Shown here piece by piece: positions 1-64,000 of a DNA stretch of 64,000 nucleotides. Below the pieces are notes generated by a model. It did not search any database and was not told where the DNA came from. It saw only the letters and a program-made list of their open reading frames with translations. The stretch is from NCBI GenBank assembly GCA_000830295.1, contig CP010425.1, positions 736,001 to 800,000 on the forward strand, written 5' to 3'. How positions within the stretch are numbered: the first letter of the stretch is position 1; every line of letters starts with the position of its first letter. The position numbers were made by a program, and so were the translations under genes. Source of the DNA: an archaeon GW2011_AR15. GTDB taxonomy: Archaea; Nanobdellota; Nanobdellia; Woesearchaeales; GW2011-AR15.

Positions 1-1868
1 TGTTTGCTCTTAACCTGAAGGACAGGAAAGATGATGCAGCTGTCTGGATAGAAGGCCCGGATAAAGTTGTTTCAGGGGTTGAGAACACGTTCACAGCAAA
101 AGTAAATGCAGTTGGAGAGCCTGACAAAAGCCTGAAAGTCTATGTGGATGACTCTCTTGTATACAATGAGGCCTTCAGGAAAGATGTTGAGATAAAACAG
201 ACGTTCACCTCAGGAAACCATGTCATAAGGGCAGTTCTTGGCGGGGGAGATGCATTCTCCCAGAACAATATATTCTACAAGGCTGTCTCAGTATATGAAA
301 AACCAAAGATACTATTTGTATCCAACGGCGGGTCGCCCATGCTTGGCCTGCTTCAGGGATTTTATGCAGTTGATACAGCATCAGGAGTCACATCCAACCT
401 TGACAGCTATTATGCTGTTGTGCTGGACAATATCAATGGAGACCAGCTCGGGAACAGGGAAATCGAGAGGCTTGAGGACTTCCTTGATGACGGCAACGGG
501 CTTCTTGTCGTGGGAGGCAGAAATTCCTATGACTGGGGGGAGTATGATACTTCAAGGATAAATAACCTGCTGCCTGTCGGAATAGGCCAGGCAAAAAAGA
601 AGGATGACATAACAAACATAGTGATGCTGCTTGACACAGGTGCATCAGGAGAAGGGCTGCTGAAGGAAGGCATAACTTTTTTTGATGTCCAGAAATCAAT
701 ACTTGTGGATGTGCTGAACGGCATAAGCTCACTGAACAAGGTAGCTGTTTTTGAATCAAACCATTACCAGAAAACAATAACCGGGCTGTCAGAGCTTGGG
801 CCGAAGAAAGTCCAGCTTATAGAAGATATAAGCGTGCTTACAACTCACGGATTCAGCGAGCTGAGATTCTCATACCAGAAGGCACATGAAGCTTTAAAAC
901 TGAACACAGGAAGCAAGAACATTGTCATAATAACTGATGGGAAGCTTATTCCGCAGGACCAGGCGCTGACGCTGGAGCTTACAAGAGCAGCAAAGGCAGA
1001 CGGCATAAAGACCTTTATAATTGCTGTGGGAGACAGCGCAGACGAGGAATTCCTCAAGGCTGTTAAAGAGGCAGGCGGAGGAGAATATTTCAGGGCAGAC
1101 GAGACAAACAGGCTGAAACTTTATTTTGGGGAGCCTGAATCAGGTGATACAGATGACCTGGAAATATTTGTCTATGATTCCAACCATTTCATAACAGAAG
1201 AGCTGGACATGTCAAGCGATATATACGGATTCAATACAGTCTATCCAAAGCAGAACGGCAGGATGCTGCTGAGCACTTCAGCCGGCGATCCTGTGCTTAC
1301 AATATGGAATTACGGGCTTGGTAGAGTGGCAGCATGGTCGACAGACGACGGCTCAGTCTGGACGCCCGACATGCTCAACACCAAGAATTCCCAGGCGCTC
1401 ATAAGGACGCTGAACTGGCTTGTGGAGGAGCCTGGCAGGAAATCCGATCCTCTTATCGATATCCCAGAACTGAGGACAGGCGAAAATTCAGTGATAACTG
1501 TCAAATCAAGCAGGATTCCGTCCGGGTCAGGGATATCATTCTATGAATATGAAAAAGGCATCTATAAAGGAAACTATTTTCCGCAGAAAACAGGGATTGC
1601 AAGCATACTGGGAAGGAATGCTGCAGTTAATTACCAGAAAGAATACCTGAACATAGGCATGGACCCGGAGCTTGAAAGGACGCTGGCAATAACAGGAGGA
1701 AAACTGATAAATACAGATGACAAAGAAGAGGTCGCTTCACTTTCAACAGTCCAGGTAAGCAGGACCAATGACCTTTCATGGCTCTTCCTGACTATTGCAG
1801 GCCTTGTATATCTTTTTGAGGTTGCTGTAAGGAGGATAATGGAAATGAGGGCTTTGAAAAAGTTTTAA
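1..1868 (+). CDS. vWA domain / glutamine-amidotransferase-like membrane-anchored protein (5' partial, frame open to window start)
   Basis: Frame is open from nt 3. vWA-like segments (MLLDTGAS, IIITDG, IIAVG), GGRNSY and GLGRVAAW segments, C-terminal TM helix. Confidence 0.75.
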   Translation, partial: FALNLKDRKDDAAVWIEGPDKVVSGVENTFTAKVNAVGEPDKSLKVYVDDSLVYNEAFRKDVEIKQTFTSGNHVIRAVLGGGDAFSQNNIFYKAVSVYEKPKILFVSNGGSPMLGLLQGFYAVDTASGVTSNLDSYYAVVLDNINGDQLGNREIERLEDFLDDGNGLLVVGGRNSYDWGEYDTSRINNLLPVGIGQAKKKDDITNIVMLLDTGASGEGLLKEGITFFDVQKSILVDVLNGISSLNKVAVFESNHYQKTITGLSELGPKKVQLIEDISVLTTHGFSELRFSYQKAHEALKLNTGSKNIVIITDGKLIPQDQALTLELTRAAKADGIKTFIIAVGDSADEEFLKAVKEAGGGEYFRADETNRLKLYFGEPESGDTDDLEIFVYDSNHFITEELDMSSDIYGFNTVYPKQNGRMLLSTSAGDPVLTIWNYGLGRVAAWSTDDGSVWTPDMLNTKNSQALIRTLNWLVEEPGRKSDPLIDIPELRTGENSVITVKSSRIPSGSGISFYEYEKGIYKGNYFPQKTGIASILGRNAAVNYQKEYLNIGMDPELERTLAITGGKLINTDDKEEVASLSTVQVSRTNDLSWLFLTIAGLVYLFEVAVRRIMEMRALKKF

Positions 1869-1892
1869 AAACCTGTAAGATTTATAACGAAT

Positions 1893-2348
1893 ATGGCATA
1901 CATGAAAAGGGCAACAACGATTGTACTCTTTCTCCTTCTTCTGGGCACACTGGGTTTTTTTGCAGTTTCAGTTGTGAAATACCAAGGAGACCTGACCAGG
2001 CTTAATGATGATATAAGGGACAAAAGGGTGGAGATAGATGATCTTAGCGACCAGCTGAAGGAATTCAATGAAAGCAACTCCCAGCTGAATGAGCAGCTTA
2101 CAGTGCAGCAGGCAAGGGAACAGGACCTGTCAACCCAGTATCTTGATGTGAAAGGAGAGAAAGAGAGCCTGGAATCCACTAATGCCGCACTGGAGAAGGA
2201 CCTTGCAAATATCACCAGCCAATATACTGCACTCCAGATAGAATATAACGATACAACAGAAGAACTCGGGAATGTCCTTGAGGATGCTGAAGATATCTGC
2301 AATTACTCTGCCACAGCAAATATAACTGAATGCGATGATTACAGATGA
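1893..2348 (+). CDS. Membrane-anchored coiled-coil protein
   Basis: N-terminal hydrophobic helix followed by heptad-rich sequence. Confidence 0.65.
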   Translation: MAYMKRATTIVLFLLLLGTLGFFAVSVVKYQGDLTRLNDDIRDKRVEIDDLSDQLKEFNESNSQLNEQLTVQQAREQDLSTQYLDVKGEKESLESTNAALEKDLANITSQYTALQIEYNDTTEELGNVLEDAEDICNYSATANITECDDYR

Positions 2349-3112
2349 ACATAAGAAAGATGTACACAGAACTTCTTGTAACTTCTGTCACCCTTAATAT
2401 CTTTGATTCAATACTGACAACAATAACAGCATTCAGCATAATTTATTTTGTGCTTTACTTTTACAGAATCCCATATCTTGTGGCTATTGCAGCTTCTGCT
2501 GCATTTTTCCTGTGGAGCTTCATAAGGAAGATAAGGCAGAACAAGATACTTGTGCTTGAGCAGAAATATCCTGATTTCAAGGAAAGGCTGAGGACAAGCT
2601 ATGAGTACAAGACAGAGAGCAATACAGTAATAGATTCTCTCCACAGCGATATTACTGAGATGATGAAAAAAGTGGACATAAGCGCATACCTTGACTCAGG
2701 CAGGGTGGCATTCAAGGTCCTGGCTGCCTGCATACTGCTCTTTTCAACGCTTTATTTCTCCTCAGTGGGCCTGGATATACTTGACATAAAGACAAGGATA
2801 GTCACCTCAAGTGCATACGAGAGCCTTGAAGAGTTTGCAACTGGCCTGTTCACTAATGATGACCAGGAATTTGAAACTCCTGCAGCAGGAGACCCAAGAC
2901 TGATAGTGCTGGGGAACGAGGAGCTGAATGCAAACCTTGATGTCTACAACACAGGACTTGACATAAACGAGATATCTGAGGGAGAGAAAAATGATTTCGG
3001 CGGGCATTATCCGGGGGAGATTTCAGGGGATGCCCAGGAGATTTATGAGGAAGACATCCCTGAGGAAGACAAGGAAGTTGTAAGGGAGTATTTCAAGAAG
3101 ATTAACCAGTGA
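2345..3112 (+). CDS. Conserved archaeal membrane protein with acidic C-terminus (type found near vWA/MoxR genes)
   Basis: 3 TM segments, ERLRT motif, acidic tail ending VREYF; ATGA overlap with upstream gene. Confidence 0.6.
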   Translation: MNIRKMYTELLVTSVTLNIFDSILTTITAFSIIYFVLYFYRIPYLVAIAASAAFFLWSFIRKIRQNKILVLEQKYPDFKERLRTSYEYKTESNTVIDSLHSDITEMMKKVDISAYLDSGRVAFKVLAACILLFSTLYFSSVGLDILDIKTRIVTSSAYESLEEFATGLFTNDDQEFETPAAGDPRLIVLGNEELNANLDVYNTGLDINEISEGEKNDFGGHYPGEISGDAQEIYEEDIPEEDKEVVREYFKKINQ

Positions 3113-3162
3113 ATTCTGAATTTTTAAAAAAGTATATAATAAGCTGGCTGTTTCTTTGCCCT

Positions 3163-3888
3163 ATGAGCAAACTGATTGCAACAAAAGACAACTGGACATT
3201 CCTTGTTAAAGACCCTGATAAAGATGTTCATACTAATTTTGGGCTGATAAAGGCTGAGGACATAAAGAAAGCCAAAGCCGGGGAAATAGTGAAGAGCAAC
3301 AAAGGGATAGAGTTCACTGTTTTTGACGCTGATTTCATTGACTTTTATCACAGGATAAAGAGAGGGCCGCAGATAATCCCGAGAAAAGATATAGGTCTCA
3401 TAATAGCAGAGGCAGGCCTGAATAAGAATTCTGTAGTAATTGAATCAGGCTCAGGTTCAGGCGGCCTGGGATGCTTCCTTGCCAAGATCTGCAAAAAAGT
3501 GTATTCATATGAGATAAGGGAGGATTTCTATAACATTGCAAAAAAAAATGTTGAATATCTCGGCATAAAAAACCTAAGCCTGAAAAACAGGGATGCAAAA
3601 GAAGGCTTCAGCGAAAAGAATGCAGATACAGTTATCCTTGACCTTCCTGACCCATGGGAACTTATAGAGGCGGCAAAGAAATCACTTAAGCCTGGGGGAT
3701 TCCTTATCTCATACAGCCCGACAATACCTCAGGTAATGGATTTTGTAAATACCCTTGATGAGAGCTTTGCCTACCTGAAGACGTCTGAGATAATTGAGAG
3801 GGAATGGGAAGTTAAGGAGAGAAAGGTAAGGCCGAGAAGCCAGGCGATAGGCCATTCAGGTTTTATTACGTTTGCAAGAAAATTATAG
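3163..3888 (+). CDS. trmI: tRNA (adenine-57/58-N1)-methyltransferase, TrmI/GCD14 family
   Basis: KRGPQII, ESGSGSG SAM motif, LDLPDPW, GHSGFI; start moved to ATG 3163 downstream of a TATA-like tract. Confidence 0.9.
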   Translation: MSKLIATKDNWTFLVKDPDKDVHTNFGLIKAEDIKKAKAGEIVKSNKGIEFTVFDADFIDFYHRIKRGPQIIPRKDIGLIIAEAGLNKNSVVIESGSGSGGLGCFLAKICKKVYSYEIREDFYNIAKKNVEYLGIKNLSLKNRDAKEGFSEKNADTVILDLPDPWELIEAAKKSLKPGGFLISYSPTIPQVMDFVNTLDESFAYLKTSEIIEREWEVKERKVRPRSQAIGHSGFITFARKL

Positions 3889-4434
3889 GTGAAGAATTTT
3901 TCTATCCATCAGGTAAAGAGCCAGCTGGCTGGCTGCAATGGCTCCTGAGAGTAAGAAGAGATAAACGGCGAGAAGCTGCATGAATGTAAGAGGGACGTCA
4001 TTCCTCAGCGCCCCAAGGATAAGCACAGTATACCATGAGGTCATTGATATTGCTCCCGATGCAAAAGTTATTCTTTTTACAAAACTAAGCTGGTGGTCTG
4101 CGAAATCCAGCTTTACCAGCCTCGGCGTTATGTAAAGATTCAGCAAGATGCCATTCAATATTATAATCCCGACAATCACCATCTTCACAAGAAACTTGAC
4201 TGTAAAATTATATCTTACAGTGTTCTGAAGGTATATGCCAATCCCAGACAGTATCAGGATAGCAAGCCCGACCCATATCATGATAGATACAGTCTTGAGT
4301 ACCTTTGTTTCCCACCTTGAGACGTGGAAATCCTTGAGGAACCTGAAAACCATGATATCAGCCACAGTCGCTGCCCCCATACCTATGGCCAGGCCTATGA
4401 GATGAAGTATAATTAATAGCTGATACGAAATCAT
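3883..4434 (-). CDS. Integral membrane protein with conserved His in TM1
   Basis: 5 hydrophobic helices, LHLIG, FLVKM. Confidence 0.6.
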   Translation of the reverse strand: MISYQLLIILHLIGLAIGMGAATVADIMVFRFLKDFHVSRWETKVLKTVSIMIWVGLAILILSGIGIYLQNTVRYNFTVKFLVKMVIVGIIILNGILLNLYITPRLVKLDFADHQLSFVKRITFASGAISMTSWYTVLILGALRNDVPLTFMQLLAVYLFLLSGAIAASQLALYLMDRKILHL

Positions 4435-4467
4435 AGTCTGTTTATCTGGATTAACAGGTATATAAAT

Positions 4468-4842
4468 TTAGCTGTTAAAAGAAGAAATGAATAACAAGAT
4501 GTTAATCAGGTAGATACTGCTGCACACCAGACAAAAATTCTTCTGCTTCGCATACGAGACATATGCAAGATACACTGAAAACAGCAAAGCAGGTATTGAG
4601 GCATAGAATACGAACCAGGGATAGGTAAAGCTGAGAGCAATAATAGCTGTATAGTAGATACCCCCTATCACAGGATTCGGCACAAGGAACCTGTTATAAT
4701 ACCTGCTGCTGAATGCCTTTGTGCATGAGATATTCCTGCTGATGTCGCACAGCGGCCTGTATTTTTTGTCTTTGCTCCTTTCTTTTACATAAAGTGCATA
4801 CACAGAGAGCAGCAGCCCAAGCAGAGATAATTCCGGTATCAT
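4468..4842 (-). CDS. Vitamin K epoxide reductase (VKOR) family protein
   Basis: Loop pair CDISRNISC, AFSSRY, PNPVIG, CLVC redox motif in last TM. Confidence 0.85.
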   Translation of the reverse strand: MIPELSLLGLLLSVYALYVKERSKDKKYRPLCDISRNISCTKAFSSRYYNRFLVPNPVIGGIYYTAIIALSFTYPWFVFYASIPALLFSVYLAYVSYAKQKNFCLVCSSIYLINILLFISSFNS

Positions 4843-4904
4843 AGCCTGTGTATAGCTTCAGGATATAAAAAAATTATTATTCTCCCTGTTTATACTAAGG
4901 GGAT

Positions 4905-5654
4905 ATGAAGATAAGACTGCATCAGTTCCTCAGCAAGTCAGGGCTTTTCAGCAGAAGGCAGGATATGCTGGATGCAATACTGAAAGGGGAAGTGAAGATA
5001 GATAGTGAGACAGTAACAAAGCCGCACTACGGGTTTAATCCGAAAAAAAGGAAAGTGTACTATAAGGGTGAGGAAGTGAAGGAGACAGAGGAAACAATAT
5101 ACCTCATCCTGAATAAGCCGCTCGGCTACCTGTCAACAAAGCTTACAGAGAAAGATATCGAGCTTGGGAAAAAATCAGCATTTGACCTCATTACAGGGTT
5201 TGACGAAAAGGCAAAGAATTCCCTTTTTGCAGTAGGAAGGCTGGATGAGGATACTTCAGGCCTGCTTATCTTCACTAATGACGGCAGGCTGGGATACAAG
5301 ATAGCGAGCCCTAAGAGCAGCATAAAGAAGACATACCATGCTGTCCTGGAAAAAGAATTATCCGAAAAGGATATTGCTAAAATAGAGAAAGGAGTGAAAA
5401 TAAGCCTTGGGGGATTCCCTGAAAAATTTTACACGACAAAACCCTGCAAAATAGAAAAGATTTCTGGAAAAGAAGCGTATATAACCCTGACAGAAGGGAA
5501 AAAAAGGGAAGTCAGGAAAATCTTTGTGGCTATGGGTAATGCAGTTATCAGCCTGAGAAGGATTGCGATAGGAAAAATTCTGCTCAAAAAACTGGATATA
5601 AGAGACGGGGAATTCAGAATAGTTGACAGGCAGTTCATAAAAGAGAGGTTATGA
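4905..5654 (+). CDS. RsuA/RluB-family rRNA pseudouridine synthase
   Basis: S4 domain (RLHQFLSKSG), LNKPLG, GRLDEDTSGL, EGKKREVR. Confidence 0.9.
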   Translation: MKIRLHQFLSKSGLFSRRQDMLDAILKGEVKIDSETVTKPHYGFNPKKRKVYYKGEEVKETEETIYLILNKPLGYLSTKLTEKDIELGKKSAFDLITGFDEKAKNSLFAVGRLDEDTSGLLIFTNDGRLGYKIASPKSSIKKTYHAVLEKELSEKDIAKIEKGVKISLGGFPEKFYTTKPCKIEKISGKEAYITLTEGKKREVRKIFVAMGNAVISLRRIAIGKILLKKLDIRDGEFRIVDRQFIKERL

Positions 5655-5665
5655 CTATCAGTTTT

Positions 5666-8230
5666 TTACAGCTCTTTTTTTTTCATTAGTAAAGTGTTAC
5701 TGACGACACTCACGCTTGACATCGCCATTGCCGCGCCTGCAATAGCAGGGTTTAACAGGAATCCAAACACAGGATATAGTGCTCCTGCAGCTACAGGAAT
5801 CCCAACTATGTTGTAGAAGAATGCCCAGAACAGGTTCTGCTTTATTTTTTTCATAGTATAATTGCTCAGTTTTATGGCAGTAACAACATCATTAAGGTCA
5901 TTCTTTACCAATACAAGATCTCCTGTCTCTATTGCAACATCTGTTCCTGACCCAAGTGCAATACCAATATCCGCCTGAGCCAGAGCAGGAGCATCGTTGA
6001 TGCCGTCTCCGACCATAGCAACATTTCTTCCCTGCTCTTGCAATCCTTTTATTTTCTCTGCTTTTTCTTCAGGCAATACTTCAGACAATACTTCATCAAT
6101 TCCTGTCTGCAGGGCAATCGCTTTTGCTGTTCTTTCATTATCCCCGGTAATCATCACTATTTTCTTCCCCATCCCATGCAGTTTTTGAACAGCTTCTTTT
6201 GAGTTTTCCTTTAATGTGTCTGCCACTGCGATTATTCCTATTAATTCTTTGTCTAGAGAAACTAACATGGCTGTTTTTCCTTCTCCCTCAAGTTTTCTCA
6301 TTGTACTCTCTGCGCTTAATATCTTTATACCCTTGTCTTTCATTAGTTTTCTACTTCCTAACAATATCTTCTTTTTATCATACAATGCACTAACTCCTTT
6401 TCCAGCTATTGCCACGAATGATTTTGCATCATGTATATTGATTCTCTTTTCTTTTGCTTTTTTTACAATAGATTCTCCTAACGGGTGTTCAGAGCCTTTC
6501 TCAACAATTGCAGAATACTTTAAAACATCATTTTCACTATAATTATTAAAGGCAATAATATCTGTAACTTCCGGCTTCCCTTTAGTTAATGTTCCTGTTT
6601 TATCGAATACAACGGTATCGACTTTCTCAGTTTTCTGCAGTGCCTCGGCATTTTTTATCAGGATTCCGCTATTTGCGCCCATTCCTGTACCGACCATCAC
6701 AGCAGTTGGCGTTGCCAGACCCATGGCGCATGGGCATGCGATAACCAGTACTGCAATGGCTATTGAGAGTGAAAACACAAGCGTATTCCCCAGCACAAAA
6801 TACCACAAAATAAAAGCCAACACAGAGATTATTATTACGACAGGCACAAAATATAATGAAATTTTATCAACCAATTCCTGAATAGGAGCTTTGCTGGCCT
6901 GAGCATCTTCAACAAATTTAATTATCTGGCTAAGAAAAGTATCCCTCCCTATTTTTGTTGCTTTTATTTTAAGAAGTCCCTGCTTATTTATTGTTGAACC
7001 CACAATCTCGTCTCCTTTGTTTTTTTCAACGGGGATGCTTTCTCCTGTGACCATTGATTCATCTACTGATGAATGCCCTGAGACAACAACACCGTCAGTA
7101 GGTATCTTTTCACCAGGCTTTACAATTATGATATCCCCTATCTGGACATCCTCTATAGGAATCTCGATTTCCTCCCCTCTCCTTTCGACACGGGCGGTTT
7201 TTGCCTGCAATCCTATGAGCTTTTTTATGGCCTCGCTCGTCCTGCCTTTTGCCAGTGCTTCCAGATATCGTCCCAGGAGTATAAATGTTATAAGAAAAGC
7301 GGCGGTCTCATAATATAGACCTTGGAATGTATCTGGCACTAATGTAACTAAGAAACTGTATACAATAGCTGCTCCTGTTCCAATCGCGACCAGAGAGTCC
7401 ATGTTAGGAGACAAGTTAAATAATGACTTAAATCCAGAAGTATAAAAGTTTCTGCCTGCATATATAACCGGGATCAGAAGCAGTGTCTGTATCCATGCCA
7501 TATTCTGCTCTATAGCTCTAGGCAGAGGCAAAACAGGGAAGAACCCAACAACCATGAAATAGATAAATGGCAGTGAAAATATGAATGATAAAACCAGCTT
7601 TTCCTTCAGCTGTTTTATCTCTTTTTCCCTGAATTCTTTTTCCGTATCTTTGCTTTCAAGCTGTGATGCTTTATATCCTGCCTTGTCAATTGCATTTATA
7701 ATGTCTTTAATGGAGACTTTTGAAGAATCATAAGATATAACTGCTTTTTGTGTTGACCAGTTTGGTTTTGCCTCTACGATGCCCTCCAGCTTTTCAACAG
7801 AATTTTTTACTATATTGGCGCAATGGTCAGACATCATGCCCTCAACATGCAGGTTTACCTCGTCTTTCACAACAGAATATCCTTTTTTCTTCACAACATC
7901 CTCAAATTTGCTCACATCTGTTTTTGAATCATCATACTCCACAGTGGCTTTGTTTGTTGTAAGATTTACGTTGGCAGATTTTACTCCTAGCGTATTTTTA
8001 AGCCCATGTTCTATTTTTGCAGCACAGCTGGCGCAATGCATGCCGGAGATAGTCAGCGTTGTTTTTTTAGAGCCTTTCTCTGTATATCCATGCTTTTCTT
8101 CAGCATTGTCATTGCCCAAAAATTTGTCTTTACAGTGCTGACTGCAAAAATAATATGTCTTGCCGTCTTTTTCCCCCTTAAGAGCTTTTTTAGGGTCAAC
8201 TTCCATTCCGCATACTGGGTCTTTTTCCAT
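5666..8230 (-). CDS. copA: Cu(+)-exporting P1B-type ATPase with N-terminal YHS domain and two HMA domains
   Basis: [18 protein letters not shown], degenerate [31 protein letters not shown] and MAMSS motifs. Confidence 0.95.
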
Positions 8231-8231
8231 T

Positions 8232-8393
8232 CTAATTCGCCTTCAATGCATGACTTGTAATTTCCAGATTACAGCTATCATGTTCTTTGCACCATTTTTC
8301 ACATTCATCAGCATGCACTTTATCGTTGTATAGTAGTTTACACTCCTCACACTGATAATACTTGTTTCCCTGCGTTACAATTTTTTTAACCAT
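8232..8393 (-). CDS. Small Cys/His-rich protein, 53 aa (not in ORF track)
   Basis: Manual translation [53 protein letters not shown]; exactly fills the gap between the neighbouring genes. Confidence 0.8.
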
Positions 8394-8638
8394 TAAGCAA
8401 ACTTATTGTACAACCATGCGAATCCATAGCTGAATATGAAGCCTATTATTGCCGCCTCGATTATGCCGGTTATTATGCTTAACGGGCTTAGCCCAAAAAA
8501 CATATGCCACTGCATCATCATGCTGACAGCACCCATATACATACCCATGCCGCCAAAAAGGCCAAGCAGCAGCATTCCTGCAGCGGATACAGCTGCTCCT
8601 GCATATCCGAATGCCAGTTCATTTAGTTTTCCAGTCAT
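8393..8638 (-). CDS. Small 2-TM Met-rich membrane protein
   Basis: MGMYMG..MMMQWHM between two TM helices; GGAGG RBS. Confidence 0.75.
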   Translation of the reverse strand: MTGKLNELAFGYAGAAVSAAGMLLLGLFGGMGMYMGAVSMMMQWHMFFGLSPLSIITGIIEAAIIGFIFSYGFAWLYNKFA

Positions 8639-8650
8639 TTTTTACCTCCT

Positions 8651-8854
8651 TTAACCACAACAGCCTCCGCCGCTGGTTTTTTTAACAGTGCTTACTTCAC
8701 TTTTATAAGCATTAATATGTTCCTGAGAACAAAAGTTCTTTTTGAATACACCAACATATCCGGGTATTTTGATTTCTGCGTTTATTTCTTTCTCTTTTTC
8801 AATAGGTTCTCTGCAATAAACGCATTTTTCCTTTAATAATCCAAATAATCCCAC
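8651..8854 (-). CDS. TRASH/YHS-like small metal-binding protein ending GGGCCG
   Basis: CVYC...FCSQEH; GAGGTG RBS before GTG. Confidence 0.75.
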   Translation of the reverse strand: MGLFGLLKEKCVYCREPIEKEKEINAEIKIPGYVGVFKKNFCSQEHINAYKSEVSTVKKTSGGGCCG

Positions 8855-8974
8855 TTACATCACCTCTTTATTGCAACAACAAGAATGATACTTTTTTCCG
8901 CTCTTTCCCTTGTTATTGCAGCATTCATGTTCTTTGTTTTCTTTATTCTCCTTACAACAGTTATGTTCTTTCAT
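8855..8974 (-). CDS. Metallothionein-like peptide, 39 aa (not in ORF track)
   Basis: MKEHNCCKENKENKEHECCNNKGKSGKKYHSCCCNKEVM; GAGG upstream; stop abuts the next start. Confidence 0.7.
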   Translation of the reverse strand: MKEHNCCKENKENKEHECCNNKGKSGKKYHSCCCNKEVM

Positions 8975-8997
8975 AGTTTTTGCCTCATCTTGGTGTA

Positions 8998-9342
8998 TTA
9001 ATCTTGTATTAAATTACCTCCTTTTTCAAAAAGTTCAGCACAGTGCGGGCACTTAGTTTTCTTGTTCATCTGGCTGAAAGCATCCCTTAATGGGCACCAG
9101 CAGTAAGCATCGCTCAATCTGTAATATTTTTTCCTGCCTTTTTTCTCAAATTTTACTATGTCTAATCCAGCCATCATCTTTAGCTGATGGGAGATTGCCG
9201 ATAGAGTAAGTTCTCCAACTGAGCTATGGATGTCTTTTACAGTCATAGGGCCTTTTGATACAGTTACAAGTATCTTCAGCCTGGTTTCATCTGCCAGAGC
9301 GTCAAAAAACTTTATGATTCTCTGGTTTATCTCCTTCATCAA
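8998..9342 (-). CDS. ArsR/SmtB-family metal-responsive repressor
   Basis: FDALADETRLKIL, SAISHQLK, C-terminal CWC and CPHC. Confidence 0.9.
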   Translation of the reverse strand: MMKEINQRIIKFFDALADETRLKILVTVSKGPMTVKDIHSSVGELTLSAISHQLKMMAGLDIVKFEKKGRKKYYRLSDAYCWCPLRDAFSQMNKKTKCPHCAELFEKGGNLIQD

Positions 9343-9375
9343 TAGTTGAGAAATTGCTCAAGTATTTAAATATAC

Positions 9376-9888
9376 CTATTTTTTTAGTATATCCAGCACA
9401 TCCTCTCTTAGTATAACTTTCCTTATCTTGCCATGGGCTTTTATCATGATTAATTTTTTCTCCTGCATTTTCTGAAGCGACCGGTATGCTTTTACCCTGT
9501 TTAATCCAGGAAGTCTGGAAATCTCAGCCTGTGTAGTCTCTCCCGTGGTCTTTACAAGATGCTTTATAATCTCCTCTTCTTCCTTATTGAGAAACATAAG
9601 CACTATTTGCAGGATGTTCTCTGAATTTTTTCTTTGTTTTTCCAAAGCTCTGAAACTTAGGCCGGAAATAAAAAAACCAAGGATTATTGAGATCATTATC
9701 ATGATAAATAATAGTTCAAGGTGATTCTGGGCGGCATAATAAAATAATGGATTGGCATTTGTCATATCCCTACTACCGTAAGTAATTATTGTGATAACTG
9801 AAACAAAAATAAATATAATTATGAGCACGGCCAGCCCAAGATATTTATAGAATTTTAGTTTTTGTGTATCCATAGTTGCTGCAAACAA
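9376..9888 (-). CDS. Membrane-anchored winged-helix regulator (type A)
   Basis: 2 TM helices plus C-terminal wHTH (TQAEIS..V..YRSLQKM..GKIRKV). Confidence 0.8.
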   Translation of the reverse strand: MFAATMDTQKLKFYKYLGLAVLIIIFIFVSVITIITYGSRDMTNANPLFYYAAQNHLELLFIMIMISIILGFFISGLSFRALEKQRKNSENILQIVLMFLNKEEEEIIKHLVKTTGETTQAEISRLPGLNRVKAYRSLQKMQEKKLIMIKAHGKIRKVILREDVLDILKK

Positions 9889-9939
9889 TATTGGTTTTAT
9901 ATATTTTTTGTTTCAGAAATTGCAGCATTATTCTTAAAT

Positions 9940-9978
9940 GTTTCGCAACCCTTTAAATATTGTTTCAACATATGAAAC
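9940..9978 (+). promoter_or_regulatory. TATA promoter bracketed by GTTTCA operator half-sites
   Basis: GTTTCG-N6-TTTAAATA-N2-GTTTCA-N5-TGAAAC; same spacing at 19407-19445. Confidence 0.7.
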
Positions 9979-10065
9979 ATACATGTGTGCCTATTTTGTG
10001 CATGAAAAAAGGAGTTGTCAGCTCTAAAAAAAGAGCCTGTAAAACTCCAGAATAAGGAGGTAAAA

Positions 10066-10827
10066 ATGCCAAAAAAGAATAAAAAAGAAGAAACAATAAC
10101 CATTACAAGATCAATGGTGTGGAAGGGAGCTGCAGGGATATTGGCCCTATTATTAATTATCTCAGTCTTGACAGGAGGATTTAAAATCGGGACTGGGAAA
10201 AGCCAGGATAATACCGCTCCTACTCCTCAGCCTACCCAGCCCACACAGCCAACGCAGCCCACAGAATACACAAGCAGCATAGATGACGACCCTTCAAAAG
10301 GGAGTACCTCTGCTAAGGTTGTGATAATAGAGTGGGGGGATTTCCAGTGCCCATACTGCAGCAGGTTTTACAGTGAGACACTGCCTTCAATACAGCAGAA
10401 CTATATCAGCACAGGGAAAATCCGGTTTGTTTACAGAGATTTTCCTCTGAGCAGCATACATCCTCAGGCAACACCTGCAGCAGAGGCAGCAGAATGCGCA
10501 GACGAACAGGGAATGTTCTGGGAATTCCATAACAAGCTGTTCGAAAATCAGGACTCATTAAGTGCTGATAACTACAAGGCATGGGCTGAAGAGCTCGGCA
10601 TGGACACATCACTGTTCAACAATTGTATTAACTCAAGAAAATACCAGGCAGAGGTCCAGAGCGACTTCAGCGCAGGCACAAGCGCAGGAGTTACAGGGAC
10701 GCCAGGATTCGTAGTGGGAGTTCTCCAGGATGACGGAAAGACTGTAATAGGCGGGTCTGTCAGGGGAGCAGTTCCTTACTCAACTTTCGCGGCAGTAATA
10801 GAAGCAGAACTTGCTAAAGTGAATTAA
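10066..10827 (+). CDS. DsbA/BdbD-family thiol-disulfide oxidoreductase
   Basis: N-terminal TM, PTQ linker repeats, DFQCPYC, RDFPL, GTPGF; AAGGAGGT RBS before ATG 10066. Confidence 0.9.
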   Translation: MPKKNKKEETITITRSMVWKGAAGILALLLIISVLTGGFKIGTGKSQDNTAPTPQPTQPTQPTQPTEYTSSIDDDPSKGSTSAKVVIIEWGDFQCPYCSRFYSETLPSIQQNYISTGKIRFVYRDFPLSSIHPQATPAAEAAECADEQGMFWEFHNKLFENQDSLSADNYKAWAEELGMDTSLFNNCINSRKYQAEVQSDFSAGTSAGVTGTPGFVVGVLQDDGKTVIGGSVRGAVPYSTFAAVIEAELAKVN

Positions 10828-10866
10828 TATTTTTTATTTTTTTAATATAAAAACAGGTCTTAAACC

Positions 10867-11340
10867 ATGGAGTATAAATTATTCCGGATTTTGAAAAAAA
10901 GAAAATATCTCAGTATCATGATAATCTCATCTGTTTTCATGATAATATTCTTTCCTGTAGCGCAGTCATTAGCTACAGGCGGTTTGCAGAACCTGGATTT
11001 ATGGTTCAGGGTAATACCGAAGGTCAATTTATTCTTATTGGGGGTATATTCTATTTTGTTTGGTGCTTTACTTTCATTGCAGATATACAATTTTAAATCC
11101 AAGGAATGCGATATAGAACAAAAAGTTGCAGGAGCATCTACTACAGGGGTTAGCGCGGTTATTGCTTCATTAGTTCCGGCATGCCCGGCTTGTTTATCAT
11201 GGGTATCACTGCTATTGCCGGCCAGCTTTGGGTTGACAGCAACAATTTTCATGATAAAATACAACGGATTAATCCTTTTAGGAAGCATTATTTTATTATT
11301 AGCTGCTATGTACCTGTTGGGTGGTTTTAAGAGAAAATGA
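10867..11340 (+). CDS. Membrane protein with intramembrane CPAC
   Basis: 4 hydrophobic segments, PACPAC. Confidence 0.7.
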   Translation: MEYKLFRILKKRKYLSIMIISSVFMIIFFPVAQSLATGGLQNLDLWFRVIPKVNLFLLGVYSILFGALLSLQIYNFKSKECDIEQKVAGASTTGVSAVIASLVPACPACLSWVSLLLPASFGLTATIFMIKYNGLILLGSIILLLAAMYLLGGFKRK

Positions 11341-11888
11341 GCAAAAAGAAATTTAATTGTGAATCCTGTGGGAAAGGATTTTCCACAGAGGGCGGCCTGA
11401 ATATGCATACAAAAGTTAAGCATCCAAGCAAGAAAGAAGAGGGATCACCAGCACTGACAGAAAAGCAGAGAAAAAAGATAAACTGGGTGATTTTCATTAT
11501 TGCGGCTGTTGGTATTGTTGGTTTTATATGGTTCAGTTCATCAAATGCAGAAGTGCTGCCTCCAATAGATATGCAGGGGCATATCGAAGTAAATCCGCCC
11601 TCACATATCATGAAAGAACCTATGCTTTTGACAGTCCAGAAACACATGCTGGAGCATGCAGATGGCTCCGGCCCGCCAGGAGTGATTATAAATTATAATT
11701 GCGATGATTATGAATGCGAGCCTGATTTGATAGAGAAACTTGAGGGTTTTGCTGTTGAATATTCTGAGAATGTCTATGTGGCCCCTTTTGAGAACATGGA
11801 TGCAAAGATAGCTCTTACCAGGCTTAGAAGAATACAGGTTTTGGAAGAATATGACTATGATGCGATAAAGAGTTTTATAGGCTCATAA
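11337..11888 (+). CDS. C2H2 zinc finger + TM + extracellular His-rich domain protein
   Basis: CESC..LNMHTKVKH, TM, GHIE, HMLEH, INYNC. Confidence 0.7.
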   Translation: MSKKKFNCESCGKGFSTEGGLNMHTKVKHPSKKEEGSPALTEKQRKKINWVIFIIAAVGIVGFIWFSSSNAEVLPPIDMQGHIEVNPPSHIMKEPMLLTVQKHMLEHADGSGPPGVIINYNCDDYECEPDLIEKLEGFAVEYSENVYVAPFENMDAKIALTRLRRIQVLEEYDYDAIKSFIGS

Positions 11889-11894
11889 ATAGAT

Positions 11895-12383
11895 TTATTT
11901 TATGACAACTATATTTGTCATTCCCCTTCTTTTTCTTTCTATAATGCCCCTGTTTTCCAGTTTATCCAATATCCTTGTTACTTTAACTTTCGACATGTCT
12001 AATTTTGCTCCTATTTTGCTTTGATATATCCCATTATCGCTGTTTTTTATAAGCTCAAATACTTCTCTTTCTTTCTTATTCAGACCTGATAAATCATACT
12101 CCTTTTTTGTTATTATTTTTTCTTCTTTTGAGAATAAAAGATATGCCCCAATCCCCCCCAATCCTGCTACCAGAATGCTGGCTAAAAGAGGGATTACACT
12201 TAAGTTATTGTCTTTATGATATGGGCACGAAGAAATTGAACAGCTGTCTGCCCCGTTCTCACCGCATGCTTCGGCGCAGGCCTGGAGCTGCTGATTATCA
12301 AACTGAATTTTGAAATAAATCATTAATAAGATTACAACAACACTTAATATTACTATGATCCTCCCTAATTGTTTTGGTTTCAT
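11895..12383 (-). CDS. Membrane-anchored winged-helix regulator (type B, Cys-rich loop)
   Basis: TM-CAEAC..CSISSCPYH-TM; wHTH with YQS..VTRILDKLE..RRGMTNIV. Confidence 0.8.
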   Translation of the reverse strand: MKPKQLGRIIVILSVVVILLMIYFKIQFDNQQLQACAEACGENGADSCSISSCPYHKDNNLSVIPLLASILVAGLGGIGAYLLFSKEEKIITKKEYDLSGLNKKEREVFELIKNSDNGIYQSKIGAKLDMSKVKVTRILDKLENRGIIERKRRGMTNIVVIK

Positions 12384-12480
12384 CGACTTTTAAAAGATTT
12401 TTCAACTATAAAAATTTAGCTATTAATCTGTTTTATAGAGAAAAAGACACCACACATTAGGGAATGGCTCGCTCTCTATA

Positions 12481-13083
12481 TCACGTTTCATCATGAGCAT
12501 GGCCGGTTCCTCCGCAGGCATCAGACAAATCCCAGACATCTGCTATTTGTTCTGCTGTAAAACCTTTTTCAGTAATAAGATATTTAGCAAGCCCCTCATA
12601 TGCATACCAGTGCCAGCATTTGCAACAGCAGGGGCCTCCTTCATGAGATAAGTCTACTGCGTGGTCATAAACTTCCTGCTGTTCAGCGTTTAAAATTATA
12701 TTTTTTTGATAATCTAGAAGCTCTTTCGCCAAAGACACGGAGACATCGTAAGGGTCAGGGGGTATTTTTTCAAAATCTGAATATTTTTTCAAAGCGTGAA
12801 CTTGTTCTGCATATCTATGGAATACCATCGCCCCGCAGCAAGATCCCTGAATTCTTTCCTGATCTGATTTTGAATCGATATAATTAAATGTTCCGCCGCA
12901 TGAATTTGTATGTGCACTGCTTAATAAGGCAAATTTTACTTCTAGAGCTGTCTGTTCATTAAGTGTTGCAGCAGAATTTATAGAACTGAAAATATAGGCA
13001 GTTGATAAAATTAATATAACTATTAGTACAAACAGGATATTTGATTTTTTAAAAGTTACTGTATTTTTCTCTTTCTCTTTCAT
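12481..13083 (-). CDS. Exported Cys-rich protein
   Basis: N-terminal TM; SCGG, GSCCG, PCCCKCWHW, DACGG. Confidence 0.75.
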   Translation of the reverse strand: MKEKEKNTVTFKKSNILFVLIVILILSTAYIFSSINSAATLNEQTALEVKFALLSSAHTNSCGGTFNYIDSKSDQERIQGSCCGAMVFHRYAEQVHALKKYSDFEKIPPDPYDVSVSLAKELLDYQKNIILNAEQQEVYDHAVDLSHEGGPCCCKCWHWYAYEGLAKYLITEKGFTAEQIADVWDLSDACGGTGHAHDET

Positions 13084-13127
13084 CTTATGTTTTTCCCATT
13101 ATAATCAATTCTATAATTAGTAGAGAC

Positions 13128-13164
13128 TGAAACACTTTATTAATATAACCTGAAATGGGTTTCA
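13128..13164 (-). promoter_or_regulatory. Promoter with TGAAAC/GTTTCA operator sites
   Basis: Minus strand TGAAAC-N2-ATTTCA-N17 (AT-rich, TATA-like)-GTTTCA. Confidence 0.55.
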
Positions 13165-13194
13165 CTATCCTCTGTTTACAAAAATTAAATCATA

Positions 13195-13689
13195 TTATGG
13201 CAGAGTTTGCAAATAATGCATCAAATCTCTCAGATCATTATCGTTCATGCCCCATCTTGGCATCGCAGGGCCAAGATAACTCCCGTCAGGATGCCTGCCG
13301 TAGACAACAGCGTTCCTGAATTCTTCAAGGCCATATCCTTCATGCGCATCATTGTGCTCATCAGCATGCTCTTCTTCCTGCCAGCTTTCCCCTGACAAAG
13401 CAGACCACCTGATATCGGGGACTGAGAGGGAGTCCATATGAAAATATACATTTCCTCCTCTCGCGTCTTCTCCATGGCAGGATACGCATGCAAGGTCTCT
13501 GCTTCCAGGCATCATACCCGGACCAAAACCCCCGTCATAATCTATTCTGCCTGAATTTTCAGAAGTGGCTGTAAAATAAATTCTTTCGCCATTGGAGGAA
13601 TATCCCCTGAAAGGCTGAACAAAAGTACTGCATGATGCAAACAGGAGCGAGGTTCCTGCTATAATCGAGACTAATGATTTTTTTTTCAT
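13195..13689 (-). CDS. Lipoprotein-like monoheme c-type cytochrome
   Basis: LFASC lipobox-like site, CVSCH heme motif, distal AMPRW Met, His/acidic insert. Confidence 0.8.
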   Translation of the reverse strand: MKKKSLVSIIAGTSLLFASCSTFVQPFRGYSSNGERIYFTATSENSGRIDYDGGFGPGMMPGSRDLACVSCHGEDARGGNVYFHMDSLSVPDIRWSALSGESWQEEEHADEHNDAHEGYGLEEFRNAVVYGRHPDGSYLGPAMPRWGMNDNDLRDLMHYLQTLP

Positions 13690-13701
13690 TTCCTTGATTT
13701 T

Positions 13702-14109
13702 CTAATTAGCTTCCCATTTAAATATCCTTTCTTCAACATCAGGAATACCGGTTATGATTATCATGTGCTCTCCTGGCTCTTCAGGGATTTCAAACCTTAA
13801 TGTTCCTGAATTATGGTGTCCTCCAAGTGATGGAGCGCTTACAGGATAATACTCGTCTTCTCCTATAACTAATTTAACCTGCTTCTTCAGATCAAACCCG
13901 CTCATATCAATAGTGTGTGTGTTTAAACTGATGTCAATCTCCAGTACGCCATTTTCAAATTGATGGGGCTCCAAATCAATAGTTACAGCGCTTTCACTTG
14001 TTTTTCCGGCAAAATTTTCTTTTTCCGGTGTTTCTTTGCCCGTGCCTGAGGTGCATGCGCTTATAATAAAAAGCATTATAACGCCGGCAATCAATAATTT
14101 TTTATCCAT
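13702..14109 (-). CDS. Putative copper-binding lipoprotein
   Basis: ISAC signal, NTHTIDM, GGHH. Confidence 0.7.
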   Translation of the reverse strand: MDKKLLIAGVIMLFIISACTSGTGKETPEKENFAGKTSESAVTIDLEPHQFENGVLEIDISLNTHTIDMSGFDLKKQVKLVIGEDEYYPVSAPSLGGHHNSGTLRFEIPEEPGEHMIIITGIPDVEERIFKWEAN

Positions 14110-14112
14110 TTT

Positions 14113-14679
14113 TTATCCTCCTATAATTGCAGAATATAAAGACAGGCCAAATATTGCCAGACTTAATATCACAACATATTTCTGGATAATTCTTATATCC
14201 AGTTTCATCATTTCCCCCAGAATACCTTTCCAGGAGTTATGGAGAGAATTTTTTTGTATTGTATTGAGCATGATAGTTATTCCGATTAAATTCGAAAGCA
14301 CCCCCAACAGGATAAAAGAAGTCTGATACTTAACTAGTACCGTTGATAAAAAAGCAAGGCCGATTAATGGGAGTATATCGGTCAAGTGATGCGCGCAGCA
14401 TGCTACCATGGAGGCAGTGGATACTCCGCCTGAAGCAGCTACAGAAGCTGTTGCTGCAGCATTTATTGCTTTGAAAGATTCTTTTACATAAACATAGAGA
14501 CCAATCTGTATGCCGAATCCAAGAATTAAAGGCAGCATTAAGTACCATAGTCTAAGAAATTCTGATAGAGCATGGGATAGTGAGTTTAACAGGCTAAGCA
14601 GCAGAAGATATATTGAAAAAAGGAATATACTTCCAAGCAACCCAAACAATACAGATTTTTCGGTTATATTTTTATTCAT
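14113..14679 (-). CDS. Membrane protein with MVACCAHH motif
   Basis: Multiple TM helices; CCAHH metal-ligand cluster. Confidence 0.75.
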   Translation of the reverse strand: MNKNITEKSVLFGLLGSIFLFSIYLLLLSLLNSLSHALSEFLRLWYLMLPLILGFGIQIGLYVYVKESFKAINAAATASVAASGGVSTASMVACCAHHLTDILPLIGLAFLSTVLVKYQTSFILLGVLSNLIGITIMLNTIQKNSLHNSWKGILGEMMKLDIRIIQKYVVILSLAIFGLSLYSAIIGG

Positions 14680-14709
14680 CTTAAAAAAGCCATCTTTGTT
14701 GTTTAATTC

Positions 14710-15099
14710 TTATCTTGCATTGTCAACAATCTCTATAATGTCTTTTTCGGCCTCTTCAGCTTCTTCTTTGGCGATCTCTGGAAAGAACTCTGAAATCATT
14801 GTTGGCTTCATTCCAATAATCTTTATTTTTCCATTCTCTTCCAGAACATTTATTTTGCATGGCATGCATAAAGAAATTAGCCTGTTCCTGTTCAGAAAAG
14901 TATCTGCGTGCTTTCCAGAACAAATCTCAATGATCTTCAATGCGTTGTGCTTAAATCCTTTTGCTGCCAGCCTCTCTTGTATATCATAGACCTGAAACAA
15001 TGCCCAGCCTTTTTTCTCAACAGCTTTCAAAACTGAAACAACTGCACTATCGAAACTTTTTTCTGTCTCTACAACATATGCGAAATCTTCAACATTCAT
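14710..15099 (-). CDS. DUF302-family protein
   Basis: IEIC..A, LCMPCKINV; start reassigned to MNVEDF after GGAGG. Confidence 0.8.
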   Translation of the reverse strand: MNVEDFAYVVETEKSFDSAVVSVLKAVEKKGWALFQVYDIQERLAAKGFKHNALKIIEICSGKHADTFLNRNRLISLCMPCKINVLEENGKIKIIGMKPTMISEFFPEIAKEEAEEAEKDIIEIVDNAR

Positions 15100-15566
15100 T
15101 TTTTGCGCCTCCTGTTTTTTGTATTTTTCCATAGTCTTATAATCCAGAAATAAACCAGGATTATTAATCCTGCCAATAAGATTATATAAAATATAGTGAT
15201 AATCCCCCAGGATGCATACCCGAAATTCCCCATCATACCCTGCATCATGTTGCCGCCCATCATTCCAAAGCCTGAACTTTCTTTGCAATAAAAATTCTTT
15301 CCCATGTTTATGTGCACTATTCTCAAGGATTCAGAGCCTTCGCCGCCCATCATCTCATCCATCCTTTCATGTGCCTCTCCTGGATGCATCTGCTCCATAT
15401 AATAGTCCCCAAGAAACTCAAACTGAGTATCATTCAGGTCTTCACATGGAGTCTGGCTTTCAATTATCTCCAGCGCCACTGAAAAATCATCATGCCCGTC
15501 GCCATAGGAATAGCTTATTGGGATAAGTGTTAAAATCATAATCAGAATTATAGTTATTTTTTTCAT
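15096..15566 (-). CDS. His/Met-rich exported protein with C-terminal TM anchor
   Basis: MEQMHPGEAHERMDEMMGG, GMMGG repeats. Confidence 0.75.
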   Translation of the reverse strand: MKKITIILIMILTLIPISYSYGDGHDDFSVALEIIESQTPCEDLNDTQFEFLGDYYMEQMHPGEAHERMDEMMGGEGSESLRIVHINMGKNFYCKESSGFGMMGGNMMQGMMGNFGYASWGIITIFYIILLAGLIILVYFWIIRLWKNTKNRRRKK

Positions 15567-15932
15567 CTAGTTCACCTCAAACCCATATCCTTTTGCTCTC
15601 CAGGCATTTGTTCCGCCAACAAGATTGTAGACATTTTTGTATCCCATATCTATTAACTCCTGAGATGCCTCTGTGCTCATGCTCCCGCTCCTGCAATAGA
15701 CAGCAATAGGAACAGATTTGTCATCAGGCAGCTCTGCTTTGTCTATCTCATTATAGGGAAGGAAAGCATCTGTTCCTTTTATATGCTGTTGTTTTGGGAT
15801 ATGGACATCTATGAGGAAAACGTCCTCATTTTCCAGAAGCTCTTTGAATTCCTCGGCCCCGAGATTGTTTATGTTTCCCTTAGTTGTGCAGGCAGCAATA
15901 AATATCAAAAAAATAAAAAGTAATCTTTTCAT
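15567..15932 (-). CDS. Rhodanese-domain lipoprotein-like protein
   Basis: IDVH, HIKG, YCRSGSMS, NLVGG..AW. Confidence 0.85.
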   Translation of the reverse strand: MKRLLFIFLIFIAACTTKGNINNLGAEEFKELLENEDVFLIDVHIPKQQHIKGTDAFLPYNEIDKAELPDDKSVPIAVYCRSGSMSTEASQELIDMGYKNVYNLVGGTNAWRAKGYGFEVN

Positions 15933-16135
15933 CAGCAACCACCCACCATTTGGGGAAGATTATTCAGGTTGCCTGGCACATTTACCCCGCTTGCGCTGTT
16001 TCCTAATTTTGTAGTATCAGGACTTATCCCTTCACTTACAATTCTTTTTTCCAGTGAATTCAGCTGAACTGCCTGTGCAGCAGAGAAAATCACTAAAACA
16101 ACCAATACAATTGTAATTATCATGTTTTTTTCCAT
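15932..16135 (-). CDS. Small membrane-anchored protein ending LPQMVGGC
   Basis: GGAGGT RBS, single TM, shared C-terminal motif. Confidence 0.75.
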   Translation of the reverse strand: MEKNMIITIVLVVLVIFSAAQAVQLNSLEKRIVSEGISPDTTKLGNSASGVNVPGNLNNLPQMVGGC

Positions 16136-16146
16136 TTTTACCTCCT

Positions 16147-16830
16147 TTAACATCCCCCGACCATGCCAGGCAGATTTTCAAGCGCAGATGTATCCCCGCC
16201 GGCAACAGTCACTGCAAGATTCACCATATCTTTAGGGAAGAACAGGGTTTTCCACCTTAGAGCTTCTCTTAAGATCTCAGCATCATTGTAGTCAGTATTT
16301 TTTATCAGCCATTTTGTCAATCCAAGCAGAGCCGGATTATGCTGACAGCCGCAGATTGTCTTGCCGTTCCTGTCCACGCCTATTGCCTGCACTCCGCAGC
16401 AGAACTCGCATGAGATACCAATGGGCTTTGTGACAAGGTTGACATACCGCTCATTCTCTTCTTTTGTGAGTTCAAGATTGTACAGCTTAAGAAGCACTGA
16501 TAATCCTCTAGTTGGATCGTCGTAATTGACACCAAGCTCCTGTCCGTATTCCGGCATTCCTGTCGGAACCATCACATCTACAGCATCCTGAGCTGTCTTG
16601 ATTGATTCAACCTCAAACACAGCAGCAACAGCATGTCCTGTTGATTTTATAGAACTGAAATCAACATTACTGAGTTTCTTTCCCTCTTTGTGCATATTTG
16701 GCATTGCTATTGCCCTTATCCTGAGCAGCGTGTACTGGTTAAAAACCATAAGCAGCACAACAAGAACAAGAAGCGCAATGTTTACTATGCTTAACTTATC
16801 TTTTAATTTCATTTTTCTATTTTTTTTCAT
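16147..16830 (-). CDS. Exported Cys-rich protein ending LPGMVGGC
   Basis: TM, CEFCCG, CGCQH. Confidence 0.75.
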   Translation of the reverse strand: MKKNRKMKLKDKLSIVNIALLVLVVLLMVFNQYTLLRIRAIAMPNMHKEGKKLSNVDFSSIKSTGHAVAAVFEVESIKTAQDAVDVMVPTGMPEYGQELGVNYDDPTRGLSVLLKLYNLELTKEENERYVNLVTKPIGISCEFCCGVQAIGVDRNGKTICGCQHNPALLGLTKWLIKNTDYNDAEILREALRWKTLFFPKDMVNLAVTVAGGDTSALENLPGMVGGC

Positions 16831-16834
16831 TTTG

Positions 16835-17266
16835 TCACCATTTTTTGCAGCATTCTATCAGCCTGCTGACGAATTTTTTCATGTTTTTTCCTGACCTGTA
16901 GAGATAGATCAATATGAAAACAGCCCAGACTGCGGATACAAGAATAACAACACGGATTATATCATTGGATACGCTTATCAATGATATGCCAGCAGTTGTC
17001 AGCGTCAATAAGAAAGGCAGCCTGAATATCTTGAGCTCTTCTTTTACTTTTGAATCTACAAGGTAATAGATGCCTACTACTGACTGCCCCATGAGCATAG
17101 CAACAATAAGAGGATTATCAAACATATTCAGCTTATATAATACTAAGAGAGAGATCCATGTTAAGCTGATGGCCCCGCATATAACGCATATATCAAAAAA
17201 CCTTTTTACAATAAGGAGGATAAAAAACAGCGTGATTATGCCTGCTATTGGAATCAGGATTTCCAT
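16835..17266 (-). CDS. Membrane protein with CVIC and C-terminal CC
   Basis: 5 hydrophobic segments; ICVICG; IECCKKW. Confidence 0.7.
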   Translation of the reverse strand: MEILIPIAGIITLFFILLIVKRFFDICVICGAISLTWISLLVLYKLNMFDNPLIVAMLMGQSVVGIYYLVDSKVKEELKIFRLPFLLTLTTAGISLISVSNDIIRVVILVSAVWAVFILIYLYRSGKNMKKFVSRLIECCKKW

Positions 17267-17267
17267 C

Positions 17268-17786
17268 TTATACCACCACATTGATTATTAGACCTGAGAG
17301 TATAAGCAGGACAAAGGTCATTATCATCCCTTGGAAGGGAATTGTTTTCTTTCTGGCTTCTGTTATTTTTCTGCTTAGGTAAGGTGTAACAGAAACAATG
17401 GCTGCTCCTATAAGGCTTCCCAGCAGGAACAGGTTAATCACATATGTCCTGTTTAGCAGAGAGCCGTAATTTCCTGCAATGAAAACAAAAACCGGGAGAG
17501 GGGCTTCCATTATATTCAGCATGGGCAGCACAGTCGTAATATAAGACAATAATATAAGCACAGCTCTCTGGTATTTTACATATTGCCTCTTAATCAGGTT
17601 GGAGAACCACCAGCCCATGGATACTGCAAAAGCCCCTATGAAGAGTCCTATTACTCCCTGGTTGACACCCAGCCACGCTGCACCGCCTGCAGCAGCTGCA
17701 GCCCCGATAGTACATAAAGGGCAATGGGCTCTGGCCTGTTGTACCATCAGGATGAATGCAGCCGGAAGGAGGATTTTTTGTTTCAT
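17268..17786 (-). CDS. Membrane protein with N-terminal AHCPLC motif
   Basis: Signal-like N-terminus, HCPLC, 4-5 TM. Confidence 0.7.
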   Translation of the reverse strand: MKQKILLPAAFILMVQQARAHCPLCTIGAAAAAGGAAWLGVNQGVIGLFIGAFAVSMGWWFSNLIKRQYVKYQRAVLILLSYITTVLPMLNIMEAPLPVFVFIAGNYGSLLNRTYVINLFLLGSLIGAAIVSVTPYLSRKITEARKKTIPFQGMIMTFVLLILSGLIINVVV

Positions 17787-17787
17787 T

Positions 17788-18228
17788 TTATATTGTCATG
17801 AATACCGAAGCCTGGCCGTCTTTTATGGCATATATTGTCCAGATGGTATTTTTTGGACCAGGCATTCCGGGTGAGCCGGAAGGCATTCCAGGCAATGCAA
17901 TCCCGTCAATATCAGGCCTTTCGGCAAGAAGCTTTTCCACAGCCTCTGCAGGAACATGGCCTTCAACGAAATAGCCTTCTACAAAAGCAGTATGACAGCT
18001 GTACATGTTTCCGGGTATCCCATTTTCTGCCTTTATGGAATTTATATCGGCATTTTCAATTATCTTAATATTGTAATCATCGGCAATATAACCTGCCCAG
18101 CCTGTGCAGCATCCGCATGTTGGAGATTTATAGATAATCATCTCCGGCTTATTGGCATTGCTAGAAGTGCATGCCGCTACTATAATGCTTAACAGCAATA
18201 TTACTACGATGAATATTTTTTGTTTCAT
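17788..18228 (-). CDS. DUF411 (CopG-like) copper-resistance protein
   Basis: KSPTCGCC, SCHT, EGHVP, PGMPSGSPGM. Confidence 0.9.
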   Translation of the reverse strand: MKQKIFIVVILLLSIIVAACTSSNANKPEMIIYKSPTCGCCTGWAGYIADDYNIKIIENADINSIKAENGIPGNMYSCHTAFVEGYFVEGHVPAEAVEKLLAERPDIDGIALPGMPSGSPGMPGPKNTIWTIYAIKDGQASVFMTI

Positions 18229-18265
18229 TCTTTTACCTCTCAGTTAATTTTAGTGCTGGAGAACA

Positions 18266-18304
18266 TGAAACAGCATATATCAGTACTGATGAAACTAGTT
18301 TCAT
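18266..18304 (-). promoter_or_regulatory. Operator/promoter of the DUF411 operon
   Basis: Perfect palindrome ATGAAACTAGTTTCAT (18289-18304) plus a further half-site at 18266-18271. Confidence 0.6.
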
Positions 18305-18777
18305 TTAAGAATAACTATATTTGTCATGCCCCTTCTCTGACGACCAATTATATCCTTTGAGGCCATCCTGTCGAGAACTCTTGTGGTCTGCACTTTTGAG
18401 AGCCCGGTCTCCTTTACAACATCACTCTGGTAGAGAGAACCATTGTTTTGTTTTAATAATTCATAAATCTGTCTTTCTTTTTCATCAAGCTTTGAGGTGT
18501 CTATCTTCTTAAACTCTTTTTCTCTATCTTTTTGGAATAGGAGATATATTCCGGCGCCCACCATCAGAAATACAATCCCAAATGAGAGGCTTAGCAGCCA
18601 TGAGCTTATGCTTTTATGCGCAGGACAGTCTGCCATCTCAAGAGCCGGGTCTGCGCCGATTTCCTCGCAGAGAAAAACATCTTTTTTGTCTGTATCAATT
18701 TTCACTAATACCAGTATGATAAATAATAGGAGCGATATGCCAATGATTATTTTTCCCAAATCTCTCTGAGATATCAT
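18301..18777 (-). CDS. Membrane-anchored winged-helix regulator (type B)
   Basis: TM-C..MADCPAH-TM; YQSD..RVLDRM..RRGMTNIV; paralog of 11895. Confidence 0.8.
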   Translation of the reverse strand: MISQRDLGKIIIGISLLLFIILVLVKIDTDKKDVFLCEEIGADPALEMADCPAHKSISSWLLSLSFGIVFLMVGAGIYLLFQKDREKEFKKIDTSKLDEKERQIYELLKQNNGSLYQSDVVKETGLSKVQTTRVLDRMASKDIIGRQRRGMTNIVILK

Positions 18778-18856
18778 ACTTGGCTAGAAGAACACTAGGA
18801 TTATTTAAACGTTTTCATTGAATTTTGAATAATGTATTGAAATCGCAATAAGTGGA

Positions 18857-19345
18857 TTATGGGATTAATATTTTTAAAATATTCTCTTTTAATTTTACAC
18901 TCCTGACTTTTCCAATAGCTGTTTTCTCAATTATATTTTTGTTCTCCATCCTCTGCAACGCTCTGTAGGTCCTGACCTTGTTCATCCCGGGCAGTTTGGA
19001 TATTTCTGCCTGTGTCGCGGAGCCCTTATTTTCAATAAGAAAATCAATGATTATCCTTTCTTCTCTGCTTAGGAAACCCATTAAAATATTTGTTACATCC
19101 TCTGTATCCCTTTTTTGTTTTTTAAACTCATCATAGTATAAATTTGACCAGAAAAAGCCAAAAGAAACCGAAATGAGGGTAAGGAGTATCATGATTGGAA
19201 CATGGTTCTTAACTGCTATTGATAACAGAGGATTATCAGATTCATGATGCTGGTAAGTGTAAGTCAGTATTGCTATCACCAGAACTACAATTATTAGCAA
19301 AGTTGAAATCCCAAACCCGATATTCCTGTATCTTTTTATGTCCAC
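18857..19345 (-). CDS. Membrane-anchored winged-helix regulator (type A)
   Basis: TM-HH..NPL..NH-TM; TQAEISKLPGMNKV; paralog of 9376. Confidence 0.8.
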   Translation of the reverse strand: MDIKRYRNIGFGISTLLIIVVLVIAILTYTYQHHESDNPLLSIAVKNHVPIMILLTLISVSFGFFWSNLYYDEFKKQKRDTEDVTNILMGFLSREERIIIDFLIENKGSATQAEISKLPGMNKVRTYRALQRMENKNIIEKTAIGKVRSVKLKENILKILIP

Positions 19346-19406
19346 CAGTGTGATTAATTATCCTCCATTTATTAAATCATCGCTTGGAATAACCTGTCTT
19401 TCCGTG

Positions 19407-19445
19407 GTTTCAAAACGATTTAAATATGGTTTCAGATAATGAAAT
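19407..19445 (+). promoter_or_regulatory. TATA promoter of multicopper oxidase with GTTTCA sites
   Basis: GTTTCA-N6-TTTAAATA-N2-GTTTCA-N5-TGAAAT. Confidence 0.7.
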
Positions 19446-19485
19446 ATACGGAATCCACTATATCCGAAAAGGAGATGAGTAGAAA

Positions 19486-21156
19486 ATGCTTAAAATCAGA
19501 AAACCGAATACATTGATATATATTGTTTTGCTGGTTATCTTGAGCCTAGTTGCTTCAGCATGCACAAAACAGCAGGAAAATGAACTGGTATCAAACGGAA
19601 TGGAAGGTATGCCGTGCCACAGAATGCCGAACGGAGAGTTGATGGGAGATTGTGATGGAGTTGAAGAAACACAGGGAGAAGAAACAATGGGCATGATGTC
19701 CCAGCAGGCAACATTTAGAATAGGCTCTTCAGCTGATTCTTCTTCTCTTAAGGTGGCAAAACCAACATCAATACTTGACTTGGAAGACGGCGACGAAGTT
19801 GATATAACAGCAGAAATAGTACTTAAGGAAATAGATGGCCAGACCTTTAGGATGTATGCATACAACGGGAGGATACCAGGGATTGCACTGAGGGTGAAAC
19901 AAAATTCGAAGATTACTGTAAATTTTCATAATAAAATAGATCAGGAAACAACTATACACTGGCACGGTCTTAGGCATGATATTAAAGATGACGGCGTTCC
20001 AGGAATATCGCAGGATCCTGTAAAGCCAGGGGAATCTTATGTGTACAGTCTCTTTTTTCCTGATGAGGGAATCTATTGGTATCATCCTCATGTAAGAGAG
20101 GATATACAGCAGGAAGGGGGATTGGCAGGAAACATGCTTGTTGTTCCATCAGATCCGGATTATTGGAACCCTGTAAACAGAGAAGAATTATTGGTATTAG
20201 ATGATTTGTTGATTAGAAATGGGGAATTAATGCCATTTGGCAAAGAATATGCAACACATTCCACAATGGGAAGATTTGGAAATGTTCTTTTGACTAACGG
20301 CGACACGAATTACTCTCTTTCAGCTAATGAAGGGGAGGTAATAAGGTTCTATATAACAAATGCGGCAAATGTCCGCCCGTTTAAATTATCATTTGGAGGA
20401 GCCAGAATGAAACTTGTGGGTTCAGATATGGGAAAATATGAGAGGGAAGAATTTGTTGAGGGAGTCATCATGGCTCCTGGAGAAAGATACATAGTTGAGG
20501 TATATTTTGACAAAGCAGGAAAATACTATTTAGAGCATAATACCCCAGAAAAAAGATACATGCTTGGTGAAATTCAGGTTAGCGGGAGTAAAGCAAAGTT
20601 AGATTATTCTTCTTATTTTAATAACCTGAAAACTAATGAAGACATTAGTGAAGAAATAGATGAGTTCCGGCAATATTTTGAAAAGCCTGTTGATTACAGT
20701 CTTGTGCTTGATATTGATATGCCAGGTATGCAGATGATGGGCGAAGCTGAAAATCATGAAAGCATTGAATGGGAAGACACAATGCAGCAGATGAATGAAA
20801 TGATGGATTCCAGCGATATGACCTGGATACTAAAGGAGGAGAATACAGGAAAAGAGAATATGGACATATCAATGGATTCTAAAGTTGGCGATAAGGTAAA
20901 GATAAGGATATTCAATGACCCCGAATCCATGCATCCGATGCAACACCCCATCCATCTGCATGGCCAGAGGTTCCTCATCTTAAAGAAAAATGATGTTCCT
21001 GCAGATAATCTTGTATGGAAAGATACAGTTCTTGTCGGGATAGGGGAGACAGTTGAGATATTAGTTGATGTTACTAATCCAGGGGAGTGGATGATGCATT
21101 GCCATATTGCAGAGCATCTTGAAGCAGGAATGATGGCAGAATTTAGTGTTGGATAG
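19486..21156 (+). CDS. Three-domain multicopper oxidase
   Basis: IHWHG, WYHPH, HPIHLHG, HCHIAEHLEAGM; Met-rich inserts; ASAC lipobox-like signal. Confidence 0.93.
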   Translation: MLKIRKPNTLIYIVLLVILSLVASACTKQQENELVSNGMEGMPCHRMPNGELMGDCDGVEETQGEETMGMMSQQATFRIGSSADSSSLKVAKPTSILDLEDGDEVDITAEIVLKEIDGQTFRMYAYNGRIPGIALRVKQNSKITVNFHNKIDQETTIHWHGLRHDIKDDGVPGISQDPVKPGESYVYSLFFPDEGIYWYHPHVREDIQQEGGLAGNMLVVPSDPDYWNPVNREELLVLDDLLIRNGELMPFGKEYATHSTMGRFGNVLLTNGDTNYSLSANEGEVIRFYITNAANVRPFKLSFGGARMKLVGSDMGKYEREEFVEGVIMAPGERYIVEVYFDKAGKYYLEHNTPEKRYMLGEIQVSGSKAKLDYSSYFNNLKTNEDISEEIDEFRQYFEKPVDYSLVLDIDMPGMQMMGEAENHESIEWEDTMQQMNEMMDSSDMTWILKEENTGKENMDISMDSKVGDKVKIRIFNDPESMHPMQHPIHLHGQRFLILKKNDVPADNLVWKDTVLVGIGETVEILVDVTNPGEWMMHCHIAEHLEAGMMAEFSVG

Positions 21157-21499
21157 AAAGAGTATTTGACGCTATAACATGGCACACACACTCTTTGCCA
21201 TGGCATTTATCAGGGATTACAAGAGTATTGGTGATACTCCAGTCTTTTACTCTATGCAGTATTACCTTTAGCTCTCTTCCTGAATTTGTGAGATGATAAT
21301 AATCATCCTGCTTCCTGACTATGCCGAATTCCTGCATCTTTTTCAGCCTCTCGGACAGCAGGGTCTGGTTTATCTTTTTTCCCATGAGATTATGCAGCTC
21401 ATTGAAGCTTTTGCCGTTCTCATCAATATTTGAGAACACCATGAATGCCCATTTTTTCCCGAGGAAATCAAACAGTTCAATAAGGTCGCAATGCTCCAT
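21143..21499 (-). CDS. HxlR-family winged-helix regulator
   Basis: N-terminal C, GKKW, LSERLKKM, YHLT..G; Cys/His tail. Confidence 0.85.
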   Translation of the reverse strand: MEHCDLIELFDFLGKKWAFMVFSNIDENGKSFNELHNLMGKKINQTLLSERLKKMQEFGIVRKQDDYYHLTNSGRELKVILHRVKDWSITNTLVIPDKCHGKECVCHVIASNTLSIQH

Positions 21500-21556
21500 A
21501 ACTACAGAAATGTGTAGTGAATATTTAAATATGTTTATGGCTTAGACAAATAGAAC

Positions 21557-22069
21557 ATGGACAAACATCAGTATGTATGGGCACTTCTTAGAATATCTCT
21601 CGGACTAATCTTCCTCTGGGCATTCTTTGATAAGACATTTGGGCTGGGATTTACAACATGCAGCACAGAGACCGGCATACAGGTCATGTGCGACAGTGCC
21701 TGGCTGAACGGAGGCAGCCCGACAGCGGGTTTCCTTAAATTCGCCACAGCAGGGCCGCTTGCAGCATTTTACCAAAGCATTGCAGGCAGTGCTTTTGTTG
21801 AGTGGCTTTTCATGTTAGGTTTATTCGGTATAGGATTTTCCTTGGTATCAGGGATGGGAGTCAAACTAGCTGGCTATTTCGGTGCTCTACTGATGGTCCT
21901 CATGTGGTCAGCTACCCTCCCCCCTGAACACCATCCTTTCCTTGATGAGCATATAATTTATGCTCTTGTGCTTTTAGGCCTCGCTTTTGCAAAAGCAGGC
22001 CGTTTCTGGGGCTTAGGCAGATGGTGGTCCAAAACAAAAATTGTAAAAAAATACCCTGTTTTGGAATAG
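21557..22069 (+). CDS. DoxX-family membrane protein
   Basis: LRISLGLIFLWAFFDK, DEHIIY, AGRFWGL. Confidence 0.85.
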   Translation: MDKHQYVWALLRISLGLIFLWAFFDKTFGLGFTTCSTETGIQVMCDSAWLNGGSPTAGFLKFATAGPLAAFYQSIAGSAFVEWLFMLGLFGIGFSLVSGMGVKLAGYFGALLMVLMWSATLPPEHHPFLDEHIIYALVLLGLAFAKAGRFWGLGRWWSKTKIVKKYPVLE

Positions 22070-22099
22070 ATTAAAAATAGAGACGTATTTTGATTTCGT

Positions 22100-23113
22100 A
22101 TGGATATAGCCTTTTTTGAACTAGAGAACTGGCAGAAACAGGAAATAAAGCAGAAGCTGAAAAACCACAGGCTGGCTTTTTTTGACAGCCCTCTCAAAGA
22201 AGAGCATATCAGTAAGATAAAAGATACGCAGGTTCTCGGGATTTTCATATACTCAAAGATTACAGCAGATATAATAGACCGGCTGCCGAAGCTCAGGCTT
22301 ATTGCCACAATGTCTACTGGCTTTGACCATATTGATATTGAATACTGCAAAAGGAAAAACATAGCAGTATGCAATGTGCCGACTTACGGGGAGAATACAG
22401 TTGCAGAGCATACTTTTGCGCTTATACTTGCACTGTCAAGGAAATTATACCCTTCAGTTAAGAGGACTAGGGAGAACCATCTCTTTGAGACTGATATCTC
22501 ACTCAGGGGGTTTGACCTCAAGGGAAGGACAATAGGCCTTATAGGCTGCGGCAATATAGGAAAACATGTTGCCAGGATGGCAGCAGGGTTTGAGATGGAC
22601 ATACTTGTCTATGATATCTATAAGGATGAGAAACTTGCCAGAAAAATAGGTTTCAGATATGCAGAGTTTGATGACCTTCTCACTGAATCTGACGTAATAA
22701 GCCTCCATGTGCCTTATAACAGCAAGACGCACCATCTTATTAATGAGGAGACAATAGGCAGGATGAAAAAGGGGGCCCATATAATCAACACTTCAAGAGG
22801 CGCAGTGATTGACACAAAGGCCCTTGTGAGAGGTCTGGAGTCAGGAAAAATTGCAGGGGTAGGAATAGATGTGCTTGAGGGAGAGGGGGAAATAAAGGAA
22901 GAGATGGCTGTCCTCAAGGATGAATTCAAATCCAGTTCAGACCTCCAGACAGTACTTGCCAATCATGTGCTCATGAAAATGGATAATGTCTTAATCACGC
23001 CTCACAACGCATTCAATTCAGCCGAGGCCCTGCAGAGGATACTGAATACGACAATAGAGAATATCTTTTCTTTTTCATCAGGAAAAAAAGAGAACCTTGT
23101 CTGGCAGCATTAA
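22100..23113 (+). CDS. D-isomer 2-hydroxyacid (D-lactate-like) dehydrogenase
   Basis: STGFDHID, GCGNIG, INTSRG, DVLEGE, TPHNA. Confidence 0.92.
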   Translation: MDIAFFELENWQKQEIKQKLKNHRLAFFDSPLKEEHISKIKDTQVLGIFIYSKITADIIDRLPKLRLIATMSTGFDHIDIEYCKRKNIAVCNVPTYGENTVAEHTFALILALSRKLYPSVKRTRENHLFETDISLRGFDLKGRTIGLIGCGNIGKHVARMAAGFEMDILVYDIYKDEKLARKIGFRYAEFDDLLTESDVISLHVPYNSKTHHLINEETIGRMKKGAHIINTSRGAVIDTKALVRGLESGKIAGVGIDVLEGEGEIKEEMAVLKDEFKSSSDLQTVLANHVLMKMDNVLITPHNAFNSAEALQRILNTTIENIFSFSSGKKENLVWQH

Positions 23114-23145
23114 CATTAATAAACTTCCTTCTAATCCCACATTTT

Positions 23146-24075
23146 ATGGAATTCTGCCCGGGATGCGGAAAAAAAAGCAAGGGAATATGCAGGGACTGCA
23201 GGCCACAGAAGGAGATTAAGGTTAGAGATATCAATATAAAATTCTGCAGCTCCTGCAAAAAATATTTTCACAGGAACAAGTGGACAGAGTATACTGACAT
23301 TGAAGAGGTAGTAAAAAAAATAGCTTCTGAGAACATAAAAGAAGAGAATATTTCCATAAATCCCATACTTCCGGAAATCAGGATGAAGCCAGGCATTACA
23401 GAAGAGGCTTTCATTGAAATTGAGATAGATGGGGATATCTCCTATATCCCGGCGAACCTGGAAATGACCTACTGCGATAAATGCTCAAAAAAACAGGGTG
23501 AGTATTTTGAGGGGACATTGCAGCTGAGGAATGTTGATGAGGAGATGGTAGAATTTGCCCGCTCTTTTTTCAGGAAGAATAATGTCTTCATATCAAAGGA
23601 AAAGGAGCAGCCGAAGGGCATTGACATGAATGTTACAGATAAAAAAAGGCTGCAGAATATAGGGCTCATGCTGCAGAGAAAATACGGCGGCTCAATAAAA
23701 GTCAGTCCGCATATACATACGCAGGACAGGCAGACCAGCAAGCAGGTCTACAGGGTGAACCTTCTTTATGAAGCTCCGGAGTTCAGGATCGGCCAGGTTA
23801 TCAAGGTCGATAATAAGGTTCTGCTTGTAAAAAACATCTCCAAGACTGTTTCCGGTGTGGACCTGGCCACAGGGAGCAGAGCATCAGTTGATCTGAAGAA
23901 GAAGGAATACAAAATATTGCGGCCTTCTGAATCAAGAATCTCCAAAGTGCACCCGGGAATTGAGATTCTCGACCCTGAAACTTATCAGAGCGTACCCCTG
24001 AGAAATAAGAAAAAGGTGCAGATTGGGGAGAAGGTAAATGTTGTCAGCGACAGAGGAGTCTATTATATTCTCTGA
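23146..24075 (+). CDS. NMD3-family ribosome biogenesis protein
   Basis: Four CxxC pairs, YFEGTLQLR. Confidence 0.85.
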   Translation: MEFCPGCGKKSKGICRDCRPQKEIKVRDINIKFCSSCKKYFHRNKWTEYTDIEEVVKKIASENIKEENISINPILPEIRMKPGITEEAFIEIEIDGDISYIPANLEMTYCDKCSKKQGEYFEGTLQLRNVDEEMVEFARSFFRKNNVFISKEKEQPKGIDMNVTDKKRLQNIGLMLQRKYGGSIKVSPHIHTQDRQTSKQVYRVNLLYEAPEFRIGQVIKVDNKVLLVKNISKTVSGVDLATGSRASVDLKKKEYKILRPSESRISKVHPGIEILDPETYQSVPLRNKKKVQIGEKVNVVSDRGVYYIL

Positions 24076-24136
24076 TTTTTTGTAAGGATAAGCTTTTTAT
24101 ATACGCAGTTTAACTGAAGTATTTAGGGGGAGATAT

Positions 24137-25210
24137 TTGGGAAGAAACAGATATGGCTACTGTCTGATTGGATGCGAGGGCGGTAGATATCTTACTGAAA
24201 AAATTGATGCTGAGCTTAAAGGTTCTGAGGGATACAGAGGCATAATAAAGTCTGAATCAGTGAAATTCCATGATGGCGAGATTGAAGCCAGGATAATGGA
24301 GCATGTCAGGGGGAGCGACGTGTATATTATCCAGCAGCTGTATTCTCCGACAACATCGGGCAGGAATCTTAATGATAATCTGTTTGAGCTGTGCTTAACA
24401 ATACAGGCAGCAGGCAAAGCAGATGCCCATAAAATAACCGCGGTTATACCGTATCATGCATACTCACGCGCTGACAGAAGGTCCGGAAAAGATGAAGGTA
24501 TCCGAAAATCAATAGGCGCAAAGCTTGTGGCAGACGTCATTGTAGCTTCAGGGGCTGACAAAGTGATGAGTTTTGATATACATAATGAGAGTATAGAAGC
24601 ATTCTACCCTAACAGGTTCCCTGTAGAAAATATATACCAGACAAACCTTTTCAATAATAAACTTAAAAATGATTTTCCGGAATACCTGGAAAATGCAGTC
24701 ATGTTAGCCCTGGACCTAGGAGGCGCAAAAAGAGTCGCACGCCAAGCAAAGATTATGGGACTGCCTCTGGCAGTAGTGGAAAAAGGCAGGGATACTGTGT
24801 CAGGTGAGCTTAAAATCGAGGGGATTATGGGTGATGTAAGAGGAAAATACTGCGTCTGCCTCGATGATATCGGGGGAACATTCGGAACATTTCAGGAAGG
24901 CGGGGGAGCAGCTATGGCCAGTGGGGCGCTTGGTATTATAGGGGGTGTATCATTCCCTCTTTTTGTCGGGCCCGCAATAGAAAGAATGGATAAAATGCAT
25001 GAAGAAGGGGGGCTTATTGCGATGCTGGGAACAGATGCAGTCTGGCATGGGGAGGAGTTTCTTGAAGAGCACCCATATTTTTCTTATATACCTCTTGCAC
25101 CTACGCTTGCCAATACAATAAGAGCAATCCAGAGGGGGGAAGACTCACTGCACCAAGAACTTGATGTAAAGCCGCTGGAACAGAACGGATTAATACTTCC
25201 CAAGCCCTAA
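24137..25210 (+). CDS. prs: Ribose-phosphate pyrophosphokinase (divergent)
   Basis: FHDGE, VRGSDV, PYHAYSRADR, DIH, DLGG, DDIGGT. Confidence 0.85.
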   Translation: MGRNRYGYCLIGCEGGRYLTEKIDAELKGSEGYRGIIKSESVKFHDGEIEARIMEHVRGSDVYIIQQLYSPTTSGRNLNDNLFELCLTIQAAGKADAHKITAVIPYHAYSRADRRSGKDEGIRKSIGAKLVADVIVASGADKVMSFDIHNESIEAFYPNRFPVENIYQTNLFNNKLKNDFPEYLENAVMLALDLGGAKRVARQAKIMGLPLAVVEKGRDTVSGELKIEGIMGDVRGKYCVCLDDIGGTFGTFQEGGGAAMASGALGIIGGVSFPLFVGPAIERMDKMHEEGGLIAMLGTDAVWHGEEFLEEHPYFSYIPLAPTLANTIRAIQRGEDSLHQELDVKPLEQNGLILPKP

Positions 25211-26749
25211 CTGTCCCTTCCTCTTTCCTTTTGAAACTTTTTCGATGTCTTCACCGATCTGCTTCTTGAGGTTAAGCGCAGTCTTCTCGCCAAGCAGCTG
25301 GGTAAGCTTTGTCATATCTGCTTTTTTTATGTCTCCGATATCTTTTATCCCGTTCCTGTAAAGCTTTCTTGCCCTTACCCTTCCGACATTTTTCAGCCTA
25401 GCCAGAGGTATAAGCTCCTCCTTAACTCCCTTGTCCAGCCTGAACCTTGTCTTTCTTATGTTTTTTATTATGTCCCTGAAATTGAGCAGTGCAGCAAGCT
25501 CCTCGCCTGCATAAAGTATCCAGTCGCACAGATTCCTTTTCAGATGAAGCTCTCCGGGTGCGATATTGAATTCCTCAAGTATCTCATTTTCAGTCTTCTC
25601 CTCCATCCATGATTCAAGCGCAATAGCCAGCTTCATGCTCTTCAGGAATTCATCATATTCCGGCTCAAATACGCTCGGTTCAAATGCTATCAGGAGAGAG
25701 GAGGATTCATTAAGCTCTGCTTCAATAAAATCAGTTTCCTTTACCCTGACAGAAGGAAGAGGCCTCAATTCAAGCGTGGAGCAGGCCAGCTGCAAATAAG
25801 AAAGTTCAGTTGCTGTTTTCTGTGTCGCCCTTCTCAGAGCTGTTATTATCTGGTGTGCAGTGAATGGGTCAAGATACAGCTGGGCAACCCTCTCCCCGAG
25901 TTTTGTAACTTCTATTTTGTCATCGCCCAAGCTGTTGGCAGAGACGAAATCATCTTTCTTTGACTGCCTTATGAACTCCCATTCCTCAAGGTAATTCAGC
26001 ATCTTGTCTAGTATGGATTCAATTGCATTCATATCCTGGAATTGATAGCCGTAGAATGTCTTCTCAAAGAAATCGACAAGCTCTTTTTTTGAATGGGCAA
26101 ATCCTGTTGCTGCAAGGCTCAGGCAGTATGTCCTCAGTACAGGCTCGACAGCCAGTTTCGAGTATATATTTTCAGGAGGGGCATTTATAAATTTCTCTAC
26201 TATGTCCTCTGCTTCTTTCTCTGTTGATGCAATGCAGATTGCCTCCCCATGTGTATCATTGAAATCAGGCCGGCCTGCCCTGCCTGCCATCTGGTGGTAT
26301 TCAAGAGCAGGGATGTACTGGAGGCCCCATCTGCCGCCATATCTCTTGAGGTCCTTTATTACTGCCCTGAATGCAGGCAGGTTAAGCCCGAACGCCAGCG
26401 TGGGAGTGCTTGCTATAACCTTTATCCTGCCATTCCTGAAGTTATCCTCAACAAGCTTTCTCTGCTTTGAGGCAAGCCCTGCATGGTGGAACGCCATGCC
26501 TTTCCTTATGCAGTATGCAAGCCTCCTGCATTGTTTTGTAGGAGAGGAGAGGACATTCAGTATTTCATCTGCAAGCTTTTCAAGGTCATCACTTTTTGAG
26601 TCTATCTTCCTGGCCAGCTTTTCCGCAGTAGATTCTGCAGACCTTCTTGTATTGCAGAATACCAGCGCCTGCTTGTTCCTTTTTACAGTATCCAGTGCTA
26701 TGTCCAGGGCAGGATGATCCGTAAGCTCAGGAATTGAGAGCGGCTTCAT
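25190..26749 (-). CDS. Hel308/Ski2-like helicase, C-terminal part only (RecA2 + winged helix + ratchet + HhH)
   Basis: ALVFCNTRR, FHHAGL, TPTLAFGLNLP, QMAGRAGRP, VGRVRARKL; no Walker A or DExH. Confidence 0.85.
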   Translation of the reverse strand: MKPLSIPELTDHPALDIALDTVKRNKQALVFCNTRRSAESTAEKLARKIDSKSDDLEKLADEILNVLSSPTKQCRRLAYCIRKGMAFHHAGLASKQRKLVEDNFRNGRIKVIASTPTLAFGLNLPAFRAVIKDLKRYGGRWGLQYIPALEYHQMAGRAGRPDFNDTHGEAICIASTEKEAEDIVEKFINAPPENIYSKLAVEPVLRTYCLSLAATGFAHSKKELVDFFEKTFYGYQFQDMNAIESILDKMLNYLEEWEFIRQSKKDDFVSANSLGDDKIEVTKLGERVAQLYLDPFTAHQIITALRRATQKTATELSYLQLACSTLELRPLPSVRVKETDFIEAELNESSSLLIAFEPSVFEPEYDEFLKSMKLAIALESWMEEKTENEILEEFNIAPGELHLKRNLCDWILYAGEELAALLNFRDIIKNIRKTRFRLDKGVKEELIPLARLKNVGRVRARKLYRNGIKDIGDIKKADMTKLTQLLGEKTALNLKKQIGEDIEKVSKGKRKGQLGLGKY

Positions 26750-26960
26750 AGCAACTAAAAAACAAACTTCATTAATTAAGCTTTGCGATGTTTCTTATTC
26801 CTTTTTTGCAGAAAGAGCAGCAGGGTATCATAGGAAACAGGGACATTCCTCGTTAAGAGTGGCTGTAAGAATCATAAAAATAAAAAAAATGAAAAAAATA
26901 TTTTATTCCTATGCTCCTGCACTACCTTATTAACTTTATCTGTAAGTGAATTAAAAGAAG

Positions 26961-27051
26961 TGGGCCCGAGCGGATTCTCACCAATCCTTACCAGCATTGA
27001 TGGGGCTAGTGTGTTTCCTCGCTTTGCTCGTCAAGCACACGTTATATAAAA
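26961..27051 (-). repeat. tRNA-Ile 3' trailer module with 16-bp copy of the tRNA 3' end
   Basis: tgggcccgagcggatt at 26961 and 27052; hairpins GTGTG..GAGCAAAGCGA..CACAC and CATCAAT-G-CT-GGTA-AG-G-ATTGGTG. Confidence 0.85.
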
Positions 27052-27175
27052 TGGGCCCGAGCGGATTTGAACCGCCGACCACTCGATTGCTGACTGATAT
27101 GCTATCAGTCGAGCGCTCCATTATCCCATCGCCCAGGTACAACCCAGGCGAGTGACCAGACTAAGCCACGGGCCC
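27052..27175 (-). tRNA. tRNA-Ile(GAT) with two introns: D-loop (~27121-27155) and canonical 37/38 (27088-27102)
   Basis: Removing both inserts gives GGGCCCGTGGCTTAGTCTGGTGGAGCGCTCGACTGATAATCGAGTGGTCGGCGGTTCAAATCCGCTCGGGCCCA; all stems pair. Confidence 0.9.
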
Positions 27176-27241
27176 GATGGTTCTCAGAATTTGAACTGCA
27201 TTTAAAAAAATTGCGATAAATATAAGAGATAGCGCATTATT

Positions 27242-27661
27242 TTGGAGATTATGGATCTATCAGAACTGACACTGATTCTGCAGGTATCAATAGTGCCGGT
27301 CGCCCTTATCTCGGGAATAGGGCTTATCATCCTTTCCATGACAAACAGGCTCGGGAGAATCATGGACAGGATAAGAGCGCTGATCGGCAACAAGAAAAAG
27401 AGGCAGCAGGCGGATATGCTTTACAGGAGGGCAAAAATAATGCAGCGCGCTGTGATACTGGGAAGCATCAGCATATTATTTGTTGCAGTTCTCATAATAA
27501 TGAATTTTCTGTTTCTTATCCTAAGTGTGAACAGCGCAGTTATGACCATACTAGTATTCTCGCTTATTCTGGCCCTTCTTATAGTGTCCCTGTTTCTCTT
27601 TATCTAAGACTTGACTTTATCATTAAAAGCAATAGAGTTAGAAATAAAAGACAGTTTATGA
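27242..27661 (+). pseudogene. DUF2721-like membrane protein with in-frame TAA at 27605
   Basis: LSMTNRLGRIMDRIR; frame continues DLTLSLKAIELEIKDSL after the stop. Confidence 0.6.
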
Positions 27662-27669
27662 AGTAAAGA

Positions 27670-27772
27670 AAAAGTGGGACTTCATTGATTCTCATCAAGC
27701 CTTTAAGAAAAGCCTTGAGGGAAACAAATCCGGTTCTGTTAACAAGTTAACAGAACGACAAAATTAAAAAAG
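27670..27772 (-). repeat. tRNA-Phe 3' trailer module with degenerate (13/16) copy of the tRNA 3' end
   Basis: tgggacttcattgatt (27675) vs tgggacctcagggatt (27773); hairpin TCAAG-G-CTTT-TCTT-AAAG-G-CTTGA; 11-bp inverted repeat 27733-27756. Confidence 0.75.
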
Positions 27773-27882
27773 TGGGACCTCAGGGATTTGAACCCTGGAC
27801 ACCACGGTTACTAAATTCTCACCAGTTACAGACTGGTGGTGGTGCTTCAGCCGTGTGCTCTCCCAGGCTGAGCTAAGGTCCC
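27773..27882 (-). tRNA. tRNA-Phe(GAA) with 36-nt intron at 37/38 (27809-27844)
   Basis: CACGG-CTGAAG|intron|A-CCGTG anticodon arm; TTCAAAT T-loop; GGGACCT/AGGTCCC acceptor. Confidence 0.92.
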
Positions 27883-27930
27883 GCCAATGCCCTGAAATTA
27901 AGCACGATTTAAATTGTTTTCTATAAGCAG

Positions 27931-28854
27931 CTACAATCTGTACTCGACAGGCAGATGGAAGAAGCCGGAAGGTGATTTGTAATTGTCAAGCGGAAATTTT
28001 TTCAGGCCATGCTTCACAGCCGCTATATCTGGAATTGCAAAAGATATGGGCCTGCCGTAGTCGGCATTTTCAACTCCGCTATCTTTTTTATAGTGGGCTA
28101 TCCAGTACAATTTTTTCCCTTCGTTATTGAGGGTTAGTCTGAACAAATGAAGTTTTTCTCCTTCTTTATCTAAGACAGTGTATTTTCTATCTCCTGAAAA
28201 AGCCACTTCAGCGATGAGGTTCCAGAAAAAAATAAGCCCCCCATTCATTCGGTCTATATCAGGATTCCTTTTTCCTTTCAGCCAATTGAACATTGGGCTT
28301 ATCTTATCACTTGCCTGAACAAAGCCATAGACAGGCCCGAAATCACCTATAAGCAGGCCTTCAAGATGGTCCAGCTCATGATGGGCGTATCTTGCCTGGT
28401 CTTTGCTGCTGATAGATATCTCCTCTTCAATCCCTTTTTCAAGAACATACCCTGACAATACCATGCTTTTTGGCCTTGCTACAGGCATATAAGGCTCCCC
28501 AAGAGAGCCGCAGCCCTCAAGAAAGTCTGCTTTCTCATATTCCTCTTTAGAGATTATCTCCGGGTTTACTACCGTAATAAACCTATTTTTTGCAGAATAA
28601 TCAGGATTAGGTATCTGCATCATCCTTAGAGGCCGTTCAGTTTCTTTCCAGTAGATATTCTGTGAGGCTACAGCGTTCCACTTCTTTTTTGTTCTGAATT
28701 CTGTCATGAGTTTTGCAAGCTTCTTTACAAGCCCCATCTCAGTATTGGTATCAACGTGCATTGCAGGAGTCCTGACCCATTTCGCATATTCTATGCTCTT
28801 ATACACGTCGCAGACATCCGCTCCTGTTTTTAGCGCAAGCATTGATTTGAACAT
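27931..28854 (-). CDS. Peptide-deformylase-fold protein with long C-terminal extension
   Basis: VVNPEI, EGCGSL, HHELDHLEG; motif 1 degenerate. Confidence 0.7.
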   Translation of the reverse strand: MFKSMLALKTGADVCDVYKSIEYAKWVRTPAMHVDTNTEMGLVKKLAKLMTEFRTKKKWNAVASQNIYWKETERPLRMMQIPNPDYSAKNRFITVVNPEIISKEEYEKADFLEGCGSLGEPYMPVARPKSMVLSGYVLEKGIEEEISISSKDQARYAHHELDHLEGLLIGDFGPVYGFVQASDKISPMFNWLKGKRNPDIDRMNGGLIFFWNLIAEVAFSGDRKYTVLDKEGEKLHLFRLTLNNEGKKLYWIAHYKKDSGVENADYGRPISFAIPDIAAVKHGLKKFPLDNYKSPSGFFHLPVEYRL

Positions 28855-28896
28855 CAGGAGAAGAACTATGAGGCTAAATTTAAAACTATCAGAAAA

Positions 28897-29223
28897 TCAG
28901 TTTGGCAAAGCAATAAGAGTCTCAAGAGGAACATAGAATCTTGATACTCTGTGTTCGCCGGTGTCATTAATCCCGACAAGAACATATCTCTGGTTATTTT
29001 CCTCAAGAAGTATCGGGGATTTCCCGTCATTCGACATTACTCCAACCTTTACAATTCCGTCTCTTACTTTATCGTCAAGAGGCATATCTTTTGGGGATAC
29101 ATCAGTCCGATTTACATAAATTCCCGTTATTCCGTCCTTTGTATGAAAAGTCACAAAATACTCATGGCTGAACATTCCCGGACCGTATTCCGTGTAGATA
29201 TAATGGTTTACTTCATCACCCAT
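28897..29223 (-). CDS. Hypothetical protein
   Basis: 108-aa ORF with TATA-like tract upstream. Confidence 0.55.
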   Translation of the reverse strand: MGDEVNHYIYTEYGPGMFSHEYFVTFHTKDGITGIYVNRTDVSPKDMPLDDKVRDGIVKVGVMSNDGKSPILLEENNQRYVLVGINDTGEHRVSRFYVPLETLIALPN

Positions 29224-29286
29224 GCAGTGTCCAAAGGAAATGTTATATTTAAATCTTCATAGTTTCCAAAATAATGTTTAGAAAAT

Positions 29287-29399
29287 AAGCCTCCGAAGAT
29301 ATCCTCACTTGCGTTCGGAAACCTTTCGGAGTCTTTAAATTAAGCCTCCGAAGGGTTAAGTCACTTTCGTTCCTGAACCCACGTAGCCTTAATAAATTA
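29287..29399 (-). repeat. Two tandem tRNA-Thr minihelix-like trailer modules
   Basis: aagcctccgaag at 29287, 29342 and 29399; 20-bp identity 29336-29355 vs 29393-29412; caps GAACGAAAGTGA and GAACGCAAGTGA. Confidence 0.85.
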
Positions 29400-29500
29400 A
29401 GCCTCCGAAGGGAATTGAACCCTCGACCTGCGGATTGCTCCCAACCTTTTCTTAAAAGGCTGTTACAAGTCCGCCGCAATAGCCGCTATGCTACGGAGGC
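29400..29500 (-). tRNA. tRNA-Thr(TGT) with 28-nt intron at 37/38 (29436-29463)
   Basis: GCGGA-CTTGTA|intron|A-TCCGC; GCCTCCG/CGGAGGC acceptor. Confidence 0.92.
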
Positions 29501-29555
29501 ATTTTTGCCAAAGTAGCTTTCGAAAATCCTTGATTTTCGATGTGCTACGGAGGCA
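29501..29555 (-). repeat. tRNA-Thr 5' leader module with 13-bp copy of the tRNA 5' end
   Basis: tgctacggaggca at 29489 and 29543; hairpin TCGAAAATC-AAG-GATTTTCGA. Confidence 0.85.
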
Positions 29556-29600
29556 CGTATATTCAGGATTAAAAAGCCATTTAAATAAGTTTTTAATATT

Positions 29601-30272
29601 TCAGAACCACTGCTTCTCTTCAGACATCCTTTTCCTTGCTTCTGAAACCCTGTTCAGCTCTAGATAAAACTTGAGGTCTTCTACAAATCTTTCAGCTCTC
29701 CTCCTCAGCTCTATCTCCTGTTCCCTGAACCTGTCCTTATAGATCATTCTCAGGAAATACTCATGCAGCACTTTCCCGAGTGCAAATTTTGAATTGTCGT
29801 TGAACCAGCCGTTTATGTCAATCTCAAGTATTGAGTTGAACCACATCAGGAATTCCCCTACATACGGCTTTATCTTTTTTCCCTTGTACATTATCTCTAC
29901 ACGTTTCATATTAGTCGTTAGGACGTCAATATCCCACCTGTACCTGAAAAAGGGGTGCTCTCCTGCTATTCCGCCATGGTTATTTCTCAGGCGCCACCAC
30001 CACCTTATCTCCTTGTGGCCCTGCTGGTCCCTGTATTCTCCATAGAAATCCTCTATCCACTTCCGGTCGCCGACACTGTGTATTGACGTCCATCCTTCCT
30101 CTGTAAGCCAGTGGTGCATAAATCGGTATATATTCTCAAGATGGACTATCCTGACTTGTTTTATCTGTGTGCTGTATACAAGAAGGTTGCCTTCTGTCCA
30201 GGAGGTGTCTTCAGGAGGGGGTGCCCACTGGGTCCTTACTCCGCCGGGATGCTTAGGGGTCCAAATAGTCAT
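29601..30272 (-). CDS. Hypothetical protein (Trp-rich)
   Basis: 223-aa ORF, TATA upstream, no recognised motif. Confidence 0.65.
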   Translation of the reverse strand: MTIWTPKHPGGVRTQWAPPPEDTSWTEGNLLVYSTQIKQVRIVHLENIYRFMHHWLTEEGWTSIHSVGDRKWIEDFYGEYRDQQGHKEIRWWWRLRNNHGGIAGEHPFFRYRWDIDVLTTNMKRVEIMYKGKKIKPYVGEFLMWFNSILEIDINGWFNDNSKFALGKVLHEYFLRMIYKDRFREQEIELRRRAERFVEDLKFYLELNRVSEARKRMSEEKQWF

Positions 30273-30390
30273 GCTATATCTAACAGGGAATGTGCTATAT
30301 AAAAGTTTCGGAAAAATGTATACTAGTTTAGATAATAGCTTATACTAGAAAACTCATTAATTTATATTCCAATGCCAATTCACTCTCCGC

Positions 30391-31134
30391 ATGGTAAACT
30401 TCTGGAAGCTCGTGAATAAGGTAATAAAAGAGGCTGATATACTCCTTCTTGTATTGGATTCCAGGATGCCGGAGCTCACAAGGAACAGGGAGCTGGAACA
30501 GAAGATCGGCAGCAAGAAGCTTATCTATGTACTTAACAAATGCGACCTTATCCCTAAGGATGAGATGGAGGAGGTAGCCAGGAAATACAGTCCATCAGTC
30601 TTTGTCTCAAGCAGGGAAAAGCTAGGAGGGACGCTGCTGTTCAGGAAGATTATGGAATTGTCAAGAGGAGAGCCATGCATCGTGGGAGTTATAGGCTACC
30701 CAAATGTCGGCAAAAGCTCAGTCATCAACCTGCTGAAAGGCAAAAAATCAGCTTCCATCAGCCCACAGTCAGGGCATACAAGAGGCATACAGTTTATCTC
30801 TGCAAAAGGCAAGATAAAATTAATAGATACCCCGGGGGTATTGGAATTCAGCGAAAAGGAAATTATGAAGCAGATAATGATAGGCTCAAAGAACCCGCAG
30901 CATGTCAAAGAGCCGGATTACTATGCGGCAAAGCTTATTGAGCAGTTCCCGAAAATGTTTGAAAAGCATTGCGGGCTTGAATATGCAGGGGACCCCTATG
31001 ATTTCCTGGAGAAATTTGCCCTGAAAAGCAATACGCTTGTCAAGGGCGGAAACCCGGATATGAACAGGATTGGCCGCATGCTTTTGCAGGACTGGCAGAA
31101 AGGCAAAGTGCACGAGAAGTTTCTGGAAAACTAA
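30391..31134 (+). CDS. Circularly permuted GTPase, YlqF/RbgA family
   Basis: NKCD before GYPNVGKS, GHTRG, DTPG. Confidence 0.92.
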   Translation: MVNFWKLVNKVIKEADILLLVLDSRMPELTRNRELEQKIGSKKLIYVLNKCDLIPKDEMEEVARKYSPSVFVSSREKLGGTLLFRKIMELSRGEPCIVGVIGYPNVGKSSVINLLKGKKSASISPQSGHTRGIQFISAKGKIKLIDTPGVLEFSEKEIMKQIMIGSKNPQHVKEPDYYAAKLIEQFPKMFEKHCGLEYAGDPYDFLEKFALKSNTLVKGGNPDMNRIGRMLLQDWQKGKVHEKFLEN

Positions 31135-31247
31135 TAGATTAAAAGGGTAAGCAACACCAAAAAACCAGTTGTTTTTCTATTAAAACAGCTGGAAAACCAA
31201 ATAATTTATATGATGGATTTACTTCCTACCTCTTATAAGGAGTAAAT

Positions 31248-31847
31248 ATGGCTGAAGCAATTAACCCAGAAACAAAAACAAATCTGCATCTAAATGTTAA
31301 AGATCCTGTTTCAGAAGGGAAAGTAACGCTTACCAAAAATGAGCAAAAAGTGCTAAAGCAGATAATTATTAAGGAAAAGCTATCAGACACTACTATAGCA
31401 GGCAGTATGAAGCTTTCCCAGCAGGCAGTTAACCAGATTAGGTCAAAGCTGGAAAACTTAGGCGTGATTAAAGGGTATTCTCCGATAATAGATTTTGAAA
31501 AAATAGGCATTACTGTTATCATTTTAATAGGTATCAGGCTTACACATAAAGTTTGGGAGAATAAGAAAGAATGGGAAATTGAACAAAACCTAAAGAAAAT
31601 CCCTTTTATCTTTGAAGCTTATAGGATAGCCGGCCAGGATATCTCCCATGTACTATGCATGGGATTTAAAGATGACATTCAAAAAGATAAATTCATAAAA
31701 AAACTTCAGACTATATATGAAGATCAGCTGAACCTTAAGTGGAGTTATTCTTTTTCTGCTAAAGATATAATACTACAGGATCAACTTGGGCTGTTGTATC
31801 AAATTATTGATAAAAAAGATTTTGAATTCGAAAAATTATTCTTGTAG
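31248..31847 (+). CDS. Lrp/AsnC-family transcriptional regulator
   Basis: HTH (SQQAV..KLENLGVIKGY..IDFEKIG) plus RAM-like domain. Confidence 0.85.
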   Translation: MAEAINPETKTNLHLNVKDPVSEGKVTLTKNEQKVLKQIIIKEKLSDTTIAGSMKLSQQAVNQIRSKLENLGVIKGYSPIIDFEKIGITVIILIGIRLTHKVWENKKEWEIEQNLKKIPFIFEAYRIAGQDISHVLCMGFKDDIQKDKFIKKLQTIYEDQLNLKWSYSFSAKDIILQDQLGLLYQIIDKKDFEFEKLFL

Positions 31848-31933
31848 GTTCAATGTGTTTTAGTTCACAATTTTTAATGCTGTAAATCTTGTAGACTACT
31901 AGCGATTATTTATGAATTCATGGCTTCTTATAA

Positions 31934-32152
31934 ATGAATATGGTGAATCATAAAAACCCAATAACGACCTGTTGGTGTTGCAAAAAGAGCTTTGACGGCA
32001 ACTTTGAGATAAAAAATCTACAAATAGTTTGTCCTTATTGTAAAAAACCACAATCGTCTGTCTTCGAAAAAAAATCTCAGGCTGAAATTATAAGAAAATC
32101 TAAAGTCACACTAAAAAAGTTTAAAACAGCATTCAAAAATTCACAGCCATAA
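31934..32152 (+). CDS. Small zinc-ribbon protein
   Basis: CWCC..CPYC. Confidence 0.55.
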   Translation: MNMVNHKNPITTCWCCKKSFDGNFEIKNLQIVCPYCKKPQSSVFEKKSQAEIIRKSKVTLKKFKTAFKNSQP

Positions 32153-32171
32153 AAAAAGCGGGGCAGAGAAA

Positions 32172-32321
32172 ATGTTATATGTTGATAATAAAGGGAAATT
32201 CTTTTCAGAAGAAGAAACTGCAGCACTCTCATCCTGGGAGATTGAGCTGAGGGGAATCCATGCATATGAAGAGAATCTGGAAAAACGACTCTTCAATCAC
32301 ATGGATGATATGATTATCTAA
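32172..32321 (+). CDS. Small hypothetical protein, 49 aa (not in ORF track)
   Basis: MLYVDNKGKFFSEEETAALSSWEIELRGIHAYEENLEKRLFNHMDDMII. Confidence 0.45.
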   Translation: MLYVDNKGKFFSEEETAALSSWEIELRGIHAYEENLEKRLFNHMDDMII

Positions 32322-32494
32322 TTGGCAGTTTCAGAAATTAGAGATTGTGTCAGTCCAATATAAATATTAAAAATTTTTCTTAATAGTGTGTATCTGCGTA
32401 TACTACAAGGTTTCTTTGCAAGAGTATGTTAGTTCACTAGAACCTCTTTATATAGCTATAATCATTAATCTAGTATACAATAAAGAACCATGAG

Positions 32495-33148
32495 GTGGTT
32501 TTAATGGGAAAAAAATATGAATACCATAAACAAAATGACTATCCTGGAGAAAGGGTAGCAGAGCAAAAAAGAATCTCTGATAGAGAAGATATTACAAATA
32601 AGCGATCTAATACAAAGTCACTTATTATTGTAGGGCTATTAGTAATTCTAATTGCTGGAGTTACTTGGGGTTATATGGCTTCGTCACAAGAATCTGATGA
32701 GCTAAACTCAAATGATGAGGTGCTTTTTACAGCAGACACCATGAGGCCAGGCATAGTTAAAGTTTCACCAGCAAACAACGAGTTGAATGTCGAAACGCAA
32801 GACGCAGTGACAGTACGATTCAGCGAACAGATGGATGCGAGTACTATCAATAAATATACTTTCACCGTAGTGCAGAGGACAACTCCAGAAAATGGGCCAA
32901 CTTCGCCAGATTATCGATCAAGGCAAATTGAGGGTATAGTTACGTATAATGACTTAGGTCTTATCGCAACCTTTACACCAAAAGAGAAGTTTACACCAAA
33001 CCAAGAATACGGGAACGTGTTTACTGTATCGATAACAACAGCAGTAAAGGATCTTGCAGGCAATTCGCTTTCGCAGGATTATGTGTGGAGCTTTACTACA
33101 GGTAGCAACCCGTTTAATACCGGCACTACAACTTCACAAACAGCTTAA
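32495..33148 (+). CDS. Membrane-anchored Ig-like (Big_5/SbsA-type) domain protein
   Basis: TM; VSPANN, VRFSEQMD, ATFTP, VKDLAGN, WSFTT. Confidence 0.8.
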   Translation: MVLMGKKYEYHKQNDYPGERVAEQKRISDREDITNKRSNTKSLIIVGLLVILIAGVTWGYMASSQESDELNSNDEVLFTADTMRPGIVKVSPANNELNVETQDAVTVRFSEQMDASTINKYTFTVVQRTTPENGPTSPDYRSRQIEGIVTYNDLGLIATFTPKEKFTPNQEYGNVFTVSITTAVKDLAGNSLSQDYVWSFTTGSNPFNTGTTTSQTA

Positions 33149-33386
33149 TTTTTTTTTATTTTTTTAATCAAACCTAAAAATCATGAGTACACTGTTTTCT
33201 GAAATATTTCATATTGTTTCACCGATATTAAATATATCTAAAATGCTACCCTGCATTTACGACTATCGGGGTGAGGAAAATGAGAAGAATAATCCTGCAT
33301 TGCAGGCAATTTGGGACATTTTCTTTGAAATAATCCCTTCTATATCAATAACATCTATAAATTAAATGCTTTTCCGATTGTCTAAA

Positions 33387-33447
33387 GGGACATTGGTTAA
33401 ACTTGGTTACGTTCACGGAAACCAAGTTTCCGAGAACCCGAAAAAGC
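33387..33447 (+). repeat. tRNA-Pro 5' leader hairpin module
   Basis: 10-bp inverted repeat AAACTTGGTT/AACCAAGTTT (33399-33429), preceded by a weak 5'-end-like GGGACATTGGT located 26 nt after TATAAA. Confidence 0.5.
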
Positions 33448-33521
33448 GGGGTTGTGGTCTAGCTTGGTATGATTCGCGGTTCGGGACCGCGAGGTCGGGG
33501 GTTCGAATCCTCCCAACCCCA
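33448..33521 (+). tRNA. tRNA-Pro(CGG)
   Basis: Full cloverleaf, CGCGG-TTCGGGA-CCGCG. Confidence 0.95.
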
Positions 33522-33603
33522 CTTTCAGGTACGCTTGAGCAAAGCGAAACGTACCTTCTCCGTCAATGCTGAAAAGGATTGGTGCGTAATCCTCCCAACC
33601 CCA
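33522..33603 (+). repeat. tRNA-Pro 3' trailer module with 16-bp copy of the tRNA 3' end
   Basis: AATCCTCCCAACCCCA at 33506 and 33588; AGGTAC..GAGCAAAGCGA..GTACCT; CGTCAAT-G-CT-GAAA-AG-G-ATTGGTG. Confidence 0.88.
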
Positions 33604-33610
33604 TTTTTTC

Positions 33611-33664
33611 GAGGTATTCAAGGTTCGGGACCTTGAGGTCTGGGTTCGAATCCCAGGAACCCCA
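33611..33664 (+). pseudogene. D-armless / 5'-truncated tRNA-Pro(CGG)-like sequence
   Basis: CAAGG-TTCGGGA-CCTTG, CTGGG-TTCGAAT-CCCAG, GAACCCCA; no D arm. Confidence 0.8.
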
Positions 33665-33668
33665 CATC

Positions 33669-33741
33669 GGGCTCGTAGCTCATCGGCCAGAGCGTTCCCC
33701 TCGCACGGGAAAGGCAGCGAGTTCAATTCTCGCCGGGTCCA
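33669..33741 (+). tRNA. tRNA-Ala(CGC)
   Basis: TTCCC-CTCGCAC-GGGAA; G3:U70 pair. Confidence 0.95.
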
Positions 33742-33787
33742 TCCTAGATTTTCCTAAAATTATAGTTATTAAATACACAGAATAAAG

Positions 33788-33896
33788 AGCGAGGGGGGGG
33801 ACTCGAACCCCCGATGATCGGGATCTACATGTCATAGCGTTAGCTCATCATCCCGGATGTTGCAGCCGATTGCCTTAGCCGCTTGGCGACCCCCGC
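33788..33896 (-). tRNA. tRNA-Cys(GCA) with 37-nt intron at 37/38 (33823-33859)
   Basis: ATCGG-CTGCAA|intron|C-CCGAT; CTGC/GTAG central helix; U73. Confidence 0.9.
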
Positions 33897-33941
33897 GATT
33901 CTAGTTACCGTGAAAACAGAGTTGTTTATAAAAGTTTTTGA

Positions 33942-34862
33942 ATGCAGAGAGAAATACTTAAATATGCGCGTAATACACTTCAGCCGATGTTTGAGACGTT
34001 TTCAAGGAGTTGGGAGATAACCAAGCAGACATTCAGGGTTATTAATGCAGACAGGGAGATACTGCTCTATCCAGTTGTATCGTCAATAATCTCTATAATC
34101 TTCTTCGTGGTGATGGTTTTTCCATTTATAGCTACAGGCCTTGTCTCAGAAATTCTGTCAAGAGACGCAGGTGCCTTTCTGTTCTGGGTAACATTGTTCG
34201 GATTTTACCTGGGAGTTTCATTTGTGGCAACATTCTTCAATGTGGCAACAGTATACTGCGCAAACAAGAGGTTCCACAAAGGAAACCCAACATTCACAGA
34301 AGGGCTCAAAGAGGCATTTAAGAGGATACACCTGATTTTTCTCTGGTCGCTTGTCTCAGCTACTGTAGGGATACTGATAAACAGCCTTGAGAATTCAGCA
34401 AAAAAATCAAAAGGAATTAGCAGGGTAATAATTTCAGCAGTTGCCAGCCTTGTTGGCATGGCGTGGAGCATAGTAACGCTGTTTGTCATACCTGCCATTG
34501 TTATAGAAAATGTAGGCCCTGTTGACGCAATAAAAAGATCGGCCCAGACACTGAAAAAGACATGGGGAGAAAGCCTTATAAGACATTTTGGGCTCGGAGC
34601 TGCTCAGGGTATGTTCTCATTTGCAGGCTTTTTCTTCTTGTTGGCACCTGCAATAGTAAGCCTTGTATTTTTTCAGAGCATCCTTATGTTTGCCGTCCTG
34701 ATGGCACTCTTCATTATCTATATAGTCATAGTAAGCCTGGTGTTCTCAACAGCAAACACAGTCTTCAACACAGCCCTTTTTGTCTATGCCAAGACAGGCA
34801 AGATTCCCGGATTCTATTCCAAAGATACAATGAAGCACGCTTTCAAGGCAGAGAAGAAATAG
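33942..34862 (+). CDS. Conserved multi-TM membrane protein (DUF6159-like)
   Basis: SRSWEI, AWSIVTLFVIP, AIKRS..KKTWGE; true start may be MFETF. Confidence 0.75.
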   Translation: MQREILKYARNTLQPMFETFSRSWEITKQTFRVINADREILLYPVVSSIISIIFFVVMVFPFIATGLVSEILSRDAGAFLFWVTLFGFYLGVSFVATFFNVATVYCANKRFHKGNPTFTEGLKEAFKRIHLIFLWSLVSATVGILINSLENSAKKSKGISRVIISAVASLVGMAWSIVTLFVIPAIVIENVGPVDAIKRSAQTLKKTWGESLIRHFGLGAAQGMFSFAGFFFLLAPAIVSLVFFQSILMFAVLMALFIIYIVIVSLVFSTANTVFNTALFVYAKTGKIPGFYSKDTMKHAFKAEKK

Positions 34863-34873
34863 TAAGAAAAAAA

Positions 34874-34933
34874 ATGAGCCTGCGAGGAGAACTCACTTGC
34901 GTTCGTGCTCCTCTGGTCTCATTCGCTTCGCTT
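34874..34933 (-). repeat. tRNA-Arg minihelix-like 3' trailer module
   Basis: atgagcctgcgagga at 34874 and 34934; CGAACGCAAGTGAG cap identical to the Thr module; AAGCGAAGCGAA next to the tRNA. Confidence 0.88.
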
Positions 34934-34934
34934 A

Positions 34935-35008
34935 TGAGCCTGCGAGGATTTGAACCCCGGTATTCAGCTTAGAAGGCTGATGTCCTATCCAGGCTGGACG
35001 ACAGGCTC
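34935..35008 (-). tRNA. tRNA-Arg(TCT)
   Basis: TCAGC-CTTCTAA-GCTGA; full cloverleaf. Confidence 0.95.
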
Positions 35009-35073
35009 GATACTCTATAGAATTCTGCAGGCATTTTAAAACGTTTTGGATATAACTAGTAAAAAGCCAAAAG

Positions 35074-36162
35074 TTAAGGCAGCCATGTCTTCGGGTTTTT
35101 CAGTTTATCCGGAAGATAATTGCTTATGACGAAATTCAGGCCGTGCTGTGCGAGTGCCTGCTGCTCCGCCCTTTTTTTCAGCTTTACCATCTCTATGAGG
35201 GATTTCTCCCATTGCTTGTAATGTTTTACAAAAGGATCATTCTTTATACCGTCCTTTATCCTCTTTATATCGACTTCCTTCAGCGGATGCGTAGGCAGCT
35301 TGTAGTCTATTATATCCTGAGTTGTAATGCCGAAGAATTTTGCATTTGGGACGCAGAAATATTTGTTTATGTGCGCGGCGTTTCCAGAGCCAACCTTAAA
35401 AGTCCTGTATATGTTCAGGAAGCCGTATGGGTCGCCGTCTGTGAATACATAGACCGGCAGTTTTCTCTCATCGCTTAATCTTCTTACAAACCGCCTGCAT
35501 GCCCTTGTCGGCACTCCTCCCATTGAAACCAGGATGCAGTTGGCTGTTTTCCAGTAAGTGTGCTTCACAAGCCTCTGGAACATACCTGCAGTCTCTATAG
35601 CGAGTATGAATTTTGCATTTGTCTCGAATTTCAGGTGCTCGACGGAGATTGGTATAGAGTACGCGCCGGAGCCGAACTTGGTGCAGTCTATCCTTATCTC
35701 TTTGCCTGTTTCAGGATCCTTGTCTATCACTACAAGCTTTCCTGCAATGTCCCCTCCTTTCTCCTCAGGAACAAAGCCCATCTGCTCCCGGTTGACCATG
35801 AACATGGCTTCTATGTCATCCATGACAGTATCTGACTCAACCTGCTCTTTGAACCTTGCATCCCCCCAGTTCTTGCTCACATAATATGTTTCCCTCTTTG
35901 TTGCGATATCATCTGTCTCAACAAGGGTTTTGGAGAGCGCCATCATCTTAAGGGTCTGGGCGAATGTCTTTACAGTTGAAGCAGTCAGAGTTCTCGATTT
36001 GAACTTATTGTCCAGCTGGAAGTAACCCTCTTTTTCGTCATATGTAACATTCTGCAGGCTCCTCAGTGGCATTGAGACTTCAGGCTTTTCCTCTTTAAGT
36101 ATTTCAGTATATATTCTCTTGGATACACTCTTTATCTTCTTTGGAACATCTTCTTCAGTCAT
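35074..36162 (-). CDS. top6A: DNA topoisomerase VI subunit A
   Basis: TKRETYY, IETAGMF, DGDPYG, AEQQA. Confidence 0.96.
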   Translation of the reverse strand: MTEEDVPKKIKSVSKRIYTEILKEEKPEVSMPLRSLQNVTYDEKEGYFQLDNKFKSRTLTASTVKTFAQTLKMMALSKTLVETDDIATKRETYYVSKNWGDARFKEQVESDTVMDDIEAMFMVNREQMGFVPEEKGGDIAGKLVVIDKDPETGKEIRIDCTKFGSGAYSIPISVEHLKFETNAKFILAIETAGMFQRLVKHTYWKTANCILVSMGGVPTRACRRFVRRLSDERKLPVYVFTDGDPYGFLNIYRTFKVGSGNAAHINKYFCVPNAKFFGITTQDIIDYKLPTHPLKEVDIKRIKDGIKNDPFVKHYKQWEKSLIEMVKLKKRAEQQALAQHGLNFVISNYLPDKLKNPKTWLP

Positions 36163-36164
36163 TT

Positions 36165-37955
36165 TTACAATTCCTCTTCTTCATTATCAGAGTAATCTCT
36201 CTCCTGATCATCTTCACTGCTTCCTTCCTCTTCTTCATCAAAATTATCAGCTTCGTTGCTCTCCCTTTTCCTTTTCGGCCCGTAATCTTTTTTCAGCTCA
36301 TCAAGCTCTTCTTTCTTTATTGACCTTGTCTTTTCAAGCACAACTCTCAGATGATCCTCCAGCCTTGCCTTCTCCCCTTCATCCAGGGTTAATATTTCCT
36401 GCAGTGCCCCGCTGACATGAGGGAGGTATTTTGAGATATAATCTACTTTTGTAAGTTCCTGATGCAGTCTTCTCTTCTTTCCAAGGTATTTCCCAAGCTC
36501 ACGCCCAAGCTCCTGCAGCGCCAGTTTTATCTCCTTTATTATTTCAGGATAATGGGCAATGGCTTCCTTTGCTTCACTTGTAAAAGGGACCCAGACAGAA
36601 GCCATGTGGACAACTATAAGGCATCCTCCTATCGGGATGCTTCCCTGGGACTGCTTTAAGCCATAAGGCCTCCAGTTTGTTGAGGTTATTGATTTTGTCA
36701 CAGCACATGCGCCCTGCTGGTATAATAGGGGGACTCTGTTTGCGAATCTCATTATCTCTATTGGCTTGTCTTCGGGCATGTTGCCGCCATATGCTATTGC
36801 AGCCTCGATAATGAAAGGGTTTCCCCTGTAAACAGAAGGGGATCTTGATATTGAATGATAGAATTCAGCATTGAGCTCTTTTTTCAGCCCTTTTTCTATA
36901 AGCTCCTTTCCGAGAGGAGAAATAGAGTCTGTTGGGGGAGCCATTATCTTTGTTTTCTTTATCCCTTCGAGGAGCTTCTCAGCCATTTCCCTGCTTATGT
37001 TTCTCGGGGAAGTTGAAGGAAGAAGAAAAGACTGCTCGCATATCTCTTTTGCAGTTCCAGCTCCGACTCTGCTGAATTCATTTGTGAGAAAGGCATTCAA
37101 AGTCCTGTATTCAGTGTTCTCCAGCATCTTCATAAGTATGCCGAGCTCCACTCCATATGGATGCGGTTTTATCTCCTTAGGCTCTTTTGGCAGTTCTTCT
37201 GTTGCCCTTACGAACATAATCTGGGAATCCTGGGGCGGCTGGTAAATTATTGTGACATGCGGGTTTATTATTGCAGTCTCCCTCAGATACTCGTCAACAG
37301 ACTGCGCACCTTTCATATAGTCGCCTTCAAGGTCAATCTCGACCCTTGTTCCATGATCCCTATGCCATTCAACTTCTTTTTCTGAAACTATAAGGGGCTT
37401 GTTTTTTGATGTGTCAAGCTTCAGTTCTATCTCATGTGCGGGGTATTCAGGCCCTATTTTAGAAATTATTTTGGCAGGCCGTCCTGTTGTAAGCTGGCCA
37501 TACATGACAGATGCGGAGATACCTATACCCTGCTGGCCTCTGGACTGCTTTAGCCTGTGAAACTTGCTTCCATACAGCAGCTTTGCGAAGATATTTGGGA
37601 TCTGCTTTCTCACAATTCCAGGGCCATTGTCCTCCACGGCAATCCTGTACCTGTTCTCGCCCATATTAGTTATTTCCACTACTAATTCGGGAAGTACTTT
37701 TGCCTCCTCGCAGGCATCAAGAGAATTGTCGACCGCCTCTTTTACAGTTGTAAGAAGAGCCTTTTTCCTGTTGTCAAATCCGAGAAGGTGCCTGTTCTTT
37801 TCAAAGAATTCTGCTACAGAAATCTCCCGTTGTTTTTTTGCAAGCTCAACTGCAACAGGAGCGGCTTTCTCTTTTTGTGCGTTTGCAGCAGCCCGGGATT
37901 CTGCTTTGTCGACTCCATTTAGGTCAGAAGAGCCAAAATCAAGCGTCTTTTGCAT
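36165..37955 (-). CDS. top6B: DNA topoisomerase VI subunit B
   Basis: [31 protein letters not shown]. Confidence 0.97.
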
Positions 37956-38035
37956 GGATTAATCAAAACGAGCAGTGTTTTTAAAGATTTTGATAATGAA
38001 TAGAAATATAAATCCGGCAAGACTACCTCCTGCAA

Positions 38036-38443
38036 ATGAAAAAGATAATACTTGACACCAATTTTGTGTTCCTTCCTTTTACACTGAAGATAGACATATT
38101 TTCAGAGATAGACAGGATAATGCATGAGCCGTATAATCTTTTTGTTATGGAAGATACAATTGATGAACTTGACAGGATAATGCAGGAACAGAAAGGAAGA
38201 GACAGGGAAACAGCCAAAATGGCCCTCCAGCTCCTCGAGAAAAAGGGAGTGGGAAAACAAAAAAGCTTATATATGACTGGCAATTCCAAAAAACCTATTG
38301 TAGACGATATTATCCTTGCTCTTGCAGACAAAAACCATATAGTTGCGACACAGGACAGGGAGCTCAGGAAGAAACTTACGGAAAAGGGCATAAGGACAAT
38401 ATATGCAAGAAAAAAATCACTGGAGATAAAAGATGTTCTATAA
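38036..38443 (+). CDS. PIN-domain (Fcf1/Utp24-like) protein
   Basis: ILDTNF, DEL, VDD, VATQD. Confidence 0.88.
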   Translation: MKKIILDTNFVFLPFTLKIDIFSEIDRIMHEPYNLFVMEDTIDELDRIMQEQKGRDRETAKMALQLLEKKGVGKQKSLYMTGNSKKPIVDDIILALADKNHIVATQDRELRKKLTEKGIRTIYARKKSLEIKDVL

Positions 38444-38984
38444 GACAATAGTTAAGGACCATATAAGGGTGCCTCCAAGCCTTTTCGGGGAACCATTGGA
38501 AAAAGCACTGCTTAAGCAGATCAAAGAGAATTATGACGGCTTCATATCGAAAGACATGGGCATTGTAATTGATGTTGCTTCAATAGAGGATGTCAAAGAA
38601 GGAAAGATAGTCCCTGGAGACGGGGCTGCTTTCTACGAGACAACATTCAGCCTGCTTGCATTCAAGCCTGAGCTTCAGGAAGTGTTTCCCGGCCAGATAA
38701 AGGACATGGCTGATTTCGGGGCATTCATTAACCTTGGACCTATAGAAGGCATGATCCACATTTCACAGACCATGGATGATTTTGTGTCATTCAGCAAAGA
38801 CAAGGCCCTTCTTGGAAAAGAAAGCAAGAAGAACCTTAAAGTAGGGGATAAGTGCAGGGCAAGGATTATCGCAATAAGCTACAAAGACATAACAAACCCC
38901 AAGTTCGGGCTTACAATGAGGCAGAAAGGCCTGGGAAGGCTTGACTGGATACCTGAAGACCTGAACCCAAAACCAAAGAAGTAA
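38433..38984 (+). CDS. rpoE1: RNA polymerase subunit Rpo7 (E')
   Basis: VPPSLFG, PGDGA, S1 domain FGAF..HISQ, GLTMRQ. Confidence 0.95.
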   Translation: MFYKTIVKDHIRVPPSLFGEPLEKALLKQIKENYDGFISKDMGIVIDVASIEDVKEGKIVPGDGAAFYETTFSLLAFKPELQEVFPGQIKDMADFGAFINLGPIEGMIHISQTMDDFVSFSKDKALLGKESKKNLKVGDKCRARIIAISYKDITNPKFGLTMRQKGLGRLDWIPEDLNPKPKK

Positions 38985-38985
38985 G

Positions 38986-39174
38986 ATGGCAAAAGAAAAA
39001 GTATGCAAGAACTGCAAGGTATTTGTAGAAGGCGTTACATGCCCGCAGTGCAAGGGCAACCAGTTTACGACAATATACCAGGGAAAGCTGAATATTCTTG
39101 ATTCAAACAAATCCTTTATAGCAAAGCAGATAGGGATAGCACAAAAAGGAAGATACGCTATTAAAGTAAGGTGA
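38986..39174 (+). CDS. spt4: Transcription elongation factor Spt4
   Basis: CKNC..CPQC, GRYAIKVR. Confidence 0.93.
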   Translation: MAKEKVCKNCKVFVEGVTCPQCKGNQFTTIYQGKLNILDSNKSFIAKQIGIAQKGRYAIKVR

Positions 39175-39178
39175 TTAC

Positions 39179-39535
39179 ATGCAGGTCCTAAAAGAAAACG
39201 AAATGAAGCTCCTTTCAAGGAAGAGAGTTACACTAGTGATGGAGAATAAGGGAGCAACCCCTTCAAGAGCAGAGCTCATTAAGGAGATTGCAAAGAAATT
39301 CAAGACAAAAGAGGACCTTGTCATAATAAAGCATATCTATCAGCAGTTCGGCAGCAACAGGACCAAGCTTATAGTACACCTTTATGAAGACAAAGAGAAA
39401 ATGAAGATATTTGAGCATAAGGACCTTCTTAAGAAGCACTCTAAGAAAGAGGAGAAGCAGGAAGGTGCTGAAGCGCCAGCTGAACAGGCAGAGTCTGCCG
39501 CAGCCAAAAAAGAGAGCGAAGAGAGTGAAGGCTGA
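39179..39535 (+). CDS. rps24e: 30S ribosomal protein S24e
   Basis: LLSRK, ATPSR, QFG; conserved gene order. Confidence 0.9.
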
Positions 39536-39699
39536 TGGCAGACAGGAAAAACAGGAGAGTATCAAAGATGAGCGGGATTTTTGAAGGCGGGAAACCAGCA
39601 AGGAAGCACTGCCCTAAATGCGGTCCTGGCGTTTTTATGGGTAAGCACGGCAACAGGCAGTCATGCGGAAAATGCGGATATACAGAATTTAACAAATAA
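39535..39699 (+). CDS. rps27ae: 30S ribosomal protein S27ae (not in ORF track)
   Basis: [30 protein letters not shown]; TGATG coupling. Confidence 0.93.
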
Positions 39700-39710
39700 T
39701 TCTATTGATT

Positions 39711-40634
39711 CTATCTAGATTTTTTATTACTGCTTTCTTCAGAACTCTCTTTTTCAGCAGTCTTCTGGAACACCAGCAGATCCTCAGTTGTAAGCTTCTT
39801 TCCTGTCTTTATTTTCTCATCAACTTCCCTGCTTTTTTCCTTGAGGCTTTTCTTTTCTTCCCTTCTCTTCTCTTCTCTTGTCTTTATCTTATGCTCTTTC
39901 AGCTGGTCATTTATTTTGTTGAGTTTCACAAGAAGCTCTTTCAGCTGCTCATTTACCTTGTTGAACTCGTCCTTTTCAGTGCTGAATTTTGAAAAGAATT
40001 CTTTTTCCTTCTCTTTTAGGGTATCTATCTCTTTTGATAGTTCAAGTATCTTTTCATGCCTTGTCTGGCTCTCTTTTGCATTTTCCTGGACCTGCCTGTG
40101 TGCAGCATTTGCTTTTTTCCTTGCCTCTCTAAGCTCTTTTCTTGCATCGTTCAGCTTCCTGCTTGCTTCTATGGCTCCTTTAGCGCCTTCAAGAGTTTTT
40201 CTGAGCTCATTTATCTTCAGCATGACCTTTTTCTCCTTTTCAAAAGACATGCCCTCTGTTTCTATTTTAAACTCAAGGGAGTCTATCTCCCTCCTTACCT
40301 TATCAGGGTCTATCCTTGTGTCGCTTTTATCTTTTATATTATCACGGGCCTCAAACTGCTCTTTCAGTACAGCAGAGAATTTCTTGATTTTCTCATTATT
40401 CTCTTCTCTTTCTTTTTTCAGCTCTTTTACCTTCCTGGTGAATGCATCCCTTTCTTTTTTGAGCTCTTTTATCTGCGATATAAGGCCGATAATCTGCTCA
40501 GAATACTTGTCTTTCTCCTTGAACACGCCCTCTTTCTTATCGTTAAGAGTGTTAAGTTTAGACCTTAGTTCAGAAATCTGGCTCTTTATCTGAGAGTGCT
40601 CATTCATTAGTTCCTTTGCATCTGTTGATGGCAT
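39711..40634 (-). CDS. Archaeal coiled-coil protein (ORF track strand is wrong; gene is on minus strand)
   Basis: cat at 40632-40634 reads ATG CCA TCA ACA GAT = MPSTD on minus; LEFKIET, GKKLTTEDL. Confidence 0.85.
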   Translation of the reverse strand: MPSTDAKELMNEHSQIKSQISELRSKLNTLNDKKEGVFKEKDKYSEQIIGLISQIKELKKERDAFTRKVKELKKEREENNEKIKKFSAVLKEQFEARDNIKDKSDTRIDPDKVRREIDSLEFKIETEGMSFEKEKKVMLKINELRKTLEGAKGAIEASRKLNDARKELREARKKANAAHRQVQENAKESQTRHEKILELSKEIDTLKEKEKEFFSKFSTEKDEFNKVNEQLKELLVKLNKINDQLKEHKIKTREEKRREEKKSLKEKSREVDEKIKTGKKLTTEDLLVFQKTAEKESSEESSNKKSR

Positions 40635-40680
40635 ATTTGTTCCACTTCATTGTAAAAATCAATAAAAAAATATAATTGAT

Positions 40681-40986
40681 TTAGCCGAAAAGTGCGCCTA
40701 GCCCGGCTGCAGCTTCATCTTCGCTTTTCTTTTCTTCCTGCTTCTTCTCTTCAGCTTTTGGCTTATCTGAGCCTGCTGCTGCGTGAGCTGCCGGAGCTGC
40801 TTGAGCTACTGGGGTGGCCTGTTTAACAGCCTCATCAATGTTTACATTTGCCAGGGCTGCAACCAGTGCCTTGATTCTTGAAGCGTCTGCTTCAACACCT
40901 GCTGCTTCCAGCACTTTCTTAAGGCTGGCTTCATCTACTTTCTTCCCTGCTTTGTGTAAAAGCATTGCTGCGTAAACGTATTCCAT
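40681..40986 (-). CDS. rpl12p: 50S ribosomal stalk protein P1 (L12p)
   Basis: [21 protein letters not shown]; GGAGGT RBS. Confidence 0.96.
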
Positions 40987-41030
40987 TTTTGTTACCTCCG
41001 ATTGTTTATTTGGCACAAGAGTACCATAAT

Positions 41031-41933
41031 CTATGAATCTGATTTGTTTTCAGGATTTCCTTCTTTGCTTTCTGCCTTTTCCAGAGCTTCTTTCGGAAGG
41101 CTTCCTGATAGAGACAGGTTTTCAGCATGGGCCTTTCTTAATATGTCTGCAGTTGTCTCATCTGTAAGTATATTAGCGGACAATGCAAGTGCCCTTGCTT
41201 CCCTGCCTGCCTTGCCAAGCAATAGTTTGACGGATTCCTCTGTCGGATATCCTGTAAATACTGCAAGGTTTAGTGATTCCATATATGCTTTCTGGATCTT
41301 ATTCTTGTATTCTGATTCATCGATATGCAGAACTTCTGCGGTGAATATCTCACTTTCTTCATATACTGCCCTTAAATCAAGTCCTATTTCCATAGGCTCT
41401 ATCCCAAGCCTGGTAAGTATTGATGCAAGGTCTCCATCTATCCTGCTTCCGCTCTTTGCAACAACAGCATCCTGTTTTATTACAAGCTTTCCTGCCTCTA
41501 CTCCGGTCTTGATACCGTATTTTGCAAGCTGGCTTATAATCGGGCCAGGCGCAAAGGAGGTAGGTCCTGCCTTTACAGTTATGTCCTTAGGAGCTTCCTG
41601 CCCTGCCTTTGCAGGAGCATTTGACTTTGTTTTCTCAAGCTCGGCATATAGTGTGAAAGGATTGTCTTTTGTGAAAATCAGTGCAGGAAGGCCCCTGAAG
41701 TGCTTTTGAAGCTCTGCTATGTCTTTTCTTTTGGCCTGGGCAAAGGCAAGTTTCATCAGCCTTTTCTTAGTCATCTTCAGGACAGTGTTCTTATCTCTCA
41801 GCTTTGCTCTCATCTGCTGGACTGTCTTTGTAGGCAGATTGCTCATATTCACAACCCCTATGACAGGGTATGAATCCAGGAGTTCAACGAATTCCTTTAC
41901 AGTGTCCTTCTTTGCCTCTGAGACGCTTGCCAT
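41031..41933 (-). CDS. rplP0: 50S ribosomal protein P0 (uL10)
   Basis: [34 protein letters not shown]. Confidence 0.95.
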
Positions 41934-41934
41934 T

Positions 41935-42585
41935 TTAGATTATCCTCACTGGCTTGCCCATTGTGTATTTTATGAAGCCGGACTTTATATTGTATTCAGC
42001 ATTTGGAAGATTATGCGAAAGGTTGTTGTATATCACTTTTATGTTCTCTATAAGGTCCTCGTCGCTTGATTCCTGGTTTCCGATTATGGTCTGTATTAAA
42101 GCTGCTTTCTTACCGGATATTTTCACAGTTTTCTGAAGTTTGTCATACAGGGTCTTCAGGTTTGCGTTCGGAGGCACAATGCAGCCTGCCTTTGGGTTTG
42201 GCATCTTTCCCTTTGGACCAAGCACCCTACCGAATGATGTAGCAACCTTTGGCATTATATTTGCCTGTGCAACAAAGAAATCATGCTCTCCTGCCAGCTT
42301 TTTTGCCAGTTTCTTGTTTTCTTCATAATTGGCAAACTGGTTCTGGAGCACAACAGCGTCCATTACTTTGCCTGCCTGGTCTGCCAGCTCAGGGCCTACA
42401 AGGGCGCATACCTTTGTTTTCCTTCCCTTGCCTTTTGGAAGCTCAAGGAAGAATTCAACCTGGTGCTCAGGCTTTTTCAGGTCAAGTCCCCTTAAATTGA
42501 TTATAAGGTCAACAGTCTGCTTAAAATTCTTCTTCTCAGACTTTCTAAGTTCAGATACAGCGTTCTTTAATGTTTTATCATCCAT
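41935..42585 (-). CDS. rpl1: 50S ribosomal protein L1
   Basis: FKQTVDLIINL, GRVLGPKGKMP, TMG. Confidence 0.96.
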   Translation of the reverse strand: MDDKTLKNAVSELRKSEKKNFKQTVDLIINLRGLDLKKPEHQVEFFLELPKGKGRKTKVCALVGPELADQAGKVMDAVVLQNQFANYEENKKLAKKLAGEHDFFVAQANIMPKVATSFGRVLGPKGKMPNPKAGCIVPPNANLKTLYDKLQKTVKISGKKAALIQTIIGNQESSDEDLIENIKVIYNNLSHNLPNAEYNIKSGFIKYTMGKPVRII

Positions 42586-42706
42586 CTTCTCTACCCTCCT
42601 ACCGAAGTAGTATCAGGGATCTCTATACTCTTGGAAAAACCAGGCATTTATAAAGATTTCTAAAGGAAATTAATGAGAAATAGAAAAAATCCTTTATCCA
42701 ACCCAT

Positions 42707-43384
42707 CTATTTTTTATAACTCATAAATTCTATTCCCGGGTATCTTCTTGCCCACCCTCCTTCCCCGCTGCCTTCGCCAAGATCAAAAGAAAACTCCTCA
42801 GCATATTTCTGCAGATTTATTTCTTTTTCAAACCCGTTTTTCATCGCAAAATAAGTGCATAGCTTAAACTCCGGGCTTTTTGGGTTAAGCATGTCCTCTT
42901 CCAGGTATATTACTTTCATCATCTTTTTTTCTGACTTCAGAGTGAGGCTATTATCACCACTGCCTGTTTCAAACGTGGCAGCTACTTTTGAGGCGCTTTT
43001 CTGCAGATTTACAAATCTGTTCATTCTCTCTATAAGCTTGCTCACTTCACTGACTGTTGTTATGAGATAGATCTCAAGCCTGCACTGGATGCCATCCACA
43101 ATAAATTCCAGTATTATGTCCCTGTATTTTCTGTTCCAGTCATTGATGAAAATCCTGAATTTTTTTATGTCGTTGTCCAGCCTTCTTCCTTTTCCTTTCC
43201 CGTAGATATAATCAAGCCTTCTGAGTATATTGAAAGAAAGAAAAAAGTCATACACAAATGTCTTTATATCTTCATGCGAATATGATTTCAGTATATCGTC
43301 CGTCTCTATTACAAACCAGTTCTCCAGATCTTCCCTTACAATATCTCTTTCTGGATTGAAAAACGGATCTTCGTTTTCACTCAT
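42707..43384 (-). CDS. Hypothetical protein
   Basis: 225-aa ORF, no recognised motif. Confidence 0.6.
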   Translation of the reverse strand: MSENEDPFFNPERDIVREDLENWFVIETDDILKSYSHEDIKTFVYDFFLSFNILRRLDYIYGKGKGRRLDNDIKKFRIFINDWNRKYRDIILEFIVDGIQCRLEIYLITTVSEVSKLIERMNRFVNLQKSASKVAATFETGSGDNSLTLKSEKKMMKVIYLEEDMLNPKSPEFKLCTYFAMKNGFEKEINLQKYAEEFSFDLGEGSGEGGWARRYPGIEFMSYKK

Positions 43385-43449
43385 TTTTTTCGTATTTTTA
43401 CCTTAAAAACTATAAAGCAGCAAAGGCTAGAGAACTATTTAAACTTTTT

Positions 43450-43932
43450 CTATATATCCAGCTCGCAAACAAAAAAGTTTTCGCCTGTATTTTCCCAGTT
43501 TTTTGCAACAGACACCTCAGTGCCCCCATGTTTCTGGATAATCCTTCTTGAACTTGAATTGAAATGGCCAACCACTTTCCTGAATCCTCTCTCTTTTACT
43601 GCTTTTATGAATTCCTCAAGCAATGCAGAGCCATAGCCCTTTCCCTGATAGGGTTTGTCTATTACAATATTGAAGAGATAGATAAAATCGTTTGTCTTGT
43701 TCTTAAGCCCGTGCCAGCCAAGATCATTTTTTGGCGGCCTATATCCTGCAGCCAGGCCTATGTAGACAGAATCAAGGAGAGCTACTTTGAAGATGTATGT
43801 CCTTGATTTCAGTATGTGTATGTACTCTTCTTTTGGAGTCCTTATCTCTTCCTTGAATTCAAGCTCAGAATTCAGGATGCTTTGCTCGTATTTTGCCCAG
43901 TTTTTCAGGGTAATATCAACAAATGTCAGCAT
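43450..43932 (-). CDS. GNAT-family acetyltransferase
   Basis: IVIDKPYQGKGYGSALL. Confidence 0.88.
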   Translation of the reverse strand: MLTFVDITLKNWAKYEQSILNSELEFKEEIRTPKEEYIHILKSRTYIFKVALLDSVYIGLAAGYRPPKNDLGWHGLKNKTNDFIYLFNIVIDKPYQGKGYGSALLEEFIKAVKERGFRKVVGHFNSSSRRIIQKHGGTEVSVAKNWENTGENFFVCELDI

Positions 43933-43939
43933 ATAAGAA

Positions 43940-45241
43940 TTAAACCTCTCTCAGGTATCCCCATGAGTGGAGCTTATCAGAGTCTTCATACCACCTATCG
44001 CCTATATCTGTTCTGTAATACATGTGCGGGATATTGATGTTTTTTATCCTGGTGTATGCCTGGTTCTGGGCCTGCTTCATTGTGCTGCCTGTGCCGCAGA
44101 CAATGAGCACGACTCCTGAAGTTCCGGTGACAAGCCATTCGTCATTAACAAGTTTTACGTCTTCAATATGGACGCCTTCCGTGTGGCCGTTATTTGATTT
44201 CTTGAAATAGATGACTGAATCTTTTGACTTAACTTCAAATGTCTCGTCGTCTGTATACGGGAAAGGCGGGACTACAATCCTCACGCCAATCTGGAATCCG
44301 GACTTAACTTTTATCTTGTCAGCAACTCCGTTTGCCAGATTATAAAAGAAGTCGCTTATTGGCTCCAGCATCCCCTCCTGCTGGATGGAGATTGTAGGAT
44401 AGCCGAATCTCGTTGTCCATTCAAGGGGATATATTCCGTGGCTGTTGACTATACAGTTCAGGTCGATGTATCCGACATATCCCTCTTCAGCAAGCTTTGT
44501 CTCAAATTTTTTTAGTGTTGCATTAAACAACCTGTTTGGGCCTGACCAAAACATTGCTGTTCCCATTTCACCGGTGCTCGGCCCCAGATTCCCAGGAAAT
44601 AGTTTTTTATGCTCAAAATTTACATTGATAGGATAAATAAATTCCTTGCCGTTGAAAAATGCGCCGACAGCAACTTCAACGCCTGACAGCCTTTTCTGGA
44701 GCTGGAACTGGAGTATTTTTTCTGACCATGCCTTGCTGTAATCGCTCAATACCTGTATTACATCCCTTCCGTCATCTTCCTCACCTATGAACAGAAGACC
44801 TTTTATGTTAGCTGCCTGCCCGCTGGGCTTTATTACATATTTCCCGGGGTTTTGCTTTACGAATTCAATTGCATCTTCAAAATTTGTGAAATCCCTGTAC
44901 GGCGCTATTGTGATGCCTGCTTTTTTCAGTTCTTCCTGGCCAAATGCCCTATCATCCTCAAGCCTGTCTGTATAGGGGCTGCCGCCAATGACTTTTTTCC
45001 CTTTTTCCCTGAGTTTCTGGGCTTTTTCACCCTGGCCGAGAACGTCGTCAAAAATAATTACGTCGGCCCACTCAACTTCTTTCTCCCAGTCATCTACTTT
45101 CGGGATGAATCCGTCGCCGACTTCCTTTTCCTCTTCTTCCTCAGTATAGAATTTGACTTCATGGCCCTCTTTAATGCACTGCCATGCTATATCTGTAATT
45201 AATGCGTCTATCGTTACAAAAAGAAATTTTTTCTTCTCCAT
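43940..45241 (-). CDS. PurD-like (GAR synthetase-related) ATP-grasp ligase, divergent
   Basis: LEDDRAFG, VIKPSG, EHKKL..GPSTGEMG, EWTTRFGYP, YYRTDIG. Confidence 0.75.
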   Translation of the reverse strand: MEKKKFLFVTIDALITDIAWQCIKEGHEVKFYTEEEEEKEVGDGFIPKVDDWEKEVEWADVIIFDDVLGQGEKAQKLREKGKKVIGGSPYTDRLEDDRAFGQEELKKAGITIAPYRDFTNFEDAIEFVKQNPGKYVIKPSGQAANIKGLLFIGEEDDGRDVIQVLSDYSKAWSEKILQFQLQKRLSGVEVAVGAFFNGKEFIYPINVNFEHKKLFPGNLGPSTGEMGTAMFWSGPNRLFNATLKKFETKLAEEGYVGYIDLNCIVNSHGIYPLEWTTRFGYPTISIQQEGMLEPISDFFYNLANGVADKIKVKSGFQIGVRIVVPPFPYTDDETFEVKSKDSVIYFKKSNNGHTEGVHIEDVKLVNDEWLVTGTSGVVLIVCGTGSTMKQAQNQAYTRIKNINIPHMYYRTDIGDRWYEDSDKLHSWGYLREV

Positions 45242-45303
45242 ATATTTTCTATTATTTTCAGATAACATAATATATTTAAATAACTTTTCATCTGTGATTT
45301 CAA

Positions 45304-45876
45304 ATGATTAAATGGCTGCTGAAAAAAATTGCGGGAAAAATTCTTGCAAGTGTTGTAATTTTTGCAGTGGTTGCAGGGGCACTATTCTTTCTCGGAAATA
45401 ATCTCAGCCAGGCATCTCTCGACAGGCTTGATCTCCGTGACATAAAAGAGATTTCAACAGACTCATTTACGGTTGAGGGAGACTTTTTTGTGAATAACCC
45501 GAGCAAATTATCAATTCCTGTAAAATCCATAGACTATGAAATAATACTTAAAGAGACAGAAGAAGTCCTTTCTTCAGGCAGCATACCTTCTTTTATCCTT
45601 GAAGTTGGAGAATCACAGATCCCTTTTGAGCAGAAAGTCAGGTGGGTTCCTACAGCAGAGCTTGCCCTCCAGCTGGCTACAGAAGAGCATGTTTATGCTG
45701 TTGTTGAAGGGAAGATAATAATTGATCTGCCAAAACTTGAATCATATGAGCTGCCTTTCAGCGAAGAGGTTGATATTAAGGATTATGTAAAGCAGTTTGT
45801 GACTGATAAGCTGCCAGTCGGCCCAGATATTCCGGGAGCAGGCAACGGGACTATTTTACCTGTTCCTGTTGTTTAG
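45304..45876 (+). CDS. LEA type 2 / WHy-like domain membrane protein
   Basis: TM, VNNPS..IPVKSIDYEI. Confidence 0.65.
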   Translation: MIKWLLKKIAGKILASVVIFAVVAGALFFLGNNLSQASLDRLDLRDIKEISTDSFTVEGDFFVNNPSKLSIPVKSIDYEIILKETEEVLSSGSIPSFILEVGESQIPFEQKVRWVPTAELALQLATEEHVYAVVEGKIIIDLPKLESYELPFSEEVDIKDYVKQFVTDKLPVGPDIPGAGNGTILPVPVV

Positions 45877-46324
45877 GTCCTGATTTTGTTTTGAGATAAA
45901 GAATAACAAGAAATTTTACAAGAATATAACTTAATATTGAAAGCGGTATTGCAACAACAATGCCCCCTGCAAAAAAGTTTCTGATAAACTCGTATGCATA
46001 ATTAAGCAGCATGGCTTCAAACTCGATTATGGGCGAATTCCCAAAAAGGAAATTGCCTACAGCATAATTCATAGCATATATCGGGATTAAAGTCAGCGGA
46101 TTCCATAAAAGCAGTGCCGCAAAAAGCGAATACTTGTTAATCTGCTTGAAGAATATTATGAGGGCTATCGCTATCCAGAAATTGATAAACGGTGCAACAA
46201 CACTCAGAAAAGTGCCTATGGCAAATCCAAGAGCAATTGAATGTGGCTTTATTTCTGCTTTTTTCAGCTCATTTATGTGATTATCAATATGCTTTTTAAC
46301 GTGTTTTCTGACTTTGCCTATCAT
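45851..46324 (-). CDS. DUF2062-family membrane protein
   Basis: PHSIALGFAIG, NPLTLIPIY..Y.VG. Confidence 0.85.
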   Translation of the reverse strand: MIGKVRKHVKKHIDNHINELKKAEIKPHSIALGFAIGTFLSVVAPFINFWIAIALIIFFKQINKYSLFAALLLWNPLTLIPIYAMNYAVGNFLFGNSPIIEFEAMLLNYAYEFIRNFFAGGIVVAIPLSILSYILVKFLVILYLKTKSGPKQQEQVK

Positions 46325-46364
46325 TATTATAAGAACAGGGGAGTTGCTTAAATAGTTTTATGAA

Positions 46365-46502
46365 TCAATCTTCTTCTATTTCAATATCTCCCATTGTGCA
46401 TCTCTGGCAGAGGTAATCAGATTTAGAGTCAGACTCCTCCAGCACAACAACACTGAATTCCCTGTCGCATCCAATGCATTTAACCTTTTTTTCAACGTAG
46501 AT
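46365..46502 (-). CDS. Small zinc-ribbon protein, apparent ATC start (not in ORF track)
   Basis: IYVEKKVKCIGCDREFSVVVLEESDSKSDYLCQRCTMGDIEIEED; GGGTGG upstream. Confidence 0.5.
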   Translation of the reverse strand: MYVEKKVKCIGCDREFSVVVLEESDSKSDYLCQRCTMGDIEIEED

Positions 46503-46520
46503 TTAAACCACCCTTATAGA

Positions 46521-46550
46521 AAAACCAGGGAGGCTCTCCCTGGATAAAAA
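46521..46550. terminator. GC-rich hairpin flanked by A/T runs
   Basis: CCAGGGAG-GCT-CTCCCTGG (46525-46543). Confidence 0.55.
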
Positions 46551-46551
46551 T

Positions 46552-46647
46552 CTACCATTCATCATCGTCGTTATCATTATCATCATCGTCGTCATCATCA
46601 TAATCGTCATCATCGTCATAATCATCGTCTTCATACCCCATATGCAT
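46552..46647 (-). CDS. Poly-Asp micro-protein, 31 aa (not in ORF track)
   Basis: MHMGYEDDDYDDDDDYDDDDDDDNDNDDDEW; GGAGGT RBS; GAAAGATTTTTAAA BRE/TATA upstream. Confidence 0.7.
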   Translation of the reverse strand: MHMGYEDDDYDDDDDYDDDDDDDNDNDDDEW

Positions 46648-46741
46648 TCGACCTCCGTTATTTTTGCTGTTTGGTTGTATAGTGCATTTAAAAATCTTTC
46701 GTAGCAAGACCCAGAGTATCTCCTATCCCATCTTTTGACCA

Positions 46742-46867
46742 CTAGCTCCTCGCAACACTTTTTTTGCATTTTTTACAGTAGAAAATATGGTATATATCCC
46801 CGCCTATTTCCCTCGTGGATTTTTCCTCCATTTCTGAGTTGCACGTGCTGCATTTTTTGTCCGGCAT
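46742..46867 (-). CDS. Small zinc-ribbon protein, 41 aa (not in ORF track)
   Basis: MPDKKCSTCNSEMEEKSTREIGGDIYHIFYCKKCKKSVARS; TATA-like tract upstream. Confidence 0.65.
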   Translation of the reverse strand: MPDKKCSTCNSEMEEKSTREIGGDIYHIFYCKKCKKSVARS

Positions 46868-46967
46868 ATAAACATGGAATTAAGCTGACTAAGTATAAAA
46901 AGATTGCTACTCTCTATCTTGGATAGATTTAAATTGTTAATCAAATTTAATTATTGGAGCCGGAACT

Positions 46968-48140
46968 ATGAAAGCAGATGATTTTCTTGGGAAAGAAGTA
47001 GAGAGATTGAAGAAAGAGAGCCTGAACTGGAAACTGAGGGAGTTACAGTCCGCATCAAGGCCGCATGCAAAAGTTGATGGCAGGGATGTGCTTATGATGT
47101 GCACAAATAATTACCTTGGACTTTCTACACACCCAAAACTGATTAAGGCAATGACAGATGCAACAAAAGAATGGGGCGTGGGCGCAGGGGCAGTTCCTGT
47201 CTTATCAGGAAATACTACCCTGCAGAGAAAGTTTGAGAAAAAATTTGCAAAATTCAAGGGTGCTGAAGCTGCTCTGCTGTGCCAGACAGGTTTTGCAGTG
47301 AATTCAGGGTTAATTCCGCAGCTTGTAGGAGAGGGAGATATTGCCATTTCTGACCAGCTGAACCACGGGAGCATAATAGACGGCGTAAGGCTGTCAAAGG
47401 CAGACAAGGCTGTCTACAGGCATAAGGATGTCAATGAGCTTGAAACAGTTCTTAAAAACTCGAAAGAGCACAAGACAAAGCTCATCATAACAGATGGCGT
47501 TTTCTCAATGGACGGAGATATTGCGCCTCTGAAGGAAATAGTTGAGGTTGCTGAAAAGTATGATGCATTGGTATATGTTGATGATTGCCACGGAGAAGGT
47601 GTTCTTGGTCAGGGGAAGGGGATTGTGAGTCATTTTAACCTGCACGGCAGGGTCCATGTTGAGGGAGGTTCCCTGGGAAAAGCTTTCGGAGTCATCGGGG
47701 GGACAATTGCAGGCTCAAAAGAGCTTGTGGAATTTGCATACAATAAATCAAGGACATGGCTGCTGAGCACAGCCCACCCTCCCGGGGTTATAGCAGCGTG
47801 CATTGCAGCTATTGATGTTATTGAAACAGAGCCGCAGCATGTTGAAAATTTGTGGAAGAACACAGAGTATTTCAAGAAGCAGCTTGACGGGATGGGATTT
47901 AATACAGGGGAGAGTGAAACTCCTATAATCCCGATAATAACCGGAGACCCTAAATCAGCGCAGGAATTCGGGAAAAGGCTTATGGATGAGAATATCTTTG
48001 TAACCCCTATTGTATATCCGATGGTCGCAAAAGAGCTCTCAAGGCTGAGGACTCAGATGTCTGCTTTAATGACTAAAGAAGATCTGGACAGGGCGCTTGA
48101 GGCTATTGGAAGAATAGGAAAAGAGCTTAAAATTGTTTGA
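46968..48140 (+). CDS. PLP-dependent alpha-oxoamine synthase (2-amino-3-ketobutyrate CoA ligase / BioF family)
   Basis: NNYLGL, NHGSIIDG, DGVFSMDGD, DDCHG, SLGKAFG. Confidence 0.92.
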   Translation: MKADDFLGKEVERLKKESLNWKLRELQSASRPHAKVDGRDVLMMCTNNYLGLSTHPKLIKAMTDATKEWGVGAGAVPVLSGNTTLQRKFEKKFAKFKGAEAALLCQTGFAVNSGLIPQLVGEGDIAISDQLNHGSIIDGVRLSKADKAVYRHKDVNELETVLKNSKEHKTKLIITDGVFSMDGDIAPLKEIVEVAEKYDALVYVDDCHGEGVLGQGKGIVSHFNLHGRVHVEGGSLGKAFGVIGGTIAGSKELVEFAYNKSRTWLLSTAHPPGVIAACIAAIDVIETEPQHVENLWKNTEYFKKQLDGMGFNTGESETPIIPIITGDPKSAQEFGKRLMDENIFVTPIVYPMVAKELSRLRTQMSALMTKEDLDRALEAIGRIGKELKIV

Positions 48141-48188
48141 TTTCAGATTATATCATATAGGTTTAAATATAAATTTCTGCCACTTTCT

Positions 48189-49277
48189 TTGATGGGATTC
48201 AGAACAACACTGGCAACTCTTGTTGCACTAGTTACTTTAGGAGCTACTGCGTGCGGAGCAACTCCACAAACTTCACCAACAATAGATAATCTAGTTACAA
48301 ATACACCAACAGTTTCTGCTACATACACGCCAACTGCTGTTCCTACAGCCACGCCCGAGCCTGTTTATCAGGAAGTACAGGGTGTCAGAGTGCCTACGAA
48401 CATATATTTAGAAGGAGATTCTTGTATTCCAATGGAATTACAAGGTCAAGAGAAGTGTGTCAATATGTTTGTATATGGGACCTCTCCTGTAGTTCCAGAT
48501 AACTGGGAAGGTATTGTTAATGTCATTGGTGATATTGAAATAAGAAATTTAACAATAGAACCTGGAACAGAAGTTTATGTGACTGCGCATAACGATATAA
48601 ATAATTTGTTTACATACCCAGGAAATATGTTGCAAGGAATTAATGAAACACATGAAAACATTGAGGGAGTTCATTATGGTGAATATTTTTATGATGAAGG
48701 GAATCACATCACTATTAATGTTACAGGTGAATTATATGCTGTAGGTACTGAAGAAGAGCCAATACTGATAACATCAGATGCTGCTGAGCCAACGAGGTGG
48801 GATTGGAATGAATTGATATTTAGAAGTGGTATTATGGAATATAATATAGTAGAATATAGCAGACCAGTGCATATGGGTGGAGAACATGATGCAGGAGTAC
48901 CGCCCGAGACAATAATAAAAAATTCTATTATAAGACATACAGGAGGCGCAGGACTTTTTGTGCTGTATACAAATATAGTGATAGATGGGATTCAAATATA
49001 TGATCCCGCACATGAAGGGATAGGGGGCTTAGGTGTTAGTGATGGAGTAGATTACCAAATTATAAGGAATAGTACAATTGGACCTATCTTGGGATATATA
49101 TGCATAGGTGGAGACGGGAAAGGCACACCACCAGAAATATATGATAATATTATACAAGGTTGTGAACATGGTATCTATTTTCTTCCTCAACCAGAACAAG
49201 AGTTTCCAGTAGAAGATTATCTTAATAATAATGAATTTATTAATGTAAGAGTTAAATTTAGCGATACAGGTGATTAA
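48189..49277 (+). CDS. Exported lipoprotein-like protein with Thr/Pro linker and beta-helix repeats
   Basis: LGATACG, TPTAVPTATP, LTIEPGT, GTEEEPILITS. Confidence 0.7.
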   Translation: MMGFRTTLATLVALVTLGATACGATPQTSPTIDNLVTNTPTVSATYTPTAVPTATPEPVYQEVQGVRVPTNIYLEGDSCIPMELQGQEKCVNMFVYGTSPVVPDNWEGIVNVIGDIEIRNLTIEPGTEVYVTAHNDINNLFTYPGNMLQGINETHENIEGVHYGEYFYDEGNHITINVTGELYAVGTEEEPILITSDAAEPTRWDWNELIFRSGIMEYNIVEYSRPVHMGGEHDAGVPPETIIKNSIIRHTGGAGLFVLYTNIVIDGIQIYDPAHEGIGGLGVSDGVDYQIIRNSTIGPILGYICIGGDGKGTPPEIYDNIIQGCEHGIYFLPQPEQEFPVEDYLNNNEFINVRVKFSDTGD

Positions 49278-49545
49278 AATCCTGTTTACCTTTTTTTATT
49301 CAATTAAGGAATATAAATATACAAGAAAAAATACTATCCTCTTCTAATTCTTTCTAATTATTAGAAAACATTTAAAACTGGGAGATACTCTAATAGGATT
49401 AATGTTTTACAAAGAAGAAGATAAAAAATATTACATTTTTTTATTAATTACTCCAGGCATAAACTCATCTTTTTCATGATTAGTCCGACAAATTTATAAA
49501 GCAGGATTATCTTAAAATCTTAATTGCATTTTTGGAGGGAAATTT

Positions 49546-50481
49546 ATGATTGAAGTGAAACAAAAGCTGGATTCTGTTACTAAGGAATTAAAGAAAGTCA
49601 TTGTCGGCCAGGATGAGGTTATGAAGCATATCCTCGTGGCTATATTATGCGATGCAAACGCACTGCTTGAAAGCTATCCCGGATTGGGAAAAACTACTAT
49701 GGTTAAGACAATGGCAGATGTCATGGACCTTAAATTCTCCAGGATCCAGAGCACTCCTGACCTGATGCCTACAGATATTATCGGGACCTACGTGCTTGAG
49801 GAATCAGAGGGGAAGAGAGGATTTAATTTTCATAAAGGCCCGATTTTTGCTAATATAATACTTGCAGACGAAATCAACAGGGCGACTCCAAAAACACAAT
49901 CAGCATTGCTTGAAGCAATGCAGGAGAAGCAGGTCACTGCAGGAAAAAATACATTCCAGCTTGACAGGCCGTTTTTCGTGCTTGCAACACAGAATCCTAT
50001 AGAGCAGGAAGGGACCTATCCCCTGCCCGAAGCCCAAACTGACAGGTTCCTTTTGAAAATAAAAATAGGCTATCCTACTGAAGAAGAAGAGGATATGATT
50101 ATTGACAGGTTTACAGGAAAAACGCATGTTGAGAATGTAAAAAAAGTTTTTGACAAATCAGTAGTTGAAAAGTTCCAGCAGTATACACGGGAAGTTCCTA
50201 TTGCAAATGATCTGAAAAAAAGGGTGCTTAATATAGTCAGGCTCACGAGGGCTGAAAAGTCCATGATTGAATATGGCGCATCACCGAGGGCATCTCTTGG
50301 CCTGGTTATGGCAAGCAAGGCAAATGCGCTTCTTGAAGGAAGGAATTTTGTAAGCAAGAAGGATATTGATGAGATGGCATACCCTGTTCTGAGGCACAGG
50401 CTGATACTAAATTTTGAGGCTGAGAGAAGCGGCATGACAACCGATGATGCCATAAAGAAAATTCTTGATAAGGCAAAGTAA
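49546..50481 (+). CDS. MoxR-family AAA+ ATPase
   Basis: PGLGKT, DEINRATPKTQSALLEAMQE, ATQNP, GASPR. Confidence 0.95.
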   Translation: MIEVKQKLDSVTKELKKVIVGQDEVMKHILVAILCDANALLESYPGLGKTTMVKTMADVMDLKFSRIQSTPDLMPTDIIGTYVLEESEGKRGFNFHKGPIFANIILADEINRATPKTQSALLEAMQEKQVTAGKNTFQLDRPFFVLATQNPIEQEGTYPLPEAQTDRFLLKIKIGYPTEEEEDMIIDRFTGKTHVENVKKVFDKSVVEKFQQYTREVPIANDLKKRVLNIVRLTRAEKSMIEYGASPRASLGLVMASKANALLEGRNFVSKKDIDEMAYPVLRHRLILNFEAERSGMTTDDAIKKILDKAK

Positions 50482-51336
50482 ATGATAGATACAGCATTCC
50501 TGTCGCAGCTGAAAAGGTTCCATATAATAGTAAATAAGAAAGTTACAAGCAGCTTTACAGGGAGCAGGAGAAGCCATTCTGCAGGGCAGGGAATAGTCAT
50601 AAGCGATTTTAGGCCGTATACGCCAGGAGACGATTTCAGGGCTATTGACTGGAAAGTATACGCAAGGACAGACGAGTTCTTCATTAAGAGATATGAAGAG
50701 GAGAAAAACCTGACAACGCATGTACTTCTTGATGCAAGCAAGAGCATGGACTACGGGACTGCGAAGAGGACTAAATTTGAATATGCCTCTATGCTGGCGC
50801 TGGGCTTTGCCTACCTGAGCATGAGGGATAATGAAAGGTATACGCTCTCTCTTATATCCGACAAGACGGATTATCTTAGGGCAAAAAGGAGCTCCAACCA
50901 GATACTTGGTTTTCTCAACCATCTGAATAAGATCAAATGCAAAGGAGTCATACGGTTTGAAGAAGAGGTGAAGAAGTACAGGAAATCAATAAAATCAAAA
51001 TCCCTTGTTGTCATAATCTCCGATTTCCTTTTTGACGTCGAGCAGATAAAGAGCACGCTGCACCTTTTCAAGCATCACGAGGTGAAAGTAATACAGATAC
51101 TGGACCAGTCAGAGACTAATTTCAAGGTTTATGGCTCTGTAATCCTTGAGGACGCTGAGACAGGAAAAGAGCTTGAGACATATGTAACAGAGCAAAAAAG
51201 GCAGGAGTTTAGGGAAAGGCTGTACAAGCACATCACAGAAATAGAGCATGAAACCAAGAGCATAGGCGGGAAATTTTTCCTTTTCTCGACAGAAGAGCCG
51301 TTATTTGATGCTTTTTACAGGATTGTCAACACATAA
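50482..51336 (+). CDS. DUF58-family vWA-like MoxR partner
   Basis: RPYTPGDDFRAIDWKVYART, LDASKSM, ISDF. Confidence 0.92.
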   Translation: MIDTAFLSQLKRFHIIVNKKVTSSFTGSRRSHSAGQGIVISDFRPYTPGDDFRAIDWKVYARTDEFFIKRYEEEKNLTTHVLLDASKSMDYGTAKRTKFEYASMLALGFAYLSMRDNERYTLSLISDKTDYLRAKRSSNQILGFLNHLNKIKCKGVIRFEEEVKKYRKSIKSKSLVVIISDFLFDVEQIKSTLHLFKHHEVKVIQILDQSETNFKVYGSVILEDAETGKELETYVTEQKRQEFRERLYKHITEIEHETKSIGGKFFLFSTEEPLFDAFYRIVNT

Positions 51337-51338
51337 AC

Positions 51339-52007
51339 TCACTTCTTCTCCGCAACCACCTCGAGATAAGAGGAGCCGTTGTCTATATTCCTTTCCTCAC
51401 ACATTATTATATTAAAATCTTTGAATAGCTCCTCGACATATTCTGAACTGAAAAAATGCCTCACATAGCCTGTCTCGTCTTGATACATGTCCTTTTCAAG
51501 CTCTTTTCCCTTGCCGTAATTTCTGTCATTTACTGATTTCACCTGGAACATGAACAGACCCTCACTTTTCAGCACTCTTTTTATCTCTGAAACTATCTTC
51601 CTAAGCTCCTTGTCAGTAAAATAATGCAGCCCAAGCCTGGAATAGGCAAATTCAAACGAATCATCCTCAAAAGGCAGGCCTTCTGAAATCTCTTTGACGA
51701 GGGCAGAAATGAACAGGCTGTATTTTTTCTGAAGTTCATTAAATTGTTTCATAGCTTCAGGAGAATAGTCCAGAGCGCTCACTTTTAGGCCTTTATTATG
51801 GAAGAATATGCTGTCAGCACCTTTTCCGCAGCACAGATCCAGCAACCTGCCGCTTTTTCTCTTAATAAAATTAGCATAGCACAGCTTTGCAAAACCCGTA
51901 ACCTGATTGTATTTTCCTGCAGATTCCCTGTGCTTTTCATCCCATATTTTCTTATCGAACATCTGATACTCACTTTTCTTATGTATTCTTATATTTTTCC
52001 CATTCAA
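51339..52007 (-). CDS. Class I SAM-dependent methyltransferase
   Basis: LLDLCCGKG, ALDYS, LHYF, RVLKSEG. Confidence 0.88.
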   Translation of the reverse strand: MNGKNIRIHKKSEYQMFDKKIWDEKHRESAGKYNQVTGFAKLCYANFIKRKSGRLLDLCCGKGADSIFFHNKGLKVSALDYSPEAMKQFNELQKKYSLFISALVKEISEGLPFEDDSFEFAYSRLGLHYFTDKELRKIVSEIKRVLKSEGLFMFQVKSVNDRNYGKGKELEKDMYQDETGYVRHFFSSEYVEELFKDFNIIMCEERNIDNGSSYLEVVAEKK

Positions 52008-52241
52008 ACTTTCTTTTATTTATTATCTATATTGAAATAAATATTCTATTTGTCGATATTATTCAATATTATAGTTTATATAATGACTTTTTGATAAAAT
52101 ATCGAATAAATATGTTATTATATAAAATACCGAAAAAATTCGTTAAAATTATAAAATAGTAAAAACTTCAATTTTCTAAAATCATTAAAGATTCTTAAGA
52201 ATAATTAAATATTTTAATCAAAAATTAAAATAAATAATAAT

Positions 52242-52757
52242 CTAATTTTCATCAGGAGAATTGGAATGGGATTCCTTCTGTCTCATAGTCTCAGATATCT
52301 TTTCTTTTTTTATTGAATTCTGCAGCTCCCTTACATATTTCAGTGTCAATTCCAGATTATTTTTTATTTTCACAGCCGCTTTTTCAAATGCATTCTCAAG
52401 AGTAGCTCCGTTGAGCTTATATCCTATGATAACCTTGCCCTCAAATATATAGCTTGTCTTGATGATAAGGTCAAGATCAATCCACCGCTTTATGTAGTCA
52501 TACATTGTCTGCCGTGTTATGCCTGCGACATTTCCCATTTCCTCAACTGTGAGGACTGCCAACTCAGGCTTTTTCTCTTTGGCAGAGAGTTTTATCCTTT
52601 CATATAGCTCTATCAGGACCCGATACATCTGCTCAGTTGAGCCGACTTTTCTGGGAGAAAGGCCCATCCTACTTATCACTATGGTCGCCAGTTCTTTAGA
52701 ATCCGGGTTCATAGAGGAGGGTTCTTTCTGCGTGAGATAAAATGCTCTTCTGGCCAT
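52242..52757 (-). CDS. Winged-helix DNA-binding protein
   Basis: LTVEEMGNVAGITRQTMYDYIKRW HTH plus wing GYKL. Confidence 0.75.
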   Translation of the reverse strand: MARRAFYLTQKEPSSMNPDSKELATIVISRMGLSPRKVGSTEQMYRVLIELYERIKLSAKEKKPELAVLTVEEMGNVAGITRQTMYDYIKRWIDLDLIIKTSYIFEGKVIIGYKLNGATLENAFEKAAVKIKNNLELTLKYVRELQNSIKKEKISETMRQKESHSNSPDEN

Positions 52758-53021
52758 AAGTGAGATTATTGTATAATTGCCTTATATATTTTTGTATTTT
52801 GCCGACAGGCCAGGCAGTTCATGTATAGCCGGTTATACACAAAGCTAAAACATAGAATTACTTACTAATTTACTTCTGAAGTAGAGATATATGATTAAAA
52901 TCTGTTATCAAACCTAAAATAAGCCGTTTTTTCATTTTATTGGCAGCTTAAGGCACAGAAATGCAGGCTAAAAAAGCCTGTTTTTTGCATTTTCTCAGCT
53001 GAAAATCAAGTTTCAGAAATA

Positions 53022-53228
53022 TTCGGGATAATACCATATTACCCATAAGACACAAAAATGGCAGATTTGGAGATTATGCCATCGCAGTCAAAATAATCCC
53101 GACAGGTTTGGCATAATTCCGACAAAATAGTTCAACCCTGTTTGAGGCTATAGGCCCCCCTAATGAATGGAAGTATGGCAATCTAAGGGTAGTTAGGTAA
53201 GTTCTATGGGACTTGTCGGGATATTGCC
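53022..53228. repeat. Cluster of ~15-bp repeats GGCAWWATYCCGACA in both orientations
   Basis: 53090-53104 and 53110-53124 (+); 53214-53228, 53022-53035, 53066-53080 (-, partly degenerate). Confidence 0.6.
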
Positions 53229-53304
53229 GTTTGGCTAGTCCAGTATACTTTTTTGGTAATTTTCGAAGATAAGTTTTTATATCGGGTTTTTACATAAAAT
53301 TAGG

Positions 53305-53499
53305 GTGATGTTTATGCCAATTGTCAGAATTGACCTGTGGGCCGGAAGGACTCCGGAAATAAAGGAGAAGCTAATACAGAATGTTTCAAAGGCAGTAGCA
53401 GAGACTATAGGCAAGCCTGTTGATCATGTAACCGTAATCATCAATGATGTGCCGAAAGAGAACTGGGGAGCAAAAGGGATACAGGCTTCTAAACTATAG
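53305..53499 (+). CDS. 4-oxalocrotonate tautomerase family protein
   Basis: MPIVRI (catalytic Pro1), GRTPE.K, ENWG; true start likely ATG 53314. Confidence 0.9.
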   Translation: MMFMPIVRIDLWAGRTPEIKEKLIQNVSKAVAETIGKPVDHVTVIINDVPKENWGAKGIQASKL

Positions 53500-53741
53500 C
53501 TTCAAAACATTATTTTTAATTATCTATCTCTTAACCTATCTAATATAAAATATATTTTATAAATATATTTTTCAATATTGTAATTAAATTTATTTTAATT
53601 TTATAAAATATTATAATTTTTGATTAAATATTTTAGTTAATTTTTAATATTAAATATTTTTATAAATAATTAAATATTTTAATCAGTATTTTTCGCCTCT
53701 TTTTCGAAAAGATTTATAACCATATAAAGCATTTTAATCTT

Positions 53742-53909
53742 ATGGCTGACTTACGGGACAGGGAGTTAAATAAGAAGCTGAGGGAACTCAAAAAACAGGA
53801 TATACCTTCTGCTGAAGATATTAAGAAAAAAAGTGAGAGATTGGAAGAAAAAGAAGAGTCTTTCCTGAAAAAATTCTTTAAAAGAATTAGCAGTAAAAAA
53901 AGGAAATAG
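53742..53909 (+). CDS. Small basic protein, 55 aa (not in ORF track)
   Basis: MADLRDRELNKKLRELKK..SFLKKFFKRISSKKRK; CGAAAAGATTTATAA promoter upstream. Confidence 0.55.
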   Translation: MADLRDRELNKKLRELKKQDIPSAEDIKKKSERLEEKEESFLKKFFKRISSKKRK

Positions 53910-53916
53910 TTGCCAT

Positions 53917-54537
53917 ATGCCAAAAACTCCTGCAAATAGTGTGGTTCTGGAATTTGTAAACAAGATTTTCTTAGAGTATAGTCCGCAATATCACAGCATC
54001 AAGAAGATAGCTGAGCGTGATCTTGGTCAGGAACTGATAGATAAGATACATGAATTCCTTAAGGACAGAGAAAAATTAAAGCCGATCCAGAGCCTCAAAA
54101 AAATCATATTTGAGGACCCCTCCAATGTAGGTGAAGAGGATATAAATGACATTGTAGATGCCTTCATAAAGATGAGGTCTCAGGGGACGCTTGCTGAAAT
54201 TGATAAAAAGAGTATAGATGATATACTGATATTGTTCAACCAGTGGATAATGATAGGCAAAGAGCACGGGCATAGTGTATTGCCGGGGAACGTATATATC
54301 CCGCCGTCAAATAGTGAGGCAAGCCAGAACCTTGAGCAGCAGATAATGCAGATGGAGCCAAGCTTCAGGAACCAGGAGCTTTATCCGGACTTCAGGACAA
54401 AGAGCCTTTATTCAAATGCGAACACAGAGTTCTATGAATCTCTAAAAGACCAGGGAGAATTCCGCTTCGGTGAGGATGATGGCAAGAGCATTTATGAGTC
54501 AAAGGCCACCTACAAGGCGCAGAAAGGGACTTTTTAG
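53917..54537 (+). CDS. Hypothetical protein
   Basis: 206-aa ORF. Confidence 0.6.
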   Translation: MPKTPANSVVLEFVNKIFLEYSPQYHSIKKIAERDLGQELIDKIHEFLKDREKLKPIQSLKKIIFEDPSNVGEEDINDIVDAFIKMRSQGTLAEIDKKSIDDILILFNQWIMIGKEHGHSVLPGNVYIPPSNSEASQNLEQQIMQMEPSFRNQELYPDFRTKSLYSNANTEFYESLKDQGEFRFGEDDGKSIYESKATYKAQKGTF

Positions 54538-54572
54538 CAAATTATATAAAATCACTAACTAAATTAGTTTCT

Positions 54573-55199
54573 ATGGCATCTGATGACCTGCAGAATATGT
54601 CCTCCAGCGAGATTCTGGAGCTACAGAAAAAGAACTGTATATTCTGCAAAATAATAAGCAAAGAAATACCTTCTAATGAGATATATTCTGATGACAGGGT
54701 TATGGTTATCCTTGATATAAATCCAGCAGCAGAAGGGCACTGTATTATCCTGCCGAAACAGCATTATCAGATACTGCCACAGATACCTGATGAGCTCGTC
54801 GGGTATTTATTCAAGACAGCCAAGAAAATATCAAAATCGCTCCTGAAATCCCTTGCTGTGCAGGGTACTACAATATTTGTGGCAAACGGCGGCCTTGCCG
54901 GCCAGAAAGCACCCCATTTTATGCTTCATGTCATCCCACGAAAACCAGGCGATTTGCTGTTCCGGCTGCCAAAAAACAACATGGATGAGAAAGAGCTTGA
55001 TGCTGTCCAGGGATTGCTATCACTGATGAAAAAGCCGGAAAAAAAACAGCAGGCAAAAGAACAGAAAGAGAAGGCTGAGGAGAAGCCGAAAAAGAAGCCA
55101 GTAAAAAAAGAAAGAGAGGCCAAGCCAAAACCAGACAAGTCTGCAAAAGTAAACATTGATGATATTGCCGGCCTTTTCCTTGGAGGGAAAAATGGCTGA
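54573..55199 (+). CDS. HIT-family protein with degenerate triad
   Basis: CIFCKI, LDINP..GH, GQKAPHFMLHVIPR. Confidence 0.85.
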   Translation: MASDDLQNMSSSEILELQKKNCIFCKIISKEIPSNEIYSDDRVMVILDINPAAEGHCIILPKQHYQILPQIPDELVGYLFKTAKKISKSLLKSLAVQGTTIFVANGGLAGQKAPHFMLHVIPRKPGDLLFRLPKNNMDEKELDAVQGLLSLMKKPEKKQQAKEQKEKAEEKPKKKPVKKEREAKPKPDKSAKVNIDDIAGLFLGGKNG

Positions 55200-55737
55200 A
55201 TGCGACATCTGCGCCATCCTGAAGAATAAGGAAGAGTTCAGGTTTATCTACGAGGATGAGAAGTGTTTTGCACTCCTTCACGAAAGCCCCGCAGTCCTTG
55301 GTCATACACTTGTAATTCCGAAGCAGCATGCAGCTATACTTGAGGAGCTTGAGGAAGAGATAGTGGAGCATCTTTTTGTTGTCTGCAACAAGATGTCCAC
55401 GCTGCTCTTTGAAAGGCTGAAAGTCCATGGTACGAATATCATTTTAAATAACGGGCATGCTGCAGGCCAGGAGCTTAACCATGTTACTATAAGCGTGCTT
55501 CCAAGAAAAGAAAATGATAAGCTGGATCTGGAATGGGAGCCGAAAAAAGCAACAGAGCAGGAATTAAAGGCAGTTGCCTCAATAATAAAATCAGCCTCGG
55601 ATATAGTTTTTGCAGCAAAAGGGAGTTCTCATAGCACAAAAACTGCAGAACATAATTCTCATGAAACTGAATATCATAATGAAGAAGAAAAAATAGAAGA
55701 AAATTATATGGCTAAAGCATTCAGAAGAACGCCTTAG
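55192..55737 (+). CDS. Second HIT-family protein with degenerate triad
   Basis: CDIC, GHTLVIPKQH, AGQELNHVTISVLPR; GGAGG RBS. Confidence 0.85.
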   Translation: MAECDICAILKNKEEFRFIYEDEKCFALLHESPAVLGHTLVIPKQHAAILEELEEEIVEHLFVVCNKMSTLLFERLKVHGTNIILNNGHAAGQELNHVTISVLPRKENDKLDLEWEPKKATEQELKAVASIIKSASDIVFAAKGSSHSTKTAEHNSHETEYHNEEEKIEENYMAKAFRRTP

Positions 55738-56300
55738 GATGTAGCTGCAATACCATTATCCCATGTAACAGCTGAACAGTCATCAAAGGTATCAACTGTT
55801 TCCTCATCAAACTCAAGTTCTGGCTTTGTGCATGTTATTGTTGTGGCTGCTGCAATCTGAGGGCTTATTGAGATAAATGATACTTCACCATTGTTATCTC
55901 CTGTACCGCCGAATCGGAAGCTGAACTCGCCCAGTGTGCCTGTTGTAAGGTCAGTGGTATATGTTGTTGAGTTGGCACCATCATCTCCCAGTACAGTAAC
56001 CTGCCATCCTGTGATGTCCTTTGTTCCTGTATTTTTCATGTATAATGTGACATTACCAATTGTTGAGTTTGTGACGTTGAGGCACATCCTGTACTTGCTG
56101 GATACAGTGATCAGGTCGACATCGACATCAACACCGCATTCCAGAAGGTCACTCTGCTGCTCAACGGACTGGGTCTGCTCACTTACCAGTCCCTGGATAA
56201 CAACCATAATAGCTGCGCCTATGGACACTGTAATCATGACCAACAGAACAGTAGCTATCAAAGGGGAAACTGCATTTTTGTTCATCATTTTTATACTCAC
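55734..56300 (-). CDS. Archaeal type IV pilin-like protein (class III signal peptide)
   Basis: NKNA|VSPLIATVLLVMITV. Confidence 0.85.
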   Translation of the reverse strand: MSIKMMNKNAVSPLIATVLLVMITVSIGAAIMVVIQGLVSEQTQSVEQQSDLLECGVDVDVDLITVSSKYRMCLNVTNSTIGNVTLYMKNTGTKDITGWQVTVLGDDGANSTTYTTDLTTGTLGEFSFRFGGTGDNNGEVSFISISPQIAAATTITCTKPELEFDEETVDTFDDCSAVTWDNGIAATS

Positions 56301-56433
56301 CTTATTTTATATCCTTGGTTCTTAATTAAGTTCTTCCCTATTTACTATTTAAATCTTTCTGTGTTCGCATATCAAAAGAAAGGAATAAGAGGTTCCACAA
56401 GATTTTTAAAGCATGTAGATTTCCACAGCACCA

Positions 56434-56697
56434 ATGGAAGGAGTAATAGTCAGTTTCAGAAGGGGAAGAAGAACCCAGAATATGCACCAGATGATAATTG
56501 AGGTTGTTGGTGTAGATACAAAAGAGAAAGCTGAGAAGCTGGTTGGCAAGACGGTTACATGGGAAACTCCAGGAAAGGCCAAAAAAGTTCTTAAAGGAAA
56601 GATAACAGCTGCCCATGGCGGAAAAGGCGCCGTGAGGTCATTATGGGAAACAGGTGTTCCGGGCCAGGCAGTCGGTACAAAAGTTAAAGTTGAATAA
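56434..56697 (+). CDS. rpl35ae: 50S ribosomal protein L35Ae
   Basis: FRRGRRTQ, LVGK.V.W, AHG..GAVR, PGQAVG. Confidence 0.92.
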   Translation: MEGVIVSFRRGRRTQNMHQMIIEVVGVDTKEKAEKLVGKTVTWETPGKAKKVLKGKITAAHGGKGAVRSLWETGVPGQAVGTKVKVE

Positions 56698-57430
56698 GTT
56701 CTGTCATTTCTCTCTGGTTTGTCAGAATTCTGTTGAGCCTCATGCGCCTTGTCAGCTCTGTAAATGTATTGAGGGCAAGCTCATGCGTGTTATTATTTTG
56801 GCTTATATGCGCCAGAAAAACGGTCTTTAGCCTGCTTGAGGCATTTTCATTTACGAGAAGACCGGCATCAACATTTGAAAGATGTCCGGTATCACCCAAT
56901 ATCCTCTGTTTTAGGTGATATGGATAAGGCCCGTCAAGCACCATGTCAATATCATGGTTTGTTTCAATGACAAGCGCATCAGCATTGTTCGCTATCCTTT
57001 CCACAGCACCATCGTATTTTCCTAAATCAGTAAATACCCCGAGTGATTTTATTTTGTTCTTTATATGGAATCCGACAGGGTCAGCAGCATCATGGCTTAC
57101 AGAAACAGGTGTTATAGCCATCTCCCTGAATTTAAATTCGCTATTCCCAAAAAAATTTGCACGGATGCTTAAGGGAAGCGCACCATGAGTCTTCTTATTC
57201 ATGAAGACAGGAATGCCAAGCCTGTCCAGCCGTTCAAGCCCACTTATATGGTCTGCATGCTCATGGGTTACGAAAACCCCGTGTATGTCAGAAATATCTT
57301 TCCCGATTTCTTTAAGGGAGTTTATAATTTGTCTTGCCGAGATGCCTGCATCAATAAGGATAGAAGTCTCATCGGTCTCAACATAAGTGCAGTTGCCTGA
57401 GCTGCCTGATGCAAAAACAGATGTTCTCAT
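56684..57430 (-). CDS. Metallo-beta-lactamase-fold hydrolase (YycJ/WalJ-like)
   Basis: ASGSSGN, THEHADH, SHDA, GHLSN. Confidence 0.9.
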   Translation of the reverse strand: MRTSVFASGSSGNCTYVETDETSILIDAGISARQIINSLKEIGKDISDIHGVFVTHEHADHISGLERLDRLGIPVFMNKKTHGALPLSIRANFFGNSEFKFREMAITPVSVSHDAADPVGFHIKNKIKSLGVFTDLGKYDGAVERIANNADALVIETNHDIDMVLDGPYPYHLKQRILGDTGHLSNVDAGLLVNENASSRLKTVFLAHISQNNNTHELALNTFTELTRRMRLNRILTNQREMTELIQL

Positions 57431-57493
57431 GCATTAACCTGTTTAAAACTCACTATAAATAGTTTTTGGTGGATAAGCAGCTATATTTTTGAA

Positions 57494-59950
57494 TTAGCTG
57501 ATAACCCTGCTGACATTATCAATCTTGTTTATCCTGAGGATACTATCTACATAACTTTCCATCTTTGGCTCATGGCTGACTATTATTGTCTGTTTCATAT
57601 CAAGTGCCCTGAGCACATCCCTTACTTTGTCAAGCTGCTCTGTTGAAAATCCATCTGTGGGCTCATCCAGTATTATTAACTCCTTGGTTCTTATCCTTGG
57701 TATAAGGTCATTTATAACCCTGTTCAGGGCAAGCCTGTAGGCAAGCGCGACAGAAGTCTTCTCTCCGCCTGAAAGACCTTCAACAGAAGCCTCATATCCG
57801 TCCTGAATTACTCTGACAGAAAACTCCTCATCCAGCTCAATGTCAATATCATCTATCAGAATCGAGAACCATTCTTTGACAAGAGAATTGAACTCCCTGT
57901 GTATTGAGACCATGATGTGTTTTTCCATTGTAGACATTAGATTCAGGAAGAATGATTCAAACCAGTTGAGTATAAGATTCAATTCTTTTATTTTCTCCTT
58001 TACCTTGTCCATTTCCCTTATCCTCTTCCTTATATCTTCAATATTTTCCCGCAGGTATTTCCTTTCCTGAGTGAGAGAAACAATATCTATCTCAGCGGCT
58101 TTCTGCTTTTCCAGAGCCTCCTCAAGCTTTTTCTTCTGTTTTTCATGAAGATCGGAGATTGCGGAATATGCATTAATGCCTTTTTCCAATTCCTTAATCT
58201 CTTTTAGCGCAACTTCAAGCTCTTTTTTAGCTTTTTCAAGGTCTTCCCTTAGCTTATCTGATTCTTCCTTTTCCTGCTTTTCCAGTTCAGCGATATTTTT
58301 CTTTTCTCTGTATCTAAGATTATTGTCTCTTGCAGCAGAGAGCTCTTTTTTTACGGAATCTATCTGCTGCTTTAGTGCAGTTTCATCTTCAAGCTTCTTT
58401 TCACCAATCTCTATTTTCTTTTCATAGAGCCTGCTGAGCTCTTTCTGCTTCTTTACTATCTGTGAGGCAGCGGATTCCATCTCTGCCAGCTTCTGCTTCA
58501 GCTCGCTTCTTGACTCCTGAAGACCTGCTATTTTTCCAATATTTTTCCTCAGCTTTTCCATATTTTTGGAAATTTTCTCTGCAATCCCATTTATTTTTTT
58601 CCACTCTTCCTGATTCTGCCTGATTGAGTCTTCTTCCTTTTCTGCGACTTCCCGCCTGTGTTTCTCATCCAGGCTGCGCCTGCATGTAGGGCAGATCTCT
58701 GCAGTTTTTATCTGCTCTATAATCTTTTCAGAGTTTCTTATCTTTATCTCGCACTTCTGGAGCGCAAAGTTGGCTTTTTTATCTTTTTCAAGAAGGTCCT
58801 CCAGCATCTTTTCCTGCTCTGCTTTTTTTGCGATGCTCTTCTCAAGCCCTTCTATCTTATCCTTTAGTATGATTGACTCTCTTGATTTCTTGGACATCTC
58901 TTTTACCTCATCTTCAAGAGACTTAATCTGCTCTGCATATATCCCAAGCTTTTCCCTGACAGAAAATTTTTCTTTTACAACTTCAGAATGTTTTTCCTGC
59001 AGCCCTGAAAGAGTCTCTTCAAGTTCTTTCTCATGCTTCAGCTCTCTTATCTCAGCATAACCTCTAAGCTTTTTTCCAAGAGTCTCTATTTTCTTTTTTG
59101 ATTCCTCTGCTTTGCTGTCCAGAGTGTCAATGACAGATTTTTTTGCCCCTGCCTGCGCTTTCTTCACTTCAAGGTTTTTCTTCAGCTCATTGTACTTTTC
59201 TATATCCTTCTCATGTTCCCTTAAAACAGTTTTTTCCCTGTTTACAATTTCTCCCAAGACTACAAGATATTTATCTTTTTTTGATATCTCCTGCTCTACT
59301 AGACTTTCTTTTTTTTCTTTTTCCTCCAGCTCCCCAGAAATCTCGCCATAACCTTCCAGCCTGACATTCAGTTCAGAAATTCTCCTTTTTACTTCTCTTA
59401 CAAAGATTACAGAATTCTCCTTTACTGACTTATACCTGTCTATACCAAACACCTTTCTTAAGGTGTCAAGCCTGAGGTCTTTATCTTCAAAGATTATTTC
59501 TTTCATCTCTTCCTGGGCAGTATAAACAGTAAACCTGTATATCAGGGATTTTGACTTTGTAATAAGCTCTTCAGGATAGCCAAGTATTTCTATTATTTTT
59601 GCCTTAAGCTCAACAGGAGTCGCCTCCAGCTTCTTCCCGTTTACAAGAAGATAGCCGCTGTCCTGAGTTACAGAAGCCTTTCCCCTCCTGAGAGTCCTTT
59701 TTATTACATACTCTGTCTTGTCTATCTCAAACTTTAATTCAACAGAGCCTTTGCTTGCGCTGTGCCTGAGCAATGCTGCGCCGCTCAGTCCTGAACGCAA
59801 TATCCCAAAAAGGGCAAACTCGACAGCCAGAAGAACAGTTGATTTTCCGGACCCAATGTCCCCGCTGAGCAGCACAGAGCCGCTGGGAAAATCTATTTTC
59901 TCACTTATGTAGGTTCTTATGTTTTCAAGCTTTAATGAGCGGAGAATCAT
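57494..59950 (-). CDS. rad50: Rad50/SbcC-family SMC-like ATPase
   Basis: GDIGSGKS, central CPTC zinc hook, LSGGE, LDEPT, SH. Confidence 0.88.
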   Translation of the reverse strand: MILRSLKLENIRTYISEKIDFPSGSVLLSGDIGSGKSTVLLAVEFALFGILRSGLSGAALLRHSASKGSVELKFEIDKTEYVIKRTLRRGKASVTQDSGYLLVNGKKLEATPVELKAKIIEILGYPEELITKSKSLIYRFTVYTAQEEMKEIIFEDKDLRLDTLRKVFGIDRYKSVKENSVIFVREVKRRISELNVRLEGYGEISGELEEKEKKESLVEQEISKKDKYLVVLGEIVNREKTVLREHEKDIEKYNELKKNLEVKKAQAGAKKSVIDTLDSKAEESKKKIETLGKKLRGYAEIRELKHEKELEETLSGLQEKHSEVVKEKFSVREKLGIYAEQIKSLEDEVKEMSKKSRESIILKDKIEGLEKSIAKKAEQEKMLEDLLEKDKKANFALQKCEIKIRNSEKIIEQIKTAEICPTCRRSLDEKHRREVAEKEEDSIRQNQEEWKKINGIAEKISKNMEKLRKNIGKIAGLQESRSELKQKLAEMESAASQIVKKQKELSRLYEKKIEIGEKKLEDETALKQQIDSVKKELSAARDNNLRYREKKNIAELEKQEKEESDKLREDLEKAKKELEVALKEIKELEKGINAYSAISDLHEKQKKKLEEALEKQKAAEIDIVSLTQERKYLRENIEDIRKRIREMDKVKEKIKELNLILNWFESFFLNLMSTMEKHIMVSIHREFNSLVKEWFSILIDDIDIELDEEFSVRVIQDGYEASVEGLSGGEKTSVALAYRLALNRVINDLIPRIRTKELIILDEPTDGFSTEQLDKVRDVLRALDMKQTIIVSHEPKMESYVDSILRINKIDNVSRVIS

Positions 59951-59988
59951 AGGCTAATGATATTTTGTTTATATAAAAAGATTGTGCA

Positions 59989-60612
59989 CTAGAAGCTCAG
60001 GACATCCATTGCACCGGCAAGGTCTTTTTCATCTACTATTATCATCAGGTCAGTCCAGCAGCTCATCTCCTCCAGGATATTTATCCCTTTTTCTGCAAGA
60101 AGGCCATAAACATGATTCACAACTCCGGGAGTGCTCTCTATTTCTGGGTCAAAAAGTATGGCAATCTGGACAAGGTTTTCGCTGCATTTGATAAGCCAGC
60201 TCTTAAAGCTCTCTTTCACCTCCTCTGCATATTTGGAATTAGTTACAAGAGTTAGTGTATCTTCCCCTTCTATAAGATTAAAGTCTCCCTTCTCTCTTTT
60301 CACTTTCTTCTGAAATACATAGACCCTTTCCATGTCCTTTGGCTTGTCCATTATAGCCACAAGTATCCTGTTCCTGATCCTGATTTTTACGTTTTTCAGA
60401 AGCCGAAGTATATCTTTCTCCTGGGTTTCACTCTCCTTAAGTTTTAAGAAATGCCTTCTTATTGCAATCAGTACGGCATCAAACCTGTCTATTTTATGTT
60501 CCCTGCATATCTGCCTTGCAAGGGCAGAATAGTTGACCAGGCCTTTGGCTACACAATCTCTTATACTCGGATGGCCCGATATATATTCTTCTGTCAGCTT
60601 AGTTATGTTCAT
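59989..60612 (-). CDS. Archaeal HTH + ACT-domain regulator-like protein
   Basis: GLVNYSALAR, ETPGV-like ESTPGVV, GINILE.MSCWTD. Confidence 0.8.
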   Translation of the reverse strand: MNITKLTEEYISGHPSIRDCVAKGLVNYSALARQICREHKIDRFDAVLIAIRRHFLKLKESETQEKDILRLLKNVKIRIRNRILVAIMDKPKDMERVYVFQKKVKREKGDFNLIEGEDTLTLVTNSKYAEEVKESFKSWLIKCSENLVQIAILFDPEIESTPGVVNHVYGLLAEKGINILEEMSCWTDLMIIVDEKDLAGAMDVLSF

Positions 60613-60833
60613 AAGGGAATGCCTCTACCTTAAACCTTTTCAGGATATTGAGAATACTGGTTTCAAATACAAACGGCCGTATGTCAAAATATCTTTTTAG
60701 TTCTGTCTGCTTCTCCATGGAGCAGGGGTAGTAAATACTTATATTTAAAATTTGTCCTATTTTAGACATAAATGTTCTAAATTGTTACATTCTGGACGAT
60801 ACTTTCTTAAATACTTCCAGCACACCAGGGCTT

Positions 60834-62084
60834 ATGAAAAACGGCTATATGAAAGTATCCTCATACGAAGGCAAAGAAGGAAAGGTAAAGAAAGTAGTGC
60901 TTCTTTATTCAGGAGGACTCGATACAAGCTGTATACTGAAGTGGATACAGGATAAATACAGGGTAGAAGTGATTGCCGTCTGCATGGACCTTGGACAGCA
61001 GGCAGATGACCTTCAGAAAATCAAAGAAAAAGCCCTGAAGCTTGGCGCAGTAAAAGTATATGTTCTCGATGTCAAGGATGAATTTGCGGAGCAATATATC
61101 TCCAAGCTTATCAAGGCAAATGGCTCATATCAGGGAGATTACCATATAAGTACAATTTCAAGGTATATAATGGCAAAAAAAGCAATAGAGATTGCCGGAA
61201 AGGAAGGCGCAGATGCTATTGCACACGGCTGCACAGGGAAGGGCAACGATCAGGTCAGAATAGAGGCAACAGCGCTTGCCTTAAAACCGGATATAAAGAT
61301 AATTGCACCTGTAAGGGAATGGGCAATGGGCCGTGACGAGGAGATTGAATATGCAAAAAAGCATGGCATAGAGGTACTGCAGACAGAAGAGTTTCCATAT
61401 TCCTCTGATGATAATATGTGGGGAGTCACGTGGGAAGGGGGAGAGATAGAGGATAATTATGCAGTGCCGAAAATCAGCAAATTCCTTAATATAACTCTTC
61501 CGGAAAACGCCCCTGACAAGCCTGAGTATATAGAGATTGGATTTGAGGAGGGGATTCCTGTTTCGATTAAAGGGAAAAAAATGAAGCTTGCTGAGCTTAT
61601 AATAGAACTGAATAAAATCGGGAAAAAACACGGGATTGGCCTAGTTTACATGGTGGAAGACAGGCTTGTCGGGCTGAAAGTCCGCGGAGTGTATGAGCAT
61701 CCTGGAGCCCACATAATCATTGAGGCTCATAAAAAACTGGAGCTTTTTGTATGCACAAGAGCAGAAAATGAATTCAAACAGCAGGTAGACAGCAAGTGGT
61801 CATACATGTGCTATGCTGCGCAATGGATGGATCCCCTGATGGAGGACCTTAATGCTTTTTGTGACAGTATAAACAAGAGAGTCACCGGGAAAGTCAAGGT
61901 AAAACTCTATAAAGGAAAAGCCGAAATTGTTGCGCTGGACTCAAAGAATGCGCTCTATGACAGGAAACTTGCAACATTCATGAAAGATTACAGCTTCAAC
62001 CAGAACTGCAGCCCGGGATTCATTGAAATATACAGCCTGCAGATGAAACTGGCAAATCAGGTGAACAGCAAAAATGAAACATAG
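60834..62084 (+). CDS. argG: Argininosuccinate synthase
   Basis: YSGGLDTS, HGCTGKGNDQVR, VGLKVRGVYE. Confidence 0.96.
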   Translation: MKNGYMKVSSYEGKEGKVKKVVLLYSGGLDTSCILKWIQDKYRVEVIAVCMDLGQQADDLQKIKEKALKLGAVKVYVLDVKDEFAEQYISKLIKANGSYQGDYHISTISRYIMAKKAIEIAGKEGADAIAHGCTGKGNDQVRIEATALALKPDIKIIAPVREWAMGRDEEIEYAKKHGIEVLQTEEFPYSSDDNMWGVTWEGGEIEDNYAVPKISKFLNITLPENAPDKPEYIEIGFEEGIPVSIKGKKMKLAELIIELNKIGKKHGIGLVYMVEDRLVGLKVRGVYEHPGAHIIIEAHKKLELFVCTRAENEFKQQVDSKWSYMCYAAQWMDPLMEDLNAFCDSINKRVTGKVKVKLYKGKAEIVALDSKNALYDRKLATFMKDYSFNQNCSPGFIEIYSLQMKLANQVNSKNET

Positions 62085-63438
62085 AAACAAAGTTTTTTCA
62101 GGTTTAGAGAACCATGGATTTTCTAAACTCTGGGATAAAGGGCATGACCTAAATAAGAAGGCAGAGAAATTTACAGTAGGAGATGACTGTCTATTGGATC
62201 AGAAACTCCTGTACTGGGACTGTGTTGCCAGCATTGCCCATGCCAGCATGCTGAAAAAAATCGGGATTTTGACAGAGAAAGAATTTTATGAAATAAAAAA
62301 AAGATTGCTGGAGATAATTGAACTTGACAAGAAAGGCAAATTCCAGATAAAGCAGGAGCAGGAAGACAGCCATACAGCAATAGAAAACTATCTCACGGGA
62401 AAATTAGGGGAGACAGGACAAAAAATCCATACAGCCCGTTCAAGAAATGACCAGTCTTTTGTAAATATTAAATTATATATGAAAAACGAGATGCTGGGAA
62501 CACAGGAAGCAATCTTGGAGCTGTGCAAAGCACTTCTTTTGTTCAGCAGGAAAAACAATGTTGTTTTTCCTGGCTATACACATATGCAGAAAGCAATGCC
62601 CTCTAATGTATCACTCTGGGCAGCCTCTTTTATTGACTCTATGATTGATAACCTGATGTATATAGATTCCCTCTATAAAATAATTGACAGTTGCCCTCTC
62701 GGAAGCGCTGCCGGCTATGGTGTGCCGCTTGAGATAGACAGGAAGTATGTTTCTGATCTGCTGGGGTTTTCAGAAGTGCAGGATAATGCTATCTACGTGC
62801 AGAGCTCAAGGGGAAAAACAGAAGCCATGCTGCTGTCCTCTCTGGCGAACATAATGCAGGACCTGAATAAGCTGGCTACTGACCTTATTTTGTTCTCGAT
62901 GCCTGAATTCGGCTATTTTGAACTGCCTCAGGAATTCTGCACAGGAAGCTCTATAATGCCGCAGAAAAAGAACCCAGATGTGCTTGAATTACTGAGGGCA
63001 AAATCAAGCGTGGTGCTCTCATTATATCTTCAGGCCATGAGCCTCATCCAGAATCTCCCGACAGGCTATAACAGGGATTTTCAGCTGGCCAAAAAGCCAT
63101 TGATTGAAGGGATTGATATAACAAAGGAATCACTTAGCATAGCTGCAGAGATACTAGGGAAATTGAAGATAGATAAAGAGAAGTGCAGAGCTGCAATGTC
63201 CAAAGAATTGTTTGCTACTGATCTTGCATATGAATATGTCAAAAAAGGCATGCCGTTCAGGAAGGCCTATAAGACGGCAGCAGAAAATATTGATGAAATC
63301 AAGACTGAATCATTTATCGGAAGATACAATATGAAATTAGATTTAGATGCAGCTGAAAAAGAGATTAAGGATATTGAGGATAAACTAACAGAAAAGAAGA
63401 AATTTCTGATAGGGAAGATTGCTTCGCTTCTTAATTAA
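62074..63438 (+). CDS. argH: Argininosuccinate lyase
   Basis: HTARSRNDQ, PGYTHMQ, GSSIMPQKKNPD, GYNRD. Confidence 0.96.
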   Translation: MKHRNKVFSGLENHGFSKLWDKGHDLNKKAEKFTVGDDCLLDQKLLYWDCVASIAHASMLKKIGILTEKEFYEIKKRLLEIIELDKKGKFQIKQEQEDSHTAIENYLTGKLGETGQKIHTARSRNDQSFVNIKLYMKNEMLGTQEAILELCKALLLFSRKNNVVFPGYTHMQKAMPSNVSLWAASFIDSMIDNLMYIDSLYKIIDSCPLGSAAGYGVPLEIDRKYVSDLLGFSEVQDNAIYVQSSRGKTEAMLLSSLANIMQDLNKLATDLILFSMPEFGYFELPQEFCTGSSIMPQKKNPDVLELLRAKSSVVLSLYLQAMSLIQNLPTGYNRDFQLAKKPLIEGIDITKESLSIAAEILGKLKIDKEKCRAAMSKELFATDLAYEYVKKGMPFRKAYKTAAENIDEIKTESFIGRYNMKLDLDAAEKEIKDIEDKLTEKKKFLIGKIASLLN

Positions 63439-63532
63439 TCCATAAAATCAACACCAACAAAATTTATAAACAAAGGAAATTTAGTAGCTTCCTTAGGATG
63501 GGGGCAGCAGCAGGGTTCTTGGAGGAATTAGT

Positions 63533-63943
63533 TTGACAATTTCTTTTGATACTTTCATGAAGCTCATCAGAAAAAGCGTTGAGCTTGATCCCTGGATAAA
63601 AGAAACAGGGATTGACGGATACGGGGAGTTTATGATTGAGGAGACTAATGAAGTTATAGAGGCCCTGAAGAGCAGTGATACTGAAAACCTGAAGGAGGAG
63701 CTTGGTGACCTGCTGAGCCTCTGGGCAATTGTCTGCATGCTTGCTGAAGAAGAGAAGCTATTTGATACTGAGGAAGTCATAAAGAGAGCGATAGAAAAGA
63801 TAAAGAGCAGAAGGCCTTATGTTTTTGAGGATAGGGAAGTTTCAATTGAAGAGGCAGTCAGGATATGGTATGCTGCAAAAGATAAAGAAAAAGCGCAGAA
63901 AAATGGAATTTCAGAGCGCAATCAATCTGGTTTTCAAAAGTAA
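63533..63943 (+). CDS. MazG-family nucleotide pyrophosphohydrolase
   Basis: DPW, EE..E, EELGDLL, RRPYVF. Confidence 0.88.
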   Translation: MTISFDTFMKLIRKSVELDPWIKETGIDGYGEFMIEETNEVIEALKSSDTENLKEELGDLLSLWAIVCMLAEEEKLFDTEEVIKRAIEKIKSRRPYVFEDREVSIEEAVRIWYAAKDKEKAQKNGISERNQSGFQK

Positions 63944-64000
63944 TTTAAGCATTATGTTATTCTCTCTTTTAATTGCTGGAGATGATAAAGCATGACGCTG

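Follow-up and report, generated by a model that had tools for sequence, protein, structure and literature searches.

Two-hairpin modules bordered by copies of gene ends in a woesearchaeal genome: a probable family of non-autonomous insertion elements

The stretch of DNA that we analyzed, here called the window (64 kb; window coordinate = genome coordinate - 736000), contains seven tRNA genes, five of which (Ile-like, Phe-like, Thr, Pro, and Arg) have behind them a module of 37-76 nt whose far end repeats the tRNA's own 3' end (Table 1); the genes for tRNA-Ala(CGC) and tRNA-Cys are without a module. The repeats have periods of 91 (Ile; 16 nt exact, 26961/27052), 98 (Phe; 12 nt if exact, 22 nt if 3 mismatches are allowed), 57 and 55 (Thr), 82 (Pro; 16 nt), and 60 (Arg; 15 nt). 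The first copied base is tRNA nt 58 for Ile, Phe, and Pro, nt 60 for Arg, and nt 61 for Thr. These observations agree with a first-pass annotation of this DNA, which had described modules at five of the seven tRNA genes with start points at or near these, and all of whose repeats were recovered at the positions and periods it gave. It did not mention that the 5' end of tRNA-Thr is also copied, 54 nt upstream. When the region 26900-35100 of the window was scanned against Rfam, only tRNA reached the gathering score; matches below this threshold (snoR27, SNORA66, mascRNA-like, and others) fell on the tRNA genes, on a tRNA-Pro-like fragment and on other flanks, and none fell on the modules.

Table 1. 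Coordinates of tRNA genes, modules and repeat copies in the window
Feature	Position	Strand	Remarks
Ile-like tRNA gene, two introns	27052..27175	-	Rfam RF00005, 47.8 bits
Ile inner repeat copy R1 (tRNA nt 58-73)	27052-27067	-	repeat search
Ile class-A element: AT-rich arm, H1 (GTGTG CTTGA..GAAA CACAC), linker, H2 (CCATCAATGCT..AGGATTGGTG)	26977..27051	-	nhmmer match at genome 762962-763051; folded and aligned
Ile outer orphan copy R2 (tRNA nt 58-73)	26961..26976	-	16 nt exact
Phe-like tRNA gene with intron	27773..27882	-	
Phe inner repeat (nt 58-79)	27767-27788	-	
Phe class-A element: H1 type ii (tcGTTCTGTTAAC ttg TTAACAGAAC), H2	27691..27766	-	
Phe outer copy of 3' end, partly decayed	27669..27690	-	22 nt, 3 mismatches (T-stem strand and one acceptor base)
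tRNA-Thr(TGT) gene	29400..29500	-	28-nt intron = H2-like hairpin
Thr, two consecutive short class-B modules and orphan copies	29286..29392	-	each module: imperfect inverted repeat copy, loop motif GAACG(A/C)AAGTGA
Thr orphan copy (20 nt)	29336-29355	-	
Thr orphan copy (13 nt)	29286-29298	-	
Thr upstream module	29502..29555	-	hairpin TCGAAAAT..ATTTTCGA
Thr upstream orphan copy (tRNA nt -1 to 12)	29543-29555	-	
Thr upstream repeat, inner copy	29489-29501	-	
tRNA-Pro(CGG) gene	33448..33521	+	
Pro inner repeat	33506-33521	+	
Pro class-A element: H1 type i (GTACG CTTGA GCAAAGC GAAA CGTAC), H2	33522..33587	+	
Pro outer orphan copy (tRNA nt 58-73)	33588..33603	+	followed by T6
Second tRNA-Pro(CGG)-like fragment, 5'-truncated (anticodon arm to 3' end)	33613..33663	+	immediately 5' of tRNA-Ala
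tRNA-Arg(TCT) gene	34935..35008	-	
Arg inner repeat	34934-34948	-	
Arg class-B module and orphan copy	34874..34933	-	
Arg class-B module body	34889-34933	-	arm AAGCGAAGCGAA, imperfect inverted repeat copy, loop CACGAACGCAAGTGAGTT
Arg orphan copy	34874-34888	-	followed by T8

Sequence motifs are common to modules behind unrelated tRNAs, as the first-pass annotation had noticed. Genome-wide counts placed GAGCAAAGCGA at three sites only (the Ile module, the Pro module, and one further module) and GAACGCAAGTGA at exactly two (the Thr and Arg modules), while the G.G-mismatch hairpin that it had listed could be identified as the H2 stem (..CAATGCT/AGGATTG..). The H1 of the Phe element is near-identical to those behind tRNA-Val and tRNA-Arg(CCT) elsewhere in the genome, and a module homologous to that of tRNA-Arg(TCT) lies 3' of tRNA-Arg(GCG).

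The truncated tRNA-Pro-like fragment of the window stands outside the element family. It gives weak tRNA- and mascRNA-like matches, is 87% identical to an intact Pro-Ala tandem in a related genome (G007), and reveals decay and replacement of a tRNA gene at this position.

Extending the survey to all tRNA genes of the 1.16-Mb genome, which belongs to a small groundwater archaeon, and of related genomes, as had been proposed, revealed self-matching end duplications in both. A duplicated 3' end was present at about 20 of the 40 tRNA genes in this genome, as well as at 13/30 tRNA loci in a congener, 2/21 in another genus, and 3/20 in another family. Querying the upstream flanks with the 3' ends as a control returned only two matches here, both being T-loops of a neighboring tRNA, and none in the three relatives. 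Likewise, counting exact direct repeats that span 12 nt or more and lie 30-130 apart gave 86 in the genome vs. 7-10 in three block shuffles. The end-duplication pattern exceeds chance, and the observation is real and broader than first reported. The first-pass annotation had raised the concern of assembly artefacts; contigs from three other samples or studies showed 0 differences over tRNA, module, and copy, and no empty allele was seen among the contigs from other samples that cover the window loci. The 3' repeat began at nt 57-62 in 16 of 18 tRNA cases and ended at nt 72-74 in nine and at nt 77-84 in the other nine; in the latter half it reaches 4-11 nt beyond the discriminator into the T-rich trailer, a feature absent from the earlier description. 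Outer copies are mostly exact, carry no CCA and are followed by a T-run; in those of tRNA-Phe and two other tRNAs T-stem complementarity is gone.

The modules belong to a population of short, non-coding two-hairpin units of about 40-130 bp that occur in dozens in the genome, at about 45 target sites. Class A, the type searched with nhmmer, accounts for 26 copies of about 55-115 nt, and other types exist besides. Fourteen class-A copies lie behind tRNAs in sense and two in front of tRNAs in antisense; the rest are found at protein-gene starts (four), protein-gene ends (four), in a tRNA intron (one), and at an unassigned site (one). A flanking repeat is clear in 20 of the 26, weak in three, and absent in three. 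Duplication length differs between sites, the extremes being 11 and 56 nt. Behind tRNAs the interval opens in the T-loop (nt 57-62) and closes 0-11 nt beyond the discriminator; before tRNAs it covers nt 1 up to about nt 12-21; and at protein genes, including cpn60, dnaK, Nop10, an aminoacyl-tRNA synthetase gene, and PTH2, it lies at start or stop codons. Insertions mark the borders of transcription units, namely tRNA ends and positions at or near protein start and stop codons. The motifs also occur away from tRNA genes, where end duplications flank the elements too. Without exception, H1 and the AT-rich arm point towards the intact gene, and the outer copy is an orphan. On the side of the gene-proximal copy, H1 types i and ii have a T-rich heteropolymeric arm, which is missing in type iii; usually a T-rich tract separates tRNA and module. 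Subfamilies are partly near-identical, as with the type ii H1, which recurs behind the tRNAs for Val, Phe, Arg(CCT), and Pro(GGG). Comparison of 15 copies revealed compensatory changes at 5/7 pairs of H1, and the H2 of the tRNA-Gly(CCC) intron described below shows a compensatory change between genera; both point to an element structure under constraint. The H1-to-H2 strand folds more stably than its complement in 20/26 copies (mean 2.3 kcal/mol). Inspecting the alignment of all 26 copies by eye revealed neither terminal inverted repeats nor complementarity between the ends: the elements have an AT/T-rich arm on the left and finish with ..AAAGGNTTG(G) on the right. Class-B modules, as well as many elements of another genome (G005), contain inverted, tRNA-specific repeat copies, and in both tRNA-Arg class-B modules the inverted segment and the outer copy match the acceptor strand of that tRNA. 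Finally, in two genera (genomes G000 and G007) the anticodon-loop intron of tRNA-Gly(CCC), 77-80 nt long, consists entirely of an antisense class-A element. It has no flanking direct repeat, and the match to the tRNA model predicts that this one copy is spliced out as an archaeal intron.

Several loci bear on how the duplications arose. At the start of dnaK a 39-nt exact duplication surrounds an element, and the site is plain intergenic region in all four congeners with a dnaK match. Orthologous tRNAs of congeners are likewise without the module. One gene start has received nested, independent insertions of different elements with repeats of 21 and 37 nt. Two cases, locus L037 (also L126/L130) and PTH2, have the repeat within the ORF itself. 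Reading through the inner copy leads into the element and to a new stop, whereas the original C-terminus follows on from the outer copy; the element here interrupts the ORF and replaces its C-terminus. Copy-to-copy differences in coding sequence are silent in 12 of 14 instances (counted by eye; frames checked for four genes). This is unexpected for a neutral orphan copy, and would call for the outer copy to be under selection or for allelic recombination with strains that lack the element. In other material, the same motif with flanking repeats was found at 5/8 loci from four other MAGs and in 10/15 evaluable metagenome contigs, and the elements are best read as occurring in Woesearchaeota-type DPANN archaea.

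No enzyme that could insert the elements was found. Matches to reverse transcriptase, TnpB, Cas1, Y1_Tnp, and DDE_Tnp_1 were zero in the genome, and those to reverse transcriptase, Cas1, and TnpB were zero in the six genomes of the genus; RVT_1 (PF00078) was found in four of the 31 relatives searched, all outside the genus. The earlier statement that the window holds no integrase, reverse transcriptase, or HUH gene thus extends to the whole genome for the five families named, except that a single recombinase, XerA/integron-integrase-like, exists outside the window. A search of direct repeats lying 150-6000 bp apart brought up no longer versions with an ORF between the duplicated ends, such as the first-pass annotation had advised looking for. 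Judged by gene content, the inserting activity would lie outside the transposase, integrase, and reverse transcriptase families tested.

We consider it probable that the modules are non-autonomous, modular two-hairpin insertion elements of Woesearchaeota with a long and variable target duplication; no published description of them was found. The duplication would arise on insertion, through staggered breaks followed by fill-in. It would restore the gene end while the T-rich arm of the element provides a new terminator, so that only end-proximal, correctly oriented insertions would survive. Elements may persist for long, as suggested by the copy that forms the tRNA-Gly(CCC) intron in two genera. 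Our best guess for the inserter would be a host or as-yet-unrecognized structure-directed nuclease or recombinase whose substrate would be hairpin-forming DNA at strongly transcribed genes. The earlier proposal of one trans-acting activity at many tRNA genes survives in that the modules form one dispersed modular family; its tRNA specificity does not, given that 8/26 sites are at protein genes and one is a tRNA intron. Against the insertion reading stand the failure to find an enzyme, the absence of visible terminal inverted repeats, the three repeat-less class-A copies, the lack of an empty allele in the window contigs, and the silent-biased differences, and a plain staggered cut leaves the inverted tRNA-specific copies of the class-B modules and of genome G005 unexplained.

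Some of these features would suit functional RNAs, that is, trailers or leaders co-transcribed with the gene and selected for processing, quality control, or regulation, the outer copy pairing with the tRNA 5' strand or mimicking an acceptor minihelix. The covarying stems, the stabler H1-to-H2 strand, the mostly exact outer copies with a T-run behind them like a transcript end, the silent differences, and the fit of inverted segment and outer copy to the acceptor strand at both tRNA-Arg genes all agree with this. We nevertheless find it unlikely: a T-rich tract usually lies between tRNA and module, antisense elements before genes would carry a copy antisense to the start region, three tRNAs have lost T-stem complementarity from the outer copy, and the module is missing at the orthologous tRNAs and dnaK sites of congeners. 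For the tract, the antisense copies, and the empty congener site, the co-transcribed tRNA-mimic RNAs that the first-pass annotation offered as its second reading also find no direct support. A slim chance goes to SINE-like, RNA-mediated retroposition, in which an A-rich-tailed RNA would be copied into a T-run nick or a polymerase would jump between RNA ends. RVT_1 was found neither in the genome nor in any of the six of the genus, outer copies lack CCA, and the proposed RNA would correspond to the less stably folding strand, although the variable duplication and its T-loop limit could reflect a copying stop near modified A57/58 and highly expressed genes (tRNAs, cpn60, dnaK, Nop10) are among the targets; the T-rich arm would fit in H1 types i and ii but not in type iii.

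Slimmer still is the chance of archaeal introner-like elements, with the element and one repeat copy being excised by splicing endonuclease and ligase, so that the insertion would be silent at the RNA level. Both the Gly(CCC) intron and the H2-like hairpin that forms the tRNA-Thr intron invite this idea, and silent-only differences would be expected if the outer copy were the one used; but the Gly intron has no direct repeat, the tRNA-Phe outer copy could not form a T-stem, and by inspection no bulge-helix-bulge could be drawn across the repeat-element-repeat junctions of Ile, Pro, and Arg. Least probable, and by our estimate very improbable, are scars of tyrosine integrases at tRNA T-loops (attL/attR) whose cargo was later deleted. 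About 45 sites would all need cargo shrunk to the same 40-130 bp hairpin family, protein-gene starts are among the targets, repeat length ranges from 11 to 56 nt, nested and tandem copies exist, and no ORF-carrying version was found; this outweighs the identity block from T-loop to 3' end, a classical integrase sublocation, the XerA-like recombinase, and the silent differences, which would be compatible with an imported gene end. A duplication made anew at each site is more readily explained by an insertion activity working in trans than by scars of an integrase.

Among known systems, tyrosine-integrase att sites at tRNA T-loops repeat the segment from T-loop to gene end beyond the insert, so that the tRNA stays intact. 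The same identity block is present here, however without cargo or an adjacent integrase, at dozens of targets including protein-gene starts, and with the same 60-100 bp hairpin family between the copies. MITEs, REP/BIME, and Correia-type elements are likewise short, non-coding, multi-copy, hairpin-forming, and intergenic, fall into subfamilies, and influence neighboring genes by their orientation. MITEs have a short, fixed target duplication, terminal inverted repeats, and a cognate transposase, whereas here the duplication is long, variable (11-56 bp), and reaches into the gene, no inverted repeats are visible by eye, and the genome has none of the tested families (DDE_Tnp_1, Y1_Tnp, TnpB). 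Casposon or CRISPR-type Cas1 integration at the 3' end of an archaeal tRNA-Pro has the T-psi-C segment within its target and produces, by staggered attack on both strands, a fixed 15-bp duplication with 5 bp of tRNA overlap, on either side of an element several kb long that carries cas1 and inverted repeats (PMC5137440). Archaeal insertion beside a tRNA 3' end, the T-psi-C segment in the target, and a duplication are shared, unlike the interval within the tRNA (T-loop to end) and its variable length here. A Cas1 integrase product does not fit: Cas1 gave no matches in the genome or in any of the six of the genus, and the duplication is not fixed. Repetitive hairpin-forming and double-hairpin elements of organelle genomes are small hairpin families that spread through compact genomes although they encode no transposase (PMC2800124). 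They belong to another domain of life. To our knowledge, duplication of gene termini is not known there. SINEs and the introners of eukaryotes, the latter mentioned in PMC11782384, differ in that no reverse transcriptase was found in the present genus and the archaeal host has splicing of the BHB type; they share with the elements reported here a variable target duplication, a structured body, non-autonomous spread, and one copy serving as an intron.

Every repeat period that the first-pass annotation had assigned to the modules trailing tRNA genes in the window was reproduced by sequence inspection and a repeat scan (see table), and the copies of each tRNA's own 3′ end that close these modules begin where it had placed them, at nt 58 (Ile, Phe, and Pro), nt 60 (Arg), or nt 61 (Thr) in tRNA numbering. 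In the window, ARAGORN detected three tRNA genes and Rfam seven, four of the seven with introns; tRNA-Ala(CGC) and tRNA-Cys are without a module, and tRNA-Thr has an extra copy of its own first 12 nt, 54 nt upstream. A genome-wide count revealed that the motifs common to different modules are real and rare, since GAGCAAAGCGA occurs three times and GAACGCAAGTGA twice, always within modules. We also observed a 5′-truncated tRNA-Pro(CGG)-like fragment immediately 5′ of tRNA-Ala(CGC). A genome of another genus (G007) has kept an intact Pro(CGG)-Ala(CGC) tandem (87% identity), and the active tRNA-Pro(CGG) of the GW2011_AR15 genome resembles the tRNA-Pro genes of other families (ARAGORN label GGG; 92%), which together suggests gene replacement.

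The genome is a single contig of 1,157,790 bp, in which we counted 40 tRNA loci (39 from ARAGORN and the Ile-like gene). At 20 of the 40 loci, the tRNA's own 3′ end is copied without mismatch over 9 nt or more, 41–102 nt downstream; the copy reaches at least 11 nt at 18 of those 20, and a scoring version of the search gave 18 of 40. The same query in the upstream flanks, as a control, gave two hits, both T-loops of adjacent tRNAs. Direct repeats matching exactly over 12 nt or more, at a spacing of 30–130, numbered 86 in the genome, compared to 7–10 in block shuffles. An assembly artefact was ruled out by independent contigs bearing the same repeats: tRNA, module and copy were identical (0 differences) in contigs from three other samples of three other studies. 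The duplication of gene ends with modules is real, neither chance nor artefact. Half of the tRNA genes in a complete DPANN genome are followed by a structured insert and by a duplicate of the tRNA 3′ end, an arrangement that will be misinterpreted by annotation pipelines and by tools that predict tRNAs or introns. Long or multiple introns are frequent in the window and at other tRNA loci; ARAGORN misses or mislabels several intron-rich tRNAs (a "Stop" tRNA; Ser on non-Ser genes), so that isotype labels in tables are unreliable.

Iterated nhmmer searches of the genome converged at 26 copies of what we term class A, with a consensus order of an AT/T-rich arm, a hairpin H1, CTGTTTCC, a second hairpin H2 (NTCAANGCTTT..AAAGGNTTGG), and the repeat. 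At least three types of H1 exist and are interchangeable, and the H2 loop can house extra hairpins. Compensatory changes were seen at five of seven H1 pairs (15 copies), and the strand running from H1 to H2 folds more stably than its complement in 20 of the 26 elements, untrimmed elements being compared. In the shorter class B, found behind Arg, Glu, and Thr tRNAs, an imperfect inverted repeat copy and a loop, GAACG(A/C)AAGTGA, replace H1 and H2. One further region (L124), which matched no Rfam family, has several short repeats scattered through it (TCCGTTCGCTTCGCTCAC, CGCATAACATGAATTA), together with A/T-tract hairpins like those that some elements carry nested within them.

The first-pass annotation had regarded the family as tRNA-targeted, which does not hold, since 8 of the 26 class-A copies lie at protein-gene starts (4) or ends (4). 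Fourteen are behind tRNAs in sense, two in front of tRNAs in antisense, one is within a tRNA intron, and one is unassigned. The gene starts are those of cpn60, hsp70/dnaK, Nop10, and one unnamed ORF, and the gene ends those of a class II aaRS, PTH2, a histone-fold-like ORF, and one unnamed ORF. The Cpn60/TCP-1-family chaperonin has, in our impression, a GroEL-like N-terminus, and a small ORF lies upstream of it. A flanking direct repeat, 11 to 56 nt long, was clear in 20 copies, weak or decayed in three, and absent from three. The side with H1 and the AT-rich arm always faces the intact gene: elements are in sense behind genes and in antisense before them. We infer that this rule may reflect a terminator effect, as a T-run in the arm that terminates transcription would be tolerated only when facing a gene 3′ end or directed away from a gene start. 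No replication-strand bias in orientation was evident from the coordinates by eye. At tRNA 3′ ends, the repeat begins in the T-loop (nt 57–62) in 16 of 18 cases, with AATCC and GTCCC loops alike, and finishes at nt 72–74 in nine and at nt 77–84, in the T-rich trailer, in nine. At tRNA 5′ ends (Thr, Pro(GGG), and Asn in the GW2011_AR15 genome; Pro(CGG) in G007), it starts at nt −1 or +1 and extends to nt 9–21 in the D-arm. One border is thus located within a tRNA-gene hairpin loop, and the opposite border at the gene end or slightly outside it.

Coordinates and repeat geometry of the features described in the text
Feature	Location	Strand	Period and repeat	Basis
Ile-like tRNA module			91 nt; 16 nt exact	sequence and repeat scan
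Phe-like tRNA module			98 nt; 12 nt exact, or 22 nt with three mismatches	sequence and repeat scan
tRNA-Thr modules			57 and 55 nt	sequence and repeat scan
tRNA-Pro module			82 nt; 16 nt	sequence and repeat scan
tRNA-Arg(TCT) module			60 nt; 15 nt	sequence and repeat scan
Intron with K-turn-like hairpin	genome 618352-618478
Intron with K-turn-like hairpin	genome 869719-869844
Intron with K-turn-like hairpin	genome 580535-580665
Intron with K-turn-like hairpin	genome 769787-769896 (window 33787-33896)
Intron with K-turn-like hairpin	genome 1111523-1111659
XerA/integron-integrase-like recombinase	genome 1153837-1154793; locus L039 1417-2376	minus		profile scores
tRNA-Pro(CGG)-like fragment	window 33613-33663
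tRNA locus with long or multiple introns	window 27052-27175
Cpn60/TCP-1-family chaperonin and Hsp70/DnaK, element at each start	genome 28551-30608 and 32948-34846
Dispersed short repeats and A/T-tract hairpins (L124)	genome 600-5500
tRNA-Lys(CTT) tandem array, congener G005 (L027/L051)	contig C7, about 38712-38990		62 nt units

Several loci carry the evidence for insertion. The start of dnaK has a 39-nt exact duplication flanking a type iii element, and the same position was a plain intergenic region in 4/4 congeners with a dnaK match. At a locus of a Woesearchaeota MAG that recurs in two metagenome contigs (L037), a 16-nt repeat is located within an ORF; its inner copy reads on through two codons of element sequence before a stop (..VK*), and the outer copy, beyond the element, retains the original ..AR* ending. 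PTH2 in the GW2011_AR15 genome displayed the same pattern. One gene start has two different nested elements in succession, whose repeats measure 21 and 37 nt, and a congener's tRNA-Lys is followed by a tandem array of module and copy units. In this array, behind tRNA-Lys(CTT), we counted at least three units, each a short module with a 17–20 nt copy of the tRNA 3′ end. Among contigs aligned to the window, no clean joint of an empty allele was found; the joints listed there have short sides and are likely from other organisms' tRNAs. The family is best described as lineage-wide, non-autonomous double-hairpin insertion elements with long, variable duplications of gene termini, which survive at the borders of tRNA and protein genes because the duplication leaves the gene whole.

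In tRNA-Gly(CCC), a complete antisense class-A element, lacking a flanking repeat, constitutes the 80-nt anticodon-loop intron. The ortholog in another genus has the same intron at 77 nt with a compensatory change in H2, and the tRNA-Thr intron is an H2-like hairpin. That a class-A member is a conserved tRNA intron connects mobile hairpin cassettes with a long-running debate, namely how archaeal tRNA introns arose and spread. Separately, five tRNA anticodon-loop introns contain a K-turn or box C/D-like hairpin, GTGATGAGCC-NNNN-GGCGATGA, and matches to the strict pattern, two of them exact, were confined to introns; this hairpin could represent a guide RNA carried within the intron, or a site for L7Ae.

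In a congener, 13 of 30 tRNA loci had a duplicated 3′ end; the figures were 2 of 21 for a different genus of the same family and 3 of 20 for a different family of the same order. Upstream controls gave 0 in all three, and occupancy varies between orthologous tRNAs. A degenerate H2 pattern matched eight loci in four species-representative MAGs (two titled Candidatus Woesearchaeota archaeon and two Methanosarcinales-labelled third-party assemblies), with a flanking repeat at five of the eight. In metagenomes it matched 18 contigs, several being duplicates of one another, with the repeat in 10 of the 15 that were evaluable; viral contigs gave 0 matches to the H2 motif. Sequencing runs containing the window were groundwater and soil metagenomes, with no RNA run among those listed; the locus occurs in metagenomes of roughly 11 studies.

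Searches of the 97%-complete genome for RVT_1, TnpB (Cas12f1-like_TNB), Cas1, Y1_Tnp, and DDE_Tnp_1 gave 0 hits. RT, Cas1, and TnpB were absent from all six genomes of the genus, two of which are element-rich with long exact repeats despite this. The sole recombinase of the GW2011_AR15 genome is a 319-aa XerA/integron-integrase-like protein beside aIF2-alpha. This tyrosine recombinase scored nearly equally against the integron-integrase and archaeal XerA models, below both curated cut-offs, and the element located at the start of Nop10 is ~1.1 kb away from it. We screened 103 direct repeats, 15 nt or longer and spaced 150–6000 bp, most of which are paralogous genes, and none was a larger version of the element with an ORF.

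Tentatively, and with more doubt than confidence, we propose that the elements record an undescribed insertion pathway of DPANN archaea that would not depend on any transposase, integrase, Cas1, or RT now known. What it recognizes would be either DNA able to form hairpins or the termini of strongly transcribed units (T-loop and D-arm of tRNAs, start and stop regions); there it would copy in a structured cassette while the gene end is duplicated. Such cassettes would also give rise to bulge-helix-bulge introns, tRNA-Gly(CCC) being an example. Two observations lie outside the explanatory reach of a simple insertion model. Class-B modules and many congener elements carry a copy, inverted and specific to the tRNA concerned, of its T-arm or acceptor strand, and 12 of 14 coding differences between repeat copies, scored by eye with frames verified in four genes, are silent, stop-to-stop included. 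This silent bias would be explained by one copy recombining with alleles of element-free strains, or by use of the outer copy after element removal. Junction microhomology, as in a template-switch model, is not demonstrable from flank identity: outside the repeats this was 3.2–3.4 of 8, compared to 2.1 by chance, an excess owed to a small number of repeats that extend beyond a mismatch.

We give lower odds to readings of the modules as functional RNAs, of their spread as RNA-mediated, or of the elements as introner-like. No Rfam family matched the modules, so that identity with a known RNA family was set aside; a box C/D sRNA was rejected as no C/D boxes are visible, and a hammerhead-like reading of CUUGA..GAAA was discarded, by reasoning only, as the stem topology does not fit. 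If elements of this family are mobile without a known enzyme, the proposed pathway would be a novel mechanism of insertion into streamlined archaeal genomes and, if true, a concrete source of archaeal tRNA intron gain. Orphan gene-end copies also serve as dated allele fossils, useful for measuring recombination in uncultivated populations.

A search of full-text literature, covering main texts, returned no description of these elements. In those portions of a Pyrobaculum study that concern sRNAs overlapping gene ends and a MITE-like sRNA element, end duplications are absent (PMC6009581). Of the literature consulted, these MITE-like sRNA elements (PMC6009581) and casposon integration beside tRNA-Pro (PMC5137440) are the nearest published analogues.

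What the first reader, a model, noticed from the sequence alone, without database searches (positions are those of the whole stretch)
29287..29399. Class II module: acceptor+T-stem minihelix mimics capped by a tandem-GA/GNRA hairpin (Thr x2, Arg)
Seen: each unit folds as one long hairpin whose 3' strand is the cognate T-stem/acceptor strand plus discriminator. Its 5' strand resembles the cognate 5' acceptor strand (GACTCCG and GGCTACG vs GCCTCCG; GAGACCA vs GAGCCTG), and the top is GA-AC-GNAA-GT-GA. The proximal Thr unit keeps GGGTTCA before the cap, so it looks like an insertion into the T-loop. D and anticodon arms are absent. The tandem array at Thr implies repeated addition. Inference: possible RNase Z/CCA-enzyme substrates, decoys for tRNA-targeting integrases or toxins, or scars of iterative insertion.
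Basis: partly seen in the sequence, partly recalled or inferred. Interest (0 to 1): 0.75.

Follow-up and report, generated by a model that had tools for sequence, protein, structure and literature searches.

The report
Fold-back inserts copying tRNA gene ends
Behind several tRNA genes of this small archaeon sit 52-60-base inserts made of a backward copy of the gene's own tail, a conserved capped hairpin and a forward copy of that tail; they are not tRNA look-alikes but likely a tiny, enzyme-less mobile element whose folded single strand would rebuild its own insertion site.

Summary
The three hairpins are real and not an assembly error. They are not minihelix mimics. The 5' strand is an imperfect reverse complement of the gene's own 3' end. 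In 57 related units it pairs the discriminator in 51, against 9 of 47 for the genes' own -1 base. Where a tRNA has a wobble, it carries the complement (26) rather than the tRNA's base (3; neither 4). The spacer before it is often a second GA-capped hairpin, so one period closes into a rod capped at both ends. Cores are shared across isotypes (Thr/Glu). Four same-genus genomes have empty Thr sites. Units are scattered (12 of 201 genomes) and also occur in Patescibacteria. Best reading (0.45): a non-autonomous insertion element recombining as folded single-stranded DNA, like attC, with an enzyme in trans. A pre-tRNA trailer function is the main rival. Enzyme, intermediate and expression are untested. 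Ten paper searches found no description; E. coli tRNA-linked repeats are the closest. This scan reported the family before, in this genome and on other DNA.

The parts
29400..29500 (-). tRNA-Thr(TGT) gene with anticodon-loop intron; its last 13 bases (29400-29412) are the segment S that the units copy
29343..29399 (-). Proximal unit, 57-base period: AT-rich fold-back loop 29390-29399, antisense arm 29378-29389, GA/GA cap 29361-29372, copy of S 29343-29355
29288..29342 (-). Distal unit, 55-base period: loop 29335-29342, antisense arm 29322-29334, GA/GA cap 29305-29316, copy of S 29288-29298; core shared with the units behind two tRNA-Glu genes elsewhere in the genome
29280..29287 (-). T-rich trailer after the last copy; likely the gene's original trailer, displaced (inferred from empty sites in relatives)
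29489..29555 (+). 54-base insert at the 5' end of the same Thr gene with a 13-base duplication (29489-29501 and 29543-29555); a different module without an arm; precisely absent in one contig of a close strain
34935..35008 (-). tRNA-Arg(TCT) gene
34875..34934 (-). Arg unit, 60-base period: first cap 34922-34934 (closes the arm on the gene's own end), antisense arm 34909-34921, second GA/GA cap 34893-34904, copy of S 34875-34888; core shared with the Arg(GCG) unit

Best explanation
Each unit is a 52-60-base insert laid out as loop or cap, imperfect antisense copy of the tRNA's last 13 bases, capped hairpin core and sense copy of those bases, and it is likely a non-autonomous mobile element that would move as a folded single strand. 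Shown: the layout; the arm's complementarity to the gene's own end; shared cores; scattered presence. Inferred: one period, closed into a circle, would be a rod capped at both ends, in which arm and copy form a double-stranded version of the tRNA-end site. A recombinase supplied in trans (best guess a tyrosine recombinase, as for integron attC sites) would exchange one strand within that segment. This would leave the gene whole, duplicate 11-14 bases and push the old trailer downstream. Repeat insertion, and in other genomes local duplication, would build arrays. The mismatches in the arm (mostly A opposite G) and the G...A-closed caps would act as strand and shape determinants. How an arm is re-matched to a new isotype is not explained by my data.
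For: Arm vs reverse complement of the gene end, fixed register: 8.68/13 vs 5.48 with permuted partners, 0 of 2000 (28 archaeal loci); 7.9 vs 5.1 in 34 metagenome loci. Opposite the discriminator it is complementary in 51 of 57 and in 6 of 6 own units, against 0 of 6 gene -1 bases. Trailer bases before the first cap pair in 30 of 37. Periods cluster at 56-65 and exact copies at 11-14 bases. Empty Thr sites in same-genus genomes; 12 of 201 genomes in 12 genera; identical 52-base units behind two Glu genes 32 kb apart. A precise empty allele for the neighbouring 5' insert. Sister modules occur in antisense orientation at 5' ends and inside an intron, and one arm-bearing unit sits antisense at a Leu 5' end. 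The arm+core+copy hairpin is more stable on the top strand in 5 of 5, as RNA and as DNA. Caps fit the GCGNAGC/GCGNNAGC mini-hairpin, which is far more stable in DNA than RNA (PMC13037366, passages). The same cap marks spacers of a cassette array beside a tyrosine recombinase in this genome.
Against: No enzyme is linked to the units: no autonomous copy in 37 metagenome loci with up to 4 kb of flank, and the two tyrosine-recombinase-like genes are far from them. No strain lacking a class II unit was seen in 8 runs. The first-cap form was found only in sense at 3' ends (15 hits vs 0 control; antisense at 5' ends 4 hits vs 4 control), which suits an RNA role as well. Archaeal arms stop short of the T-loop where tRNA integrases usually cross (recalled). 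A 60-base circle is very small for a recombinase synapse (inference). The first fold-back is not strand-biased. 8 of 21 second caps are GNRA, an RNA motif. The arm matches the gene's end 7 times, the copy 3 times and neither 3 times where they differ, too few to fix the order of events.
Confidence: 0.45

Rival explanations
1. The unit is a cis-acting part of the pre-tRNA trailer: the arm can pair either with the gene's own 3' end (blocking the acceptor stem) or with the downstream copy (freeing it), a two-state switch or a guard for 3' processing, kept by selection and spread by gene conversion between tRNA ends.
For: Both folds are favourable as RNA, the downstream one by about 4-6 kcal/mol more in all 5 units folded. 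First-cap units are sense and 3' only. The T-rich trailer follows the last copy, so the unit is probably transcribed (inference). Compensatory pairs beside the cap: 19 of 21 vs 14.4 shuffled and 15 of 21 vs 8.6. E. coli tRNA-linked repeats are transcribed and processed (PMC8144298, passages).
Against: Most orthologous Thr genes do without it (22 of 27 printed) and different modules replace one another at one site. Sister modules lie antisense. Triloop caps suit DNA better.
Confidence: 0.22
2. The unit moves through RNA: a piece of pre-tRNA is cut out and ligated to a capped rod-shaped circle by the tRNA splicing machinery and re-enters by reverse splicing and copying into DNA, akin to mobile archaeal tRNA introns.
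For: A period folds as a closed RNA rod at -13.5 to -17.5 kcal/mol. A sister module lies inside a tRNA-Gly intron. Sense bias.
Against: No reverse transcriptase found in the genome. The intronic module and the 5'-end modules are in antisense orientation. I saw no bulge-helix-bulge at the unit junctions by eye (not formally tested).
Confidence: 0.13
3. One reading: units are released as minihelix RNAs that serve as RNase Z, CCA-enzyme or synthetase substrates, or as decoys for tRNA toxins or integrases.
For: The downstream fold has an acceptor-like stem ending in the cognate discriminator. As DNA, the spare 3' end could still catch integrases.
Against: Discriminator paired in 51 of 57. Only 1 of 57 arms is perfect, with mismatches peaking opposite base 69 (29 of 57). 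No T-loop. Arm bases follow the complement, not the tRNA. These enzymes' need for a T-loop and a free discriminator is recalled, not looked up.
Confidence: 0.1
4. Decayed remains of large integrative elements (attL/attR plus a terminator hairpin), or neutral template-switch duplications.
For: Partial tRNA copies commonly come from integration (10.1101/2022.07.05.498093, passages). One relative has a decayed unit (G012).
Against: Uniform 56-65-base periods, conserved caps across families and phyla, compensatory pairs, and an arm fitted to each target.
Confidence: 0.1

Closest known systems
E. coli tRNA-linked repeats (TLRs, e.g. behind tyrT; 22 copies at 10 loci). Source: PMC8144298, passages read
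   Same: Short non-coding units behind tRNA genes, 1-5 per locus, ending in a copy of the upstream gene's 3' end; function largely unknown.
   Different: TLR copies are 18-19 bp; the passages I read mention no antisense arm, GA-capped hairpins or antisense 5'-end copies; units here are about 60 bases; no Rfam family over cut-off on the units.
Integron attC sites. Sources: PMC3458562 (abstract), PMC9668308 (passages)
   Same: Imperfect, strand-biased hairpin proposed to recombine as folded single-stranded DNA; also known in archaea including Nanoarchaeota.
   Different: No gene cassette, the target is a tRNA end rather than attI, the stem is target-specific, and the enzyme is not identified. 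Works-like claim only.
Tyrosine-integrase islands and proviruses in tRNA genes. Source: 10.1101/2022.07.05.498093 (passages); crossover classes recalled
   Same: Gene left intact with a partial copy displaced beyond the insert.
   Different: No integrase or cargo, 60 bases instead of kilobases, internal antisense copy of the target.
REP sequences with Y1/HUH transposases; casposons and CRISPR spacer acquisition (all recalled, no paper read)
   Same: Small single-strand hairpins with irregular stems (REP); short duplication at tRNA ends and serial addition (Cas1).
   Different: No Y1 transposase or Cas1 found in this genome; units are tied to gene ends.

Membership tests
tRNA minihelix mimic | 5' strand equals the tRNA's 5' acceptor and T-stem strands | tested here: not met
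   Informative positions: complement 26, tRNA base 3, neither 4 in 57 units; acceptor 11 of 11 complement
tRNA minihelix mimic | Unpaired discriminator | tested here: not met
   Paired in 51 of 57 and 6 of 6 own units
tRNA minihelix mimic | T-loop on a 12-bp stem | tested here: not met
   Longer, interrupted stem with GA/GA cap
tRNA minihelix mimic | Released as RNA, CCA-added or charged | not testable with these tools
   needs RNA data or assays
E. coli-type tRNA-linked repeat | Unit ends in a copy of the upstream tRNA's 3' end | tested here: met
   11-14 bases here against 18-19 in PMC8144298
E. coli-type tRNA-linked repeat | Sequence kinship with described repeats | tested here: inconclusive
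   No Rfam match over cut-off on the units; no direct alignment to TLRs made
Tyrosine-integrase island | Partial tRNA duplication flanking the insert | tested here: met
Tyrosine-integrase island | Integrase gene in or beside the element | tested here: not met
   Neighbours are unrelated genes; recombinase genes lie elsewhere
Integron attC | Imperfect hairpin favoured on one strand | tested here: inconclusive
   Top strand favoured 5 of 5 for the downstream fold, not for the upstream fold
Integron attC | Follows a cassette ORF in an array | tested here: not met
   Units follow tRNA genes
Integron attC | R and L boxes; recombined by IntI | not tested
   No attC model run; the 300-aa recombinase scores below the IntI and XerA cut-offs
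REP / RAYT | Y1 (HUH) transposase in the genome | tested here: not met
   0 matches to PF01797
Casposon / CRISPR acquisition | Cas1 in the genome | tested here: not met
   0 matches to PF01867
Archaeal BHB tRNA intron | Bulge-helix-bulge at both junctions | not tested
   inspected by eye only

The most novel reading that the evidence does not exclude
The units are the smallest known mobile elements: about 60-base single-stranded DNA dumbbells, closed at both ends by GA mini-hairpins, whose stem is a self-carried, re-programmable copy of the target site, and which are inserted at tRNA ends by a host Xer/IntI-like recombinase that also runs this genome's cassette array; the family spans DPANN archaea and Patescibacteria.
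Probability: 0.25. Interest if true: 0.88.

Novelty: new variant of a known kind. Interest (0 to 1): 0.62.

Why it matters
Half of this genome's tRNA genes carry a duplicated end, and the same cap-and-arm layout recurs across small-genome archaea and Patescibacteria. If the units are mobile, they show site-specific insertion in which a 60-base folded strand carries its own target match, which is mechanistically new and possibly programmable. They would also offer a testable origin for tRNA-linked repeats, unexplained since their description in E. coli, and perhaps for this lineage's unusual tRNA introns. If they are trailer switches, they are an undescribed layer of tRNA maturation control. 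Either way they can mislead annotation of attachment sites.

Tried and rejected
Expression: no RNA holder listed among 20 runs, so no evidence either way. Copy-number variation of the class II units: no joint skipping them in 8 runs of contigs; contigs drop rare variants and both tables were cut. (free-register arm search) kept only 14 of 75 units and dropped real ones, including the proximal Thr and Arg units; it was replaced by the cap-anchored tests. In one search the one-gap alignment put the Arg(TCT) arm in a register that scores one position as tRNA-like; the predicted fold pairs A with U63 there; own-unit stem tally as printed is complement 2, tRNA 1, neither 1. Exact distal-Thr/Glu core: only 3 of 301 genomes. 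Haloarchaeal (6), other bacterial (34) and viral (4) loci with the first cap showed no fixed-register arm above control, though 5 of 6 haloarchaeal loci have a downstream copy. No longer, gene-carrying version in 37 metagenome loci. No Y1 transposase, reverse transcriptase or Cas1 in the genome. A generic repeat-arm-repeat scan gave 14 rows, 6 at tRNAs, and missed Arg(TCT) and Glu, so it is not specific. Weak Rfam matches on the region are far below cut-off. Paper searches found no description; the 2026 Nanobdellota complete-genome preprint (10.64898/2026.05.13.725050, passages) and PMC5737381 (passages) do not mention such units in what I saw; their supplements were not read and could bear on novelty. 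No protein search, fold or complex job was run, since no protein is tied to the units.

Full report
Setting. The window lies in a single-contig 1.16-Mb genome with intron-bearing tRNAs and archaeal genes such as topoisomerase VI A. I did not classify it directly. Named Woesearchaeota records carry the same core as the distal Thr unit (L214, L250), and earlier scan notes call it Woesearchaeota. The finding lies on the minus strand just behind tRNA-Thr(TGT), 29400-29500.

Observation. Two units follow the Thr gene (periods 57 and 55) and one follows Arg(TCT) (period 60). Each folds as described, with z-scores -1.68, -3.67 and -3.01 as RNA; DNA z-scores on the same strand are weaker, -1.45 to -2.26. 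The genome has three more: Arg(GCG) and two identical ones behind two tRNA-Glu genes (Glu(CTC) is my reading of a gene ARAGORN called Ser). In all, 20 of 39 scored tRNA genes have a 3'-end copy within 170 bases, against 0.44 expected; most of these belong to the two-hairpin sister class without an arm. Contigs from five runs cover the Thr units without a differing letter; two of the five may be the source DNA.

Is the 5' strand a tRNA mimic? A tRNA's 5' strand is itself the complement of its 3' strand, so only two kinds of position can tell a mimic from an inverted copy: wobbles in the gene's stems, and the base opposite the discriminator. The cap fixes the register. Among 31 archaeal rows, 28 had a full T-stem; 8 of the 31 are titled uncultured Methanosarcinales and were grouped with the DPANN-titled rows on my judgement. 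Their arms match the reverse complement of their own gene's end at 8.68 of 13, against 5.48 with partners permuted (0 of 2000). The 22 Patescibacteria rows give 6.23 against 4.25 (0 of 2000); haloarchaea, other bacteria and viruses do not pass in this register. In 34 distinct metagenome loci the base opposite the discriminator is complementary in 33, covering three different discriminator bases; the gene's own -1 base is complementary in 8 of 30. Pooled with one gap allowed (57 distinct units): discriminator 51 of 57 against 9 of 47; informative acceptor positions 11 of 11 complement; T-stem 15 complement, 3 tRNA-like, 4 neither. In this genome's six units the figures are 6 of 6 against 0 of 6. 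Related loci are not independent, so these counts overstate significance, but the direction is plain. The strand is an antisense arm.

The real layout. The stretch between gene and arm is not a spacer. In Arg(TCT) and in most collected units it is a first GA-capped hairpin whose flanking bases pair with the first trailer bases (30 of 37 Watson-Crick); in the Thr and Glu units it is a short AT-rich loop. So the arm can fold back on the gene's own end or forward on the copy; both folds are favourable and the forward one more so. One period, read as a circle, folds as a rod closed at both ends. Arms are imperfect as a rule: 1 of 57 is perfect, the commonest change is A for C (46 of 204 C positions, against 15 T for C), and mismatches within the acceptor part peak opposite base 69. 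The second cap is present as a small GA/GA hairpin in 22 of 59 units examined; of 21 distinct ones, 8 loops are GNRA, 7 are triloops and 19 run G to A, and the two pairs outside the cap covary (19 of 21 against 14.4 shuffled; 15 of 21 against 8.6), while pairs 3, 4 and 6 do not exceed shuffles. My pattern allowed only triloops in the first cap, so I cannot say tetraloops are rarer there. GCGNAGC and GCGNNAGC are the extraordinarily stable DNA mini-hairpins, much weaker as RNA (PMC13037366, passages).

Signs of movement. Cores cross isotypes: distal Thr and Glu agree at 8 of 8 and 7 of 8 bases beside the cap, the two Arg units at 7 and 8, but the two neighbouring Thr units at only 4 and 2, which favours separate additions over a recent tandem copy. 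Elsewhere identical tandem units occur (L328, L329), so local duplication happens too. Of 27 relatives' Thr loci printed (of 29 fetched), 22 have no unit, including 4 of 4 from the same genus; 5 have one, of several kinds, one decayed (anticodon calls there are rough). First-cap units occur in 12 of 201 genomes of the order, in 12 genera, with 0 control hits. Sister modules also sit at 5' ends on the opposite strand with about 12-base duplications, one lies reversed inside a tRNA-Gly intron, and one arm-bearing unit lies antisense at a Leu 5' end. One contig of run X17 (depth 3.8, 47 bases on the short side) skips exactly the 54-base insert at the Thr 5' end, with 13 bases fitting either side: an empty allele in a close strain, for that module only and on thin support. 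Against a purely DNA view, the first-cap form was not found antisense at 5' ends (4 hits, 4 control).

Enzyme. None is attached. The genome has no match to Y1 transposase, reverse transcriptase or Cas1. It has a 300-aa tyrosine recombinase scoring 186.6 against the integron-integrase model (cut-off 265) and 181.8 against archaeal XerA (cut-off 220), and a 165-aa relative. The larger gene lies, across the contig join, beside an array of small genes (PIN, Fic, ParE, MazE, YnfA) separated by five palindromic sites, four of them followed by the same GA cap. I recall the sites as dif-like; I did not test that. The shared cap is a lead, not proof. The model borrows from attC, which recombines as a folded single strand with one exchange resolved by replication (PMC3458562, abstract) and is known in Nanoarchaeota (PMC9668308, passages).

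Verdict. Shown: layout, antisense nature of the arm, shared cores, scattered presence. Inferred: mobility of the class II units, a single-stranded DNA intermediate, the recombinase. I give that mechanism 0.45, a pre-tRNA switch 0.22, an RNA-circle route 0.13, the minihelix or decoy idea 0.10 and decayed scars 0.10. The nearest described thing is the E. coli tRNA-linked repeat (PMC8144298, passages), which shares the copied 3' end. Ten searches of the held library found no description of the arm-and-cap form; subscription papers and supplements were not covered. Earlier agents of this scan reported the same family in this genome and in other archaea and Patescibacteria; their notes are leads, not independent support.

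Noticed in passing
G000 C1:1-6500 (L332) and C1:1153836-1154738 (L274): Array of small genes, several toxin-antitoxin-like, separated by five palindromic sites with GA-capped hairpins, beside a tyrosine recombinase intermediate between IntI and XerA models: an integron-like system.
   Followed up: partly
window 29489-29555: 54-base insert duplicating the 5' end of tRNA-Thr; a promoter-like AT box lies upstream of the duplicate; one contig of run X17 lacks the insert precisely.
   Followed up: partly
G000 C1:617016-617166: The tRNA-Gly(CCC) intron reads as the reverse complement of the two-hairpin sister module; the Thr(TGT) intron (window about 29435-29462) shares one of its hairpins.
   Followed up: partly
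window 26950-27051, 27670-27772, 33523-33603: Two-hairpin sister modules (no antisense arm) behind three more tRNA genes, each ending in a copy of that gene's 3' end.
   Followed up: partly
G000 C1:1013560-1013900 (L333): A sister module follows a small protein gene and is followed by a near copy of that gene's last codons.
   Followed up: no
window 33788-33896 and G000 C1:580535, 618352, 869719, 1111523: Five tRNA introns share a short TGATGA-hairpin-GATGA-like motif resembling a kink-turn or C/D box (resemblance recalled).
   Followed up: no
window 33604-33664: A partial tRNA-Pro-like copy (anticodon arm to 3' end) lies between the Pro module and tRNA-Ala.
   Followed up: no
L199, L219, L226, L263, L200, L259, L218, L261: Haloarchaea, actinobacteria and planctomycetes have tRNAs followed by the same cap and a downstream 3'-end copy, several with an internal antisense T-loop; a longer relative of this family.
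   Followed up: no
G000 C1:266500-266554 and L050: A 5'-end duplication with a partial arm in front of tRNA-Asn is shared by two genera, so some units may be old and inherited.
   Followed up: no
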